Below are positions 1 through 64,000 of a stretch of 64,000 nucleotides of DNA, in pieces (positions within the stretch are counted from its first letter, which is position 1; each line of letters opens with the position of its first letter). The DNA is from Synechococcus sp. (GTDB lineage Bacteria; Cyanobacteriota; Cyanobacteriia; Thermostichales; PCC-7336), in NCBI GenBank assembly GCA_051439605.1, contig JBFRWN010000124.1:136366-200365 (forward strand), read 5' to 3'. A model generated the notes under the pieces. That model did no database searches, had not been told where the DNA came from, and saw only the letters and a list, made by a program, of their open reading frames with translations. The position numbers were made by a program, and so were the translations under genes.

Positions 1-234
1 CGGCACGAGCTGAACTATAACCAGGTGGCTTTGGGCCGCCTTCCCTACAAGGTCACCGACGACCCGATGGTCACCCCCTTGCGGGAATTGGCCTATCTCC
101 CCAAGGGAGTCATGGAACCTCACGATCTTGAGCCAGGTGTTCAGCGTGCCGGGAAGCGGCCCCAAGATATTCTGGAGGAGTTGAGAGCAGCCAAGGAGGC
201 CGCTACAACAGCTTCTGCAGAGTCTGCAGAATAG
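1..234 (+). CDS. ndhI: NAD(P)H-quinone oxidoreductase subunit I, C-terminal part (5'-truncated by window edge)
   Basis: Frame 1 reads [36 protein letters not shown], the cyanobacterial NdhI C-terminus; directly upstream of ndhG-ndhE. Confidence 0.92.
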
Positions 235-312
235 ACTTGGAGATTCAAGGTTTTTGCCCTTTGACAGCTGATACTTTGACAAGACCCGTGATTGCTAGAT
301 AGGAGAAGGTTC

Positions 313-915
313 GTGCAGCTATCTGAAGGAGTTCAACTGGTTAGCTTTGGCATATTGTCTGCAATGGCCATTGGGTTTGCCCTGGGAGTGGTCCTGCTAC
401 CCAGCATCGTGTACGCCGCTTTTATGCTAGGTGGCGTGTTCATGAGCATGGCTGGGCTATATCTCTTGCTGAATGCTGACTTTGTTGCTGCAGCGCAGGT
501 GCTTATCTATGTAGGTGCAGTCAATGTTTTGATCCTGTTTGCCATTATGCTCGTTAACCGTCAGCAAACTTTCCAACCGTTGAAGTTGGGTTGGTTGCGC
601 AATGCTTTCGCTGCAGCTGTCTGTGCAGGTATTGTTTTCCTCTTAGGAAGCGCAGTCTTTTCAACTGGTTGGGCGGTTCAGCCGGTGCAGGAAATCAGCA
701 GTATTTTAGTGATTGGCGGTCAGTTTTTCTCCTATTACCTGCTACCGTTTGAGGTTGCATCTGTTCTGCTACTGATGGCGTTGATCGGCGCCATTGTGAT
801 TGCTCGCCGAGAGTTTATTGCCGAGGTGCCAGATCGGTCTGAAGAGGTAGAGTTTGCCTTACTGGAGCGCCCCCGCTCCACGATCCCCACCGGTACAATG
901 TCTGAAGGTAAATAG
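313..915 (+). CDS. ndhG: NAD(P)H-quinone oxidoreductase subunit 6 (NdhG/NuoJ)
   Basis: LNADFVAAAQVLIYVGAVNVLILFAIML and LPFEVASVLLLMALIGAI motifs; GTG at 313 follows AGGAG at 301. Confidence 0.95.
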   Translation: MQLSEGVQLVSFGILSAMAIGFALGVVLLPSIVYAAFMLGGVFMSMAGLYLLLNADFVAAAQVLIYVGAVNVLILFAIMLVNRQQTFQPLKLGWLRNAFAAAVCAGIVFLLGSAVFSTGWAVQPVQEISSILVIGGQFFSYYLLPFEVASVLLLMALIGAIVIARREFIAEVPDRSEEVEFALLERPRSTIPTGTMSEGK

Positions 916-921
916 ATCGAA

Positions 922-1230
922 ATGTTAGAACTTGAATTTTTCCTGACTGTTGCCGCCATTCTGTTCGGGATTGGCATTTATGGAGTGGTCACCAGTCGTA
1001 ACGTAGTGCGGGTGTTGATGTCCATTGAGCTCCTGTTGAATGCCGTCAATCTCAACTTTATTGCCTTCTCGAATTTCCTCGATTCTGGAAGTATCCGCGG
1101 TCAGGTGTTCTCTGTATTTGTCATTACCGTGGCTGCAGCTGAAGCAGCTGTGGGGTTAGCAATTGTCCTTTCTATCTACCGCAATCGCTCCACCATTGAT
1201 ATGGAAAGCTTTAATCTTCTCAAGTGGTAA
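922..1230 (+). CDS. ndhE: NAD(P)H-quinone oxidoreductase subunit 4L (NdhE/NuoK)
   Basis: [16 protein letters not shown] and [20 protein letters not shown]...FNLLKW. Confidence 0.96.
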
Positions 1231-1232
1231 TA

Positions 1233-1255
1233 AGGTCTCACAGACATTGAGACCT
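1233..1255. terminator. Stem-loop immediately after ndhE, probable terminator
   Basis: AGGTCTCA-cagacat-TGAGACCT between convergent ndhE and rhomboid genes; no U-tract. Confidence 0.45.
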
Positions 1256-1323
1256 CTATATCAAGCTAATTAATTAAGCGTACCAAAGATACTATTTCCC
1301 CTAGTCTCGACCTCTTGTGGGAT

Positions 1324-2040
1324 TTAGAACAGGGCTCGGGGGTTCTTTTTCGACATAAAAAACTTGACCAGCAACACACCGAATACAAAGCCGCCTGCAT
1401 GGGCCCAGTAGGCTATCCCTCCTGTACCCATGTTGACGTCATTATCAAGCGATAAAACGCTGTAAAAAGCTTGTTGGATAAACCACCATCCCAGGTAAAA
1501 GACAGCCGGTATCCTGATGTAAATGGGGAAAATTACAATTAGAAAAACTGCTCTGACTTTGGCTTTTGGGAAATTAATCAGATAGGCTCCCAAAACAGCA
1601 GCGATCGCCCCACTGGCCCCTAAGTTCGGAACTACAGAAGTTGGGTCAGCAACCACTTGAACAACCGTAGCCCCTGCCCCACACAACAAGTAAAAAACTA
1701 GAAATTTGAAGTGGCCCATGACATCTTCGATGTTGTCACCGAAGATCCACAGGAACAACATGTTTCCAATAACGTGCAAAAATCCACCATGCAAAAACAT
1801 AGCGGTGACAATGGGGAGAATCAAGATTGGTAATAGCTCCAGTTGACCCGCTATCACTTGTTGGAAATGGGCTGCTTCCCTGGCGGGGATGACGGCGAAG
1901 GTTCTCCAAAAACTTGTTAGAGAACCATTGGCATCTAAATACAACTGGTACAAGAAAATAGCGATATTTGCCGCGACAATTGCCTGCACCACAATAGGCT
2001 GGGTGCGGCTAGGATTTTCGTCACTATAGGGAAATAGCAA
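1324..2040 (-). CDS. Rhomboid family intramembrane serine protease
   Basis: MFLHGGFLHVIGNMLFLWIFGDNIED, catalytic GASG, AYWAHAGGF. Confidence 0.93.
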   Translation of the reverse strand: MLFPYSDENPSRTQPIVVQAIVAANIAIFLYQLYLDANGSLTSFWRTFAVIPAREAAHFQQVIAGQLELLPILILPIVTAMFLHGGFLHVIGNMLFLWIFGDNIEDVMGHFKFLVFYLLCGAGATVVQVVADPTSVVPNLGASGAIAAVLGAYLINFPKAKVRAVFLIVIFPIYIRIPAVFYLGWWFIQQAFYSVLSLDNDVNMGTGGIAYWAHAGGFVFGVLLVKFFMSKKNPRALF

Positions 2041-2228
2041 TAGCTGATTCCTCAGTAAGCGAGGGCGATACCGACCCGCAGACGAATCGGTGAAGCCAGC
2101 CTATCACTTGCAAGAAGAGGGGATGTATCCAGTAGCAGTTAACATCAGAGGTTGCACAACACTATCTATACCCGTCCAGAGTTCTGAATCGGTGAGATGT
2201 CCCGAGAGACTTGTCGGTCGCTATAGAA

Positions 2229-4622
2229 TTAACTACGCAGGCTGACTGAGAATTGCTGTTCTAACTGCCGGCGCACCTGTTGGTGTGCGGATTCCACTTC
2301 AGATTCAGTTAACGTACGATCGCCCGCTCGGTAAACCAGTCGAAAGGCCAGGCTGCGCTGCCCCTCTGGCACCCCTTTGCCGCGATACTCGTCGAACAAA
2401 TTGACAGACTCTAACAGATCTCCAGCGGCTTTAGTAATGGCATTCTCAAGTTCCCCCACGCTAACTGTAAGAGGGGAATAAAAGGCAATATCGCGATCGG
2501 AGGCCGGGAATGTAGAGAAGTGTCTGTAGGTGACAGTCCCCAAAGACTTTAGACCTGTTAGCAACCCATTCAGAGCCACCTCAAAGGCATAGACCGTACC
2601 AGGTAAATCTCGCTCCTTGGCTACGCGAGGGTGAAGTTGGCCAAACACTCCAAGTCGATCGCCATTCAGCCACAGTGAAGCCGTACGACCGGGGTGCAGC
2701 AGCTCCTGTTCACTTTCTGCTTGGAACGTTACTTCTAGGCCCAGCCGCTCGAACACTTTGACTAACAGTCCCTTGGCGGCAAACCAATCGAATGGCTGTC
2801 CTGATTTCTGCCAGTTCTCTTGAGTGGGATTGCCGCCAAAAATACCGCCAATTCGGGTTTCTTCAACATAGCGATCTCCATCGCGCCAAAACACGCGTCC
2901 GACTTCGAATCCGTTGAGGGAACTGTTGCCTCGGTCGTTGTTATAAGCATATGTATCCACCAACCCGGGCAGCAGATCTTGCCTCAAGGCGGAAAATTCT
3001 TCGGCAATGGGGTTCGTAATGACTACCGGTACGCCACTGGTTTGGGGACACAGTGAAATCTGCATCAACTCTGTGAGTCCAGCACTGCGGAATGCTTGCC
3101 GTACCACGCGCAGCAAGTACTCATGTTCGGAAATGTCGCCCACTCCGGTGTCGGAGGGCAGGGTGCTGGAGAAGCGATCGTAACCGTAAAGGCGTGCAAA
3201 TTCTTCAATCAGGTCGATTTCCCGCTCGATATCCCGTTGGCGGTAGGCGGGCACCTTTACCGTCCATTCCGTTCCTGCATCTGATTCCTGTGGGGTCAAC
3301 TCGAATCCAAGAGCCGCCAGATAATCGGAAACGGTTTCAGCAGGGATGCGATCTCCTAAGATGTCGATTAACCGTTGCAGCCGCAGAACAATCGTGCGAT
3401 CGCCAGTAGGGCGGTCATCGTGAGCGGTTTCTTCAATCAGCTCTCCCCCCGCCAGTTCCAGAATTAAGGCCACCGCGCGATCGCGAGCGGTTAACCAGGC
3501 AGAACTATCGACTCCCCGTTCGTAACGGGCAGACGCCTCAGTTCTCAAGGTTTGAGCACGGGCAGAACGGCGAACGGCGACGGGATCGAATAAAGCTGCT
3601 TCGAGAAAAATATCAGCTGAATCTTCACTGACTTCGGTATCTTCGCCCCCCATCACTCCAGCCAAAGCTACTGGTTTATCAGCCGCGGTAATCACCAGGT
3701 TCTCGGCAACCAATTGGCGATCGCTACCATCTAGAGTCTTCAGGGTTTCCCCAGCGGTAGCCAGGCGCACTCCAATTGTGGGGGAACTGCCATCCATCAC
3801 CGCCAACAGCTTCTCCCAGTCAAATGCATGCAGGGGTTGGCCCCACTCCAGCAAGATGAAATTGGTGATATCCACAACATTATTAATTGATCGCACTCCG
3901 GCAGCCTCTAGCTTGCGACACAGCCAGTCGGGGGAGGGACCGATGTTGACGTTGCGAATCAGACTGCCACTGTAGGCGGGGCAATCTGCGGAGCTAGCAA
4001 TAGCGAGCTGTATGCTTGTAGCCTGCTGAGCTTGTACGGGGGGGGACGTGGGAAGTTGGATGGGGTTGCGAGTCAGTGCAGATACTTCCCGCGCAATTCC
4101 CACCATACTAAGGGCATCGGCTCGGTTAGCCGTAGAGACCAAATCTAGAATGGCATCGTCCAATCCCAATAGTGGACGAACATCACTACCCACTTCAGGG
4201 GTGGCGGCAAACTCGTAAATGCCCTCCGACTTGGCTTCCAATCCCAGTTCCTTTAGCGAGCAGATCATGCCCTCTGACTTCACCCCCCGCAGTTTCGTCT
4301 TGCGTAGCTTGAGGTCAATCGCTGGCAAGTAGGTGCCCACCGTCGCCACCGCTACGTAAATACCGGTGCGGGCATTCATAGCGCCGCAGACAATGTTTAG
4401 GGGCTCGACCCCTCCCACATCCACTTGGCACACCTGAAGGCGATCGGCATTCGGGTGCTTCTCTGCTTTCAAAATATGGCCGACAACTACCCCATCGGCA
4501 AGCTTGCGCAAGTCCTCAATCTCTTCCACCTCGAAGCCTGCCAAGGTTAAAGCCTCGCTAATTTCCTCAGGCTCCCACTCAAATTCCACCAGTTCCCGTA
4601 ACCATTTCAGGGAAATCTTCAC
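2229..4622 (-). CDS. pheT: Phenylalanine--tRNA ligase beta subunit
   Basis: MKISLKWLRELV, HPNADRL, RGVKSEGMICS, NNVVDITN..GQPLHAFD, FDX-ACB C-terminus (RSLAFRLVYR). Confidence 0.97.
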   Translation of the reverse strand: MKISLKWLRELVEFEWEPEEISEALTLAGFEVEEIEDLRKLADGVVVGHILKAEKHPNADRLQVCQVDVGGVEPLNIVCGAMNARTGIYVAVATVGTYLPAIDLKLRKTKLRGVKSEGMICSLKELGLEAKSEGIYEFAATPEVGSDVRPLLGLDDAILDLVSTANRADALSMVGIAREVSALTRNPIQLPTSPPVQAQQATSIQLAIASSADCPAYSGSLIRNVNIGPSPDWLCRKLEAAGVRSINNVVDITNFILLEWGQPLHAFDWEKLLAVMDGSSPTIGVRLATAGETLKTLDGSDRQLVAENLVITAADKPVALAGVMGGEDTEVSEDSADIFLEAALFDPVAVRRSARAQTLRTEASARYERGVDSSAWLTARDRAVALILELAGGELIEETAHDDRPTGDRTIVLRLQRLIDILGDRIPAETVSDYLAALGFELTPQESDAGTEWTVKVPAYRQRDIEREIDLIEEFARLYGYDRFSSTLPSDTGVGDISEHEYLLRVVRQAFRSAGLTELMQISLCPQTSGVPVVITNPIAEEFSALRQDLLPGLVDTYAYNNDRGNSSLNGFEVGRVFWRDGDRYVEETRIGGIFGGNPTQENWQKSGQPFDWFAAKGLLVKVFERLGLEVTFQAESEQELLHPGRTASLWLNGDRLGVFGQLHPRVAKERDLPGTVYAFEVALNGLLTGLKSLGTVTYRHFSTFPASDRDIAFYSPLTVSVGELENAITKAAGDLLESVNLFDEYRGKGVPEGQRSLAFRLVYRAGDRTLTESEVESAHQQVRRQLEQQFSVSLRS

Positions 4623-5142
4623 AGCTGCACCCGCTCGATCGCACAGCTACTTATGCTATCACTCGGTTGTCATTCATTCGTGCCCCGCCAACTCCGAAAT
4701 CCTATCGCTGTGCCCATTTCATGTAGGGTCTCAAGACCTATACACGGTCAGGAATCTGGTTCTATAAGATGTTCTCAGCGAGTTGAGGGTAGAACTTGCC
4801 TACGATCGCCCTTTGGGCTTGGAATGTAGCCCGACAGAGCGGTAAGCCTGACAGACCGGTAAGCCTGATTGAGCGGATAAACAGTCTGGGTTCGGAGTCT
4901 ATCGACAATCTGACTGCGAATCGCACGATAAAACTTTCCGAATAAAAGAGATGTAAGTAAAGTTATACCTGTGGACATTTCTATTCGGCCATCAAATCGA
5001 GTCCGACATGGGGGCTAGGGTCATGAAATGTTCTCATCGATCTAGATGGCTGCTATTGAAGCACCGCCACCTTCACGATCGCTCCTTTTTTCACTTCTCC
5101 TTTAGCCCAACACTAAGATGAACAACCGCGATCCCATCTGTT

Positions 5143-7122
5143 TTGGATGTAGTGCACGTGATACCACTGCTTTTGTCGTTAAATGCTCCACTACTGTTTG
5201 CTCAACTGCCAGCTGAGCACATCCCCCCCGGCACAGTTGCAGACAACTTACTGTCCGAGGGAGAGGCATCGCACCTACTGCCCGATTCGAGCTTAGATGA
5301 GATCGAAGAGCTAGCAGAGGAGGGTTCCCCCGAGCTAGAGGCAACAGATATCGACACGGGAGAGTTGGATCCCCCAGGAACTGAATCCCCCGAGGGCATG
5401 CCAGCGCCCCTGCCGGAAAACGCCCTCCAAATCCGATCGGATCGACAAACCTTTAACTCGGAAACCCAAGTCTTTCAGGCCGAAGGGAATGTCGAAATGA
5501 CATTCGGCCAAACCATTCTGCACGCGGACATTGTCACCATGAACTTGGTGACAGAAATCGCTACAGCAGAAGGCAATGTGGTGATTGAAATTGACGAACG
5601 TCAAGAGATCCGCGGAACGTTTCTCGAATACCACACCGGTAATCAAACCGGGTATTTGGACAATGCTGAAGGGGAACTGGACCTAGTCGCTCTACCAGTC
5701 AGCATTCAACGGGCGGTGTTACCCACCGATGCCGCTGCATCATCAGTATATGAACCCCCCGCCCCACAAAAAGGGCTCAAATTTATTCGCTTTGAGTCCG
5801 AACGCATCGAGCTAACCCCAGACAACTGGTTCGCCACCAATATTGCAGTCACCAACGATCCAGAAGGGCCACCGCTGGGGCCAGAATTGGAGCGCCGATC
5901 CAAAACAGCTATTTTAGAAGAATTATCAGATGGCACAAGCCTGCTGACAATGCGGGGCAGTAGCTTGTGGTTCGATCGCAAATTTCGCCTGCCGCTGCGG
6001 GATAACCAAATTGTGCTCGGGGATGATGATGCCCGTCGTCGTGCTCCTTTTGACATTCTCTACGATGACGATGATGGAGGGTTGATCCTTCGCCGTAATT
6101 TCGAGCTTTTGGGCAAACGAAATGTAGCTTTTATTCTGGCTCCCAGGGTACGCGTTGAGCAGTTTTCCAACTCAGATGGCGTTCTGGCTGCCTTTGGCTT
6201 GGACCTTGAATTCACTCGTGTCAGCCCGAACAATCAAGTTACCGACCTATTTGTTGCCCTCAACTCACTGGCTTTTGCGGAGGGGGTTGATAACGAAATT
6301 CGAGCTCGCATCCAACATCGCATTCCCATTAGCAACAACTTAGGTGATGTTGTGCTGAGATATGCCTATCGCCCCCGCTTTCGCCCTATCTTCGGTGAAT
6401 CGAACCGCCGGACCGATCTTTTTCATCAGGGTGGAGTGGCGTACAACTCTCCGGTAGTCAAGCTGGGGACTTCCGGTATTCGGTTTAGCTCGAGAATTGC
6501 AGCTGACTACTTAGATGGTGAGAGTCGAGATGACCGCAATGATTTTGTACAGACGGGGCGTTTGCGTATGGATGCCGCGTTAAGCAGCCGTTTTGGATTG
6601 TGGAAGCCCAGCGTGGTAGGCAAACCTCAACCTAGATTTAGCTTTGCACCGATTCGACAGGGGTTTTGGTTGATCTCAGGGTTGCGCACTAATTCCGCCG
6701 CTTACACCACTGGAGATCTGCAAGCATCGTTGATCGGCAGTATTGGATTTCAAACAGTTCTGGGGGAATTCGATCGGAATTTCTTTGATTACACCGCCCT
6801 AAATGTGGTCTACAGCAACGGCCTGGTGGATGACGACACCCCTCTACGTTTCGATCGCTTTCGAGCTCGAGAGAGTGTAGTTCTTGGCCTCAGACAGCAA
6901 CTATACGGCCCTTTCCGAGCGGGGGCGGAGACGCGCCTCCGGCTGAACGACGGCTTCGAAGAACTCGATACCCTGTATTCTCTGTCTTACGATCGTCGCA
7001 CCTACGGTTTTGACATTCGTTTTAGCGTCAAGAGCGGCTCGGGGAGCTTTCGCCTTCGCATTGATGACTTCAATTTCTTTGAGTTTGGTTTGGATAGCGT
7101 CACTGGAGGAGTCCTGCAGTAA
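5143..7122 (+). CDS. LPS-assembly LptD/OstA-like outer membrane protein (cyanobacterial DUF3769 type)
   Basis: Hydrophobic N-terminus, OstA-like AEGNVEMTF/AEGNVVI beta-jellyroll segments, beta-barrel-like C-terminus (QQLYGPFR, YDRRTYG, FRLRIDDFNF). Confidence 0.75.
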   Translation: MDVVHVIPLLLSLNAPLLFAQLPAEHIPPGTVADNLLSEGEASHLLPDSSLDEIEELAEEGSPELEATDIDTGELDPPGTESPEGMPAPLPENALQIRSDRQTFNSETQVFQAEGNVEMTFGQTILHADIVTMNLVTEIATAEGNVVIEIDERQEIRGTFLEYHTGNQTGYLDNAEGELDLVALPVSIQRAVLPTDAAASSVYEPPAPQKGLKFIRFESERIELTPDNWFATNIAVTNDPEGPPLGPELERRSKTAILEELSDGTSLLTMRGSSLWFDRKFRLPLRDNQIVLGDDDARRRAPFDILYDDDDGGLILRRNFELLGKRNVAFILAPRVRVEQFSNSDGVLAAFGLDLEFTRVSPNNQVTDLFVALNSLAFAEGVDNEIRARIQHRIPISNNLGDVVLRYAYRPRFRPIFGESNRRTDLFHQGGVAYNSPVVKLGTSGIRFSSRIAADYLDGESRDDRNDFVQTGRLRMDAALSSRFGLWKPSVVGKPQPRFSFAPIRQGFWLISGLRTNSAAYTTGDLQASLIGSIGFQTVLGEFDRNFFDYTALNVVYSNGLVDDDTPLRFDRFRARESVVLGLRQQLYGPFRAGAETRLRLNDGFEELDTLYSLSYDRRTYGFDIRFSVKSGSGSFRLRIDDFNFFEFGLDSVTGGVLQ

Positions 7123-7278
7123 CTTTCGCAAAGCATGCTCTTTACCGCTTGGGAAGGAATCTGCCTGCGCGAGCTATGGTGACATTCAATCTGACTTCGC
7201 GGTTTCTTATCGCCACAGCCATCTCCATGGGGTCAGCTAGCTTTGAGCAGAGTCAGAATTCTGAATAGCGAGATATCC

Positions 7279-8271
7279 TCAGCTGCTTGACGGTCGCGAT
7301 AAACCATCAAGTAGGGCGAAACTATTCTCTCGGGTGTTTTGCAATCTCTCGAGGTAGCGGTGTACGGCTGCTTTGACAGACACTAATAAATTTGGATCGT
7401 CGCGATCGAACCAGATAATGCCAGGTGTGCGACGAAACCAGGTCATCTGGCGCTTGGCGAACTGGCGGGTGTGCTTGACAATGTCGAATTTTGCTTCGGC
7501 AAGGGAAATTGCTCCGTCGAGGTACCGCCCTAATTCCCGATACCCTAATGTTTGCAGCAACGGTAAATCGGCTCCATAAGTATCACGTAATGTCAGAACT
7601 TCCTCTAGCCAACCAGTCTCCAGCATGCGCTCGGTACGAGCGGCAATGCGTTGAGCCAGCTTCTCCATGTTGCAGCATTTCAACCCCAGAATAAGGCTGG
7701 TGTAGGAAGGGGGAATCCTTCGCTGTAGCTCAGACATGGGTTGTCCTGCCGAGTAATACACTTCTAGAGCGCGCACGGTGCGTACCACATCGTGGGGGTG
7801 GATCTTTTTTGCTCCCACCTTATCCACCTGACAGAGGAAATTATGGCGCAGAGATTGGGGCAGTGCTTCCAGCTGATGGCGTAATTGTGGGTTAGGGGCC
7901 ACAGCCGGGATGGCCAATCCTTCGGTTAAGGCTTGAACGTACAGTCCAGTCCCCCCCACGAGGATAGGAGTTTTACCTTGGTGGTGGGTTGCGTTGATGA
8001 GTTGTTCCGCCCGCTGCTGATACTGGACTACCGTATAGGTTTCGGTTGGAAGGGCTATGTCGATCAGGTGGTGGGGCCACTGCGCTTGTTCTGCAACAGT
8101 TGGCTTAGCGGTTCCAATGTTGAAATGGCGGTAGATTTGTCGAGAATCTGCATTGATGAGGGGAACTTTCAACTCTTGGGCCAATTGAAGTGCTAGGGCA
8201 GACTTGCCCGATGCAGTTGGCCCACAAATTACAATTAGACCGGAGTTGCTAGCGCTCATGCAATTGTCCAA
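7279..8271 (-). CDS. miaA: tRNA dimethylallyltransferase
   Basis: GPTASGKS P-loop, NADSRQIY..IGTAKP, VGGTGLY, TRQFAKRQMTWFR. Confidence 0.96.
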   Translation of the reverse strand: MDNCMSASNSGLIVICGPTASGKSALALQLAQELKVPLINADSRQIYRHFNIGTAKPTVAEQAQWPHHLIDIALPTETYTVVQYQQRAEQLINATHHQGKTPILVGGTGLYVQALTEGLAIPAVAPNPQLRHQLEALPQSLRHNFLCQVDKVGAKKIHPHDVVRTVRALEVYYSAGQPMSELQRRIPPSYTSLILGLKCCNMEKLAQRIAARTERMLETGWLEEVLTLRDTYGADLPLLQTLGYRELGRYLDGAISLAEAKFDIVKHTRQFAKRQMTWFRRTPGIIWFDRDDPNLLVSVKAAVHRYLERLQNTRENSFALLDGLSRPSSS

Positions 8272-8353
8272 TTACGGTGCGAACGGGTGATTCAACTAGT
8301 CATCCGCACTAGTTCCCAGTTACACCAAACCTCAGTCTTATCTTAGTAAACCC

Positions 8354-8956
8354 ATGTCAATGAAAATCGCACGTTGGGATAGCAAACTTGCTGGCTGGAT
8401 GAGTGCAGCGCACTGTGAATCGTGGGCGCAATTGGGCCGACGGGCAACACTTTCTAGGCATCGGATTCAGCAGCTGAGAGCAGGTCAACTGAATTCCTGG
8501 CGGCTTCAGCATTTAAAAAGTCTCTGTCAAACCTTCAATATTTCGCTGATGGAGCTGCTTGAAGCACTTGGGGAAGCGGAGGTCAAAGCTGCGGATACGG
8601 CATTACACCTGCAACCCAACAAGACTTCATCAAAGGCGATCGCGTCCGTACGCCAATCAACCTTGCAATGCCTGGAACCATTGTTACGACAGTTGCCAAC
8701 GGCCGCATTTGCCGTTCAGCATCATAATTTGTCAGCACAGCAACTGCTGAAAATCCTGCATCCTCTCGATGTCTTACTCAACGAGTGGGAGGTTGAACGG
8801 CTCGGAGAAGTTGGACGAGTCATTCCTTACGACCCCACTTGGCAGCAACCCCTCACCCCCGAAAATATAGAAAGCGGCACCTCTGTAAGCATTCGCTACG
8901 TCGGGTACCGCATTAATAAAGCAATTTGGATTAAAGCTCAGGTGAGAGTTGCCTAA
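8354..8956 (+). CDS. XRE-type HTH protein with C-terminal GrpE-like domain
   Basis: N-terminal HTH-like helices (SWAQLGRRATLSRHRIQQLRAG); C-terminus GEVGRVIPYDPTWQQP...VSIRYVGYR...KAQV resembles the GrpE beta domain. Confidence 0.65.
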   Translation: MSMKIARWDSKLAGWMSAAHCESWAQLGRRATLSRHRIQQLRAGQLNSWRLQHLKSLCQTFNISLMELLEALGEAEVKAADTALHLQPNKTSSKAIASVRQSTLQCLEPLLRQLPTAAFAVQHHNLSAQQLLKILHPLDVLLNEWEVERLGEVGRVIPYDPTWQQPLTPENIESGTSVSIRYVGYRINKAIWIKAQVRVA

Positions 8957-9045
8957 TTTTTTTCAAAACCCAGTCAAGGGAGCGATGCTTTGGAAGCACG
9001 CGCCAGCTTACCTACAGATCGGACGTCAGAAATTGTTTAAACCGA

Positions 9046-9465
9046 CTATACCTGTGCAGAGTTCAGCTGTTCTTTGATTTGCTGCAGTTGTGCCGCCCAA
9101 CGGGGATCGGGACCAGAAGGACTAGACTTATCTACAAAGCTACTACCGCCTCGGCCGCTGCTTTTACCGCTTCGCCTGCCGGATTTAGGTGAGGGACGTC
9201 CCTCGCCACCCTCTTTGGTTCGCGATTGAGCCACTTCAACCTTGAGCTTGCCAGAACCGAAGTCAGCATTATTGAGAGCGGTGATGTACTTTTCAGCGAT
9301 CTCATCAGACTCAACCGTCACAAAAGCAAAGCCGCGGCATTTACCAGTTTTGCGATCGGTAACGAGCTTCATAGAGGAGGGCTTGCTGACCTCAGCAAAC
9401 TTCTCCTCTAAAGCTTGCTTATCCACTTCTTCGGGCAGATTGCCGACGTACAAACGCACAGACAT
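9046..9465 (-). CDS. rbp: RRM-domain RNA-binding protein (Rbp3-like class)
   Basis: RNP2 LYVGNL, RNP1 RGFAFVTV, C-terminal PDPRWAAQL motif. Confidence 0.9.
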   Translation of the reverse strand: MSVRLYVGNLPEEVDKQALEEKFAEVSKPSSMKLVTDRKTGKCRGFAFVTVESDEIAEKYITALNNADFGSGKLKVEVAQSRTKEGGEGRPSPKSGRRSGKSSGRGGSSFVDKSSPSGPDPRWAAQLQQIKEQLNSAQV

Positions 9466-10166
9466 TTTATGAAACTCCTAGCAATAACATTGCAAAACAT
9501 TGAGGATAAGGACTATCTCTCGGGCAAAAAACTTATATGTAAAGATACAAATGCAAACCAAATACCGACACTTGATGTCTGGCGCTTACCGGCTTAGTAG
9601 CGAACGCTTTGCATTGCGAATTTCAGACAACAGCAAGCGCCCTGAATTAACCTTGCGACATCACATTATCTGTAAAAACCGCAAAACACAACAGGCAATC
9701 ACTATCTTTTTGCATAATGCATGTCCAATAGTTCTTACATAATTGGTAGGAGATCGAGTCCTCTGCCACGAGACAAGGTGTTGTACATCGAACTTGCCAA
9801 GCACCCTGATTGGAGAGCGATAGCGATCGACGAACCCTAAAGATGTGAAAGCATGGAATGTCGCACATCTAAACATAACATTTCTTAACGAGAAAGCCGC
9901 TTTATCGTTAGGATAACGATGAACTGATTAACCCACATCACCAGTGTTCTCTTCCCCCATCAATGCCAGGGGGAGCAACACCACTTAATTGAACGCGAGA
10001 GACATCAACTCTATCCGCCGACCTGTTTAAGCTTCGTGGAAATCCTTCAGTCCAATCCATTTGCAGCAAGGTCTCTGCATAGAGGAGAAGCTTCCTAAGC
10101 CGGCGTGGTTCTGGGGTAGGATCGTCTCTGCACGATTTTCGAGATTCCCTTTCTAGCCAGCCAGCC

Positions 10167-11444
10167 ATGATTCAAGAAATTACAATGCCCGCCTTGAGCT
10201 CCACCATGGAAATGGGAAAGGTGGTTTCCTGGTCTAAGAATGCCGGCGATCCTGTCGAAAAGGGTGAAACCATATTGGTGGTCGAATCGGACAAAGCCGA
10301 TATGGACGTGGAGTCTTTCTACAGCGGTACGCTGGCAGCAATTGTTGTGGCAGCGGGTGACTCTGCTCCGGTAGGCTCTGCGATCGCGTTTATCGCCGAA
10401 TCCCCCGATGATATCGATGCTGCCAAAGCAAAAGCTGAGGCTCTACGAGCAGCTGCTCCCGCCACCCCAGCTACCGCTCCTGCAAAAGAAGCACCTCAGC
10501 AGGACAAAGCTTCAGCCGCAGCAATCAAAGCAACTGCTGCTTCCCAAACTGCTCCTGCAGCCTCACGTACCGATGGCCGCATTATTGCGTCTCCCGTCGC
10601 CAAGCGTGTAGCTCAGCAGTTGGGGGTGGACATTGCCAAGGTGCAGGGTAGCGGACCCAACGGCCGCATTATTGAAGCGGATGTTCGGCAGGCTGCCTCG
10701 TCCCCGCAGGCGGCAATCAAGACTTCTACGACTTCTTCCCTTCCCTCGGCGATACCAGCCAATGTCGTACTTGGTGAAGTCGTTCCGTTCAACACTTTGC
10801 AGCAGGCTGTCGTGCGCAACATGAATGCCAGCCTCTCTGTGCCGACATTCCACGTGAGCTACGCTGTCGCCACCGATGCCCTCAATGCTCTCTACAAGCG
10901 GGTTAAGTCTAAGGGGGTCACTATGACTGCCCTGCTGGCAAAGGCTGTGGCTGTCACGCTAGAAAAGCACCCCTTGGTGAACGCAAGCTATTCCGAGACG
11001 GGAATTCATTACAAGGAAAACATCAACGTTGCCGTTGCGGTGGCCATGGAAGATGGTGGATTGATTACTCCCGTATTGCAGCAAGCGAATCAAGTGGATC
11101 TCTACGAGATGTCGCGCCAGTGGAAAGACTTGGTCGACCGTGCTCGTCGCAAGCAATTACAGCCTGAAGAGTACAGTTCTGGAACCTTTACTCTTTCAAA
11201 TCTGGGAATGTTTGGCGTCAGTACCTTCGATGCTATTTTGCCTCCTAACCAAGGGTCGATTTTGGCGATTGGAGGTGCAAAACCAACGGTGGTGGCAACT
11301 CCTGAAGGGGCGATCGCTGTTAAGACTCAGATGCAAGTGACTATCACCTGCGATCACCGAGTTATTTACGGCACTAATGCTGCTGCCTTTCTAAAGGATT
11401 TGGCTCAGCTGATTGAAGACAATGTCGAATCCTTGGCACTTTAA
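10167..11444 (+). CDS. pdhC: Pyruvate dehydrogenase E2, dihydrolipoamide acetyltransferase
   Basis: Lipoyl domain VESDKADMDVE, E3-binding domain GSGPNGRI, catalytic CDHRVIYG. Confidence 0.96.
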   Translation: MIQEITMPALSSTMEMGKVVSWSKNAGDPVEKGETILVVESDKADMDVESFYSGTLAAIVVAAGDSAPVGSAIAFIAESPDDIDAAKAKAEALRAAAPATPATAPAKEAPQQDKASAAAIKATAASQTAPAASRTDGRIIASPVAKRVAQQLGVDIAKVQGSGPNGRIIEADVRQAASSPQAAIKTSTTSSLPSAIPANVVLGEVVPFNTLQQAVVRNMNASLSVPTFHVSYAVATDALNALYKRVKSKGVTMTALLAKAVAVTLEKHPLVNASYSETGIHYKENINVAVAVAMEDGGLITPVLQQANQVDLYEMSRQWKDLVDRARRKQLQPEEYSSGTFTLSNLGMFGVSTFDAILPPNQGSILAIGGAKPTVVATPEGAIAVKTQMQVTITCDHRVIYGTNAAAFLKDLAQLIEDNVESLAL

Positions 11445-11491
11445 ATCGGTAGTTTGAGCGATTCTGGAAGAGGGTGAACGCTCCAGTCAGG

Positions 11492-11716
11492 TTAATCTTC
11501 CTGCACTAAATCGATGTATTTGCCATCGATGAGAAAGGCGCCATTGGCAAATCGAATGCTGAAGTATCCTGCTGGCCGAATCTCGAGTATGCGCCCTTCT
11601 TCCCCGACCTTGACCAGTTCAGCAGACCGCAACATAGGCATCGGCTCGGCGGTTTTCAAAAAAGGGGGGAGTTGAACGATTTTTACGATATCCCCCACGG
11701 AAAAAGAACGGTTCAC
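11492..11716 (-). CDS. sipA: NblS-interacting regulatory protein SipA (DUF3148)
   Basis: LPPFLKTAEPMPMLR...GEEGRI...GYFSIRFANGAFLID matches the SipA family as I recall it. Confidence 0.85.
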   Translation of the reverse strand: MNRSFSVGDIVKIVQLPPFLKTAEPMPMLRSAELVKVGEEGRILEIRPAGYFSIRFANGAFLIDGKYIDLVQED

Positions 11717-12106
11717 GGGCAGTCTGTACCTAACTCAACCGGGATCGCGACCGATAGCTGTAGTCATTTCTGTTGGAACTGCAAGATAGATACCTGTGAG
11801 GGGATCGACTTATCTCAGTCCTAAGCATTTGGCGGTCGCTATAGGAGCTGATACTAGCATGCAGCTCTCTCACGGAAACCGCAGAACTGTGCAGGCGAAC
11901 GCCTTTCCCAACCGCTACCCAGCAGCATCGTGGCTCAATCGCACAAGGTAGAACGCGCTTTACGACCTTTCGATTTTGTCCGAAAGGAGTAGAACTGTAT
12001 CAGTTGTTCATGGAGCAAGCACCCAAACGGGCTTATACTTCAACTCCAGCACTGTTTTTCAGCCATAACCCCCCTACAAGAAGATTCAAGACCGCGAGGG
12101 CGGCGA

Positions 12107-12337
12107 TTGCCGCAAAGCTCCATGGATGAACGTCAGGTAAGCAAACAACGTGCTAACGCCTTAGAGCAATATTTGCTGGATGGCGGATTTGTGGACGGTC
12201 GCGAGCTGGATTTGGCAAAAAAGCTGCAGGAGCGCGAACAGGGACCGTTACTGATGATTCTACTGCGGCTGAACTTTATCGATACCGACCAGCTGGCTCA
12301 GCTTTGGGATTTTGAAGATCGTGCCTGGGTTTCTTGA
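12107..12337 (+). CDS. DUF2949-like small cyanobacterial protein
   Basis: LAKKLQEREQGPLLMILLRLNFIDTDQLAQLWDF pattern; true start may be the ATG at 12122. Confidence 0.7.
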   Translation: MPQSSMDERQVSKQRANALEQYLLDGGFVDGRELDLAKKLQEREQGPLLMILLRLNFIDTDQLAQLWDFEDRAWVS

Positions 12338-13318
12338 GTGATTCAGATTTATGACCTGCGGGTTGGCAACATTCCCGCCGAAGCTTCTTATAAGAATCAA
12401 ACAACCTTATTGACCCACTGCACGAGCGATCGCTGGCAGCAGGCATACCCCATTCTCAGTCATTGTCTGCCGTTAAACCTTCCGGTTGTCCTTATTGAAT
12501 CCAATTCCAATGTCACGGCGATCGAGACCTCGCTTTCGCAGGTTGAGACCCATTTCTTTTCAGAGCGATCTACTGGGTCTTGCTGGGTGCACGTACTCAT
12601 TCCGATGTCTGGCTCACCGTCGTCGGCAGCGGTCGGCAATCTGATGGAGATTGTGGCAACATTGCGATCGCCCACAGGCTGCCCGTGGGATAGAGCCCAA
12701 ACCCCTATATCCCTAACCCCTTATATCGTGGAGGAAGCTTACGAGGCGGTGGCCGCCATCCGCAGCGGTGACACAGCTCATGCGATGGAAGAGCTGGGGG
12801 ATTTATTGCTGCAGGTAGTGTTGCAGTCCCAGATCTTTAGCGAAACCCAAGACTTTTCCCTGGCCGAAGTGGCAGAGGGGATTTCTAGCAAACTGATTCG
12901 TCGCCATCCCCACGTGTTTGGACCGACCGCAGGACCGACAGATGTCGCTGCAGTCAAACAGCGCTGGGAAGAAATTAAATCTGACGAGAAATCCACTGAA
13001 ACGCTATTGGACACAGTGACCGGCTATGCAGACACGTTTCCCCCGTTATTAGCCGCCACCAAAATCGCTAAAAAGACAGACCAGACCCCAGGTCTTAACG
13101 GCGACCTACAATCTCTGTTCGAGCAGATTCAGCAGCAGCTATCTTGCTTGCGACTGGCTGTTGAAGGAAACGATGAGGACAAGGAAAAGGCCTTAGGTCA
13201 GCTTTTGTTCCTGCTTGCTCAAGTGGGGCAACGACAGGGCATCAAGGCTTCTACTGCGCTTGATGCAGCCAATCGTTTGGCGATACAGCAGGTGAATGAC
13301 TGCGAGTCCCCCTACTGA
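12338..13318 (+). CDS. mazG: MazG family nucleoside triphosphate pyrophosphohydrolase with N-terminal extension
   Basis: LRSPTGCPWDRAQT, EEAYE...EELGDLLLQV, KLIRRHPHVF; second MazG repeat is degenerate. Confidence 0.88.
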   Translation: MIQIYDLRVGNIPAEASYKNQTTLLTHCTSDRWQQAYPILSHCLPLNLPVVLIESNSNVTAIETSLSQVETHFFSERSTGSCWVHVLIPMSGSPSSAAVGNLMEIVATLRSPTGCPWDRAQTPISLTPYIVEEAYEAVAAIRSGDTAHAMEELGDLLLQVVLQSQIFSETQDFSLAEVAEGISSKLIRRHPHVFGPTAGPTDVAAVKQRWEEIKSDEKSTETLLDTVTGYADTFPPLLAATKIAKKTDQTPGLNGDLQSLFEQIQQQLSCLRLAVEGNDEDKEKALGQLLFLLAQVGQRQGIKASTALDAANRLAIQQVNDCESPY

Positions 13319-13324
13319 ATCAGG

Positions 13325-13648
13325 CTAAAGGGACAGGCGATCTTCCAAAGCCCGTACCTGCCGCTCTAGGCGATCCAGCCGTCCCCGCAGTTCGTCCATT
13401 TCCGCCTGGCGAGGTACTCCCCAATCCTGCATCGCGTTACGTATTTGCCGCTGCAGGGTGGCTTCGATGGTCTCCTGGTCGGTCCGAAATTGTGCCATCA
13501 CCTTCTCAACCATTTGTCGAGCAGCTTCGGGATCTAGGCTGCCATTCTGGACTAACTCGTCCACCGCCTTGTTAAACTGCTCCATTACGACACTCGTCGT
13601 ACCAATTCCCATCATTAAGAGTTGTCGCAATAAGCTGTTAGTTTCCAT
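13325..13648 (-). CDS. Phasin/PhaF-like coiled-coil protein
   Basis: LLMMGIGTTS...ELVQNGSL...EMDELRGRLDRLERQVRALE. Confidence 0.75.
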   Translation of the reverse strand: METNSLLRQLLMMGIGTTSVVMEQFNKAVDELVQNGSLDPEAARQMVEKVMAQFRTDQETIEATLQRQIRNAMQDWGVPRQAEMDELRGRLDRLERQVRALEDRLSL

Positions 13649-13704
13649 AACTCCTCAAATGGCTGCGCTATTTCTATTCTGTCAGACTATTTTCTTGCCC
13701 CCCC

Positions 13705-14076
13705 ATGTCTAACCCAATCCCGACGCCCCCAATGACTCCCATTCAAGCTGTGCCTGACCAGCTGACGCTGCACCTAGAAACAGGGTCCATCAGCTTTAAT
13801 TGCCCTCACTCAACCGCTGTCGAGCTCAATCGAGCCCTCGATACACTGGTAAAGCGCCTCAAAACGGTGGCTACCGATCCTAAATCCCCTCAGCCAGCGG
13901 TTGAATTCCGCAATACAGAAGGATTTTTTCTAGAAGTGTTCTGCAATCCCAATATCTGGCCCACCCCTTACGCAGCTAAGCTCAATCTCACCCTGAAAAC
14001 CGATCGTGTCCGTCTCTCAACCGAGCTACTTCTGTCCCAAGTGCGTGAAGATATCGGTCAATTTTTGGGGAGATAA
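13705..14076 (+). CDS. Conserved cyanobacterial hypothetical protein
   Basis: FLEVFCNPNIWPTPYAAK motif; stop overlaps the ureE start (TAATG). Confidence 0.75.
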   Translation: MSNPIPTPPMTPIQAVPDQLTLHLETGSISFNCPHSTAVELNRALDTLVKRLKTVATDPKSPQPAVEFRNTEGFFLEVFCNPNIWPTPYAAKLNLTLKTDRVRLSTELLLSQVREDIGQFLGR

Positions 14077-14522
14077 TGTCGGAATTCTCCACCACCATCA
14101 CCGCGCTCCCGCAGGAAGAGGCAAACGAGGGAAGGCCGACTGAAGCGGTCTGGCTAGATTGGCACGAACGCCGCAAAGCCCGACAGCGGGTCACGAGCGA
14201 TGCTGGGACAGAGCTGTTTTTGGCTCTACCCCGAGGTACCGTTTTGGCGGACGGTCAGTGTCTGTATCGGGAGGCTGACAGACAGATTATTGTCAAAGCG
14301 AGATCGCAGCCTCTACTCAAAATTCATCCCCAATCCCCTGTGGAGAGCTGTCGCATCGCACACCATTTGGGCAATTGGCACCGTCCGATTCAAATCGATC
14401 CGGATGGAGTCATCTGGGTGGAATGCGATCGACCCATTGCAGACTGGCTGCAGCGGACAGGGATTTCATTTGAAACATTAGAGTCCCCCTTCCATCCCAA
14501 CTCCATTGCCCATCAGCATTAG
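14076..14522 (+). CDS. ureE: Urease accessory nickel chaperone UreE
   Basis: LDWHERRKARQRV, LPRGTVLADG, AHHLGNWHRP, short C-terminal His tail. Confidence 0.88.
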   Translation: MSEFSTTITALPQEEANEGRPTEAVWLDWHERRKARQRVTSDAGTELFLALPRGTVLADGQCLYREADRQIIVKARSQPLLKIHPQSPVESCRIAHHLGNWHRPIQIDPDGVIWVECDRPIADWLQRTGISFETLESPFHPNSIAHQH

Positions 14523-14873
14523 TCCTAAATTGCATGAGATAGTCTGACAACGGACGTCAACCCAAGAATAAATGGCGGCGAGGGGCATCAATTATGAGAA
14601 AATTCTGCCGAACGTCTGAAAGGCTCTCAGTTTTGTCACAGTCTGCATGATGCCTGCATCAGGCTCAAGAAATGGTCCCGACCTTAGAGAAGCTAATATG
14701 GCTGTTGAAACCTCGCTACTTATGGCTCAAGCAGTCCTTGCCGGGACTGGCGTTTGAGGGGCCTAGCCTTTAGTATGTAGCTTAATATAGTTAAGCTTTG
14801 GCACAGACGCCCGAACTTCAGACAGAGAGTTGCGCTCAATGTGTGAGCATAGGGGGAGCAAATTGGTGAGCGT

Positions 14874-14901
14874 TTTACATTTCTTTACCGCGTTTTCACT
14901 T
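14874..14901 (+). promoter_or_regulatory. HLR1 (RpaB-box)-like direct repeat upstream of the phycobilisome linker gene
   Basis: TTTACATT-tc-TTTACCGC-gt-TTTCACTT with 10-bp period; the first half-site matches (G/T)TTACA(T/A)(T/A). Confidence 0.35.
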
Positions 14902-15030
14902 TAGCGATGGGATTGCGTAGAGGTTTGTTTGGTTGTTGCTGAATTTGTTCTTGCCATTAAAAAGCTGTTATCCATGTCGGCTACATAATTCACATCGTTT
15001 TTACATTGTTGTTACTAGGAGTAGCACCGA

Positions 15031-16350
15031 ATGAACTTTGGATCGACGTCACGGTTGGGACTCAGCCTGTACGAGACTTCCGACCCCTTGGAGCGATGGC
15101 CGGGTCAATCGAACGCTGATACTGAGGTCGTTATTCGGGCCATCTACCGCCAAGTGCTGGGCAACGTCCACATTATGGACAGCGAGCGACCGATCGCCCT
15201 CGAGTCTCGGCTCAGGAACGGAGAGTTGAGCGTCAGCGAATTTGTGCGCGCATTGGGCAAGTCTGCGCTATATGTAAAACGATTCTGTGATTGCCCCCGC
15301 TTCCGCCAGATCGAGCTGGGATACAAGCATTTCCTGGGTAGAGCCCCCAACAGCTATGCCGAAATGTTGGCTGGTACTGCAATCATGGATCGAGGCGGCT
15401 TCGATGCCTTGGTTGACTTTTTCGTAGACAGTGATGAATTTAAGTCGACGTTCGGTAGCGATACGGTTCCTTACATCCGGGGCTATAAATCAGATGCTCT
15501 GAGTTCTAATGCAGGGTTCTCCTATATGTTCGAACTCCTTGGCGGACCAGCCAGTAGCGATGCTGGGAAGGCTTCTGTTCTGAACGCATCCATCACACAA
15601 GAGAAGCCAAAGACGATCGCACCTGTTTACAAAAAGCCCGTTATTCTTCCTTATCAACCCCCAACTAAATTTACAATCCCAACTGCAGCTCCTGCTGCTA
15701 CTCCTGCTGCTCCAACGTTTGCATCCACTCCCGCCGCCGTTCCCGGAAAAGTCCCGAGCGCCCCAGGTGGAGCACAAGCACCACTATTGGGCGAGGCTGC
15801 TACCAGTGGTGGATTTTTCGGAAAAATCCTCAGCTTTGTGGAAAAACTTACAGGTGGCGGAGAGGCCCCTGCTGCAGCTGAAGCCGGACAAGTGGCAGCC
15901 AGCGCGGCCCCAGAGCAGCCAAAAAAGGCATTTTTCTTAGAGCCCGATGAGGCAATTTCCTTGGGGAACGTGGAGTACATGCGCACTCCAAGAACCGTTC
16001 GTCGAAGCTTCCCCAACGTTGCCGAGCCCGACAAGCCACTGGAATTTGAAGCTGTCGTTGATGCAACTAAGAAAGTTATCACTCCCGAGGCTGAGAAGCC
16101 GACAGGAATTCCTTCTGCGCTTGCGCCGAAGAAAGAAGAAGTTAAAATTCCAGTTGTTATCGCGCCTTTCGCTCCTGGTGTGAAAGTATCGGAGTCATTG
16201 AAGGAGTTTGGTACGACTGCTTCAAGAGCGGGGAAATCCGGTCCTTATGTTTCGATGTCGATGTCTCCTGAGGTATCCGTTCGTCGGAATAAGGACAGCA
16301 GCCTCGATGCATTTCGCAAGATGGCAACTGCAATTCGGAAAGGTGAATAG
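15031..16350 (+). CDS. Phycobilisome linker: CpeC-like PBS_linker_poly domain fused to a Pro/Ala tether and an ApcG/ApcI-like C-terminal module
   Basis: VIRAIYRQVLGN..SER..LESRLRNGELSVSEFVRALGKS..IELGYKHFLGRAP..FGSDTVPYIRGY; no CpcD-like C-terminal domain; ends SSLDAFRKMATAIRKGE; AGGAG SD upstream. Confidence 0.9.
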   Translation: MNFGSTSRLGLSLYETSDPLERWPGQSNADTEVVIRAIYRQVLGNVHIMDSERPIALESRLRNGELSVSEFVRALGKSALYVKRFCDCPRFRQIELGYKHFLGRAPNSYAEMLAGTAIMDRGGFDALVDFFVDSDEFKSTFGSDTVPYIRGYKSDALSSNAGFSYMFELLGGPASSDAGKASVLNASITQEKPKTIAPVYKKPVILPYQPPTKFTIPTAAPAATPAAPTFASTPAAVPGKVPSAPGGAQAPLLGEAATSGGFFGKILSFVEKLTGGGEAPAAAEAGQVAASAAPEQPKKAFFLEPDEAISLGNVEYMRTPRTVRRSFPNVAEPDKPLEFEAVVDATKKVITPEAEKPTGIPSALAPKKEEVKIPVVIAPFAPGVKVSESLKEFGTTASRAGKSGPYVSMSMSPEVSVRRNKDSSLDAFRKMATAIRKGE

Positions 16351-16546
16351 TCTGGCTAGGTTGAGCAGGGCTCTGAATTGCTGTAAGTGTTCCCCCTCGT
16401 TTCCGCACTATACGGGAACCTAAAACGAACCTACAAATGACTCTGTCGATCGCCGGTAGAGTCATTTGTGTGGCGACCGTCAAGTTACCTTGCGATTTAG
16501 CAAGCCTCGATCGCCGATGTTGATTTGAGAAATGACCGGACTCGAA

Positions 16547-19243
16547 TTAAGACTTCGAGTCCTTTTGGGGAAAACGATTGAGTACAAAAGCGATCGCCTC
16601 TTCCCGGGTTTGGAGCTTCCCATCGAGATTGGCATCTCGGATCGCTTGCAGAATATTTCTGAAGCCAGGACCGGGGCGATATCCCAACTGTTTGAGATCG
16701 TGTCCGTTGATGGGGGCTTTTTGTTGCCGCCAGCCAGACAAGTATTGCCACAGCTGCCTGCGCAGCCAAGCTGGCATTGAGGCTGCCAAGAGAATGACAT
16801 CCGCTACAGAGAGGCGATCGCAGAGTCGAGCTACTGCGCTGGGGGGGGATCCAGCTGAGAGTTCAGATAGGAACGTATCCCGACACTCTACAAAGTGCTT
16901 CAGACGCTGTAGCCCCTCCTGAGTCCAATCGAGGTACGTTGCTGCTTCCGCGGCCCGATCGCATTGCAATAGTAAGGACTCTAGTCTGAGCTGCCAGATG
17001 TGCCGCTGGTTGACTTCCCGAAAACGACGGGCAAAGTAATACGCCCAGGCTCCCACCCGCCGCAACCTAGGTAAGGACGTTGGGGTGAGGCGAAGATCGG
17101 GGTGCAGATAATGGAACGCTTCGAGGCGATCGAGCATTTGCAAGCCCTGCCGCCAGTTTTGGGTCTCGAGCAAGTAATACAGCTCTTGCTTAAGGCGAGG
17201 CCCTTGTTCCAAGGTCACCCCAGGTAACTGTTTTCCACGCACCAGTCGGCTAGCAGCCAAGGCATATTCGCGGGTGCGATCGTCCAGTTCGAAACCGAGA
17301 CGCACGGCAAAACGTACTGCCCGGATGGTGCGGGTGGGATCTTCGACGAAGCTATTGGGATGTAAAACCCGCAGCAGCTTTCGGTCTAAATCCTCCAGAC
17401 CACCAAAGAAATCCAGAATTTCCCCCGCCTGCGGGCCGTTGAGCCGGAGGGCAAGAGCATTGATAGAAAAATCTCGTCGATAGAGATCCTGTTGGATTGA
17501 ACTGGCAGATACCTCCGGGGCGGCTGCAGGATACGGGTAAAACTCGGTGCGGGCGGTGGCGATGTCGATCCAAAGGCCGTCCGGCCAAGTGAGGGCGGCC
17601 GTTTGAAATTTGCCGTGAATTTCCAGTTTGGTCTCGGGGTACTCCTCCTGCAACACTCGGGCCAGCTTCACCCCCCATCCCTCCGGTTCTTCATCGCTCA
17701 TACTAATGGGGTGACGTCCATCTACCACTAAATCGAGGTCGTCCGTGGGGCGATCGAGCAACATATCCCTGACTGTGCCCCCCACTACGTACAGTTGCAG
17801 GTTCATGCGATCCGCTGCGTCTGCAGCTTTATTCAAAATGTCCCAGTAGCGATCGGGAAGCATCTGCTGCAGCTTGACCTGCAGGCGATCGCGCACCTGT
17901 ACCGACGGTTGTTCGGTAGGATGCAAGTCATGCAGTTGCCGCAGTACGTCCGTTCGGGTGACGATGCCCACCAACTCGCCGCGATCGATGACAGGCAATC
18001 GGCCAATATCCCGCTTCAACATCAAATTCTGAATCTCTGCCAAAGAGGTTTGCGGTTGAATGAAGTAAACGGGATGGGTCATGTATCCCTTCACCGGAGC
18101 GTGACCGAAGCCGTGGTGCAAAGCTAGGTCCAAATCTCGACGGGAAACGACCCCCACCAACTCGCCACTTTCGTTGACCACCGATAGTCCAGAGTGGCCG
18201 TACCGCAGCAGCACCCGCTGGGCTTCGTTGATGGTGATGTCCGGCCGAATGGTGCGCACGGGGGAGGACATCAACTCCGATGCAGTGACCGGGTGAGGAA
18301 TCCGATCACGCAAGCGGTTGCGAATGTCTGCGGCCAGTGTTTCTAGTCCCTCCAGATCGCTGACATGAAGGTCCTCAGCTTTCAGGGAGGCTGATGCGGC
18401 TCGAGGATGACCGCCGCCGCTGTAGGGTTGCATCACTGTTTGCAGTTGAGCAAAGTCATGCATCGATCGCCCGATGATGCTGATGCGCTTGCCTTGGTGG
18501 GCTATCACCACCAGGATATCTAGGTCCGTCAGCTCCATTAGCCGCTCTACAATGCCCGAGAGTCCCCGCAAATAGACATCGCTTTGTACTGCCCACACCG
18601 CCAGTCGATAACCAGAGACCATCTCGCTAATTTGGCTAATGGTGTCCAGCCCTTGGGCTAGTAGCTCTTGCAGATCTGGGGTGAGACCGCGATCGATATA
18701 GGTCGATAGCACATCAAGATTCACCCCCCGCTCCATCAACCAGGCCAGAGCAGCTGCGTCCCGAGGAGAGCTATTGCCGAAGGTAAGAGAGCCTGTATCG
18801 ACGTGAATCCCTAATGCTAGTGCCGTGACCTCAAAAGGACTTAGCTCGATGTCTGTTTGTCGCAATCGTTCTACCATCAATGTGGAAGTGGCCCCTACTG
18901 GCTCTACACACCAAACCTTGGGTTGGTAATCTGGCTGCTTGGGGTTGGGGTGGTGGTCGAAAACATGCACTTCCACGTCTTCGCGGTAGACCCAAGACTC
19001 AGCTTTTCCCAATCTTTGAGGGGATTGTACGTCCACTAACACAATGCGATGGAGCGATCTCTCGTCCACCGATCGTATTTCGATGAGGGGATATTCGTCT
19101 CGGTGCAGAGCCAAAAATTCTTTCACCGGCTGGTGTGCTCCGCCTGTGAGGACAATTTTGGCCCCAGGGTACAAGTGCGCTGCCCCCACCGCTGCACCGA
19201 GGGCGTCAAAATCAGCAGTTTCGTGGCAAAGAATGACATCCAT
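16547..19243 (-). CDS. tRNA nucleotidyltransferase (A-adding type) with DHH, DHHA1 and CBS domains
   Basis: CHETADFDALGA, DHH, GGGHPRAASA, CBS pair, VGGTVRD..DLDLVV, DLYRRDFSINA, EDPTR; true start ATG 19243 (MDVILCHE). Confidence 0.93.
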   Translation of the reverse strand: MDVILCHETADFDALGAAVGAAHLYPGAKIVLTGGAHQPVKEFLALHRDEYPLIEIRSVDERSLHRIVLVDVQSPQRLGKAESWVYREDVEVHVFDHHPNPKQPDYQPKVWCVEPVGATSTLMVERLRQTDIELSPFEVTALALGIHVDTGSLTFGNSSPRDAAALAWLMERGVNLDVLSTYIDRGLTPDLQELLAQGLDTISQISEMVSGYRLAVWAVQSDVYLRGLSGIVERLMELTDLDILVVIAHQGKRISIIGRSMHDFAQLQTVMQPYSGGGHPRAASASLKAEDLHVSDLEGLETLAADIRNRLRDRIPHPVTASELMSSPVRTIRPDITINEAQRVLLRYGHSGLSVVNESGELVGVVSRRDLDLALHHGFGHAPVKGYMTHPVYFIQPQTSLAEIQNLMLKRDIGRLPVIDRGELVGIVTRTDVLRQLHDLHPTEQPSVQVRDRLQVKLQQMLPDRYWDILNKAADAADRMNLQLYVVGGTVRDMLLDRPTDDLDLVVDGRHPISMSDEEPEGWGVKLARVLQEEYPETKLEIHGKFQTAALTWPDGLWIDIATARTEFYPYPAAAPEVSASSIQQDLYRRDFSINALALRLNGPQAGEILDFFGGLEDLDRKLLRVLHPNSFVEDPTRTIRAVRFAVRLGFELDDRTREYALAASRLVRGKQLPGVTLEQGPRLKQELYYLLETQNWRQGLQMLDRLEAFHYLHPDLRLTPTSLPRLRRVGAWAYYFARRFREVNQRHIWQLRLESLLLQCDRAAEAATYLDWTQEGLQRLKHFVECRDTFLSELSAGSPPSAVARLCDRLSVADVILLAASMPAWLRRQLWQYLSGWRQQKAPINGHDLKQLGYRPGPGFRNILQAIRDANLDGKLQTREEAIAFVLNRFPQKDSKS

Positions 19244-19460
19244 AAACAGGCGCGGACTGGCGAGAAGGATAGTGGAATAGCTCGTGAGGCTATCTTGATT
19301 CTTGCATCTGCGGTCATGCAGAGTTGGAGATTGGTGGGGGGAGAATGAGCGATCGTCAACAACGGTCCTGCATACCCTAGGAAAAAGCCCTGCCGCAGTG
19401 GGCAAGGCGCTGTTTAGCGTGGGAAGTGAAAGACTCAATGGGAACGGGCTAGTGCTTGAG

Positions 19461-19976
19461 TTAATAGGCTCCGGACTCGCTGCTGGTGCCCGAGTCATTG
19501 AGAGTTTGGAGGAACTTGGGACGGAAGTTTTTGTTGTAGACACCAGACTCGCTACTGGCGGACGCTTCGTTGACTTTTTGTAGGAACTCGGGTCGGAAGT
19601 TTTTGTTGTAGACACCAGACTCACTACTGGTGGACGCTTCGTTGACTTTTTGTAGGAACTCGGGTCGGAAGTTTTTGTTGTAGACACCAGACTCGCTGCT
19701 GCTGCCTGCGTCATTAAGCGTTTGCAGGAACTTGGGGCGAGAGTTTTTGTTGTAGACGCCAGACTCGCTGCTAGAGGAGGCGCTGTTTACTTTTTGGAGA
19801 AACTCGGGCCGGAAGTTTTTGCGGGAAGCGCCAGAATTTTTGCTGGTGCCTTGAGATTCGAGGCGGTCGAGGGTTTCGAGAATGGAAGCGTTAGAAGGAG
19901 CGGGGGCTGCAGCGGCAACTACGGCAACAGCTGCGATCGCGAAGGTGGCGGAAGACAGAGTTTTGAAAGCGTTCAT
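19461..19976 (-). CDS. Secreted tandem-repeat protein (signal peptide + 5 x 24-aa repeats), function unknown
   Basis: GGAG SD before ATG; Ala/Val-rich signal peptide ending PSNA; five in-frame NKNFRP(E/K)FLQ..N....SSESG(V/A)Y repeats running to the stop. Confidence 0.85.
   Translation of the reverse strand: MNAFKTLSSATFAIAAVAVVAAAAPAPSNASILETLDRLESQGTSKNSGASRKNFRPEFLQKVNSASSSSESGVYNKNSRPKFLQTLNDAGSSSESGVYNKNFRPEFLQKVNEASTSSESGVYNKNFRPEFLQKVNEASASSESGVYNKNFRPKFLQTLNDSGTSSESGAY
19464..19823 (-). repeat. Coding tandem repeat, 72-bp unit x5
   Basis: GGAAGTTTTTGTTGTAGACACCAGACTC-like blocks recur every 72 bp on the + strand. Confidence 0.95.
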
Positions 19977-20366
19977 GATGAAATCTCCGATGTGGTGTGA
20001 GGGATTTCGAATTCCTTATTTCCCTGACGCTTATCAGTAAACGAGGTCTGGCTGAGAGTTAACCAAAGGTTCTATCTACATTCGTTAAAGGTCCGGTGAG
20101 CGATCGCTCGTATCGCTTTAAGGTGGTTCTCAGGTGAGAACTGGCGACGATCCAGTTGAGGAGATCGACTGGGGCAGTACCCACTACCACTGATGCTGTT
20201 GTCGTTTACACGGTTTACAAAGCTTCCCAATGGAAAAATTTGGCAGTTGGAAACCTTGCTATAAGGTTGCTAACGGCTGGCATCCAAATGCTGTCTCGGG
20301 GAACGATAACCAGAGGTCAGCTGTGGCCGCCATCTAGACCGCAAACCTGTTGTGTGAATACAAGCC

Positions 20367-21254
20367 GTGGGCAAACCCCTCACAGTCTTATTTGCCGATG
20401 TGTGTGACAGTACGTCACTGTACGAAACTCTGGGGAATCAGGAGGCTCAGCGAACCATTGGTGCATCGCTGCTGCAGATCGTGGCGATCGTGCAGGAATG
20501 TCGGGGCTGTACGGTCAAGATGCTTGGGGATGGGGTGTTGGCAGTGTTCGAATGTCCCCAAGATGCCTGTCAGGCTGCGATGGAAATTCAGCGTCAGCTT
20601 TCCAATTATTTTCGAGCGGGTGGAATTCGTTCGGGTATGAAGGTTGGCCTCAATCAGGGGGATGTGGTTCGCGAAGGCGGAGATGTATTTGGAGATGCGG
20701 TGAATGTGGCCTCCCGATTGGGAGAGACTGCGAAGATCGATCAAATTTTGACCACCCAAGCAACGATTGCGGCTCTCGATTCTGCTTGGCCACTCCAAAT
20801 ACGGGAGGTGGACCGCCTGTACGTCAAAGGCAAGCGAGAACGGGTGGATGTGTGCGAAATCATTTGGAAGCAAGAGGGACTGACAGTCGCTAAGTTTTTA
20901 GCCCAGCCAACTGCGACGTTATCCCCCAAGCTAACGCTGCAGGTTGAGGACCTAGAGGCAATCGCCGATCGCCAACATCCGACCCTTACAGTTGGAAGGG
21001 ATACCGATAACGATCTGACCATCGATAGCAATTTAGCGTCTCGCCACCACGCCCGCATCGAATTCCGGCGCAACAAGTTTTATTTGGTCGATCGCAGCAC
21101 CAACGGAACCTATGTTTACATGTCCGCCAATGCCCCCGCTGTCTTCGTTCGGTGGGAGGAGCTGGTTTTGAAGGGGGATGGTTGGTTGGGGCTGGGGCAA
21201 GAGGTGACGTCAGCGGAAGCAGCTACGATTCGATTTTCTAGCACTATGTCGTAG
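20367..21254 (+). CDS. Class III adenylate cyclase with C-terminal FHA domain
   Basis: VLFADV, VKMLGDG, DVFGDAVNVASRL; FHA motifs VGR, SRHHARI, DRSTNGTYV. Confidence 0.9.
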   Translation: MGKPLTVLFADVCDSTSLYETLGNQEAQRTIGASLLQIVAIVQECRGCTVKMLGDGVLAVFECPQDACQAAMEIQRQLSNYFRAGGIRSGMKVGLNQGDVVREGGDVFGDAVNVASRLGETAKIDQILTTQATIAALDSAWPLQIREVDRLYVKGKRERVDVCEIIWKQEGLTVAKFLAQPTATLSPKLTLQVEDLEAIADRQHPTLTVGRDTDNDLTIDSNLASRHHARIEFRRNKFYLVDRSTNGTYVYMSANAPAVFVRWEELVLKGDGWLGLGQEVTSAEAATIRFSSTMS

Positions 21255-21332
21255 AGATGGCATTGCTCGGCACAGAGTCGCTTGCCGCGATGTTGCGATT
21301 ACACTGGCTAGGACCCTCTTGCTTGGATTCCA

Positions 21333-22301
21333 TTGGCTGCCTTTACCCTCCGTTCTGCGACACCAAGCGACACCCCCGCGATCTTTCGGCTAATTCAAAC
21401 GCTGGCAGAGTACGAGCGTTTAGCCCACGAGGTGACGGGTTCTCTGGAGATGCTGCATGGGTCGCTGTTTGGCGATCGCCCAGTGGCTGAAGTGTTGCTG
21501 GCGGATTTGGATGGCGAAGCGGCGGGGTTTGCGTTGTTTTTTCCCACCTATTCGTCTTTTGAGGGTAAGCCAGGGATTTATTTAGAAGATTTGTTCGTGC
21601 GGTCCGAGTTCCGGCGCAAAGGAATTGCAAAAGCGTTGTTGAGCAGGCTGGCGCAGTTGGTGCTAGAGCGGAAGGGATCTAGGTTGCAATGGGCGGTGCT
21701 AGATTGGAATACCCCTGCGATTGAGTTTTACCAGCGCATTGGGGCAGAGCAACTGGGACACCGCTGTCTATGCCGCGTGACGGGTGGCGACCTCACTGAA
21801 TTAGCGGAAAGGGAGGCGAAGCAGGAGGTGAGATCGCCGCAGTTTGAAGATCTGACCTCTATCCTCAGTTTGCTGCGGGGGAATGCGCAGTTTCACGATT
21901 TGCTGGATCGATTTCATTTGAGCGAGGCGGAGCTTTCGCGAGCCGTATTTCAATCGCCACCTGCGTTGGAGGTGGTAGTGACGGAGGCTAGAAAAACAAT
22001 TTGTGGAATAGGGACGTTTTTTGCCAATTACTCGACGTTTTTGACGCAGGCGGGGATCCATTTGGATGACCTGCTGATTGCTGAAGATTATCGGCGGCAG
22101 GGATTTGGGTCGGCGTTGCTGACTCGACTGGCGCGGGCGGCGGTGGAGCGGGATGCAGGGCGGTTGGAGTGGTACGTGTATCGGGATAACGAGGAGGCGA
22201 TCGCCTTTTATCGGCATATGGGGGCGAAACTGCTGCCAGAATGGATACCGAACCGCGTGAGCGATCGCGCGTTGGTCAATCTTGCTCGGGGAGTGTTATG
22301 A
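21333..22301 (+). CDS. Tandem-domain GNAT N-acetyltransferase (SSAT-like)
   Basis: Two GNAT units: YLEDLFV..RRKGIA..LDWNTPAIEFY and HLDDLLI..RRQGFG..NEEAIAFY. Confidence 0.9.
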   Translation: MAAFTLRSATPSDTPAIFRLIQTLAEYERLAHEVTGSLEMLHGSLFGDRPVAEVLLADLDGEAAGFALFFPTYSSFEGKPGIYLEDLFVRSEFRRKGIAKALLSRLAQLVLERKGSRLQWAVLDWNTPAIEFYQRIGAEQLGHRCLCRVTGGDLTELAEREAKQEVRSPQFEDLTSILSLLRGNAQFHDLLDRFHLSEAELSRAVFQSPPALEVVVTEARKTICGIGTFFANYSTFLTQAGIHLDDLLIAEDYRRQGFGSALLTRLARAAVERDAGRLEWYVYRDNEEAIAFYRHMGAKLLPEWIPNRVSDRALVNLARGVL

Positions 22302-22627
22302 AAGGCCCCTCTTTTCCTCTGTATCGTTGGTTTCGCCAAGGGATCCGCAATCCTGTCACTCGTCAGTGGGTGATTGCGGGGGTGTTGGTGTATTTGGTTA
22401 GCCCGATTGATATTGTGCCGTCGTTTTTTCCTGGGGTGGGGGAGATTGACGATGTGGTGTTGTTGGGACTGCTGCTGTCGGAGTTAGTGCAGTTGTGGTG
22501 GGGGAATCAGTTGAATCCGGAGGGGGATGTGGAAGAAGGGCAGGCTGAGACTCAGAAGTCTACGGGGGCTGGTTCGGCGGCTAGCAGTCAGGTGGTGGAT
22601 ATTGAGGCGGTGGCTGTGGATGAGTAA
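22298..22627 (+). CDS. YkvA/DUF1232 family membrane protein
   Basis: YLVSPIDIVP..GVGEIDD; ATG overlaps the GNAT stop (ATGA). Confidence 0.85.
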   Translation: MKGPSFPLYRWFRQGIRNPVTRQWVIAGVLVYLVSPIDIVPSFFPGVGEIDDVVLLGLLLSELVQLWWGNQLNPEGDVEEGQAETQKSTGAGSAASSQVVDIEAVAVDE

Positions 22628-22677
22628 GTCGCAGCTTTTAGGATAGGGCAATTCAGGCTCTTTATCTGATTGAGTAA

Positions 22678-22779
22678 TTTAATCGGCGCATCATCCAGCC
22701 GCAGGGGAATAAACCGCCGCTCCTGATTAGTGGGGTCGCGAAACAATGCAATATGACTTTCTAGCGTCACCCCTTCTGA
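22678..22779 (-). pseudogene. Fragment of a bacterial TIR-domain gene
   Basis: SEGVTLESHIALFRDPTNQERRFIPLRLDDAPIK resembles the S..W..LE....FRDP.N..RRFIPLRLDD segment of TIR_2 domains; the flanks do not continue the domain. Confidence 0.6.
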
Positions 22780-22888
22780 TTGAATCCCCGAAGCGCACAA
22801 GCTTATCTTGTCTCGCAAGAACAAACTTGGCAGCAAATCCACCGTTCTCCTTTTCAATCTGCCGATCGCCTGAAGTAATTGTTTACAG

Positions 22889-24502
22889 TCAGCCTTCGCC
22901 AAGACCGATCGCCTCCTCCCGATGCTGCAACAACCGCTCCTGACTCAAGGGGCCCAGAAGATGGGACCAGGGTAGCGGCACCTCGGGGTCCCAATTGTCG
23001 TGGACGTAGTACGCCAGCGGCGGCAATTCCCCCTTCAACTCCTTAAAGGCCCGCTTGTAACTCCCCAGCGAATCCCCAAACCCTCGCGCCAGTTCCAAAA
23101 CACGACCCACCCGGCGATCGCCCCGAGCAATCAGCGCCTGAATCACCGACCAGTTATAACTTTCGGGCCGAAACTCCACCCCCAATGGCCGCAGCTGCTT
23201 TTGCAGCGACTTGAGCTTCTTCTGCGCCGCCTTCTCAACGCCGTACCACTGGAATGGGGTATGGGCTTTGGGAACAAACGTGCTGCACCCAAAGGAATAT
23301 CTCAACTTAGGGGCCGCCTTCCGCAGCCGTTTGAACATCCCTACCGTGGCCTCTAAATCCCCATCGGACTCAAATGGCAACCCCGCCATTCCATAGAACT
23401 TAATGCTTTTGAGCCCCCCCGCCTGTGCCGCCTCAGCTGCATGGTATATCTCGTCATTCTGCAGCTTCTTATTAATAATCTCCCGCAGCCGCTCGGAGCC
23501 ACTTTCCACTGCCACCGTAATCGACTGGCTACCCCGTCGGGTGAGCACGGACGCCAGTCGTTCGGTCACGGTCCCTGTCCGCACAGAGGCCAAACTAATC
23601 CGCACATCCTCAAACCGATCGCCGTCTAAATACGTCAGCAAATCATCAAACTCCGGGTGCTGCGTCACTGACGCCCCCAATAGCCCCAGCCGATTGGTAA
23701 ATGCCAGCCCCCGCTCGATCGCCGGAATCAACCCCTCCGGTAAATTCGCCACCCGAAACGGCAGTGTCAAATAACTGGCCAAACAGAATCGGCACATCTC
23801 CGGACAGCTGCGCACCACCTCTACCATGTAGATGTTTTCCCAAGCAGCGTGGGGGGTAACGACCGTCGAAGTGGAGAGGGTATTGCCGCGATAGGTGCGC
23901 TTCTGCACGGTGGCGGGCACCTCGTCATACAGCGGTACGCAACTCGAAATAGGGCCGTTTGCTTCCTCGTATTGCGGATTGTACAAAGCGGGAATATAGA
24001 TGCCCGGCACTTGAGATAAGTGCCGCAGCTTGGTCAGGCGATCGCTCCCTCTCACCTGCCGGTAAGCATCAATAAAGTCATGCAGCAGTTCTTCCCCATC
24101 CCCCATCAACACCACGTCAAAGAAATTGGCGAACGGCTCCGGGTTTGCAGTCATCACCGGCCCGCCACCAAAGATCAGCGGGTGCTCGTCGGTGCGATCG
24201 CTACTGTGAATCGGAATCTGCAGGTTTTCTAGCAGGTCCAGAATATTGACGTAATCCAATTCCCACGACACCGATACCCCTAACAATTCTGGAGAGAGCG
24301 ATCGGCGATCCTGACCATCAGTAAAGAGTCTTGTTACGGCTAAGTCGGAGCGTGACGCTAGGGTTGACCACACTACCTGATAGCCCAGGCTAGTGATGCC
24401 AATGGTATAGGTATTGGGAAACGCAAACGTGAGGGGAATCGCATCCGCCGCTGGCGTAGCAGGAGTAAAGGTTAGGGATTCATCTGTCCAGGGGATGCTC
24501 AT
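22889..24502 (-). CDS. B12-binding-like domain radical SAM protein
   Basis: FPNTYTIGITSLG, EVVRSCPEMCRFC (CxxxCxxC), FVPKAHTPFQW. Confidence 0.9.
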   Translation of the reverse strand: MSIPWTDESLTFTPATPAADAIPLTFAFPNTYTIGITSLGYQVVWSTLASRSDLAVTRLFTDGQDRRSLSPELLGVSVSWELDYVNILDLLENLQIPIHSSDRTDEHPLIFGGGPVMTANPEPFANFFDVVLMGDGEELLHDFIDAYRQVRGSDRLTKLRHLSQVPGIYIPALYNPQYEEANGPISSCVPLYDEVPATVQKRTYRGNTLSTSTVVTPHAAWENIYMVEVVRSCPEMCRFCLASYLTLPFRVANLPEGLIPAIERGLAFTNRLGLLGASVTQHPEFDDLLTYLDGDRFEDVRISLASVRTGTVTERLASVLTRRGSQSITVAVESGSERLREIINKKLQNDEIYHAAEAAQAGGLKSIKFYGMAGLPFESDGDLEATVGMFKRLRKAAPKLRYSFGCSTFVPKAHTPFQWYGVEKAAQKKLKSLQKQLRPLGVEFRPESYNWSVIQALIARGDRRVGRVLELARGFGDSLGSYKRAFKELKGELPPLAYYVHDNWDPEVPLPWSHLLGPLSQERLLQHREEAIGLGEG

Positions 24503-24812
24503 TCAGTTCAACAGGTGGGGCAAAGGTCTACTGCAGCGGGAATGCCACTTGGGGGATTTCAGAAACCGGGCAATCCCATTGGCATGAGGTCCGCCGTGCT
24601 ATCTGAAATATCCCCAGCTCCATTGTCACGTCTAGCCTGTCGATACCGCTACATTGTCAATCTGAATCGAGGCCCCACAGCGACCGTTTCGCCCCTCAGG
24701 CCCCTTCATCAGGCCAACCCCCTGGTGGAATTGGGTGGTAGTGCTTTTCGTCTGAATTTGCTGTTTGTGTCGAATCATCGGACATGCAGACAAACACTGT
24801 CACGGTTCGTTG

Positions 24813-24889
24813 TATCCACCATTTGAATTAAGCGATCAAAATCCAATTGATATTAACAACACTCTCTTATATCCACCATTTGGATTAAG
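24813..24889. repeat. 20-bp direct repeat pair in AT-rich intergenic region
   Basis: TATCCACCATTTGAATTAAG (24813-24832) and TATCCACCATTTGGATTAAG (24870-24889), 1 mismatch. Confidence 0.8.
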
Positions 24890-25080
24890 TATCTCAAAGC
24901 CAGTCATTGCAAGAATCTCTCTAAGTCCAACCAGGCCAAGACTTAATGTCATTCATCTCCTTTAAATATCTATACCAGATCGACAATACGGGAACAAAAA
25001 TATTATGTATAAATCATCAGAATATTAATAGTTATTAGTATATTAATCAACTTTTTGGAGACTTGCTAGCGTACTTACCA

Positions 25081-25635
25081 TTGAGATTTGGTAGACACAA
25101 GAACGTACATCCATTGGTCTGGTTCTCAAAAACTAGTGCAGCCCTTGGAGCTGTTGCTCTCGCCAGCACGACTCTGACTTGAGCTGTTAGCGCAGTTGTG
25201 TTCAGTGGAGATCGCATAGCCTTTAGTCAATACCCACTCCTAACCAACACATCCCAAGCATCCGTCGGGATGAAAGAACGCTACACTTTCGACATTACCC
25301 TTCCAGAAAATGCTGACGAAGCCCTACGAACAGTTACATTTAAGCCTGTTGCTGGATCTTCCGGCATGGACTTCAACACGGAATCTGCCATAGCAACGGT
25401 TCAAGGTGAAACTGTTTCAATTTCAGCGACAACTGTAGAACGGGATGGTGTTGGGCTCATCGAAGTCACCTTTGATGAGGCGATAACCGCTGGCAATAGC
25501 GTCACGATTACATTGGAGGGCTCTGGCAACCACGTTGGGCCAGGCACGATCGGTGTTTTAGCTAGCGCCGAAGGTCCGAACCCCCTACCCTATTTCTTGG
25601 GGTGCTTGCCGACAGTTGCTGAATTGGTTGACTGA
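25081..25635 (+). pseudogene. DUF2808-like exported beta-rich protein, signal peptide interrupted by in-frame TGA (25180-25182)
   Basis: Body (25198-25635) has RYTFDITLPENADEALRTVTF..VTFDEAITAGNSVTITL..GPNPLPYFLG; the same frame upstream reads SKTSAALGAVALASTTLT*AVSA. Confidence 0.6.
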
Positions 25636-25800
25636 TTAGCGGCCATTCTCAGGTCGGGTGCAATGGCATCTTCACTGAGTTAATTCTTGATAGCACTGCA
25701 GACCTAGGTCCGCAGCATCCTTTGTCTCGAAACTGTGAGCCTTGGAAAACGGCGAACGCGATCGAAAGACTTACCTTCTGTCTCGCAAACCGAAGTGGCC

Positions 25801-26190
25801 CTACTGTTCATCGAGAGGGGCATCGATGTCGAGAGCTTTCGAACCTCCTTCCACCAACTCGCGTAGCAGCGAGCCCAACTGTACCCAAATCAGAATGGCA
25901 GGGAAGGCCACCATGACGATAGATATTGCAGCCCCCAAATTAAAGGGAAATCCAAGAAAAATGAACGAGTAAATGGAGAATATCACCAGTAGCAGGCTGG
26001 TGATGGCGTAGGTGAAGAAAATTCTTGGCTTGCGATAGTCCACCGCAGTCTGAGTCTCGCGGTTGGCATTCCAGAAGGTAACTTCGTTCTCTAACATGTC
26101 TTTGAACATCAGTCCCCACACCACAGCAAAAAACAAGCTCATGGGGAAAGCAACGCGGACAAACTGAGGGGCCAGAGGATCGAAGAGCAT
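25801..26190 (-). CDS. Conserved cyanobacterial membrane protein (about 3 TM)
   Basis: Hydrophobic helices and C-terminal IWVQLGSLLRELVEGGSKALDID. Confidence 0.75.
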   Translation of the reverse strand: MLFDPLAPQFVRVAFPMSLFFAVVWGLMFKDMLENEVTFWNANRETQTAVDYRKPRIFFTYAITSLLLVIFSIYSFIFLGFPFNLGAAISIVMVAFPAILIWVQLGSLLRELVEGGSKALDIDAPLDEQ

Positions 26191-26261
26191 GGAATTGATG
26201 AAGTTTTATGAATAAATTAATTATAGGTGATTCGGACTTGTGAGCAGGAGATTGATGCCGA

Positions 26262-26376
26262 GTGCTAGCCACCATGTTTGAACATTTTGTAGAAGAGAGT
26301 CCCCCTGACAGTGATGGTGAGAGCCATGATGGAACGAGCCTAGGTGTCAGAGACGCTGGACGAGTTGTTCGAGTCA
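26262..26376 (+). mobile_element. IS4-family transposase N-terminal remnant (frameshifted)
   Basis: AGGAG SD then MLATMFEHFVEESP / TVMVRAMMERA / ETLDELFE across frameshifts, matching the FERFVE.SPVTVMVRA.ME...LDELFE start of IS4-type transposases. Confidence 0.6.
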
Positions 26377-26654
26377 ATAACTTCCTCATTCAAAGGTTTT
26401 CCCATTGTGGAATTCCTCGATCTCAATCGCTCAGAACGCTTGGCTAGGCTTTCCGCTTGACGTGAGCAACTTTGGGCAGACGACTTATACGCACCACCAT
26501 GTCCCCCTGGTGAACTAGAGTTGACTTATCCTTTTCCCAAACCTCTTGAGATTGCCTTGGCAAATGAGCTCTGAGGGTATCAGTATATGTCGGTGCTGGG
26601 AAGGCAACCGGTCCCAGCCATTAAGATCGAAGAACGTGAACCGGAGCAGTCCGA

Positions 26655-27119
26655 ATGACCCCAACCGTTGCAGACGTAATGACATCAAACCCCATTTGCG
26701 TTACTCCCGAGACCCCGTTGCAGGAGGCAGTGGAAGTGTTGGCCGAGAAGCGGATTGGTGGCTTACCGGTGCTGGATGCTGATGGTGCTTTGGTAGGTAT
26801 GCTGTCCGAGTCCGACTTGATGCAGCGGGAGTCGGGCCTTTCCCCCCGACCGTTTGTTATGTTTCTGGACTTGGCCATCTACCTGAAAAATCCCCGTGCC
26901 CATGACAAGGAACTGCATAAGGTGTTTGGTCAAACGGTTGGGGATGTCATGAGCGATCGCCCCCTCTCCGTTCCCTTAGATTGCACGTTACCTGAAGCAG
27001 CCAAAAAATTATCTGCCAAAAAGGTCAATAGCCTGCTGGTCACGGATGCGGAAGGAAAGCTAGCAGGGATCGTCACCCGTGGAGATGTGGTGCGGGCTAT
27101 GGCGGATTTGGGTGCATAG
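26655..27119 (+). CDS. CBS-pair domain protein
   Basis: TVADVMTSNP..IGGLPVLD..LVGMLSESDL; TVGDVMS..LAGIVTRGDV. Confidence 0.92.
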   Translation: MTPTVADVMTSNPICVTPETPLQEAVEVLAEKRIGGLPVLDADGALVGMLSESDLMQRESGLSPRPFVMFLDLAIYLKNPRAHDKELHKVFGQTVGDVMSDRPLSVPLDCTLPEAAKKLSAKKVNSLLVTDAEGKLAGIVTRGDVVRAMADLGA

Positions 27120-27233
27120 AGTCTGCAGGCTAGCCCTGCTTGGGGACCTGCCAGAAAGTTCAAACGGCCTAGAATTGGCCACCCCCTGCCCATGTTTGGG
27201 TAGGGGGGTTATTTGAGTGAACGTGATGTGATT

Positions 27234-28985
<1,752 letters not shown>

Positions 28986-29215
28986 CTAGAGCACTCCACC
29001 AGAATTTGATGGGAATCTGCGTCGGTATTCAGATGTGCAACTCAGAATGGGCTCTGTTCATTTAATCTAGCTGAGTGGATTTTAGATGCTATTCCCTACC
29101 CAATCAAAGGAAAGCAATATAACCTCCTCAGGGAATTTCCCAGCAGCCATTGCTATCAATTTCAAACATTTAGCAGTTTCAAGAGCAAATTAATTTGATT
29201 GGATACAATACGTAT

Positions 29216-29249
29216 AAAAGAGACTCAAGAGTAAACTTGAGTCTCTTTT
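29216..29249 (-). terminator. Rho-independent terminator of the atp operon
   Basis: Perfect 14-bp inverted repeat AAAAGAGACTCAAG-agtaaa-CTTGAGTCTCTTTT about 60 bp past the gamma-subunit stop. Confidence 0.85.
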
Positions 29250-29310
29250 CAACACGATCAAAAATGATTGAGAAGTTAATTGCTAGAGAGTTATCAGCTA
29301 TCCACACTGC

Positions 29311-30249
29311 CTATACAGCGCTGGAACCACCAACAACCTCAAGGATCTCCTGAGTAATGCTAGCTTGACGAGCCTTGTTATAGCCAAGATTCAACTTTCC
29401 GATCAGCTCTTTGGCGTTGTCGCTGGCATTGTTCATGGCAGTCATTCGGCAGGCGAGCTCGCTAGCGGCCGACTCCTGCAACGCTCTCAATAGCTGACTA
29501 TCAGCATAGAGAGGAAGCAAAGAGGAAAGTATTTCGACAGGATCTTGCTCGAAAATCATGTCTTGAGGCGGCTCAGTCAGGTCCACATCGACTTGGTCCC
29601 GTTCCACTTCAAACTTGCCCTGCTTGACAAGCATCTTAAATACATCGTCAGTTAAAGCAAGCTCTTCCGTCAAAGGCAACAAGGTTTGCAAGACGGGGCG
29701 TGAGTTGATGAGTGAGACAAATCTCGTGAAAACCAACTCCACACGGTCAACCTTCTGGGCTTGAAAAGCAGTAATTAGCTCGTCAGCAATACTGTTTGCT
29801 TCAGCCGCAGTTGGGATCTGCTCCAACCCATCAAAGGATTTAGCTACAGAGTAATCCCGACGTCCGAAGTACTGTTTTGCCTTCCTACCCACCAGGTACA
29901 AATCGCATTCAATCCCATCAGCTGCAAGCTCAATTGCTCGGGCTTCTGCCTTCTTGATCGCATTGGTATTGTAGGCACCACACAACCCTCGGTCTGCGGT
30001 CACCACTAAGAGCGCAACACGATTGACAGGGCGGCTTTCGAGCAGCGGCAATTCTACACTCTCCAATTGCAGGCGAGCCTGCAGGCGAAAGAAGACCTGA
30101 GCGAGCCGATCGGCAAATGGGCGAGATGCATCTACCTGTTCCTGGGCGCGCCTTACTTTAGCGGCTGCAACCAGACGCATTGCCTCAGTAATCTTGCGAG
30201 TGTTCTTAACAGATTTAATGCGATCGCGAATAGCCTTCAGATTCGACAT
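29311..30249 (-). CDS. atpG: ATP synthase F1 gamma subunit (cyanobacterial atpC)
   Basis: [41 protein letters not shown]. Confidence 0.97.
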
Positions 30250-30303
30250 AACAGGTCTTCCTGATAAGGGGACTCAATTTAAGAGGGTAGTGTGGTGGAA
30301 GAG

Positions 30304-31851
<1,548 letters not shown>

Positions 31852-31855
31852 CTAA

Positions 31856-32401
31856 TTAAGAAAGTTGGAAAGCAAGACGACGGAGCTGTCCGCGCAAACT
31901 GGCGTCTATCACCTGAGAGCCCACGCGGATAATAACACCACCAATCAGGTCGGGATCGATAGATTCTTTGAGTTCAACGTCCGTGGACTGTGCCAGTCGC
32001 TTGACGCGCTCCACCAAAGCTGCTCGCTGCCCATCATTAAGAGCAGATGCGGATGTTACTTCGGCTAAAGCAATCTTGCGAAGCTTTCGTCGTAGAGCCA
32101 AATACTGTTCGCAGACTTGTTCTAGGAACAGAATACGACGGCGATCAATCAGGAGCATCAACACATTCATGAATAATGGATGAATGCCTTCTCCAAAAGA
32201 CTGTGTCAGCAAACTCTTCTTTTGCTCCGCAGTCACCAAAGGACTTGCAAGGAAGGACGAAAATTCAGGCGTTTGCTTGATCACAGCCAGGATGCCCTGA
32301 GCATCATCTCCAAACTGATCGATGAGTTCCTGACCAGTTGCAATAGAAAGCATCGCTTCTGCGTAGGGACCAGCAACCTTCTGGGCAATATCACCAGCCA
32401 T
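31856..32401 (-). CDS. atpH: ATP synthase F1 delta subunit
   Basis: PYAEAM, IDPDLIGGVIIRVGSQVIDASLRGQL; operon position. Confidence 0.95.
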   Translation of the reverse strand: MAGDIAQKVAGPYAEAMLSIATGQELIDQFGDDAQGILAVIKQTPEFSSFLASPLVTAEQKKSLLTQSFGEGIHPLFMNVLMLLIDRRRILFLEQVCEQYLALRRKLRKIALAEVTSASALNDGQRAALVERVKRLAQSTDVELKESIDPDLIGGVIIRVGSQVIDASLRGQLRRLAFQLS

Positions 32402-32405
32402 CTCA

Positions 32406-32906
32406 CTATCCTCCCAAGAGCTGAATACTGTTATCGATTAAACGAGACTGAAGATCGTCGTCCAATCGTTTGGGCAACTCTTCCTCAACCTTCTCAAGTG
32501 CTTTACGAACAGCCAGCCGACGCAATTGGGTCAAGGCACGATCTTGCTCGGCAGCAATTTCTCGTTCAGCTGCAGCTTTCATCTTGACAACATCATTCTC
32601 GGCTTGGCTGAGAATTTCCGCTTCCATCTGCTTGGCTGTTGTTTCAGCCTGTTCCAAAATAGATTCAGCTTCTTGCTGAGCCCTAGCCAGTTTCTCCTTC
32701 TGTGCCGTAAGCTTCAGAAGTGCATCCTTTTGCTGCTCTTCTGCATCTTTGATGGCTGAAAGGATGACAGATTTACGTTCGCCCAAGATATTGCCGATTA
32801 CGCCTTTGCCCAGATAAATTAGCAAACCGAGAACAACCAAAATATTTAAAAGGTTGCTACCGAGAATGTCAAAATCAATACCAAATCCGCCAGATGAGGC
32901 AAACAT
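32406..32906 (-). CDS. atpF: ATP synthase F0 subunit b
   Basis: GFGIDFDILGSNLLN TM followed by coiled coil; operon position. Confidence 0.93.
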   Translation of the reverse strand: MFASSGGFGIDFDILGSNLLNILVVLGLLIYLGKGVIGNILGERKSVILSAIKDAEEQQKDALLKLTAQKEKLARAQQEAESILEQAETTAKQMEAEILSQAENDVVKMKAAAEREIAAEQDRALTQLRRLAVRKALEKVEEELPKRLDDDLQSRLIDNSIQLLGG

Positions 32907-32937
32907 CTTTTTTGAGTCTCCTTATAACAGAGTCGCC

Positions 32938-33414
32938 CTAAACGGCGCCCAAAAGCTTAGTTGCAATTTGGTCACTCAAACGAGAGATTTCATCGTTTAA
33001 GGACTGTTGAGCCGCCGCCCTATCCTGCTCTACCTCTTGACGGGCTTTTTCAACGTTGGTTTGGGCTATCTGCTGTGCTTCAATCACTTTACGATTACGG
33101 ATATCGTTTGCAGCAGCCTGAGCATCGGCAATGATGGTCTGAGACTTAATACGAGTTTGAACAAGCTCTTGCTTGTAATGTTCGGCTAAGGCTTCAGACT
33201 CTGCCAGTTTCACTTTTGCATCTGCAAGAGTGCTCCTAACGTAATCGTTGCGATTGTCGATTGCTTTAGTCAAAGGGCCAAAGAACAATCCTTTAAGTAC
33301 CGTCATCAGGAGCAGAAATTCGATCACAATGATAGGCAGCGTTGCGTCGAAACCAAATAGACTTGCTTTCTGTTCGACAGTCTCTGCAGCAACGATTAAA
33401 GACCAATGAATCAT
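32938..33414 (-). CDS. atpF2: ATP synthase F0 subunit b'
   Basis: LFGFDATLPII..FLLLM..PL.KAIDNR; operon position. Confidence 0.92.
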   Translation of the reverse strand: MIHWSLIVAAETVEQKASLFGFDATLPIIVIEFLLLMTVLKGLFFGPLTKAIDNRNDYVRSTLADAKVKLAESEALAEHYKQELVQTRIKSQTIIADAQAAANDIRNRKVIEAQQIAQTNVEKARQEVEQDRAAAQQSLNDEISRLSDQIATKLLGAV

Positions 33415-33507
33415 GATTTCCCAAGAGCACTATATATATCAAAAGCAGTGGTACCCAGAAGTTGATGAGATTTGTTCAACAACCGAGTACCACGCGTCTG
33501 GTTCGAA

Positions 33508-33816
<309 letters not shown>

Positions 33817-33917
33817 TTAGCGACTTTATGACTAACAAACTTATGGAGAGAGAAAAATGAATTGGCGAGCTAAATACTGAGCCTATCCATATCATTTGGC
33901 TAAGAGATTTACGATAA

Positions 33918-34664
33918 TTAGTCGTGGTCTCCGCCATGCCCCTCAAGCGCCTCACCAATATAATTGGCACTAAGCGTTGCAAAAATCAATGCCTGGATCG
34001 CCCCCGTGAACAGGAAGAGAATCATTAGCGGTACAGGGATAACCAGAGGTACCAGCAGAACAATTACTGCAACAACAAGCTCCTCAGCCAAAATATTTCC
34101 AAATAGACGGAAACTGAGGGAAAGAGGCTTGGTAAGGTCTTCCAAAATGTTGATGGGAAGCAGGATGGGCGTTGGTTCTACATATTTTTTGAAGTAACCA
34201 AAGCCCTTCTTGCGCAGACCGGCGTAAAAGTACGTCACGCTGGTAAGTAGTGCAAGCCCCAGGGTTGTATTGATGTCGTTAGTGGGTGACGCTAACTCGC
34301 CTTCGGGCAGGGTAATGATCTTCCAAGGAAAAAGATTACCCATCCAGTTGGATACGAAGATAAACAGGAAAAGGGTACCTATGTAGGGAACCCAGGGTCT
34401 GAATTCCTTCTCTCCGATCTGGCTTTTCGCCATTCCCTCAATAAACTCTAGAATGTATTCTAGAAAGTTTTGAGGTCCAGTCGGAACGCGATCAACGGTA
34501 CGAGTTCCCCATACGACCAGCCCGAGAATAATGGCGATTGCAATCCAACTGCCAATCAAGACTTGGCCGTGGATAGAGTAGTTGCCGATATGCCAATAAA
34601 GGTGGTAGCCAACTTCCAGCTCGGCAAAGGGCAGGAGGTTGGGCTGGATTAGTGAATCGATCAT
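33918..34664 (-). CDS. atpB: ATP synthase F0 subunit a
   Basis: [34 protein letters not shown]. Confidence 0.97.
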
Positions 34665-35131
34665 GGAACCTCGGTCTTCCGAGTCGGAACCAGCGTTTGA
34701 AAGGCGTAAACAAACAGAGCTGCTTTATAGGTCATAAACCCTAAGAAGATAGGCAGTATCTCTAAAGAGTCGACCTGACTAGCGACAATGATGAGAGCTG
34801 CAAATAATCCCAGACGCGAAGCACTTCCGGTACTTCTACTTGCAGGCCCCAATCGGCCTACCCCCCGACCCAACATCCGAAGATATGCCAGTCCAACAAG
34901 AGAGCCAATTGCGTAATTCATCACGACATTAATGGGATAAAACCACACAATTGTGAAAGCAATCACCAAACTAGAAATCAGTGTGGTAACTAGTAAACGC
35001 TGTCGAAACTTGTCGTACTCCCCAGAGACATCTACCTGCTTAGCAGATGAAGTGTCAATATCTGAGCCGTCTGAGTCAGATTCTCCGGCAACCCGAGATG
35101 AATCGTTAGCCACAGAATCAGGATGACTCAT
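34661..35131 (-). CDS. atpI: ATP synthase protein I (Atp1)
   Basis: 4-TM protein with YLRML and [11 protein letters not shown], overlapping the start of subunit a. Confidence 0.9.
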
Positions 35132-35500
35132 ACCAGCAGATCTTTTGATATCGAGGATAAGGTTTATATAGAAGCAATGAAGTTCTACAAAAGCCTGTTA
35201 GTTTAAATGGCCAAGGAGCAAAAAAATGCTTTGTATGACCGCCTCTTAACATATCACAATAAGCATAATTGCTTATTGATTTTATGCGGTGCAGTTAGAC
35301 CGGCAAGGAAAATACACATTGAACGAAAGTTAATCGCTCAAATGCTTCAAGTCCTTGCTGAGTCTGGAAAGAAGCTAACTAAATGCTTCTCATCATTAGG
35401 AGTTTATCATCAAGAGGGATCGCAAAACGGCAGGATTGGAAGTTTTCTTTAGGGAAAACAGACCCCTTTTGGAACCACAAAAACCGATAAGGCGTATAAA

Positions 35501-36733
35501 CTAACTCGGCTCGAGTAAGATGACCTGTTTCTTCTGCAAGTCTCCGAGTTCTGCCATTGATGGGGCCTCGGAAAGTTGGCTGCAGAGTTGAGCAATGGTT
35601 TGAGTGCCGTCTGCCATCTCCAGAAGATGGTATGCCTCAGTGGATAGCTTGACAGGCTCAAATGCGTAATTCAGTAGAGATTTTCCAGGCCAATACCAAA
35701 GGCAGGGGCTGCGATGTGCGATCGCTGAGGGGAGAGTTTCCCGCGTCCACTCCACCTTGGGTATAGGAGGGTTCGCCAAATAAAATTCATAGTGTGCAAT
35801 TGCCGGATCGAGGAGTTCAATCAGGCGATACTGTTGAGCCTGCTCTAACTGCAGTGCCTGTTCGAGGAGCTGAGGATTTCCAGAGAGCAAGCGTTTTAAA
35901 TTCCAAAATTGCTGGTTGGAGAAATTGATGAACTCCAATCCTGAAGTCTTAATCCAGTCAAATAGGGTGTTGCAGTTGTAGTCGACCTCTTGGGGATGCA
36001 GGTACATGTCGGCGAAATTCTCGTCCGCGCGATTCTCGGCTGCCCAGCGCTCTCGTTCCTGCTGCACAATTCGATTGGTCTCGGGCAATGTCTCAAATAA
36101 CTGCCGACCGGCTTTTAGGGCCACCTGCAATTGCTCTACGGATTCTATCGGCTGCGTCTCATTCTTTCCCACTAAGAGGCGCAATGCCTTTTGCATAAGG
36201 CTAATTTCCCATCGTCCTAGCTCGCTGTAAACGAAGACATGCATGATGCCTCCAGGGGCCAACTTATCCGCCAAGGCTTTCAACCCTGCTGTTGGATTGG
36301 GGAGGTGGTGGAGAACCCCCACGCAGTTGATGAAGTCAAAAAGGCCAGGTAGGCGATCGACGTCATATAGACTCAGGTGACGAAATTCGACGGGGGGGGC
36401 TTCAGATTGCCTGCACCGTTCCTGCGCAACCTCAAGAGCTTTGCTGCTCAAATCAATAGCCCACTTCTCTGCCGTTGGGTTTTGGTGGGCAATATATTCG
36501 GTACCGCATCCCGAACCACATCCTGCATCCAGAATGCGGGGATTCTTCAATTTGGGATAGGAACCGGTGCAAAAGGAATAAGCTTGGGGCCAACTCCATC
36601 GCCAATTAAATCCAGGGGGATCTTCACCAGCAATCGGTTCACCAGGGAAGGGAAAGCTGTCATATAGACTTTGAACCCTGGCAGTGATGCGATCGGCGTC
36701 GTTCGTAGAAAGGTGCGATTGTGAGTCAGACAT
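35501..36733 (-). CDS. Class I SAM-dependent methyltransferase
   Basis: ILDAGCGSG, FDFINCVGVLHHL, FADMYLHPQE. Confidence 0.9.
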   Translation of the reverse strand: MSDSQSHLSTNDADRITARVQSLYDSFPFPGEPIAGEDPPGFNWRWSWPQAYSFCTGSYPKLKNPRILDAGCGSGCGTEYIAHQNPTAEKWAIDLSSKALEVAQERCRQSEAPPVEFRHLSLYDVDRLPGLFDFINCVGVLHHLPNPTAGLKALADKLAPGGIMHVFVYSELGRWEISLMQKALRLLVGKNETQPIESVEQLQVALKAGRQLFETLPETNRIVQQERERWAAENRADENFADMYLHPQEVDYNCNTLFDWIKTSGLEFINFSNQQFWNLKRLLSGNPQLLEQALQLEQAQQYRLIELLDPAIAHYEFYLANPPIPKVEWTRETLPSAIAHRSPCLWYWPGKSLLNYAFEPVKLSTEAYHLLEMADGTQTIAQLCSQLSEAPSMAELGDLQKKQVILLEPS

Positions 36734-36949
36734 TTGAATTGGGATTGTTAAACAGGCTCTGCCTCATTCGAGCAGTAGCAGACTGAACTGTATCTTGTCT
36801 GAGGACCTAGCAAATAGATCCCTTAACGATTTGAGAAATACAGATTGACTGCAAAATTCATCGCGAGAGCCTGCCCCAGCAGCCTTGACCAGAATCGGCA
36901 GCCCGATTTGCCCTTCTTTGTACTACATTCCGATCGATCTCCTAAGCGA

Positions 36950-37684
36950 TCAACCTCCGTTGGGATTGTAAGGGGTCTCGACAAAGCCCAACTCATACAG
37001 CTGGTTATAAGCCCGTTGCCCCAAGTCTCGAGTGGGATTCTGGCTGGATATGACTTGGATTAACTGGGCTACAGCATCCTCCGGTCGACCAGCAGCTCGG
37101 TATACAACGGCTAGCTCGAAAGATGTTTCATCGCGAGACTGGGCGGCTGCTCGGGCGGCATTACGTAGACTATCTGAAATGCGATTGTCTATACCTGCAA
37201 AGCTTTTAGACAGTTCTTGGTAGTAGTTAGAGCGCAAATTAAATGCGTTAAAGGCTTCTTCTAACAGACCGATCGCTTGGTCAAAATTTTGAGCTGCAAT
37301 AGCAGAGCGGCTTTGAGCAAGCAGCTCTTCTGCCCTTAAGAGACTCAGGCTGCTATCTGCCTGTTCCAGGGATCTAAACTGTTGAGGATCGGGGATTTCT
37401 GTTCCAGTTCGAGTGGGGGCGTCCTCTTCGGTGGGGACGTTCTCTCCTATGGGGGCGTTCTCTTCAGTGTCAGTTGGGACATCCTCTGATTGGGCAACGA
37501 TCGTATTAGGATTGCGAGACATTTGCCAAGGTTCTGCGGTTACCGAAGGGAGCATCAACCCGGACCCAATCGCGACTATCGCTGCTAGGCCTGCAGAGTA
37601 AAAGAGCGCAAAAGGTAAGGACAGCCGATGGCGAATGGATTCACTAGCCGCAAGACTCGTCTTCAGCAAAGGCATATTGGACAC
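36950..37684 (-). CDS. Exported/TM-anchored TPR-like hypothetical protein
   Basis: N-terminal hydrophobic segment, acidic linker, helical C-terminus ending AYNQLYELGFVETPY; start uncertain. Confidence 0.7.
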   Translation of the reverse strand: MSNMPLLKTSLAASESIRHRLSLPFALFYSAGLAAIVAIGSGLMLPSVTAEPWQMSRNPNTIVAQSEDVPTDTEENAPIGENVPTEEDAPTRTGTEIPDPQQFRSLEQADSSLSLLRAEELLAQSRSAIAAQNFDQAIGLLEEAFNAFNLRSNYYQELSKSFAGIDNRISDSLRNAARAAAQSRDETSFELAVVYRAAGRPEDAVAQLIQVISSQNPTRDLGQRAYNQLYELGFVETPYNPNGG

Positions 37685-38089
37685 TCCAACACAGTGGACA
37701 GTAGATAATTATGGCACCTGGCAACAGCTCGCTTCGCGTCGTCCATGCTTGATGAATCAAACTACTGAAATGGAAGCGGCAAGGCTTGAGCCCCTTGGAG
37801 CTGGATTCAAAATTAAGGCTTATTCACGCACAAGGTATCGTATCACCCAGGAGAGTGCTGTAGGGTTGAGGCTCTCTCGAATACTGTTTTGTAACGTTCG
37901 TCAGTTCACTAAAAAAGGCAGAGACTTATGGCTCGCGAATAATATTCAAGGGCTGAACGACTGCGATGGCTTTTCCTTACACTTCTATAGACTTGTTTCC
38001 ATTTCAACTGGAACATCTAGCTTTGTAAACGATAAGGGTTTCGCGACTTGAAAGGTTCCAAGTGACTTGACGGTCGTCAGAACACCAAA

Positions 38090-38111
38090 CGCCGAGGCAA
38101 TTGCCTCGGCG
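38090..38111. terminator. Palindromic stem-loop downstream of groEL
   Basis: Perfect 22-bp palindrome CGCCGAGGCAATTGCCTCGGCG. Confidence 0.6.
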
Positions 38112-38253
38112 AATGTTTGTCTAATCCAATCCAACAATGTGAACCGGATAGCTGCTGAATCAGAACACAGGTCCGATTCAGTAAGAAGCAGGAATGAGAT
38201 CGGGAACTATGACCTGTGCTGACCCCCAAGCATCTTGTTCACGGAGAATAGGA

Positions 38254-39942
<1,689 letters not shown>

Positions 39943-40088
39943 TCAATGTTTTTGGGTCGTTAGTTCGCAGTGTGGAAATCCCTTTGGCTCGCGTGCTGGC
40001 CATTTGAGCTGGAGCTGGAACGCCCGAATACCGCTTGCGTTGCGTTGGGATTTTCATTCCTTAGACTGACTATCACTGGTGATGTCAA

Positions 40089-40400
40089 CTACTCGACAAT
40101 TGCCAGAATGTCTTTCTCGGCCAGCAAAATGTGTTCGTCTCCAGCCAGTTTGAGCTCGGTGCCTGCATACTTGCCGTACAGCACCTTGCTACCCACTGCA
40201 ACCTCAGGGGCTACGCGATCGCCCTTATCGTTGACATGGCCGGGGCCAACGGCAACCACTTCACCCACTTGGGGTTTTTCCTTGGCGGAATCGGGCAACA
40301 AAATACCGCCTGCAGTCTTTTCCTCTTGGGAGGCAACTTTCAAGAGTACGCGATCGCCCAAGGGCTTGAGGGTGGTGGTGGACAAACTCAGACTAGCCAT
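40089..40400 (-). CDS. groES: Co-chaperonin GroES
   Basis: [29 protein letters not shown]; start ATG 40400 (103 aa). Confidence 0.97.
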
Positions 40401-40467
40401 ACCAGCAGTGTTTCCTATTATGGTGAGATGTCTTTGAAAAATGACGTTTGCAGAAGATAACTCGGGG

Positions 40468-40494
40468 TTAGCACTCTCCTGCTTCGAGTGCCAA
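40468..40494. promoter_or_regulatory. CIRCE element (HrcA operator)
   Basis: TTAGCACTC-N9-GAGTGCCAA, one mismatch to consensus, upstream of groES. Confidence 0.93.
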
Positions 40495-40521
40495 TCGTAC
40501 CCCACCCAACTCCCCCTTCAA
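40494..40521 (-). promoter_or_regulatory. sigma70-type groES promoter
   Basis: Minus strand TTGAAG-N16-TACGAT abutting CIRCE. Confidence 0.6.
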
Positions 40522-40534
40522 CCGGCCAAAAGGG

Positions 40535-40550
40535 GTAGGGATATCCGTCC
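40535..40550 (-). promoter_or_regulatory. K-box-like element
   Basis: Minus strand GGACGG-ATAT-CCCTAC versus the K-box consensus GTTCGG-NNAN-CCNNAC, just upstream of the -35. Confidence 0.5.
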
Positions 40551-40724
40551 GAGTCTCCCAATCGCAGAGGTTGACCTAACTCGTTGGGGGACTTCAACAT
40601 CCATTCGAGAGGCAGTTCTTTACTTCTGTTGTTACGGCACAAGTTAAGGTCGGTTGCACAACACCAACGACTGGAGGGAGAGGTGCTACGGTTGGATCGG
40701 CTTCAGCCGGTAATGGAGAGGTGC

Positions 40725-41639
40725 ATGTTTGAGCGCGTACTGGTGGCGACTGACCTAGAAGATGGCATGTATCGTCTGGGTTTGTGCCTGAAGGATTTTC
40801 ACGACCATGGGGTAAAGAAGCTGAGCTTTGTTCATGCCGTTCCTTGGGGCGATCGCCAAATGGGAGGGGTGCCCGATTCGCTAGATGATGAAATTGCGGC
40901 AGCCAGAGCCATCATCTCGAAATATATCGATCCTAAAGAGACTGAAAAGACGCTCGATCCCAAGATAATTGTCAAGGTTGGTAAGCCAGAGGAAGTGCTG
41001 CAACGGGCGATCGAGGAATTGAATGCAGAAGTATTGGTGCTCGGTCCCCCTGGCCGCAGCCTCTTAGCAGAGAAAGTGTTTGGCAGCACCACTATGAAGC
41101 TGATTCAACACCTAAAGATTCCAGTTTTAATTATGCGGCCCCAACTGGTGGCCAGCATGACAGTAGCAGAGCTGAAGCTTCGATGTGGTCACCTATTTGA
41201 TTACTTGCTAGTGCCCTGCGATTTGGAAAGCTCTAGGCAGAGACTTTTAGATATGTTATCGCCAATGCTGTGCAGGCAAACCCGCTGCGAATCGGTGATG
41301 CTGATGTCGGTGGTTGATGACTCCAGTCGCCGCTACACGGAGGAGGATACAGAAGAACTGTGTAAAGCAGCTGACGCTCAATTGCGGGAATTGGGGGTGT
41401 ATTTCACCGAGCAGGTGGGCCATCCCCTCTCCATCGAGTATTCAGTGCGCGTAGGGTCGCCAGTGAAAGAGATTTTGGCAACAGCTCAGGAGGAAGACAT
41501 CACGGCGATCGCCACCAGTTCCACCAATATTGGCAAAATTTGGGAATTGACAGTACCGAGTATTACGGGTGAAATACTCCGTCGCAGCTGGCACTCTGTA
41601 CTCTTTTTCCCACCGGCGTTTGGTAAAGCCTCAGATTAA
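40725..41639 (+). CDS. Universal stress protein, tandem Usp domains
   Basis: MFERVLVATD, GKPEEVL, VFGSTT..IPVLI; second domain GSPVKEIL..SITGEILRRSWHSVL. Confidence 0.9.
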   Translation: MFERVLVATDLEDGMYRLGLCLKDFHDHGVKKLSFVHAVPWGDRQMGGVPDSLDDEIAAARAIISKYIDPKETEKTLDPKIIVKVGKPEEVLQRAIEELNAEVLVLGPPGRSLLAEKVFGSTTMKLIQHLKIPVLIMRPQLVASMTVAELKLRCGHLFDYLLVPCDLESSRQRLLDMLSPMLCRQTRCESVMLMSVVDDSSRRYTEEDTEELCKAADAQLRELGVYFTEQVGHPLSIEYSVRVGSPVKEILATAQEEDITAIATSSTNIGKIWELTVPSITGEILRRSWHSVLFFPPAFGKASD

Positions 41640-41783
41640 GGGAGTTGAGGGGCAGTCTTGGTCCGCAGTTCTTTGGGAGTATGCTGTTTCGTTGGGCGGA
41701 AGGCTGGTGTTTTCTGCGCCTTCAAGTCAACAATGGCTATTGAGGGGATATTGCCTTGAACGGAGGCCCACGCCTTCCAATTT

Positions 41784-43532
41784 ATGTCTGTCACAGTTGC
41801 AATTCGAGACTTTACAACGGGTGGATGGGTTCATTTCCCCACAGACCCCCACATTATTCGCGCAGACCGTCTAGTGGACGTTCTACCAGCGCTGAAAGAC
41901 GTTGAAAGGCTTATCCAACACGAACGCCTCTTTGCTGTTGGGTTCGTGAGCTACGAGGCATCGTCCGCTTTTGACGAGGTCTTGACTACCAAGGCACCAG
42001 CTCCATCATTTCCCCTTCTCTATTTCGCCCTCTGCGATCGCCTCACCCCCCTGGACTGGCCCGAACAAGTCGAAGAGCAAAGTCAACCCTCCGCTTATCG
42101 GCTCACCCCATGGCAGGTAGATGTGCCAAAGAGGCAGTTTCAGGAGGCGATCGCTCGAATTAAGCAGTACATCCTGCAGGGGGATACGTATCAAGTCAAC
42201 TACACCTTTCGGCTGCGGTCACAGTTTGAAGGGGATACTTGGGCATTGTTTCGGGACTTAGTGGCAGCCCAGAACACCCCCTATTGCACCTACATCGAGG
42301 CTGAGGACTTTGCCGTTTGCTCAGCCTCTCCCGAACTATTTTTTAAACAGGTGGGCGATCGCATTGAGCTGCGGCCCATGAAGGGGACTGTGGCGAGAGG
42401 GAGAACGCTGGAAGAGGATCGCGCCCGGCAGCAGTGGCTCTGCCAGTCTCCCAAAGACCAGGCAGAAAACCTCATGATCGTGGACATGATCCGCAACGAT
42501 GTGGGACGTATTGCCGCTGTGGGCAGCGTGCGCGTGCCGAAGCTGTTTGAGATAGAGCGCTATCCCAGCATTCATCAAATGACCTCGACGGTCACAGCTA
42601 CAGTGCGGACTCCGCTAACAGAGACGGTACAGACTTTGTTTCCCTGTGCCTCAATTACGGGTGCCCCTAAGGCTCGAACCATGGAGATTATCACGGAATT
42701 AGAAACCTCCCCCCGCAAACTGTATACGGGCAGCATTGGTCTCATTCATCCGAACGGAGCCATGCAATTCAACGTGGCCATTCGTACGGTGTTGGTGAAT
42801 AAGGTCAAGGGGGAGGCGGAATATGGGGTGGGCAGCGGCATCGTGTGGGATTCCACAAGCGATCGCGAATATGTTGAATGCTTAGAAAAGTCCAAGGTGC
42901 TGACCCATCGGCAGCCTCATTTTGCATTGCTGGAATCGATCTTGTGGGAGCCTGGCAGCGGATACTTTTTGCTAGATGCCCACTTAGACCGCATGAGACA
43001 GTCAGCTGAGTATTTTCAAATCCATCTGGACAGAGTTGGACTCAACGTTCGCCTACAACAGCTGGCGGATACCCTGCACGTTACCTGCAAAGTTCGTGTA
43101 ACGCTTTCAACGGATGGAGTCATCGATGTAACCGTACATCCTCTGGATCCATTGGGGGTTAAGGCCCCAGTCCAGTTGGCAATAGCTCGGCATCCCATTC
43201 GCTCAAACGACAGTTTGTTGTTCCACAAAACCACCCATCGGGACCTGTATCGCAGTAGATTGGCAGAACATCCGCAGGCCCACGATGTCATCCTGTGGAA
43301 CGAGCGGGGAGAGATCACGGAGGGATGCTGGGGAAATATCGCTATCAAGCGAGGAAAAGAATGGATGACACCTCCCGTAGGGTGTGGATTGTTGGCGGGG
43401 GTCTACCGTCAGCATGCGATCGCCTCCGGCAAACTTCAAGAGACGATTATTTCAGTAGACGAGTTGAAACAATGCGATGGTATTGCCTGGTTTAACTCGG
43501 TGCGCAAATGGCACGATGCCATTCTGGGATAG
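41784..43532 (+). CDS. pabB: Aminodeoxychorismate synthase component I fused to ADC lyase (aminotransferase class IV)
   Basis: GDTYQVNYT, SPELFF, PMKGT, AENLMIVDMIRND, SITGAPK; C-terminal HKTTHR, NERGEITEG, CGLLAGV. Confidence 0.92.
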   Translation: MSVTVAIRDFTTGGWVHFPTDPHIIRADRLVDVLPALKDVERLIQHERLFAVGFVSYEASSAFDEVLTTKAPAPSFPLLYFALCDRLTPLDWPEQVEEQSQPSAYRLTPWQVDVPKRQFQEAIARIKQYILQGDTYQVNYTFRLRSQFEGDTWALFRDLVAAQNTPYCTYIEAEDFAVCSASPELFFKQVGDRIELRPMKGTVARGRTLEEDRARQQWLCQSPKDQAENLMIVDMIRNDVGRIAAVGSVRVPKLFEIERYPSIHQMTSTVTATVRTPLTETVQTLFPCASITGAPKARTMEIITELETSPRKLYTGSIGLIHPNGAMQFNVAIRTVLVNKVKGEAEYGVGSGIVWDSTSDREYVECLEKSKVLTHRQPHFALLESILWEPGSGYFLLDAHLDRMRQSAEYFQIHLDRVGLNVRLQQLADTLHVTCKVRVTLSTDGVIDVTVHPLDPLGVKAPVQLAIARHPIRSNDSLLFHKTTHRDLYRSRLAEHPQAHDVILWNERGEITEGCWGNIAIKRGKEWMTPPVGCGLLAGVYRQHAIASGKLQETIISVDELKQCDGIAWFNSVRKWHDAILG

Positions 43533-43586
43533 GCACCAAAAACTGTATACAAAAAAATACAACTAGCCTGCTGGAGAATGATTAAT

Positions 43587-44189
43587 TCATGACATAACCT
43601 GACGAGCTTCAAAAGCTCTGGCCAACGTTACTTCATCCGCATACTCAAGATCGGAACCAATGGGTAACCCAAAGGCTATCCGGGTGACTTTAAGGTTGGG
43701 GTTGATTTCTTTGAGAAAGTCTGCCACCACGTGCATCGTCACTTCCCCTTCTACGCTGGGACTAATCGCCATGACGATTTCTTCCGGTTTGACGGTTGCT
43801 GTGCGTTGGATCAGCTGTCGAACGTTCAGTTGCTCGGCCCCCACACCGTTCATGGGGGAAATCACTCCCCCCAATACGTGGTACTTGCCTTTGAATTCGC
43901 GGGTTTTTTCGATCGCTATCAGATCTCTAGATTCAGCCACAATACAGATTTGTTTGGGGTCTCGCTGAGGTGAACGACAAATTTCGCAGGGATCGTCAGC
44001 GGAAAAATGAAAGCATTGGGAACATTGACCGATCTGCTGTTTGGCATCCAAGAGGGCCTGTGCGAGGGATTCCACCTCTGCTTTTGGTCGATTGAGCAGG
44101 TGTAGGGCAAGACGCTGGGCGGATTTGGGGCCAATCCCGGGTAGTTTTTGCAGCTCTTCAATCAGGCGGGCAAGCGGTCGGGTGTACAT
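43587..44189 (-). CDS. recR: Recombination mediator RecR
   Basis: [14 protein letters not shown]4 zinc finger, [15 protein letters not shown]. Confidence 0.97.
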
Positions 44190-44268
44190 ACCGGCAGTGT
44201 GTGAGAGGGAAACTCTGTCGAGTTTTCACCCTACTCTCTAATTCCCCCGATGGGGATAGAGCCAAATG

Positions 44269-44299
44269 AAAACAAAACTCTCCGCATAGGGCGGAGAGT
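44269..44299 (-). terminator. Rho-independent terminator after ybaB
   Basis: Minus strand ACTCTCCGC-cctat-GCGGAGAGT followed by TTTGTTTT. Confidence 0.7.
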
Positions 44300-44335
44300 G
44301 AGGGCAACTGAGTGGAAATTGCGATTGGGTTTGAT

Positions 44336-44668
44336 TTAAAAACCTAGACCGGGGAGATTGCCTAAACCACCGGTTAGCTCCTCCATGCGAGCACGCATCG
44401 TCTCGGTGGATTCACCGTAGGCTTTTTGCATGGCCTCAAAGACGAGAGCCTGCAGCTCTTCAGGAGATTTTTCCATCGCTGCTGGGGCCAGGGTGACGCT
44501 ACGGGGCTCTTGGTTGCCGCTAACCGTGACTTTCACCAAACCATCGCCGGCGTCACCCACAATTTCCATTTCATCCAGCTCAACCTGAAGCTTCTGAGCC
44601 CCTTCCTTCACTTCTTGGGCCTTTTTAAGGGCTTCCTGAATCTTGCCAAAGGGTCCAAATCCTGCCAT
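44336..44668 (-). CDS. ybaB: YbaB/EbfC nucleoid-associated protein
   Basis: AQKLQVELDEMEIVG.AGDGLVKV.VSGNQEP; adjacent to recR. Confidence 0.93.
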   Translation of the reverse strand: MAGFGPFGKIQEALKKAQEVKEGAQKLQVELDEMEIVGDAGDGLVKVTVSGNQEPRSVTLAPAAMEKSPEELQALVFEAMQKAYGESTETMRARMEELTGGLGNLPGLGF

Positions 44669-44813
44669 GGGTAGCCTCTATTCACACAACGATTGGGCAA
44701 AGTCCAGATGTTATTATGCCACCGCCCCATCCGAGAAACTGCATTTTCAAACGAAGAGCTATAGAAAGTGGATGAGATCGACTCGACATTGTGGAGTCGA
44801 AGCCGTATTGTGC

Positions 44814-44996
44814 TTACGACTGCATGACCAACATCAAGAGGCGCAAACCGGTAAAGCAACACAAACCGGAGAGGACGCCCACTGACAAGATTTGCATAAT
44901 CGCAATGTAGATGTCTCGCCGCTCTTGCCCTTGCACTGGCGACGTGCTTGTTCTTGCAGGCTGATAAGAATGACGGCGGAATTTGAGCGAGTGCAT
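44814..44996 (-). CDS. 60-aa small membrane protein, paralog A
   Basis: GAGG SD, ATG 44996; basic N-terminus, C-terminal hydrophobic helix; 46/60 identical to paralog B. Confidence 0.75.
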   Translation of the reverse strand: MHSLKFRRHSYQPARTSTSPVQGQERRDIYIAIMQILSVGVLSGLCCFTGLRLLMLVMQS

Positions 44997-45205
44997 GGGG
45001 TTGACCTCAACATTGCAACAACTCAAGCATTCCCCTCTCGAAGACTTAAATTCAAAGAAAAACCTCTTCTCCACCTCCAGCGAAATGGGACGCTACCAAC
45101 TCATTCACAGGTAACTCGTTGAGAAGGGGGGTCGATTGAGGAGTGGTCAAAAAGGGGGACGTCTGAGGATGCGTACAGTTGTAGCGGTACCATGACAGGC
45201 TGAAT

Positions 45206-45388
45206 TTACGACTGCATGACTAACATCATGAGGAGTGAACCGGTAAAGCAACACAAACCGGAGAGGACGCCCACTGACAAGATTTGCGTAATGGCAATGT
45301 GGGTGTCTCGCCGCTCTTGGACTTGCGCTGGTGAAGTGGTGATATTTGCCGACTGGTACGAGCGGCGACGGAATTTGAGCGCGTGCAT
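45206..45388 (-). CDS. 60-aa small membrane protein, paralog B
   Basis: GAGG SD, ATG 45388; same length as paralog A, with 8 synonymous codon differences and no indels. Confidence 0.75.
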   Translation of the reverse strand: MHALKFRRRSYQSANITTSPAQVQERRDTHIAITQILSVGVLSGLCCFTGSLLMMLVMQS

Positions 45389-45599
45389 GGGGGTTGACCT
45401 CAAATTGAGGGAACGATCTCATCACCCAATCTAGAGAGCTTTTGGGGATAACGCTCTGACTGTCACTAGGCTTGACCTGATGTTGCGTATCGACATGTTT
45501 GGAGTCATTTTGTTGACTGGATGTGTCGAAATTGTGCGAAATCGAGCCCCCCCAAGGCTGACCCGTTGGTGTGTGGTCGTTAGCTTCCACCAGATGTCG

Positions 45600-47201
45600 C
45601 TATTGAGCGATCGCTGCTTCGGGTACGCTCGCCAATGCTGGAGTTAGCGGAGTGATAGCGGTGCCGGGATAGTAAAACTGCAGAATATTTTCAGCACTGT
45701 ATCCCCGGCGAGCGAGATGGTACGACCCATATTGGCTCATGCCTACACCGTGGCCCAGACCTCCGCCACTGAAGGTATAGCCGGTCAAGGTGCTGCCTCT
45801 GTGAATAGGGTCAATGGTGAACAGAAGGCTATAGGTGGCCCGCAACCCTAGCAATATCGAGTCTTTGCGAAGACGAATGCTGGCAATCGAGTTGTCCGGT
45901 TGCCGCAGGTCCAAGCGCATTTCCTGGACGCGGCCACTTGGCGATCGCTCTAAAATCTCTAACCCAACAATCTCGTTGTATGCAGGCATCGGCACGCTGA
46001 GGTACTTCTGGTTTTCACGCAAATTGCGGGTCAGTTTCGATAGGGGTTGATCCAGTTCCCAGCGGAAATAATTGGATATTCCCGCCTCGTTAAATCCGTT
46101 GCGCAACCGGAGGAATTGTCGAAAATGATTGTCCCTGGATAAGTCGAGAGGGTTGAGCTGCGGGTTGGGGGAAAGGGTATCGGGGATGGATTGTAGGTAG
46201 GGGCGGGATTCACCATCCCAAATATGGGTGAAGGCGGCAGTGACTCCTCCTGTGGTAGAGGAATAGACAGCATCCACCAGTTGCCCCTGATAGGTGAGCA
46301 CTTGACCGGAGGTGGCAGCAATGGCGAGATCGGCAGAATTGATAGTCCCCATAAGTCCTCGATAGACCTGACACTGAGTATCGGCACACAGCTCGTAATT
46401 GTCGGGGGCAAACCGGTGGCGATTTTGCAGAGCGTAGGTGCGAGCCAAGATGGCCTGGGCTTTCACCGCTTCGAAGGGGGCACTTGGACCAATCTCGTGC
46501 GGTACCACACCTCGCAGGTAGGTTTCGATGGGGACAGAGTTGACAACCGTGAAGGTTCCAAAAGTGTTAGGCTGCAGGGTCAGCTTACCGCCATACAGCT
46601 TGCCATTGACCATTAACGGCGACCCCGTGCTGGAACGAAGCTCGACCATTTCACCGGTGAAGGTTTCCCCCTGAATTGACCAACTGAGGTGTTGGCGGCT
46701 AGAGACCATTGCACTTTCAAGTTTGACCCCAGGACGAGCTTGAGATTCAGCCAACGTCAAGATTTGTTGGTAGTCCTCTAAATCGTACAGAGAAGGATCG
46801 GCCCACACCTGCCACTCTTCCGGCTGGACCGTTAGGGTTTCTACTCCCAGTTCTTCCCAACTACGGGCACTGGCGTCGGCACTTTCGAAACTGCGGTGGC
46901 GACTGAGAATGAGACGTTGCTCTAGGATCGGTTGCGGAAGGTACCGATCGGTGGCGTCGATGGTGATTGAGGGAATATTGCGAACCAATTCCTCTCCACC
47001 CTCACTGTCATATTCCATTACGACATGTCCGCTCCCCGTAGCAGAGACAGTCAGGAGATCGCCAGCGTTTTCCCCAAACCGCTGCACGATGCCAATATCG
47101 AGTGTGGGGTTGGCAGGGGCAGCAATAGTCGACGCACCCCCAATCCCCCCCAACCAGAAGCTGACTCCTACGCCAAGCACCAAACGGCACACTTTCACCA
47201 T
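45600..47201 (-). CDS. SpoIID/LytB domain protein
   Basis: ETYLRGVVPHEI, KAQAILARTYA, CADTQCQVY, GHGVGMSQYG, ILQFYYPG; signal-peptide-like start at ATG 47201. Confidence 0.92.
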   Translation of the reverse strand: MVKVCRLVLGVGVSFWLGGIGGASTIAAPANPTLDIGIVQRFGENAGDLLTVSATGSGHVVMEYDSEGGEELVRNIPSITIDATDRYLPQPILEQRLILSRHRSFESADASARSWEELGVETLTVQPEEWQVWADPSLYDLEDYQQILTLAESQARPGVKLESAMVSSRQHLSWSIQGETFTGEMVELRSSTGSPLMVNGKLYGGKLTLQPNTFGTFTVVNSVPIETYLRGVVPHEIGPSAPFEAVKAQAILARTYALQNRHRFAPDNYELCADTQCQVYRGLMGTINSADLAIAATSGQVLTYQGQLVDAVYSSTTGGVTAAFTHIWDGESRPYLQSIPDTLSPNPQLNPLDLSRDNHFRQFLRLRNGFNEAGISNYFRWELDQPLSKLTRNLRENQKYLSVPMPAYNEIVGLEILERSPSGRVQEMRLDLRQPDNSIASIRLRKDSILLGLRATYSLLFTIDPIHRGSTLTGYTFSGGGLGHGVGMSQYGSYHLARRGYSAENILQFYYPGTAITPLTPALASVPEAAIAQ

Positions 47202-47415
47202 TTTGACCACCGCGTCACGATTTTTCCATGATGCCAAGGATTTCTGCAGGTGGCATCGACTCTCGATCGGCACTTGCTTGACTTGAGTTCAATGGCCCTC
47301 TCCTGGCTCGGGAAAGGAGAACAAGAGCCACAAATGCCTAGGAAGTGGCCCCCCAAAGGCTGGAGTCTCCTTATCGAACAATCTCCCTCAAGAAATGTAC
47401 CGCCAGCTTCGTTCT

Positions 47416-48558
47416 CTAGGCCACTGAAGTACGGGGAGTAAAGGCCGAGAGATCGCAAGCCTGGGTTTGTCCCTCCACCAATAAATCCTTCACCACCTGA
47501 GCGGTAATGGGAGACAGCAGAACGCCATTTCGATAATGCCCCGTCGCCACAATCACGTTTTGGTGCATGGGCGATCGCCCTAAAATCGGAGCCCGCTGTC
47601 CCAGCGGTCGTGGCCTCATCCCCCCCCATTGAGACAGCAACTCCGCTTCTTGTAATACCGGAAGTAGCGTGGTGGCCTTCCCCATCAATTGCTGCATGCC
47701 ACCCAAAGTGGGGGTGGCAATGTTGGGCTGAAATTCCACTGTCGCCCCAATCCAATAGGTGCCATCCGCCAGCGGTACAATGTTAATGTCTCCATCCGTA
47801 ATGGGTGGTCCATAGGGCAATGGAGAACTGGGGCGAATGCGCATTGCCTGCCCCTTGACTGGAGTCACCTGAATATCCAATCCCAGCTGATCGCTAAACC
47901 CGGCGCTACCTAATCCCGCTGCCACCACAAAGTGGCTGGCAGATACCGTTTGGTTGGGGGTGTAGAACGCGTTAATCCTGCCCCGCTCTGATTTCAGGCA
48001 CATCACCGGTTCGTTGAACAAAAACTGCGCCCCGTTTTGCTTGGCCGCCCGCACCAATGCCTGAAGAAAAGCACGCGGCTCAATTTGACGATCGGCTGGG
48101 GAATGAAGCCCCCCCCACTGCCAATTGAGCTCCGGCTGCAGGCGGTGAATGGCTGCTGCATCTAGCTGATGAATGTCGAATCCTGCTTCTTGGCGGGCAG
48201 CGATCGCCTCCTTCCATTGTGGCCAATCTTCGTCAGGGATGAGGCGTAGCAACCCCTGTCGGTTGACCGGTAGCGAATACCCCAATTGTTCTTCTAGTTC
48301 CTGCACCAGTTCTCCAAAGCGCACTAGGCTGGCCAACCGCAAATCCACCACCGGCCCATCCGTTTTCTGAGTGCTGACCGCCATCATGACCCCTAGGGCC
48401 GCTCCAGACGCCTGTCCTGCTGGAGCCCCCGCATCCACCGCCACTACCGACAGGGACTGACGTGACAATTCGTAGGCAATGGCTGCCCCCACTACGCCGC
48501 ATCCAATTACCGCTACATCGCATTTCAACAGCGCAGTCCTCAGTTCACCACAGGTCAT
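47416..48558 (-). CDS. FAD-dependent oxidoreductase, glycine oxidase (ThiO/DAO) family
   Basis: VIGCGVVG, PVKGQ, GMRP, ATGHYRNGVLLSP. Confidence 0.88.
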   Translation of the reverse strand: MTCGELRTALLKCDVAVIGCGVVGAAIAYELSRQSLSVVAVDAGAPAGQASGAALGVMMAVSTQKTDGPVVDLRLASLVRFGELVQELEEQLGYSLPVNRQGLLRLIPDEDWPQWKEAIAARQEAGFDIHQLDAAAIHRLQPELNWQWGGLHSPADRQIEPRAFLQALVRAAKQNGAQFLFNEPVMCLKSERGRINAFYTPNQTVSASHFVVAAGLGSAGFSDQLGLDIQVTPVKGQAMRIRPSSPLPYGPPITDGDINIVPLADGTYWIGATVEFQPNIATPTLGGMQQLMGKATTLLPVLQEAELLSQWGGMRPRPLGQRAPILGRSPMHQNVIVATGHYRNGVLLSPITAQVVKDLLVEGQTQACDLSAFTPRTSVA

Positions 48559-48658
48559 TGTTCACTTAAGCTGCGTATTGGCGCAACCGGACTGAAATAA
48601 CGGTGCTTTCTTTCCCACTCGATCGAGGTCCTGATAGAGCAGTGAAGTATTCTGGGGG

Positions 48659-51325
48659 CTAAGCCCACCGCACCAGCCGCATTTCTAGCCGATCGTGGAG
48701 GTCCGGATGATGGGGGAGCAGGCGAAGCGCCAAGCCTTGTAACCCGCTGCGATCGTATTGTACTTTGCCGCGATAAACTGCTCGCGCTCCTTCCATATGG
48801 GTGAATACTAGTGGCTCACCCTTTCCCTCTCGAATTTCTCCCGTTTCGTCCACCGGCCCGCAATACACCTCGACCTGAATATCACCAGCTAACAATTGGC
48901 CTAATTGAATATGAGCGGTAACCTCCACAGGATCTCCTATGGCCAGAACAGAAACCGCTTCTGCCCCAACAGCCTCTGTGGCAACAGGTGCCGTTGCCAC
49001 AGAGGCTGTTGGGGCTGTCCCCGATAACCCAGCTAAAGTGTCTGCCTTGATGCTGAGGGGTTTTAAGGGTTCCACATCGACTTTAACGATTTCAATGTGA
49101 TACCAGTTTGCGAGCAGGCGATCCTGCCAGTCCACCAATTCTTGGGCCGGTCGGTAGTTATCCGCTTGCATGCGATCGAAGTAACCGCTGATGGGGAAAT
49201 AGGCCCTCTCCGCATAGTCCTGCACCATTCTTTGGGTACTAAAGAGCGGGACATTCATACGAATGGAGTTTTTCATCTGCTTAATCCATTCGCGGGGTAA
49301 TCCGTCTCCATCCCGCTCGTAAAAGGAAGGCACGATCTCGTGCTCAAGTAAGTCGTAAATAGAGGTGGATTCTACTGCATCTTGGTAATCGCGATCGCTG
49401 TATTCCTCTCCCCGCCCAATGGGCCAACCGGTTTTATGGTAATCAGCCTCTGCCCACCAGCCATCCAAAATACTCAGATTTAGTAGTCCGTTGGCCGCCG
49501 CCTTCATACCGCTGGTGCCAGAGGCCTCTCGAGGCCGCAATGGTGTATTCAGCCACATGTCCGCCCCTGCCACCATCAGACTGGTGATATGCATGTCGTA
49601 GTCTTCGATGAACACAATCCGATGGCGCACGTTTTCTTGGCGAGCAAATTGCACGATATCGCGAATCAGCTCTTTACCGGGTGTGTCTTTGGGGTGGGCC
49701 TTACCGGCAAAAATAATTTGCAGCGGCATGTCTTTGTTGGTGAGCAACTTAATCAAGCGATCGCGATCGCGCAGCAACAAAGTAGCTCGCTTGTAGGTGG
49801 CAAATCGGCGGGCAAACCCAATTGTCAGTGCTTTCGGATCGAGGATCTCCAGTGCTTTTGCCAACTCCGGTGGGGAGGCTCCTTGTGCTTCCAGTTGAGC
49901 GTGCAGTCGTTGGCGCGTAAAATCTACCAAATTGGCTCGACAACGCTCATGGGTGCGCCATAATTCCTCATCCGGCAAGCCATCTACCTTATCCCATGTT
50001 GGGTCAGAGGGCAGAGCTTGGGACCATCTCGAACCCAAATAGCGATCGTAGAGGTCTTGGACGTCAGACCCGACCCAGGTGCGACAGTGAATACCGTTAG
50101 TAATGGCACCAATGGGGACTTCTTCAGAGGGCAGATCCTGCCACAGGTTGCCAAACATCTGCCGAGCCACCTGTCCGTGAAGCTGACTGACCCCATTCAC
50201 AAAACTGGCTGTATTGATTGCTAGCACCGCCATACTGAACGGTGCATTAAAGTCCCCAGTATTCTCGCGCCCCAACCCCATAAACTGTTCGCGGGACAGT
50301 CCAAATGCCTTGTAATATTTCCCCAAGTAATAATCAATTTTGTCGGGAGGAAATAGATCTATACCCGCTGGAACCGGGGTGTGGGTGGTAAAAATTTGGC
50401 TGGATTTCGCCACCTGAAATGCCGTAGTAAACGAGAGCCCATCCACCATCAGGTGACGAATGCGCTCTAACCCCAAAAAGGCGGAATGCCCCTCATTCAT
50501 GTGAAACAGAGTGGGTTTAATCCCTAATGCCTCCAGGGCCAGAACCCCGCCAATGCCCAGCATCATCTCTTGATGAATGCGGATATCTTTATCCCCGCCG
50601 TACAACTCATCGGTGATGTCTTGGTCGTACTGGCTGTTGATGTCAAGATTGGTGTCCAGCAGATACAGCGGTACCCGTCCCACTTGGGCTCGCCAAATGC
50701 GGGCAAACACTGCTCGATTGGGATAATCTACCCGAATGCGGATTTCCGAGCCATCCTTATGCAGTTGTAGCTCTAGAGGCATGTTGTAAAAATCATTGAT
50801 GGGATAACGTTCTTGCTGCCACCCATCTGGATTGAGATATTGGCGAAAATAACCCTTTTGGTAGAGCAATCCCACCCCCACCAAAGGAAGGCCCAAATCG
50901 CTGGCTGACTTGAGGTGATCCCCTGCAAGAATCCCCAGCCCTCCAGAATAAATTGGCATGCAGTCAGAGATGCCAAATTCAGCAGAGAAATAGGCGTAAC
51001 ATTCCCCCTCCACTTGGCGATCACCCCGCACCTGTTGATACCAAGTGCTAGCGTCTAAATAGGCTTGCAATTGCTGCTGAACCCGCTGCATGTGGGCCAA
51101 AAACCCCTCATCCGCCTTCAGTTCGTTCAGGCGTTGCTGGGGAAGACTGCCCAGGAGTTTGACGGGGTTATGCTGACAGTCCTCCCACAGTTGTGGGTCC
51201 ATCCGTTGGAACAGCCGACGCGATTCGCCGTTCCAACTGAACTGCATGTTGTGGGCCAATTGCTGCAGAGGGACCAAGACCTCGGGCAAATAGGGGGTAA
51301 TTCTGAAGGTGCGAAGCGCTTTCAT
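48659..51325 (-). CDS. glgP: Alpha-glucan (glycogen) phosphorylase
   Basis: YSGGLGILAGD, HMNEGH, FARRFATYKR, PLP site EASGTSGMK. Confidence 0.96.
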   Translation of the reverse strand: MKALRTFRITPYLPEVLVPLQQLAHNMQFSWNGESRRLFQRMDPQLWEDCQHNPVKLLGSLPQQRLNELKADEGFLAHMQRVQQQLQAYLDASTWYQQVRGDRQVEGECYAYFSAEFGISDCMPIYSGGLGILAGDHLKSASDLGLPLVGVGLLYQKGYFRQYLNPDGWQQERYPINDFYNMPLELQLHKDGSEIRIRVDYPNRAVFARIWRAQVGRVPLYLLDTNLDINSQYDQDITDELYGGDKDIRIHQEMMLGIGGVLALEALGIKPTLFHMNEGHSAFLGLERIRHLMVDGLSFTTAFQVAKSSQIFTTHTPVPAGIDLFPPDKIDYYLGKYYKAFGLSREQFMGLGRENTGDFNAPFSMAVLAINTASFVNGVSQLHGQVARQMFGNLWQDLPSEEVPIGAITNGIHCRTWVGSDVQDLYDRYLGSRWSQALPSDPTWDKVDGLPDEELWRTHERCRANLVDFTRQRLHAQLEAQGASPPELAKALEILDPKALTIGFARRFATYKRATLLLRDRDRLIKLLTNKDMPLQIIFAGKAHPKDTPGKELIRDIVQFARQENVRHRIVFIEDYDMHITSLMVAGADMWLNTPLRPREASGTSGMKAAANGLLNLSILDGWWAEADYHKTGWPIGRGEEYSDRDYQDAVESTSIYDLLEHEIVPSFYERDGDGLPREWIKQMKNSIRMNVPLFSTQRMVQDYAERAYFPISGYFDRMQADNYRPAQELVDWQDRLLANWYHIEIVKVDVEPLKPLSIKADTLAGLSGTAPTASVATAPVATEAVGAEAVSVLAIGDPVEVTAHIQLGQLLAGDIQVEVYCGPVDETGEIREGKGEPLVFTHMEGARAVYRGKVQYDRSGLQGLALRLLPHHPDLHDRLEMRLVRWA

Positions 51326-51507
51326 GGCAACCCCAAGCGTGTATATTCCCTATTGTGTTGAGTGCCATCCCTGACATGCTTGATTTTTAGGTTTGTCTTC
51401 CAATAGGTGAAAATCCCCTTTAGCTTCTCAGGTGATTTCTCTGGATTGCCTTCACGCACAACGCAGAAAGTACATGTAGGCAATTGTCGGCAATTCCTTC
51501 AACTGCA

Positions 51508-52311
51508 TCATGGGTCAGTTACAAGTTGCACGCGATCGCCTACGCGAATACTGCTATTGGCAGAATCTAACGACACCAGCCGGGTGTTAGTTGTCAGCCG
51601 ATAGTAATGGTTGAATTGGGCGGAGTTACTCCAGCTGGGAAGCGTCGCTTGGCGTCGTTCGGCAAAAATGGCCTGGAAGCGCTTGAGGGATTCTCCTGAC
51701 TGGGGATGGCGGGTGGGCACAATGCACCTTGCACAAGAATTTGTTCCTGCTAGTGTGACCTCCTCTCCCACTTGAAAGGGCACTCCACGATCGCCATTGG
51801 CACATAACCGATCTTCCCAAAACGCTGGAGCCTCGCCAATCTCTAAATTCGCTCGCAGACGCTGCCGCATCTGCTGGGTATCCACTCCCTCAAACCAACT
51901 AGCCACTTCATCGAGGGTTGCAGTGGCGATCGCTGTTGGCCCCGGATAATTCGTGTCGTCAGGGAAGCCCGCTTTAGGATTCTGTTGTAATCGCACGGGT
52001 TTTTTGAAAAACTGGCTGAGCCACTCCTCCAGAGGACCGAGATCGCTATCCAACCCAAATTCGGACATTTCAGAAATGCCCTCCTCCCACAGCGAAACTC
52101 GCCGCCGATGGGGCTCCTTTAGGTTAAAATTGGCCCTCAACTGATGAATCCGGGCAGTGCGCTTACCGTTTACGTAACGTCCCGACTCATCCACAATAGA
52201 GAATTCGCGATCGCCCCGCAGCGCCCCATTAGGTAAAAGGCGGGCCTGAGACAGAGAAACCCCGTCCAAAGACTTGATGGGGTAAATCCAAATGGCGTCG
52301 AGAACAGGCAC
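51508..52311 (-). CDS. MOSC domain protein
   Basis: IYPIKSLDG, GDREF, RLRANL, FWED, CARCIVP; GTG start at 52311 overlaps the permease stop. Confidence 0.88.
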   Translation of the reverse strand: MPVLDAIWIYPIKSLDGVSLSQARLLPNGALRGDREFSIVDESGRYVNGKRTARIHQLRANFNLKEPHRRRVSLWEEGISEMSEFGLDSDLGPLEEWLSQFFKKPVRLQQNPKAGFPDDTNYPGPTAIATATLDEVASWFEGVDTQQMRQRLRANLEIGEAPAFWEDRLCANGDRGVPFQVGEEVTLAGTNSCARCIVPTRHPQSGESLKRFQAIFAERRQATLPSWSNSAQFNHYYRLTTNTRLVSLDSANSSIRVGDRVQLVTDP

Positions 52312-53192
52312 TAGGCCAACACCTTGCGCAAAACTCCCTGCACCAAGACGATGGAGGCCACCACAAACAGGGAAAGCGCCCCTAAGGAACCGATCAAAGA
52401 GAGCTCCCCCCATGGGGCATGCAGCACGATATCTGACCAAGCCCAATCGGTGTGGGTGTAGAGATAGCGGATGGGTTCGATGGCGTGGGTGAGGGGGTTA
52501 AGACTGGCCACCCATTTCAGCCAGATGGGCATGAAGTTTAGAGGGGCCAATGCGGTACTGGAGAAAATTAGCGGCAGGTTAATCAAGAAAATCAATGCCA
52601 GCAGCTCAGCATGGCCGGGCATCGCAAAAGCCAACCCCAAACTGAGGGCGGTGAACCCCAACACCAACAAGGCCACGATCGCCGTAACAATCGCTAGACC
52701 CACCAAGTCGGGGATGCCAGCCCCTAAAAAGTAGCTCGCCCCCACAATCATGCCGGTTTGCACCAATGCCATGCTGACAATAAAAAAGGCCGATGCCAAC
52801 ACAATCGAAAATCGCGAAGCCAGTGGAGCTACGAGCAGGCGGTTGAGGAAACCAAATTCGCGATCGAACAACACCGGAACGCCGGCATTCAGGGCTCCGC
52901 CGTAGGCCGTAAACACGATTACTCCAGCCCCTAAAAACTGCACGTAGCTTTGAGTCTCTCCAAAAATTCCTTGAGGAGCATTTTGGAACAGAGAACCGAA
53001 TAGAAGTAGCCACAGCAGTGGTTGAATCACCCCTACAGCAAATGTAGTCGGACGACGTTTGAGTTGAATAAACCAACGTCGAGTAAGGGCAAACGTTTCC
53101 TGCCAAAACTCTGGGGACAGGATGCCGGGGAGGGCGGTATCCGCGCCTTCGGCATAATCAGCTTGTAGGTTTGGGGCAGTAGCTTCGGTCAT
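52311..53192 (-). CDS. ABC-2 type exporter permease (Ycf38-like)
   Basis: FDREFGFLNRLLVAP, NPLTHAIEPIR, multiple TM helices. Confidence 0.92.
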   Translation of the reverse strand: MTEATAPNLQADYAEGADTALPGILSPEFWQETFALTRRWFIQLKRRPTTFAVGVIQPLLWLLLFGSLFQNAPQGIFGETQSYVQFLGAGVIVFTAYGGALNAGVPVLFDREFGFLNRLLVAPLASRFSIVLASAFFIVSMALVQTGMIVGASYFLGAGIPDLVGLAIVTAIVALLVLGFTALSLGLAFAMPGHAELLALIFLINLPLIFSSTALAPLNFMPIWLKWVASLNPLTHAIEPIRYLYTHTDWAWSDIVLHAPWGELSLIGSLGALSLFVVASIVLVQGVLRKVLA

Positions 53193-53248
53193 GCGAATGG
53201 GGCCATTCGAAACAACTTAACGGTTAAACCGCGAATCAATGGGTGCGG

Positions 53249-54256
53249 TTACTTCTTTTTCTTACCAGTATCGGCTTCGGCCGCAGCTAGTTCGGCATCC
53301 TTCAGGGTTTTGCCAGTGGCTGCCAGATAGACATCATCCAAACTGGGGCGAGAGTAGGCCAGTCCAAATACGGGGAGACCGGATGAGTTCAACTTCTGTC
53401 GAACCTCAGTACTTGCTGCGGTTTCGTCTATATTAACGACTAGGTTGAGGGCGTTGCCCTGGGCTGCATTAATGACGATATTTTGCACGAAGGCCAGTCC
53501 AGACAGGAGATTCAGCGCCTGCTCGGCCTCTGCGCGGGGGGTGAACTCCTTCAGACGCAGGGTGATGCGATCTCCCCCCACCTTCTGCTTCAGCTCTGCT
53601 GGTGTCCCCGTTGCGATGACGGTACCGGCATCAATAATGGCCACAGCATCAGCCAATGCATCAATTTCTTCTAAGTAATGGCTGGTCATCAACACTGTAA
53701 TGCCACGGGACTTTAACTCCCGTAAGAATTCCCAAATCACGACACGGCTTTCAATATCTAGCCCCACTGTCGGTTCGTCCAAAACTAATACATTTGGATC
53801 GTGCAGTAAACCCGCCGCCAAATCCAGACGCTTGCGCAGTCCCCCAGAGTAGGTGCCGATTTTATCGTCGGCACGATCTTCAAGACCTAACAGCTTAAGA
53901 ACGGTGTCGATGCGCTCGGTCGCTTGGCCTCGTTTCATGTGGTAGAGATCCGCCTGAAGCTGAAGCAGTTCTCGCCCTGTCAGCATCTTGTCTAGGGCCA
54001 CCTCTTGAGCAACGTAACCCAATCGTTTGCGTACCGCACGAGGATTGGAGATGGCGGAAATGCCACAGACGCGCAGATCCCCCGCATCAGGTCTCATCAG
54101 GGTACACAAGCAGCGCAGGGTGGTGGTTTTGCCCGCCCCATTTGGCCCCAGCAGCCCAAAAATCTGTCCCGCTTCCACCTCCAGCGACAAATCCTTAACC
54201 GCCTCAATATCGCCGTAGCGCTTTTGCAATCCTTGAATGGAAACAGCTAATGTCAC
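53249..54256 (-). CDS. ABC exporter ATP-binding protein (DrrA-like)
   Basis: GPNGAGKTT, YSGG, LDEPTVGLD, SHYLEE, PSLDDVYL. Confidence 0.94.
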   Translation of the reverse strand: MTLAVSIQGLQKRYGDIEAVKDLSLEVEAGQIFGLLGPNGAGKTTTLRCLCTLMRPDAGDLRVCGISAISNPRAVRKRLGYVAQEVALDKMLTGRELLQLQADLYHMKRGQATERIDTVLKLLGLEDRADDKIGTYSGGLRKRLDLAAGLLHDPNVLVLDEPTVGLDIESRVVIWEFLRELKSRGITVLMTSHYLEEIDALADAVAIIDAGTVIATGTPAELKQKVGGDRITLRLKEFTPRAEAEQALNLLSGLAFVQNIVINAAQGNALNLVVNIDETAASTEVRQKLNSSGLPVFGLAYSRPSLDDVYLAATGKTLKDAELAAAEADTGKKKK

Positions 54257-54569
54257 GAATTCCTCATCCTGTTAAGCAGGCTCTTAATGTTATTTAACAC
54301 CCTTCCTGCTGGCGATTGCGCGATCGCTCTCAAAGTTTTTACACTTACGCGCAGGTTTCCATCATTTTGGTTGGAGTGCCAAAGTTTTTCCAACGATAAA
54401 GCTCTTGTATGGCTAGACCAAGGATTTTCTGCTGTAAGCCAGATAGAAAAACGCTTTCCTGGTCATAGATACAGCCTTTCAAGAGCTGTATACAGTACTC
54501 AAGATGGCAGTCAAAGGATGCCAACCATACGAATATGGGGTACACTTCACTGCAGGTGAGGAGTGAACA

Positions 54570-54621
54570 ACAAGAAGCGAGCGGAAGACGAAACGCGGAA
54601 AGTCTTCTGCTCGCTTCTTGT
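54570..54621. repeat. Long inverted repeat (20-bp stem, 12-nt loop)
   Basis: ACAAGAAGCGAGCGGAAGAC / GTCTTCTGCTCGCTTCTTGT, 19/20 Watson-Crick plus one G-T pair. Confidence 0.85.
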
Positions 54622-55009
54622 ATGTATGTTTTTATGCAACTTTAGAGATATGCCTGATTCTTGAAAGATATCTCTCCGGTGCGTTGGTTCATTGCGCTTC
54701 CTGTAGGATTGGCTCTTGTGGAAATTGGCGCACAGTACTTAAGATGTACATAATTTCACAGCAAGCATATAGGCAAGAGGTAAGGCTCAAGTAACAATTA
54801 ATCCAGAATCTGGCCGAAAGTTACTGCAGCTCTATTTCGACATTGCCAGCACTTCAACAGGACTGGGGTACTCACCCCTCTCCAGCAGTTTTATTACTTG
54901 CTGTGCTCTGTTTCTAACGTGTTCGGCCTTTGCATATTTTGCAAACACGCAAACCGGCTCTTCGACGGATCCTCGCGCTTGTGCTGCAGCGGGCGGCAAT
55001 AGAACGAAA

Positions 55010-55494
55010 TCTAGTGGTTCCAAATTGAGAGACGGCTTTCTCTCCTGATAAGTGTAGGCAATCAGGCCAAATATCAAATTCACCAAGAAATTGATGCGGC
55101 TACGGTGCCGGGCATGCTTAATTTGTGAGATGTTTTTGAGTCAGTTGTTGATCGTCTAAATCAAGGAGCGCTTGCGCAGTAAAATCTTTTCCATTAGCGG
55201 TAACAGACGATTGTGCGTGTTCTTCAGAGGCATCACCAGCTGCAATCCCTGACTGAATAGTCTTTCAAGCAAGGCCTAGGCGATATAGCCTTTGTCTCCA
55301 AACAACTTGCTACTTAGGCTTTTCACAAGTTCGGGAACGGGCTTGCGAAAATCGGTAATTTGCTTCAAAGCTCTGGCAAAATTCATCGATATCCCAAACA
55401 GTTGCTCCTATTCCATGTGAGCACACTCGCTAGACCTAACTCTCGCTGCTAGTCTGGGCCCTTTGCACAAGCCTGGCTTACGTCGAACTCAGGT
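55010..55494 (-). mobile_element. IS982-family element remnant, internally deleted, with in-frame stops
   Basis: RKPVPELVKSLSSKLFGDKGYIA*...[41 protein letters not shown]...KPSL; terminal-IR-like ACCTGAGTTCGACGTAAG at 55494-55477. Confidence 0.88.
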
Positions 55495-55548
55495 CGATTA
55501 ATGCTGCTTTGAGTATCAACAGGGACAGCGACAGTTGTCGAGGCAGAA

Positions 55549-55929
55549 TCAGCATACATCCCCATTGCCCTGTCTGAGGGTTTCGCTTCGTTCCTTACTG
55601 GCAACCGTGAATCCAAACTCCTCTAGTTTTTTCATGTCCTGACGATAGATCCCAGTAAGAACGTCACGACTTTGGCGAATGGACTCTAACAATTCTTTAA
55701 GATGAAGATCGCGCTCTTCATAAGCTTGCTCTAGCTCGCTGCGCAGAGTATCCGCCCGCTCCTGTGCGGCAAGAGCAGCCTGAATGGTGGCAATTCTGGC
55801 TTCCCACTCGAGCATGCTCAATGGTGACTGGTTACCCAATTCAGCGTCCTTAGACTGAATGACTTGGGCCAACTGAATCACTTCATTGATTTTGCGTGGA
55901 ATAGAAACTCGGGGCTTATTTTGGGGCAT
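55549..55929 (-). CDS. Hypothetical alpha-helical protein (126 aa)
   Basis: Clean ORF, coiled-coil pattern, ..SPL..W..EERD....SRDVL.GIY....KL.EFGF.V motif. Confidence 0.7.
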   Translation of the reverse strand: MPQNKPRVSIPRKINEVIQLAQVIQSKDAELGNQSPLSMLEWEARIATIQAALAAQERADTLRSELEQAYEERDLHLKELLESIRQSRDVLTGIYRQDMKKLEEFGFTVASKERSETLRQGNGDVC

Positions 55930-56006
55930 CGGAATACCCTGACAATATCGTTCTTATAGCTAGGGCCAGTTTCATTTAGATCGGTGGACTCTAGACCCAG
56001 TGAAGG

Positions 56007-56450
56007 TTGAAACCGATTGCAATCCACAGCAACTTGAGTCTTGATAAAAAAGTGCTGCCATCACTGGCAGCAACAAGCCTTCAAGCAACAAAGGGACTCT
56101 CGATCGGGAGTGCAGTTAATACGCTTGCGGGCGACTGCGTCTCCATTCGGAATGGTCTCATTAATCGTAACGTACCCAGATATCTACCTAAGCTACCAGG
56201 GGAGGAAGAAACATTACCGCAAGTAAACTACAGATGTAATTCACTTGCGATCGCTTTGAAATCATCAAGATGCAAAATTGGTACAGGTTATTACAACAAA
56301 GATTTGACTGCCATCAATATTGACTGGATTAATATTGCAGTTTGCAGCAAATACGACATACTAGATGGAAAAAATTTCAATCTGGATGGAGGTGGCGTCC
56401 AGATTGCTCAAGTAGTCGCTGAACTCAAGTTCTCGAAAGCGAACGAGTGA
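56007..56450 (+). CDS. Hypothetical ORF, possibly a degraded fragment
   Basis: 147-codon ORF in the accessory patch, TTG start, no recognised motif. Confidence 0.2.
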   Translation: MKPIAIHSNLSLDKKVLPSLAATSLQATKGLSIGSAVNTLAGDCVSIRNGLINRNVPRYLPKLPGEEETLPQVNYRCNSLAIALKSSRCKIGTGYYNKDLTAINIDWINIAVCSKYDILDGKNFNLDGGGVQIAQVVAELKFSKANE

Positions 56451-56528
56451 AATGTCTTGAATTACCAGTCCCGATCTCGTAACTGCGAATAGGGTTAGGC
56501 GGCGATCGCGTTTACAATCACTGCGGCA

Positions 56529-57032
56529 ATGGGAACCTCCCCACGTGTGCAGTTTTTATCGCGTACTTTGATGGCTAACCACCGATTTACATATCCCATT
56601 CGGGTCTACCCTCACCACACCGACTACGGCGGAATTGTGTGGCACGGTACCTACGTTGCATGGTTAGAAGAAGCTAGGGTGGAGGTCCTACGACATATAG
56701 GCCTTCCGTTCGAGCAGTTGGTGGCGGCAGATATTAACTTAGTTGTGTCAGACATGAACCTGACCTACCGTCGATCGTTACAGATGGGCATGGAAGTGGA
56801 TTTATTGTTAGCCCCATCCCCTCCAAAAGGCATCCGCTTGCCTTGGGACTATGAATTGCGATCGCGCGATCGGCAAACCTTATATCTGTCGGCTACCGTC
56901 ACCCTTGCTCCAGTGAGCCTAAAGGGACAGCTTTACCGCCGTTTACCCAATACTGTTTCCGAGCTGTATATCTCGCTTGAAGAACGGCTAGCGAATGGGG
57001 ACATAGGATTGGCCCCAGCCGGAGGTTTCTAA
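56529..57032 (+). CDS. Acyl-CoA thioesterase (YbgC/4HBT hot-dog family)
   Basis: RVYPHHTDYGGIVWHGTYVAWLEEARVE. Confidence 0.9.
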   Translation: MGTSPRVQFLSRTLMANHRFTYPIRVYPHHTDYGGIVWHGTYVAWLEEARVEVLRHIGLPFEQLVAADINLVVSDMNLTYRRSLQMGMEVDLLLAPSPPKGIRLPWDYELRSRDRQTLYLSATVTLAPVSLKGQLYRRLPNTVSELYISLEERLANGDIGLAPAGGF

Positions 57033-57452
57033 CTTGGCATAAAAAAGTACCCTGAAATTACCAAGATGGACACAACTAAGGTTTGGGGCCCATTCTGGGC
57101 AGAGTGTTGAAAACAGTGCAAAATAGCGATCGAATGCTGTTGAGTTCAATTTCCTTTTAGTAGTTTGTATGGCTTGGCTCGGTTAATTTGGGCATCACCA
57201 CAATGCTTGGAATAGGATTTGGATCCGTGACAATGCTCAGCAGCTTGATGATTGACATACCACCATCATGTCCCCTACAGGGTTGAGATCTCCACTCATT
57301 GTTTCGCAAAATATGGCTATTATCGTCAACAGCTGATTGCGGCGTATCTCTAAGAGCTCTCGCTGCTTGCGTTTGCCAGCAAACGTCAGCAAGCGTAAGC
57401 TTTAAGTCCTTGAACGCCCTATGATTAACCTTTCTCTTCACTCGAATTCCCT

Positions 57453-60095
57453 ATGACCGCTCTTGTCATCGTTGAATCTCCCACCAAAGCCCGCACCATC
57501 CGCAACTTTTTGCCGGACGGCTATCAAGTGGAAGCATCAATGGGCCACATCCGCGATCTGCCCCAATCCGCCACCGAAATTCCTGCCGCCGTCAAAAAAG
57601 AGGACTGGGCTCGCATCGGCGTCAACGTGCGCGAAAACTTCGAACCGCTGTACGTCATTCCTAAAGATAAGCAAAAGAAAGTCAAGGAATTGCGCAGCGC
57701 CCTAAAGGGGGCTGACGAGCTGATTCTAGCCACGGATGAAGACCGTGAGGGGGAAAGTATTAGCTGGCACCTGCTGCAGGTACTTAAGCCAAAGGTGCCG
57801 ATCAAGCGCATGGTGTTCCACGAAATCACGCGGGAAGCCATCCAGAAAGCATTACAAGAATGCCGCAATATTGACGAGGATTTGGTCCACGCCCAAGAGA
57901 CCCGCCGTATCCTCGATCGCCTAGTTGGCTATACCTTATCCCCCTTGCTGTGGAAAAAGATTGCTCGACGATTATCTGCGGGTCGGGTGCAATCGGTAGC
58001 CGTTATGCTCCTGGTAGAGAGAGAGCGACAGCGGCGTGCTTTCCATCAAGGGGAATATTGGGACCTCAAAGCGGATTTAACCCAAGCTAAAAAGACATTT
58101 ACCGCTGAGTCCATCTCTGTCGCAGGCAAGCGTCTTGCCACAGGTCGCGACTTTGATGAGGCAACGGGAAAAATTGCCGCCGGTCGCGATGTTCTGTTGC
58201 TCGATCGTTCCCAAGCAGAGGAGCTGCAGGTCCGGTTGGCAGATAAGCCCTGGACGGTATCTGCGGTTGATGAACGGGCCAGCACCCGCAAACCGTCTCC
58301 TCCCTTCACCACTTCTACATTGCAACAGGAGGCCAATCGCAAATTACGCATGCCCTCCCGCGCCACCATGCGCACCGCCCAAAAGCTCTACGAAGAGGGC
58401 TACATCACCTACATGCGGACAGATTCTGTCAACCTGTCTCAACAGGCCATTTCCGCTGCCCGCAACTGTGTAGAAGCGAAATACGGCAAAAATTACCTCA
58501 GCCCCAAACCCCGTCAATATTCCACCAAAAGCAAAGGAGCCCAGGAAGCCCACGAAGCCATTCGTCCAGCAGGTTCTAGTTTCCGTGCCCCCGCCGACAC
58601 TCCACTCTCTGGCCCAGAGCTGGCGCTGTACGACCTGATTTGGAAGCGCACCGTTGCCACCCAGATGGCAGATGCGCGCCAAACCCACACCACCGTAACG
58701 ATGGAGGTGGAGGACGTCACCTTTAAATCCACTGGTAAGCGAATTGACTTCCCCGGATTTTTCCGTGCCTACGTGGAAGGGTCTGACGATCCTGACGCTG
58801 CACTCGAGGACAAAGAAGCGATTCTGCCCCTCCTAAAAGTCGGGGATGCACCCACCTGCAAGGGCATTACCCCCAGCGGTCACGAAACCCAACCCCCGGC
58901 TCGTTTCACCGAGGCGGCGTTGGTCAAGGCACTTGAAAAAGAAGGCATCGGTCGCCCCAGTACTTACGCCAGCATCATCAGCACCATTCAAGATCGCGGT
59001 TACGCCAAGGCAATCAAGAATGCCTTGGCCCCCACCTACACGGCATTTGCGGTCACCAGCCTATTGCAGGAAAATTTCCCCTCGTTGGTGGATACCCATT
59101 TCACCGCGCAAATGGAGGGAACTCTGGACCAGATTGCTACCGGGAAAGCGGACTGGCTACCCTATCTGACTCAGTTTTATTTAGGGGAAAACGGTCTTGA
59201 ACATCAGGTTAAGGTGCGGGAGAATGGGATTGAACCAAGCGCCGCCCGTGCAGTTAAGCTGGAAGGGTTAGATACAGAAATTCGCATCGGTCAATATGGC
59301 CCCTACATACAGGTGAAAGGGGAAGGCGAACAAGATGTGCGTGCTTCCATTCCCGCTGATGTGCCGCCAGCGGACCTGTCGGTTGCGGATATAGAACGGG
59401 CAATTAAGACCAAGTTAGAAGGCCCCGAGCAAATTGGTACCTTCCCCGAAGAAGACCTTCCTATCTATCTGTTAGTTGGCCCCTACGGCCCCTATGTTCA
59501 AAAGGGCCAGGCTAGCGACGACAACCCCAAACCCAAGCGGGTGTCACTCCCCAAGGGGATGAACCCAGAGGATGTAGACGAGGCAAAGGCGATCGCCCTG
59601 CTTCAACTCCCTCGAAAATTGGGTGAACACCCCGAAACTGGAAAAAGCATTCGAGCCGGTATTGGCCGGTTTGGCCCCTACATCGTCTGCGATGGGGATT
59701 ATCGATCGCTTAAGAAAGACGACGACATCCTAACGATCGCCCTCCCTCGGGCACTGGAGATGCTCGCTCAACCCAAGCGCACTCGCGGTTCCGCCAAGCC
59801 TATTCGGGAAGTAGGAGCACACCCGGAGGATGGGGAAATCATTGGCGTATTTAACGGTCGTTACGGACCCTACGTTAAACATGGTAAAGTCAATGCCTCT
59901 TTACCCAAGGATGTAACGATTGAGGAGTTAACCCTCGAACAGGCGGTAGAACTGATTGCAGCTAAAGGCAAGAGCAAAAAGAAGGGGACCAAAACTAAAG
60001 CCACTGCAAGCAAGAAGAAAACTACAGCCAAAAAGTCAACCACCCAAAAATCAAGCACCAAGACCTCAACGGTAAAAACCTCGAACAAGGCTTAA
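57453..60095 (+). CDS. topA: DNA topoisomerase I
   Basis: [48 protein letters not shown]-terminal repeats, Lys-rich tail. Confidence 0.98.
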
Positions 60096-60246
60096 TCTAA
60101 AAAGGGTGGCACAATCCCCTTTGACTAGTTGGTAGTACAGATATTGTCAGCTCTGGGCTCGCAAATACCTGTCGGTGGTGTATTTCTGACGGTCAGGAGA
60201 CTAGATTTGAGACAGTCACTTAGCTATCTCTGGATAAACAAATAAC

Positions 60247-60274
60247 AAAAAAAAGGAGGGGGCATGCCCTCCTT
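60247..60274 (-). terminator. Rho-independent terminator after pilC
   Basis: Minus strand AAGGAGGG-catgcc-CCCTCCTT followed by a T-run. Confidence 0.8.
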
Positions 60275-60376
60275 ATAAATATGAAGTGCTGTTATTCCAT
60301 TCTGTAAAACCTCAGAAAATGACAATCTCTAGAAGCTTTTTTAGAATGCAATTCTTCTATCTTCAGTCCGTAAAAA

Positions 60377-61597
60377 TCAGCCGCTTTGTACAAGGTCGAA
60401 AATCTTGAACATTGGTAGGTACATTGCCACAATAATACAGCCTACCATACCTCCTAAAACTGCAATCATAATGGGCTCCATCAAACTGGTTAAGGACTTA
60501 ACCGCTTCTTCTACCTCCAGTTCGTAGAAATCAGCTGTTTTATTCAACATTTGATCTAATTCTCCAGTTTCCTCACCCACGCTAATCATCTGTATCGCCA
60601 TAACGGGAAAAACATCCGCTTTCCCCAATGTTGGCGCAATCGGATTGCCCGCAGAGATTGATTTCCGAGATGCGTCGATCGCATTGGCAATCACCCGATT
60701 TCCAGCTGTGTCTCGGACAATTTCCATGGTTGTTAAGATCGGAACGCCAGAGCGAGATAGAGCTCCGAAGGTGCGACAAAAACGGGCGACAGAACTCTTT
60801 TTAATCAACTCACCAAAAAGTGGAGTTTTGAGGGATAACGCATCAATTACTTCTCGCCCTGCAGGTGTTCTATAGAACTGCGTGAAAGAAAAGGATGCCG
60901 CAACAAACAAGACAATTACCCCCACAGTAATGACTGGAGTTCTCAAGATATCGCTAATGGTCAAAAAGAACTGAGTGAAGGCTGGCAGCTCTCCTCCTAA
61001 TTCTTCATAAATCCCTTCAAATGTTGGCAGAATAAAAATAACCATTCCTAAGAAAACAGCCACAGCCAACACTAAAACGGTCAAGGGATAAGTCATTGCA
61101 GACTTAATCTGTCTTTGCAGTTTATCTACATCCTCTAACAGTTTGGCTAGTCGATTGAGTACTTCGTCCAAGACACCACCCACTTCGCCTGCCTGTACCA
61201 TCGCACAATAGAGACCGTCGAAGGCATCAGGGTATGGACGTATAGATTCAGAAAGGTCTTTGCCTTGTTCAACATCTGCTTTGACCGTAGTCAAATATTT
61301 TTTCAACTTGGGGTTTTCGGTTTGATCGCACATGATATTGAGCGAACGCACCATCGAGACTCCGGCATTAATCAATGCGGCAAACTGTCTAGAGAAAACA
61401 GCTTTATCGCGGGTTTTGATGCTGGCCATCGACATCTCAAGCTGGCTGAGGTCGAAAGCCCCTTTCACTTCAGAAATGTCGCGCACGTAAACGCCGTTGC
61501 TACGCAACATTCTGCGTGCTTCATCCACAGAAGTTGCTTTGATCTTTTGCGAGACGGGACGACCCGCTTGGAGTCCCTGCACCTTAAATTGTGGCAT
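60377..61597 (-). CDS. pilC: Type IV pilus inner membrane platform protein PilC
   Basis: FSRQFAALINAGV, AGEVGGVLD, IKSAMTYP, VGEETGELD, AMYLPMF. Confidence 0.95.
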   Translation of the reverse strand: MPQFKVQGLQAGRPVSQKIKATSVDEARRMLRSNGVYVRDISEVKGAFDLSQLEMSMASIKTRDKAVFSRQFAALINAGVSMVRSLNIMCDQTENPKLKKYLTTVKADVEQGKDLSESIRPYPDAFDGLYCAMVQAGEVGGVLDEVLNRLAKLLEDVDKLQRQIKSAMTYPLTVLVLAVAVFLGMVIFILPTFEGIYEELGGELPAFTQFFLTISDILRTPVITVGVIVLFVAASFSFTQFYRTPAGREVIDALSLKTPLFGELIKKSSVARFCRTFGALSRSGVPILTTMEIVRDTAGNRVIANAIDASRKSISAGNPIAPTLGKADVFPVMAIQMISVGEETGELDQMLNKTADFYELEVEEAVKSLTSLMEPIMIAVLGGMVGCIIVAMYLPMFKIFDLVQSG

Positions 61598-61777
61598 TAG
61601 CTTTACACCAAACCCTTAAAACGTTGAAAAATATCTGTTAGGTGGCAGTTAATTCTTGTCACTAACCTGATAGTTGCCAGTTTCATAATTTCAAAATTCG
61701 GCAGGCGTCGCTACCGTCTTGTGGTCAGCATGCCCAGAATTATCGACAAATAATCTCGCTGCCGTTACAAACGGCGA

Positions 61778-62923
61778 TTATCTCGCTCGGGCCATCTGAC
61801 GGCCACGGCCTGCTGGGGGTTGTCCGGGACGTCCCTTTTGCAGTGCACCAGCCCCACCTAATAACCGGCTCAATTCATCAGGGCGAGAGGTTTTGGCCAT
61901 GGCACTGTCGAAGGAAATAATGCCGTTGTGATAGAGCTCTGCTAGGACTTTCTCGAGGGTTTGCATGCCCAACTTTGCGCCGGTTTGAATAGCCGAATAA
62001 ATTTGCGAGGTTTTTCCTTCCCGGATCAAGTTGGCGATCGCCGGAGTCACGACCATCAGTTCCTGCGCGAGCGTACGGCCATATTCTCCCGGTTTGGGGT
62101 TGGCTTTTGGCACCAGAGTTTGGGAAAAGACCGCAACCAAAGAGTTGGAGAGTTGAACGCGTACCTGCTGTTGCTGCTCGGGAGAGAATACATCCACCAT
62201 CCTGTCCACTGTTTGGGCTGCAGATGAGGTGTGCAGGGTCCCGAAGACAAGGTGACCGGTTTCTGCTGCAGAAATGGCCAATTGAATCGTTTCGAGATCG
62301 CGCAATTCTCCCACTAGAATGACATCGGGATCTTCGCGCAGAGCGGCTTTTAAGGCATTTGCAAAGCTACGAGTGTCCTCACCCAATTGGCGTTGGTGAA
62401 TGATGCTTTTATCAGGGGTGTAAACATATTCAACCGGGTCTTCAACCGTCAAGATGTGTTCCGCTCGAGTGTGATTGATAAAGTCCAACATCGAAGCCAG
62501 TGTGGTGGACTTCCCCGAACCGGTGGGGCCCGTCACCAAGACCAACCCCCGCGGTCGTTGGGCAATCTCTTTGACTAGCTCTGGTAGACCCAATTTATCG
62601 ATGTTGGGAATATCGGTGGATAGAGCACGCAATGCTGCTGCATAGGTACCTCGCTCCTTGTACACATTGACCCTGAATCGACCGATTCCACGCACGCCGT
62701 AGGAGCAGTCCAATTCCCAATTCTGTTCCAGATTCTTGCGCTGCGTATTGTTGAGCATGCTGAAAATGAGCTTTTGCACCACTTCAGGGGTAAGAGGCTC
62801 CTCCTCCACAGGCTCCAAATGGCCACTGACTCGGATGTAGGCTGGCAGACCGGCGGAAATATGCAGGTCAGACCCTCCTTTTTGAACGGTCAATTCCATC
62901 AAGTCTTCAATAGTCGTCATCAT
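61778..62923 (-). CDS. pilT: Type IV pilus retraction ATPase PilT
   Basis: SDLHISAG, GPTGSGKSTT, EDPVE, AAETGHLVFGTLHT, AIANLIRE; ATG 62923 after AGGAG. Confidence 0.96.
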   Translation of the reverse strand: MMTTIEDLMELTVQKGGSDLHISAGLPAYIRVSGHLEPVEEEPLTPEVVQKLIFSMLNNTQRKNLEQNWELDCSYGVRGIGRFRVNVYKERGTYAAALRALSTDIPNIDKLGLPELVKEIAQRPRGLVLVTGPTGSGKSTTLASMLDFINHTRAEHILTVEDPVEYVYTPDKSIIHQRQLGEDTRSFANALKAALREDPDVILVGELRDLETIQLAISAAETGHLVFGTLHTSSAAQTVDRMVDVFSPEQQQQVRVQLSNSLVAVFSQTLVPKANPKPGEYGRTLAQELMVVTPAIANLIREGKTSQIYSAIQTGAKLGMQTLEKVLAELYHNGIISFDSAMAKTSRPDELSRLLGGAGALQKGRPGQPPAGRGRQMARAR

Positions 62924-63082
62924 GGGCTTGTCTCCTGAGGCTAAAGTGGCGATCGCTTTAGCAAAAATTTGAGGGTTCGCTATTGACTGCGTATCATTCG
63001 CCTGCTGAATACGCGACATAAATTGAAGGGATTGATACCAGGAGTGATAGCTACAACTAGGGGGATATGGGCTAGGACAGGT

Positions 63083-64000
63083 TTACCCTGGGGCAGCAGC
63101 AGCCAACTCCTCAGCATCCTCCGGCTCGTTGTTAGCATCTGTTGTGTGAATAGATTCAAAACGCGGGGTGAGACAGTAAGGACAGCTCATCCATTCCGGA
63201 TGGAGTTCCCCACCACAGCTTTTGCAGCTGCTTGTCTGTTTTGCCCGTTGCTTGCGTTCCGAATCTAAGGCTTTGTCAGTCAACACTACGCGATTGACTT
63301 CATCTAGGGTGGTGTGACCTTGCTGCACGAGCTTGAGACTGTAGGTTAGTAGCGTGTCCATACCGCTTTCGACCGCTGCCTCTTTCAACATCTCCGTTGG
63401 GGCTTCCTGGTTGATCAGCTTGGCCAGCTTATCGTTCATGCGCATAAACTCGTACACCCCCACGCGCCCTTTGTATCCCACCCCTTTACATTTACGGCAT
63501 AGAGTTCGGTTTTTGCGCGCCTCTCGAATTTCCTTGGGGTTGAGTGCCTTGGCTCGATAGAAAGTAATTTGGTCGTTTAAGTTGGTGACTAAACCATATC
63601 GAGCCAGTTCTTCTGGAGCGGGTTGATAGGGCTCTCGACATTCGCTACAGACCCGTCGCATCAAGCGCTGGGCAAGTACACCCAATAAAGCACTTGAGAT
63701 ATTAAAGGGTTCCACCCCCATTTCCGTTAGACGAACAATGGCACCAGGAGCATCGTTGGTGTGAAGTGTCGTCAATACTAGGTGGCCGGTTAGAGATGCT
63801 TCGATCGCAGTTTTGGCGGTCTCGACGTCTCTTGTTTCTCCCACCAGAATGACATCGGGATCTTGTCGCAGGAAAGCCCGTAGAATGTTGGCAAAATCCA
63901 TACCTTTTTCTCGCAGCACCTGCACCTGCGTTACCCCTTTAAGCGAATATTCCACCGGGTCTTCAGCAGTACTGATGTTGATGCCGGGGTTATTCAACTC
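63083..64000 (-). CDS. pilB: Type IV pilus assembly ATPase PilB, C-terminal part (5' end outside window)
   Basis: TAEDPVEY, LRQDPDVILVGETRD, TGHLVLTTLHTN, GYKGR; cyanobacterial C-terminal CKSC...CPYC extension. Confidence 0.95.
   Translation of the reverse strand, partial: ELNNPGINISTAEDPVEYSLKGVTQVQVLREKGMDFANILRAFLRQDPDVILVGETRDVETAKTAIEASLTGHLVLTTLHTNDAPGAIVRLTEMGVEPFNISSALLGVLAQRLMRRVCSECREPYQPAPEELARYGLVTNLNDQITFYRAKALNPKEIREARKNRTLCRKCKGVGYKGRVGVYEFMRMNDKLAKLINQEAPTEMLKEAAVESGMDTLLTYSLKLVQQGHTTLDEVNRVVLTDKALDSERKQRAKQTSSCKSCGGELHPEWMSCPYCLTPRFESIHTTDANNEPEDAEELAAAAPG

Follow-up and report, generated by a model that had tools for sequence, protein, structure and literature searches.

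Results

Gene and upstream region

The window, that is the whole 64,000-nucleotide stretch of DNA analysed, carries at 15031-16350 on the forward strand a single 439-aa ORF, with its ATG at 15031 and its stop codon at 16348-16350, in which a CpeC-like linker domain is followed by an ApcI module (Table 1). Just two further sense codons precede the ATG in frame (open frame of 441). A UreE gene, assigned by Pfam, lies upstream and ends at 14522, leaving a spacer of 508 bp, and this position behind ureE is kept in all three genomes that carry the fusion (G000, G001 and G003). The fusion gene is on contig C124 and the cpe cluster on contig C141, so that the gene lies outside the cpe/cpc cluster and the cpe linker operon. 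The preliminary description had likewise placed it alone, outside any cpe/cpc operon and behind an upstream region of about 500 bp, and every motif position given there matches the ORF coordinates recomputed here. A sigma-70 promoter scan of the upstream spacer returned no promoter-like sites on the forward strand; promoter and terminator counts showed no excess over shuffled sequence (2 against 1.8 and 3 against 2.5), and Rfam gave nothing at E <= 1 over 14400-16700. The DNA of the window comes from a metagenome-assembled genome and matches marine sediment metagenome runs. RNA run X13 contains 0.06 of the sampled words.

Table 1. Features of the linker-ApcI fusion gene and its upstream region (positions are those of the window).
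Feature	Position	Strand	Basis
Conserved upstream block, candidate promoter/regulatory region, ~225-290 nt 5' of the ATG	14742..14806	+	Run of invariant columns in the upstream alignment of G000/G001/G003
GGAG, likely ribosome-binding site 10 nt 5' of the ATG	15018..15021	+	Invariant in three species
Entire ORF, CpeC-like linker domain plus ApcI module, 439 aa	15031..16350	+	ORF and translation; pN/pS
N-terminal extension, aa 1-25 (MNFGSTSRLGLSLYETSDP...)	15031..15105	+	Common to the genome's own cpeC-like linker (MVFGPASRLGVSFFEETEP...); pLDDT ~31-33
PF00427 phycobilisome linker domain, aa 27-150	15109..15480	+	Pfam E 1.3e-40
Pro/Ala-rich tether, aa 189-258, replacing the CpcD domain	15595..15804	+	21 % Pro, 21 % Ala; pLDDT <50
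Deletion junction FAS|TPAAVPGK, where P0154 has a second, 225-aa linker domain	15727..15735	+	Pairwise alignment; bridging contigs
Equivalent of ApcI's N-terminal motif, GGFFGKILSFVEKL, aa 260-273, amphipathic helix	15808..15849	+	In A1, aligned to the MxGFIxGLFG with which stand-alone ApcI begins
Middle region of ApcI, aa 298-352 (FFLEPDEAISLGNVEYMRT..., followed by three beta strands)	15922..16086	+	Conserved columns of A1; AF2
Motif KKAFFLEPDEAISLGNVEYMRTPRTVRRSFP, aa 298-328	15922-16014	+	Translation
Second flexible spacer, aa 353-405	16087..16245	+	pLDDT <50 over aa 347-409
C-terminal segment, aa 406-439: subfamily motif YVSMSMSPEVS, then APC-binding-type helix	16246..16347	+	A1; AF2
Motif RRNKDSSLDAFRKMATAIRK, aa 418-437	16282-16341	+	Translation
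FxxM, here FRKM	16312-16323	+	Translation

The N-terminal linker domain and the tether

A Pfam scan of the 439-aa protein returned nothing at E <= 1 besides PF00427. PF01383 was unmatched at that threshold, so that the CpcD domain is absent; each of this genome's ordinary rod linkers, four in number, has both PF00427 and PF01383. Similarity to CpeC-like linkers reaches beyond PF00427 and covers aa 1-188 (15031-15594); the cpeC-like linker of the genome itself (284 aa, C141:8654-9508) is 55 % identical across 193 aligned positions, and in the full-length model aa 31-140 have pLDDT values of 76-93. The top matches of a PDB sequence search were multi-domain linkers, Glr1262 and Glr2806 of Gloeobacter and CpcN and CpcJ of Anthocerotibacter.

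All 18 linker domains from 10 fusion proteins formed one clade in the tree (100/99), sister (100/98) to the genome's 284-aa cpeC-like linker together with P0173. This fusion clade is nested in linkers named as phycoerythrin-associated (automatic names from JGI), with the phycocyanin-associated ones outside it. The 284-aa cpeC-like gene opens a run of four linker genes that is followed by cpeS and cpeT, with cpeBA and pebAB adjoining. Phylogeny, the synteny of the sister gene and these automatic names together indicate that the linker domain is probably of the phycoerythrin (PE) rather than the phycocyanin type. It is not of the CpcG type: the NCBIfam CpcG1-4 models scored 76-88 bits on it against cut-offs of 420-440, and the genome's own CpcG and CpcL fall outside the tree clade that holds it. 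These results bear out the earlier assignment of residues ~1-195 to a CpeC-type linker that lacks its CpcD-like domain and has a Pro/Ala-rich tether in its place. The tether is the least conserved part of the protein (pN 0.41 against G001).

The C-terminal ApcI module

Likeness to the stand-alone Sll1911/ApcI family, previously suggested, proved to be homology over the whole 128 aa of that protein. Residues 255-439 matched Sll1911 (P0328, identified by its NCBI/UniRef source name) by BLASTP at E 2e-16 over residues 6-128 of 128, and by hhalign with 99.4 % probability (E 1.9e-21) over residues 2-128. When 1.84 billion proteins were scanned exhaustively with HMMER, the C-terminal 185 aa matched 236 representative proteins at E <= 0.001, against 2 matches from a word-index homology search with the C-terminal part, and among the matches listed 145 of 150 (236 in total) are 89-195 aa long. 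Another, long match in the exhaustive scan is P0010 (6865 aa). P0105 (902 aa) was considered as a long ApcI relative and rejected; it is a TPR-like repeat protein that matches via a DPENAxNLGNYA repeat.

Three regions of ApcI were recognized in an alignment of 44 sequences (A1), 43 of them stand-alone ApcI proteins. The N-terminal motif aligns with Sll1911 from residue 2 and has a hydrophobic moment of 1.58; AF2 models a helix at aa 266-274 (module 12-20). In all 43 stand-alone proteins the motif begins at residue 2, whereas in the fusion it is internal. Across the middle region L and G are invariant and D, A, Y, M, R and F near-invariant, and AF2 places strands at aa 321-327, 337-343 and 348-352 (module 67-73, 83-89 and 94-98), with pLDDT 82-90 over aa 315-344. 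After a second spacer that is longer than in most stand-alone ApcI proteins of A1, the C-terminal segment has invariant D, F, R and M and a modelled terminal helix at aa 424-436 (module 170-182; pLDDT ~86) that aligns with the C-terminal helix of Sll1911. The modelled helix, three strands and terminal helix agree with the descriptions of ApcI (10.1101/2024.09.09.612062) and LcpA (PMC11789067). At the level of sequence, these comparisons confirm that the C-terminal half is a complete copy of ApcI with all three regions kept.

Searched against PDB, the ApcI-family profile had its best match in ApcG (Sll1873, 7sc7), helix on helix, at E 0.027, followed by red-algal LPP2 at E 0.42. A direct PDB sequence search with aa 255-439 returned nothing at E <= 10, and Foldseek with the module model found nothing in PDB at E <= 0.001 (top rows TM 0.1). 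Complex prediction for the first 105 residues of the module (A1) with the genome's own CP47 (A3, 20 sequences), run without controls, scored 0.00 and 0.00 where the mark was 0.32, which counts neither way on binding. The preliminary description had called the appended part a core-binding module. The FxxM helix and the profile match to the ApcG helix agree with that name, which is too narrow in that the appended part is the whole of ApcI, including the part published as PSII-binding: ApcI's C-terminal domain is reported to bind the core at the ApcG site, and ApcI residues 1-73 to pull down PSII (10.1101/2024.09.09.612062).

Distribution, domain number and selection

The fusion was found in ten 90 %-identity protein clusters, all full-length, and in three of the four genomes of the genus (G000, G001 and G003), which are also the only three among 41 genomes searched. 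All ten clusters end in the ...FRKMA... helix and conserve both the N-terminal motif and the middle region. The expectation that the fusion would recur in relatives was thus borne out; the picture of one linker domain with an ApcI tail holds for the window gene, but most relatives have two linker domains (eight of ten clusters, P0154-P0159, P0004 and P0008, with one domain in P0001 and P0005). The window gene corresponds to the 664-aa P0154, with which it is 99 % identical, after an in-frame deletion that leaves one linker domain: 433 of 439 aligned residues are the same and a single 225-aa indel separates the two. Contigs of four runs from two studies (X1, X2, X3 and X5) bridge the one-domain junction, the second-study contig being X5 record 16 (15530-15782). 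According to the tree one linker domain was lost twice independently, in P0001 and in P0005, the latter being the one-domain form of a second species (G001), which suggests only loose constraint on how many hexamers the protein carries.

Purifying selection acts on both halves of the fusion. Over the whole ORF pN/pS was 0.21/0.74 against G001 and 0.20/0.72 against G003; values for the linker domain were 0.15/0.71 and for the C-terminal segment 0.16/0.75, and the N-terminal motif and middle region gave pN 0.23-0.25 with pS 0.73-0.82. Bridging contigs, recurrence and a pN far below pS together dispose of the concern that the junction might be an assembly chimera.

The fourth genome of the genus, G002, has a separate ApcI-like gene and no fusion. 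A split gene was considered there and rejected: the ApcI-like gene of G002 is a neighbour of cpcL-cpcG, no linker gene is present at the ureE locus, and the linker domain is best matched by the ordinary cpeC-like gene of that genome. A scan of all G000 open frames of at least 50 aa for the helix motif near the C-terminus recovered only the fusion gene and an ApcG-like ORF; G000, G001 and G003 each have another ApcI-like gene, which ends before the helix. The fusion therefore appears, on sequence, to be the only ApcI-type protein of these genomes that retains the core-binding helix, and as such it would also carry the ordinary ApcI/LcpA coupling role.

Discussion

We consider it somewhat probable, with the functional part drawn from homology, that the protein is a hybrid linker built from a cpeC-type duplicate and a complete apcI, which would tether PE hexamers at the core/PSII interface. 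Its origin may lie in one marine cyanobacterial lineage, in which a duplicated copy of the cpeC-type rod linker native to that lineage would have shed its CpcD domain and been joined to a complete apcI gene via the ~70-residue Pro/Ala tether. The PF00427 domain would sit in the central cavity of a PE hexamer, and in the two-domain relatives two such domains would string two hexamers. The C-terminus would leave the hexamer at the core-proximal face, as in CpcG and CpcL, and the ApcI module may then behave as it does when alone, with the N-terminal motif and beta region holding PSII (CP47) at the thylakoid surface. One or two extra PE hexamers would thereby be held by a tether where core and PSII meet, and they might form the base of a longer rod; rod elements would then have a third mode of anchoring, in addition to attachment to the core by CpcG and to photosystem I by CpcL. 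With the N-terminal motif in an internal position, the fusion may bind PSII differently or no longer bind it. A PE hexamer is too bulky to fit under the core, so the geometry would depend on the tethers, and direct transfer from PE to allophycocyanin or to chlorophyll is spectrally less favourable than transfer via phycocyanin.

A bolder version, which we hold only tentatively and think rather doubtful, is that the ApcI-tethered linker forms a third class of rod anchor that plants one or two PE hexamers, or a whole PE rod, at PSII and the underside of a two-cylinder core. This could provide green light with a short-cut to PSII that bypasses phycocyanin and most of the core, and the fusion might have taken over ApcI/LcpA coupling and left the helix-less ApcI paralogue with a new function.

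One alternative explanation is that the protein is simply a CpcG-like rod-core linker, in which the N-terminal and middle regions of ApcI serve as a spacer and PSII binding has been lost. In CpcG itself, PF00427 is described as being followed by a helix that binds APC and whose motif is of the same type (PMC11789067), and the earlier view of a rod-linker domain with a core-binding helix as a way around the known linkers has to be narrowed on this point, as that combination is also the logic of CpcG. The same genome encodes both cpcG and cpcL, and its own CpcG carries ...AEYLEMAKS... close to the C-terminus. The internal N-terminal motif of the fusion would fit such a linker, as would ApcE, which at 712 aa with two REP domains indicates a small core. 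We regard this explanation as unlikely; the N-terminal motif and middle region are kept in all ten clusters at low pN, which argues that both are still functional, and the linker domain scores far below the CpcG models. Less probable again is a role in antenna packing or its regulation instead of service as an additional antenna. The linker domain would then occupy a hexamer in one of the ordinary rods, whether of its own PBS or of an adjacent one, and the ApcI end would bind PSII or a core, so that rods are tied to the membrane or PBS into arrays. The two flexible spacers, of ~50-70 residues each, could span many nanometres, and ApcI is reported to take part in light-dependent remodelling of PBS-PSII coupling (10.1101/2024.09.09.612062). 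The linker domain would, however, have to enter a cavity that is expected to be filled already and displace the resident linker. Solved PBS structures lead one to expect that every hexamer cavity in ordinary rods holds a PF00427 linker of its own.

It is very improbable that the protein is a precursor, cleaved in the tether to give two products with separate actions, a rod linker without CpcD and a free ApcI. No other part is as poorly ordered or as poorly conserved as the tether, and cleavage there would roughly restore the free N-terminus of stand-alone ApcI, but ahead of the N-terminal motif there is neither a Met nor a cleavage motif that is conserved (TSGGFFGK, GKLGFFGR, SKLGVFGR, SGNLLNRIFGF), and an in-frame fusion, which would not be needed if the parts act apart, has been kept in ten clusters across ~50 % divergence. 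That the gene is an assembly artefact or a decaying pseudogene is barely credible. Such a case could point to the metagenome-assembled origin of the window and to a domain missing from the window gene that its 99 %-identical relative has; yet the one-domain junction is present in contigs of four runs, one of them from a second study, the deletion is in frame with pN far below pS, and the one-domain form is also found in a second species (P0005).

The hybrid cpeC-type/ApcI linker that we favour would, as a natural covalent coupling of a rod-linker domain to a PSII/core linker, show that such modules recombine in nature. It is only recently that small linkers (ApcG, ApcI and LcpA) were connected with the fastening of the PBS to PSII, and to our knowledge redeployment of rod elements is known only for CpcL. 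The fusion predicts a new antenna geometry and would, as it stands, supply a design by which phycobiliprotein hexamers can be tethered to PSII, and its one- and two-domain variants, together with the helix-less ApcI paralogue of the same genomes, could serve as a natural series for dissecting the functions of the parts. It is a rare antenna design; a literature search found no publication describing a linker-ApcI fusion, in keeping with the earlier supposition that it is not an already named linker, and Table S1 of the ApcI preprint (244 homologues) may list fused ones.

ApcI of Synechocystis sp. PCC 6803 (Sll1911) has three regions in common with fusion aa 255-439, namely its N-terminal motif, a middle region of beta strands and the C-terminal FxxM helix; unlike the fusion, it is a stand-alone protein of 128 aa, whereas in the 439-aa linker the ApcI part is C-terminal, behind 254 aa, and its motif is internal. 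The mature N-terminus of Sll1911 is reported to be partly acetylated (PMC13339759). The fusion also differs in its longer spacers and in an extra conserved GKSGPYVSMSMSPEVS segment, which it has in common with its closest stand-alone relative, P0007. LcpA of Synechococcus sp. PCC 7002 (A0913), a stand-alone protein of 121 aa reported to glue the PBS core to CP47 of PSII, resembles the module, as far as the published description goes, in its disordered N-terminus, three beta strands and C-terminal FxxMA 'HIWA' helix (PMC11789067, whose Figure S3 covers 83 homologues); the accessible parts of the text and supplement of that paper make no mention of 'Sll1911'.

On the rod side, CpeC-type linkers (PF00427 plus PF01383) share the N-terminal extension and PF00427 with the fusion, in line with the identity and sister-clade position given above, and differ from it in having a CpcD domain and in lying within the cpe operon. 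Glr1262/Glr2806 of Gloeobacter and CpcN/CpcJ of Anthocerotibacter resemble the two-domain relatives in stringing PF00427 domains in one chain, but they have no ApcI module, and the window gene has one domain. CpcG and CpcL follow the same logic of layout: PF00427 at the N-terminus is seated in the basal hexamer, and an extension at the C-terminus determines where the rod is anchored. This extension is an allophycocyanin-binding helix in CpcG (PMC11789067) and a transmembrane helix in CpcL (PMC13436157). No transmembrane segment was found in the fusion, whose highest hydropathy over 19 residues is 1.09, compared with 2.53 for CpcL of this genome; its linker domain is not of the CpcG/CpcL type, and its putative anchor is a whole ApcI.

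Results

By homology, the N-terminal half of the 439-aa protein is a cpeC-type linker domain and its C-terminal half a whole ApcI. The preliminary description had read it as a CpeC-like domain lacking the CpcD-like domain, followed by an ApcG/ApcI-like part, in a lone gene outside any cpe/cpc operon with about 500 bp upstream; this reading was borne out, and its four motifs were found exactly where it had placed them (see table). In a Pfam search aa 27-150 match PF00427 (E 1.3e-40) and no other domain scores at E <= 1, so the CpcD domain is absent. The PF00427 domain is ordered in the predicted structure (pLDDT 76-93), aa 145-261, 274-304 and 347-409 are low-confidence spacers (pLDDT below 50), and no transmembrane segment was found in the protein.

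Coordinates of the fusion gene, its motifs and neighbours, and related genes of the genus (unprefixed nucleotide numbers refer to the window)
Feature	Location	Strand	Remark
Fusion gene	15031-16350	+	one ORF, 439 aa
ureE	ends 14522		upstream neighbour; 508-bp spacer between
Spacer blocks	14742-14806; 14958-15030		conserved among G000, G001, G003
GGAG	10 nt 5' of fusion ATG	+	kept in three species
Motif GGFFGKILSFVEKL	aa 260-273		
Motif KKAFFLEPDEAISLGNVEYMRTPRTVRRSFP	15922-16014		
Motif RRNKDSSLDAFRKMATAIRK	16282-16341		
FRKM (FxxM)	16312-16323		
DHH-CBS-poly(A) polymerase ORF	16547-19714	-	1055 aa; downstream neighbour
171-aa ORF	19461-19976	-	signal-peptide-like start; about five tandem repeats of SSSESGVYNKNFRPEFLQKVNEA
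cpcBA, two bilin-reductase genes, CpeS/CpeT/HEAT-repeat lyase genes	C141		rod cluster
cpeBA	C141		rod cluster
Four rod linkers, then cpeS, cpeT	C141		rod cluster; linkers all PF00427 + PF01383
cpcL, cpcG	C141		rod cluster; cpcL with hydrophobic tail
Short ApcI paralogue	L027:2343-2561 (G000 C43:14342-14560); L050:1493-1765; L051:1649-1921		
143-aa ORF	L054:1580-2011 (C107:41579-42010)		ends ...RRPGAALNPFKSMVRDM...; C-terminus ...RRPGAALNPFKSMVRDMQK

The window's own genome (G000; 4.9 Mb, 143 contigs) has its rod cluster on another contig, C141, where the order of four linkers, cpeS and cpeT presumably matches the classical cpeCDESTR operon. The first of these linkers (C141:8654-9508, 284 aa) is the nearest paralogue of the fusion's linker domain in that genome, with 55 % identity over 193 aligned positions and a common N-terminal FGxxSRLGxS extension. 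When 59 linker domains were placed in a maximum-likelihood tree, all 18 from the ten fusion proteins grouped in a single clade (100/99), whose sister (100/98) is the 284-aa gene with its orthologue P0173; both are nested in a clade that JGI's automatic names call phycoerythrin-associated linker protein, and linkers automatically named phycocyanin-associated (P0261, P0267) fall outside it. This phylogeny points to phycoerythrin rather than phycocyanin as the probable partner.

An exhaustive HMMER scan of 1.84 billion representative proteins with aa 255-439 gave 236 matches at E <= 0.001; 145 of the best 150 are 89-195 aa long. One match, P0044, shares a 90 % cluster with P0328, named sll1911 of Synechocystis sp. 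PCC 6803 by NCBI and UniRef. In BLASTP the module covers residues 6-128 of Sll1911, up to its last residue (E 2e-16), and a profile of the fused modules matches residues 2-128 (hhalign 99.4 %, E 1.9e-21). In a 44-sequence alignment it has the same three regions that are described for ApcI (preprint 10.1101/2024.09.09.612062), namely an N-terminal MxGFIxGLFG, a middle FFLxxDxAxxLGNxEYMRT and a helix RRxxDSSxDxFRxMA; columns of L, G, D, F, R and M are invariant. Two of the family, P0003 and the L071 protein, start MAGLFGLFG(R/K), in agreement with the measured Sll1911 N-terminal peptide AGLFGLFGK (PMC13339759). The AlphaFold2 model made from this alignment has a short helix followed by three strands (pLDDT 82-90) and, at the end, a further helix (pLDDT about 86), which is how ApcI and LcpA have been sketched (preprint 10.1101/2024.09.09.612062; PMC11789067). 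The best solved-structure match of the ApcI-family profile is the C-terminal helix of ApcG (Sll1873, 7sc7; E 0.027), a weak match that agrees with the paralogy of the ApcI and ApcG helices put forward in the same preprint. Red-algal LPP2 is also matched weakly (E 0.42); two repeat proteins ranked between the two were regarded as spurious.

Flanked by ureE and an opposite-strand gene, the fusion gene is solitary; 5' of its ATG the frame holds only two more sense codons (open frame 441). The conserved blocks of the spacer (for example ...GGACT(A/G)GCG...CCTTTA(C/G)TATGTA...GTTAAGCT...) have no match in Rfam or to the sigma-70 consensus, and may be a promoter, a regulatory site or a long leader. 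The downstream 1055-aa ORF joins DHH, DHHA1, two CBS and a poly(A) polymerase/tRNA nucleotidyltransferase domain in one chain, and is preceded by three tandem copies of a Ser/Thr/Lys-rich repeat of about 23 residues (SLVSTTKTSDPSSYKKSTKRPPV).

The fusion is real, recurrent and selected. An ApcI-like match was present in 38 of the 41 genomes searched (G000 and 40 relatives), and in three of them, G000, G001 and G003, the open frame that holds it is 433-676 aa long. These three are from the window's genus, represented by four genomes in the set, and share the locus, where a phasin-like gene, a 123-aa ORF and ureE precede the fusion gene. In the fourth, G002, the ureE locus holds no linker gene, the best match to the fusion's linker domain is an ordinary cpeC-like gene, and a stand-alone 152-aa ApcI-like gene is the nearest free relative of the module (48 %). 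The latter (L032:1498-1956, minus strand) lies directly after cpcL-cpcG and is convergent, so that apcI is there physically linked to the rod gene region. Pattern scans found 15 related loci in genome contigs and 21 in metagenome contigs; two of the 36 lie in a long frame, and since their contigs are as long as those of G003 and G001 they were counted as these two genomes; the other 34 are in frames of 99-215 aa. Searching with the N-terminal 200 aa yielded more fused forms, making ten full-length 90 %-identity clusters with P0008 from the HMMER scan, all ten of which keep the FFL...YMR region and the ...FRKMA... end; P0002 and P0006, both on short contigs, are apparently fragments. As far as searched, the architecture is limited to one marine lineage and the more divergent metagenomic form P0008. 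Compared with G001, nonsynonymous change is much scarcer than synonymous change: pN/pS is 0.15/0.71 for the linker domain, 0.25/0.82 for the part that spans the N-terminal motif and the beta region, 0.16/0.75 for the C-terminal segment and 0.41/0.67 for the tether, ratios that are rough because synonymous sites are saturated.

Two PF00427 stretches occur in eight of the ten clusters (P0154-P0159, P0004, P0008) and a single one in P0001, the window's type, and P0005. The 664-aa P0154 is identical to the window's protein at 433/439 aligned residues, its extra 225 residues being a second linker domain that lies between FAS and TPAAVPGK. In the tree the window's domain pairs with domain 1 of P0154 and that of P0005 with domain 1 of P0004, each pair as sisters, and the second domains all fall in a subclade of their own; hence the ancestral form had two domains, and the second was lost on two occasions. 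By this comparison the window's gene is a one-domain variant of the two-domain form.

When every G000 open frame of at least 50 aa was scanned for the helix motif close to the C-terminus, only the fusion gene and the 143-aa ORF on contig C107 had it. This ORF has a hydrophobic N-terminus and an Ala/Pro-rich middle, and since its only PDB sequence matches, both weak, are ApcG chains (E 0.39 and 0.9), it is likely ApcG. G000, G001 and G003 each carry a second ApcI-like gene (72-90 aa) that retains the N-terminal motif together with the FFLSPDE..YMRT middle region and stops at the same point in the three species, before any FxxM helix (...EVSS(M/L)(S/E)HIH...). It is found only in these fusion-bearing genomes; in G002 and the further relatives G004 and G005 the ApcI-like gene is single and stands alone. 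The short paralogue may bind PSII but not the core, and among the ApcI-type proteins found in the fusion-bearing genomes the fusion alone retains the core-binding helix. ApcE (712 aa, two PF00427 stretches) suggests a two-cylinder core. Separately, P0160, P0162, P0164-P0168, P0185 and P0202 have one or two CpeC-like PF00427 domains, no CpcD and then a long tail, predicted as coiled coil, that ends in ...(A/G)xxxLNKWRxRxx; Thalassoporum mexicanum PCC 7367 has a copy annotated as plasmid-borne.

Discussion

The observation of the fusion is confirmed and the identification of its halves supported; what it does can be proposed plausibly. ApcI's C-terminal domain is reported to bind the core at the ApcG site and residues 1-73 to bind PSII (preprint 10.1101/2024.09.09.612062). 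We propose, with a slight preference over all other readings together, that phycoerythrin hexamers are tethered by the ApcI module to PSII and the core underside. The linker domain would occupy one hexamer, or two in the two-domain forms, the chain would exit on the side facing the core, like those of CpcG and CpcL, and the ApcI module would fasten the hexamer(s); on the distal face, further hexamers could be attached by the CpcD domains of the genome's other rod linkers. A weakness of this PSII/core tether is that the N-terminal motif, always terminal in free ApcI, is internal in the fusion. A purely CpcG-like rod-core linker is an unlikely but serious alternative; a 'HIWA' helix is described as common to LcpA and CpcG (PMC11789067). 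That the protein cross-links existing rods is rather improbable, and that it is a precursor which is cleaved would surprise us.

An artefact is scarcely credible. That the fusion is no assembly chimera follows from marine sediment metagenomes compared as contigs: the one-domain junction is bridged by Logan contigs of X1, the likely source run (whole stretch), of two other samples of its study (X2, 15131-16500, without differences; X3, 15527-16037) and of a second study (X5, 15530-15782), with no insertion or joint reported there. Assembly error at the junction is thereby ruled out. A loose contig end in X5 encodes the second-domain-like KEVAIRAAYK, so two-domain relatives co-occur. Full-text literature searches found no published description of a PF00427-ApcI/LcpA fusion (the homologue table of the ApcI preprint may list one), sections 5 and 10 of that preprint (10.1101/2024.09.09.612062) mention no fused homologue, and the accessible text of a review (PMC13436157, 2026) names ApcG and CpcL and no such fusion. 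NCBI names the MAG copies only 'phycobilisome rod-core linker polypeptide'.

On domain content, this is a new architecture that draws on two phycobilisome linker types already known. Sequence and architecture place the module in the ApcI family, although the fusion is not a small stand-alone protein. Its linker domain groups with the CpeC-type linkers but is without their CpcD domain and operon context. The fusion is neither CpcG nor CpcL, yet it combines their principle, a linker domain with a C-terminal address, with the ApcI/LcpA coupler, and in its two-domain relatives the multi-domain principle seen in linkers of Gloeobacter and Anthocerotibacter is added.
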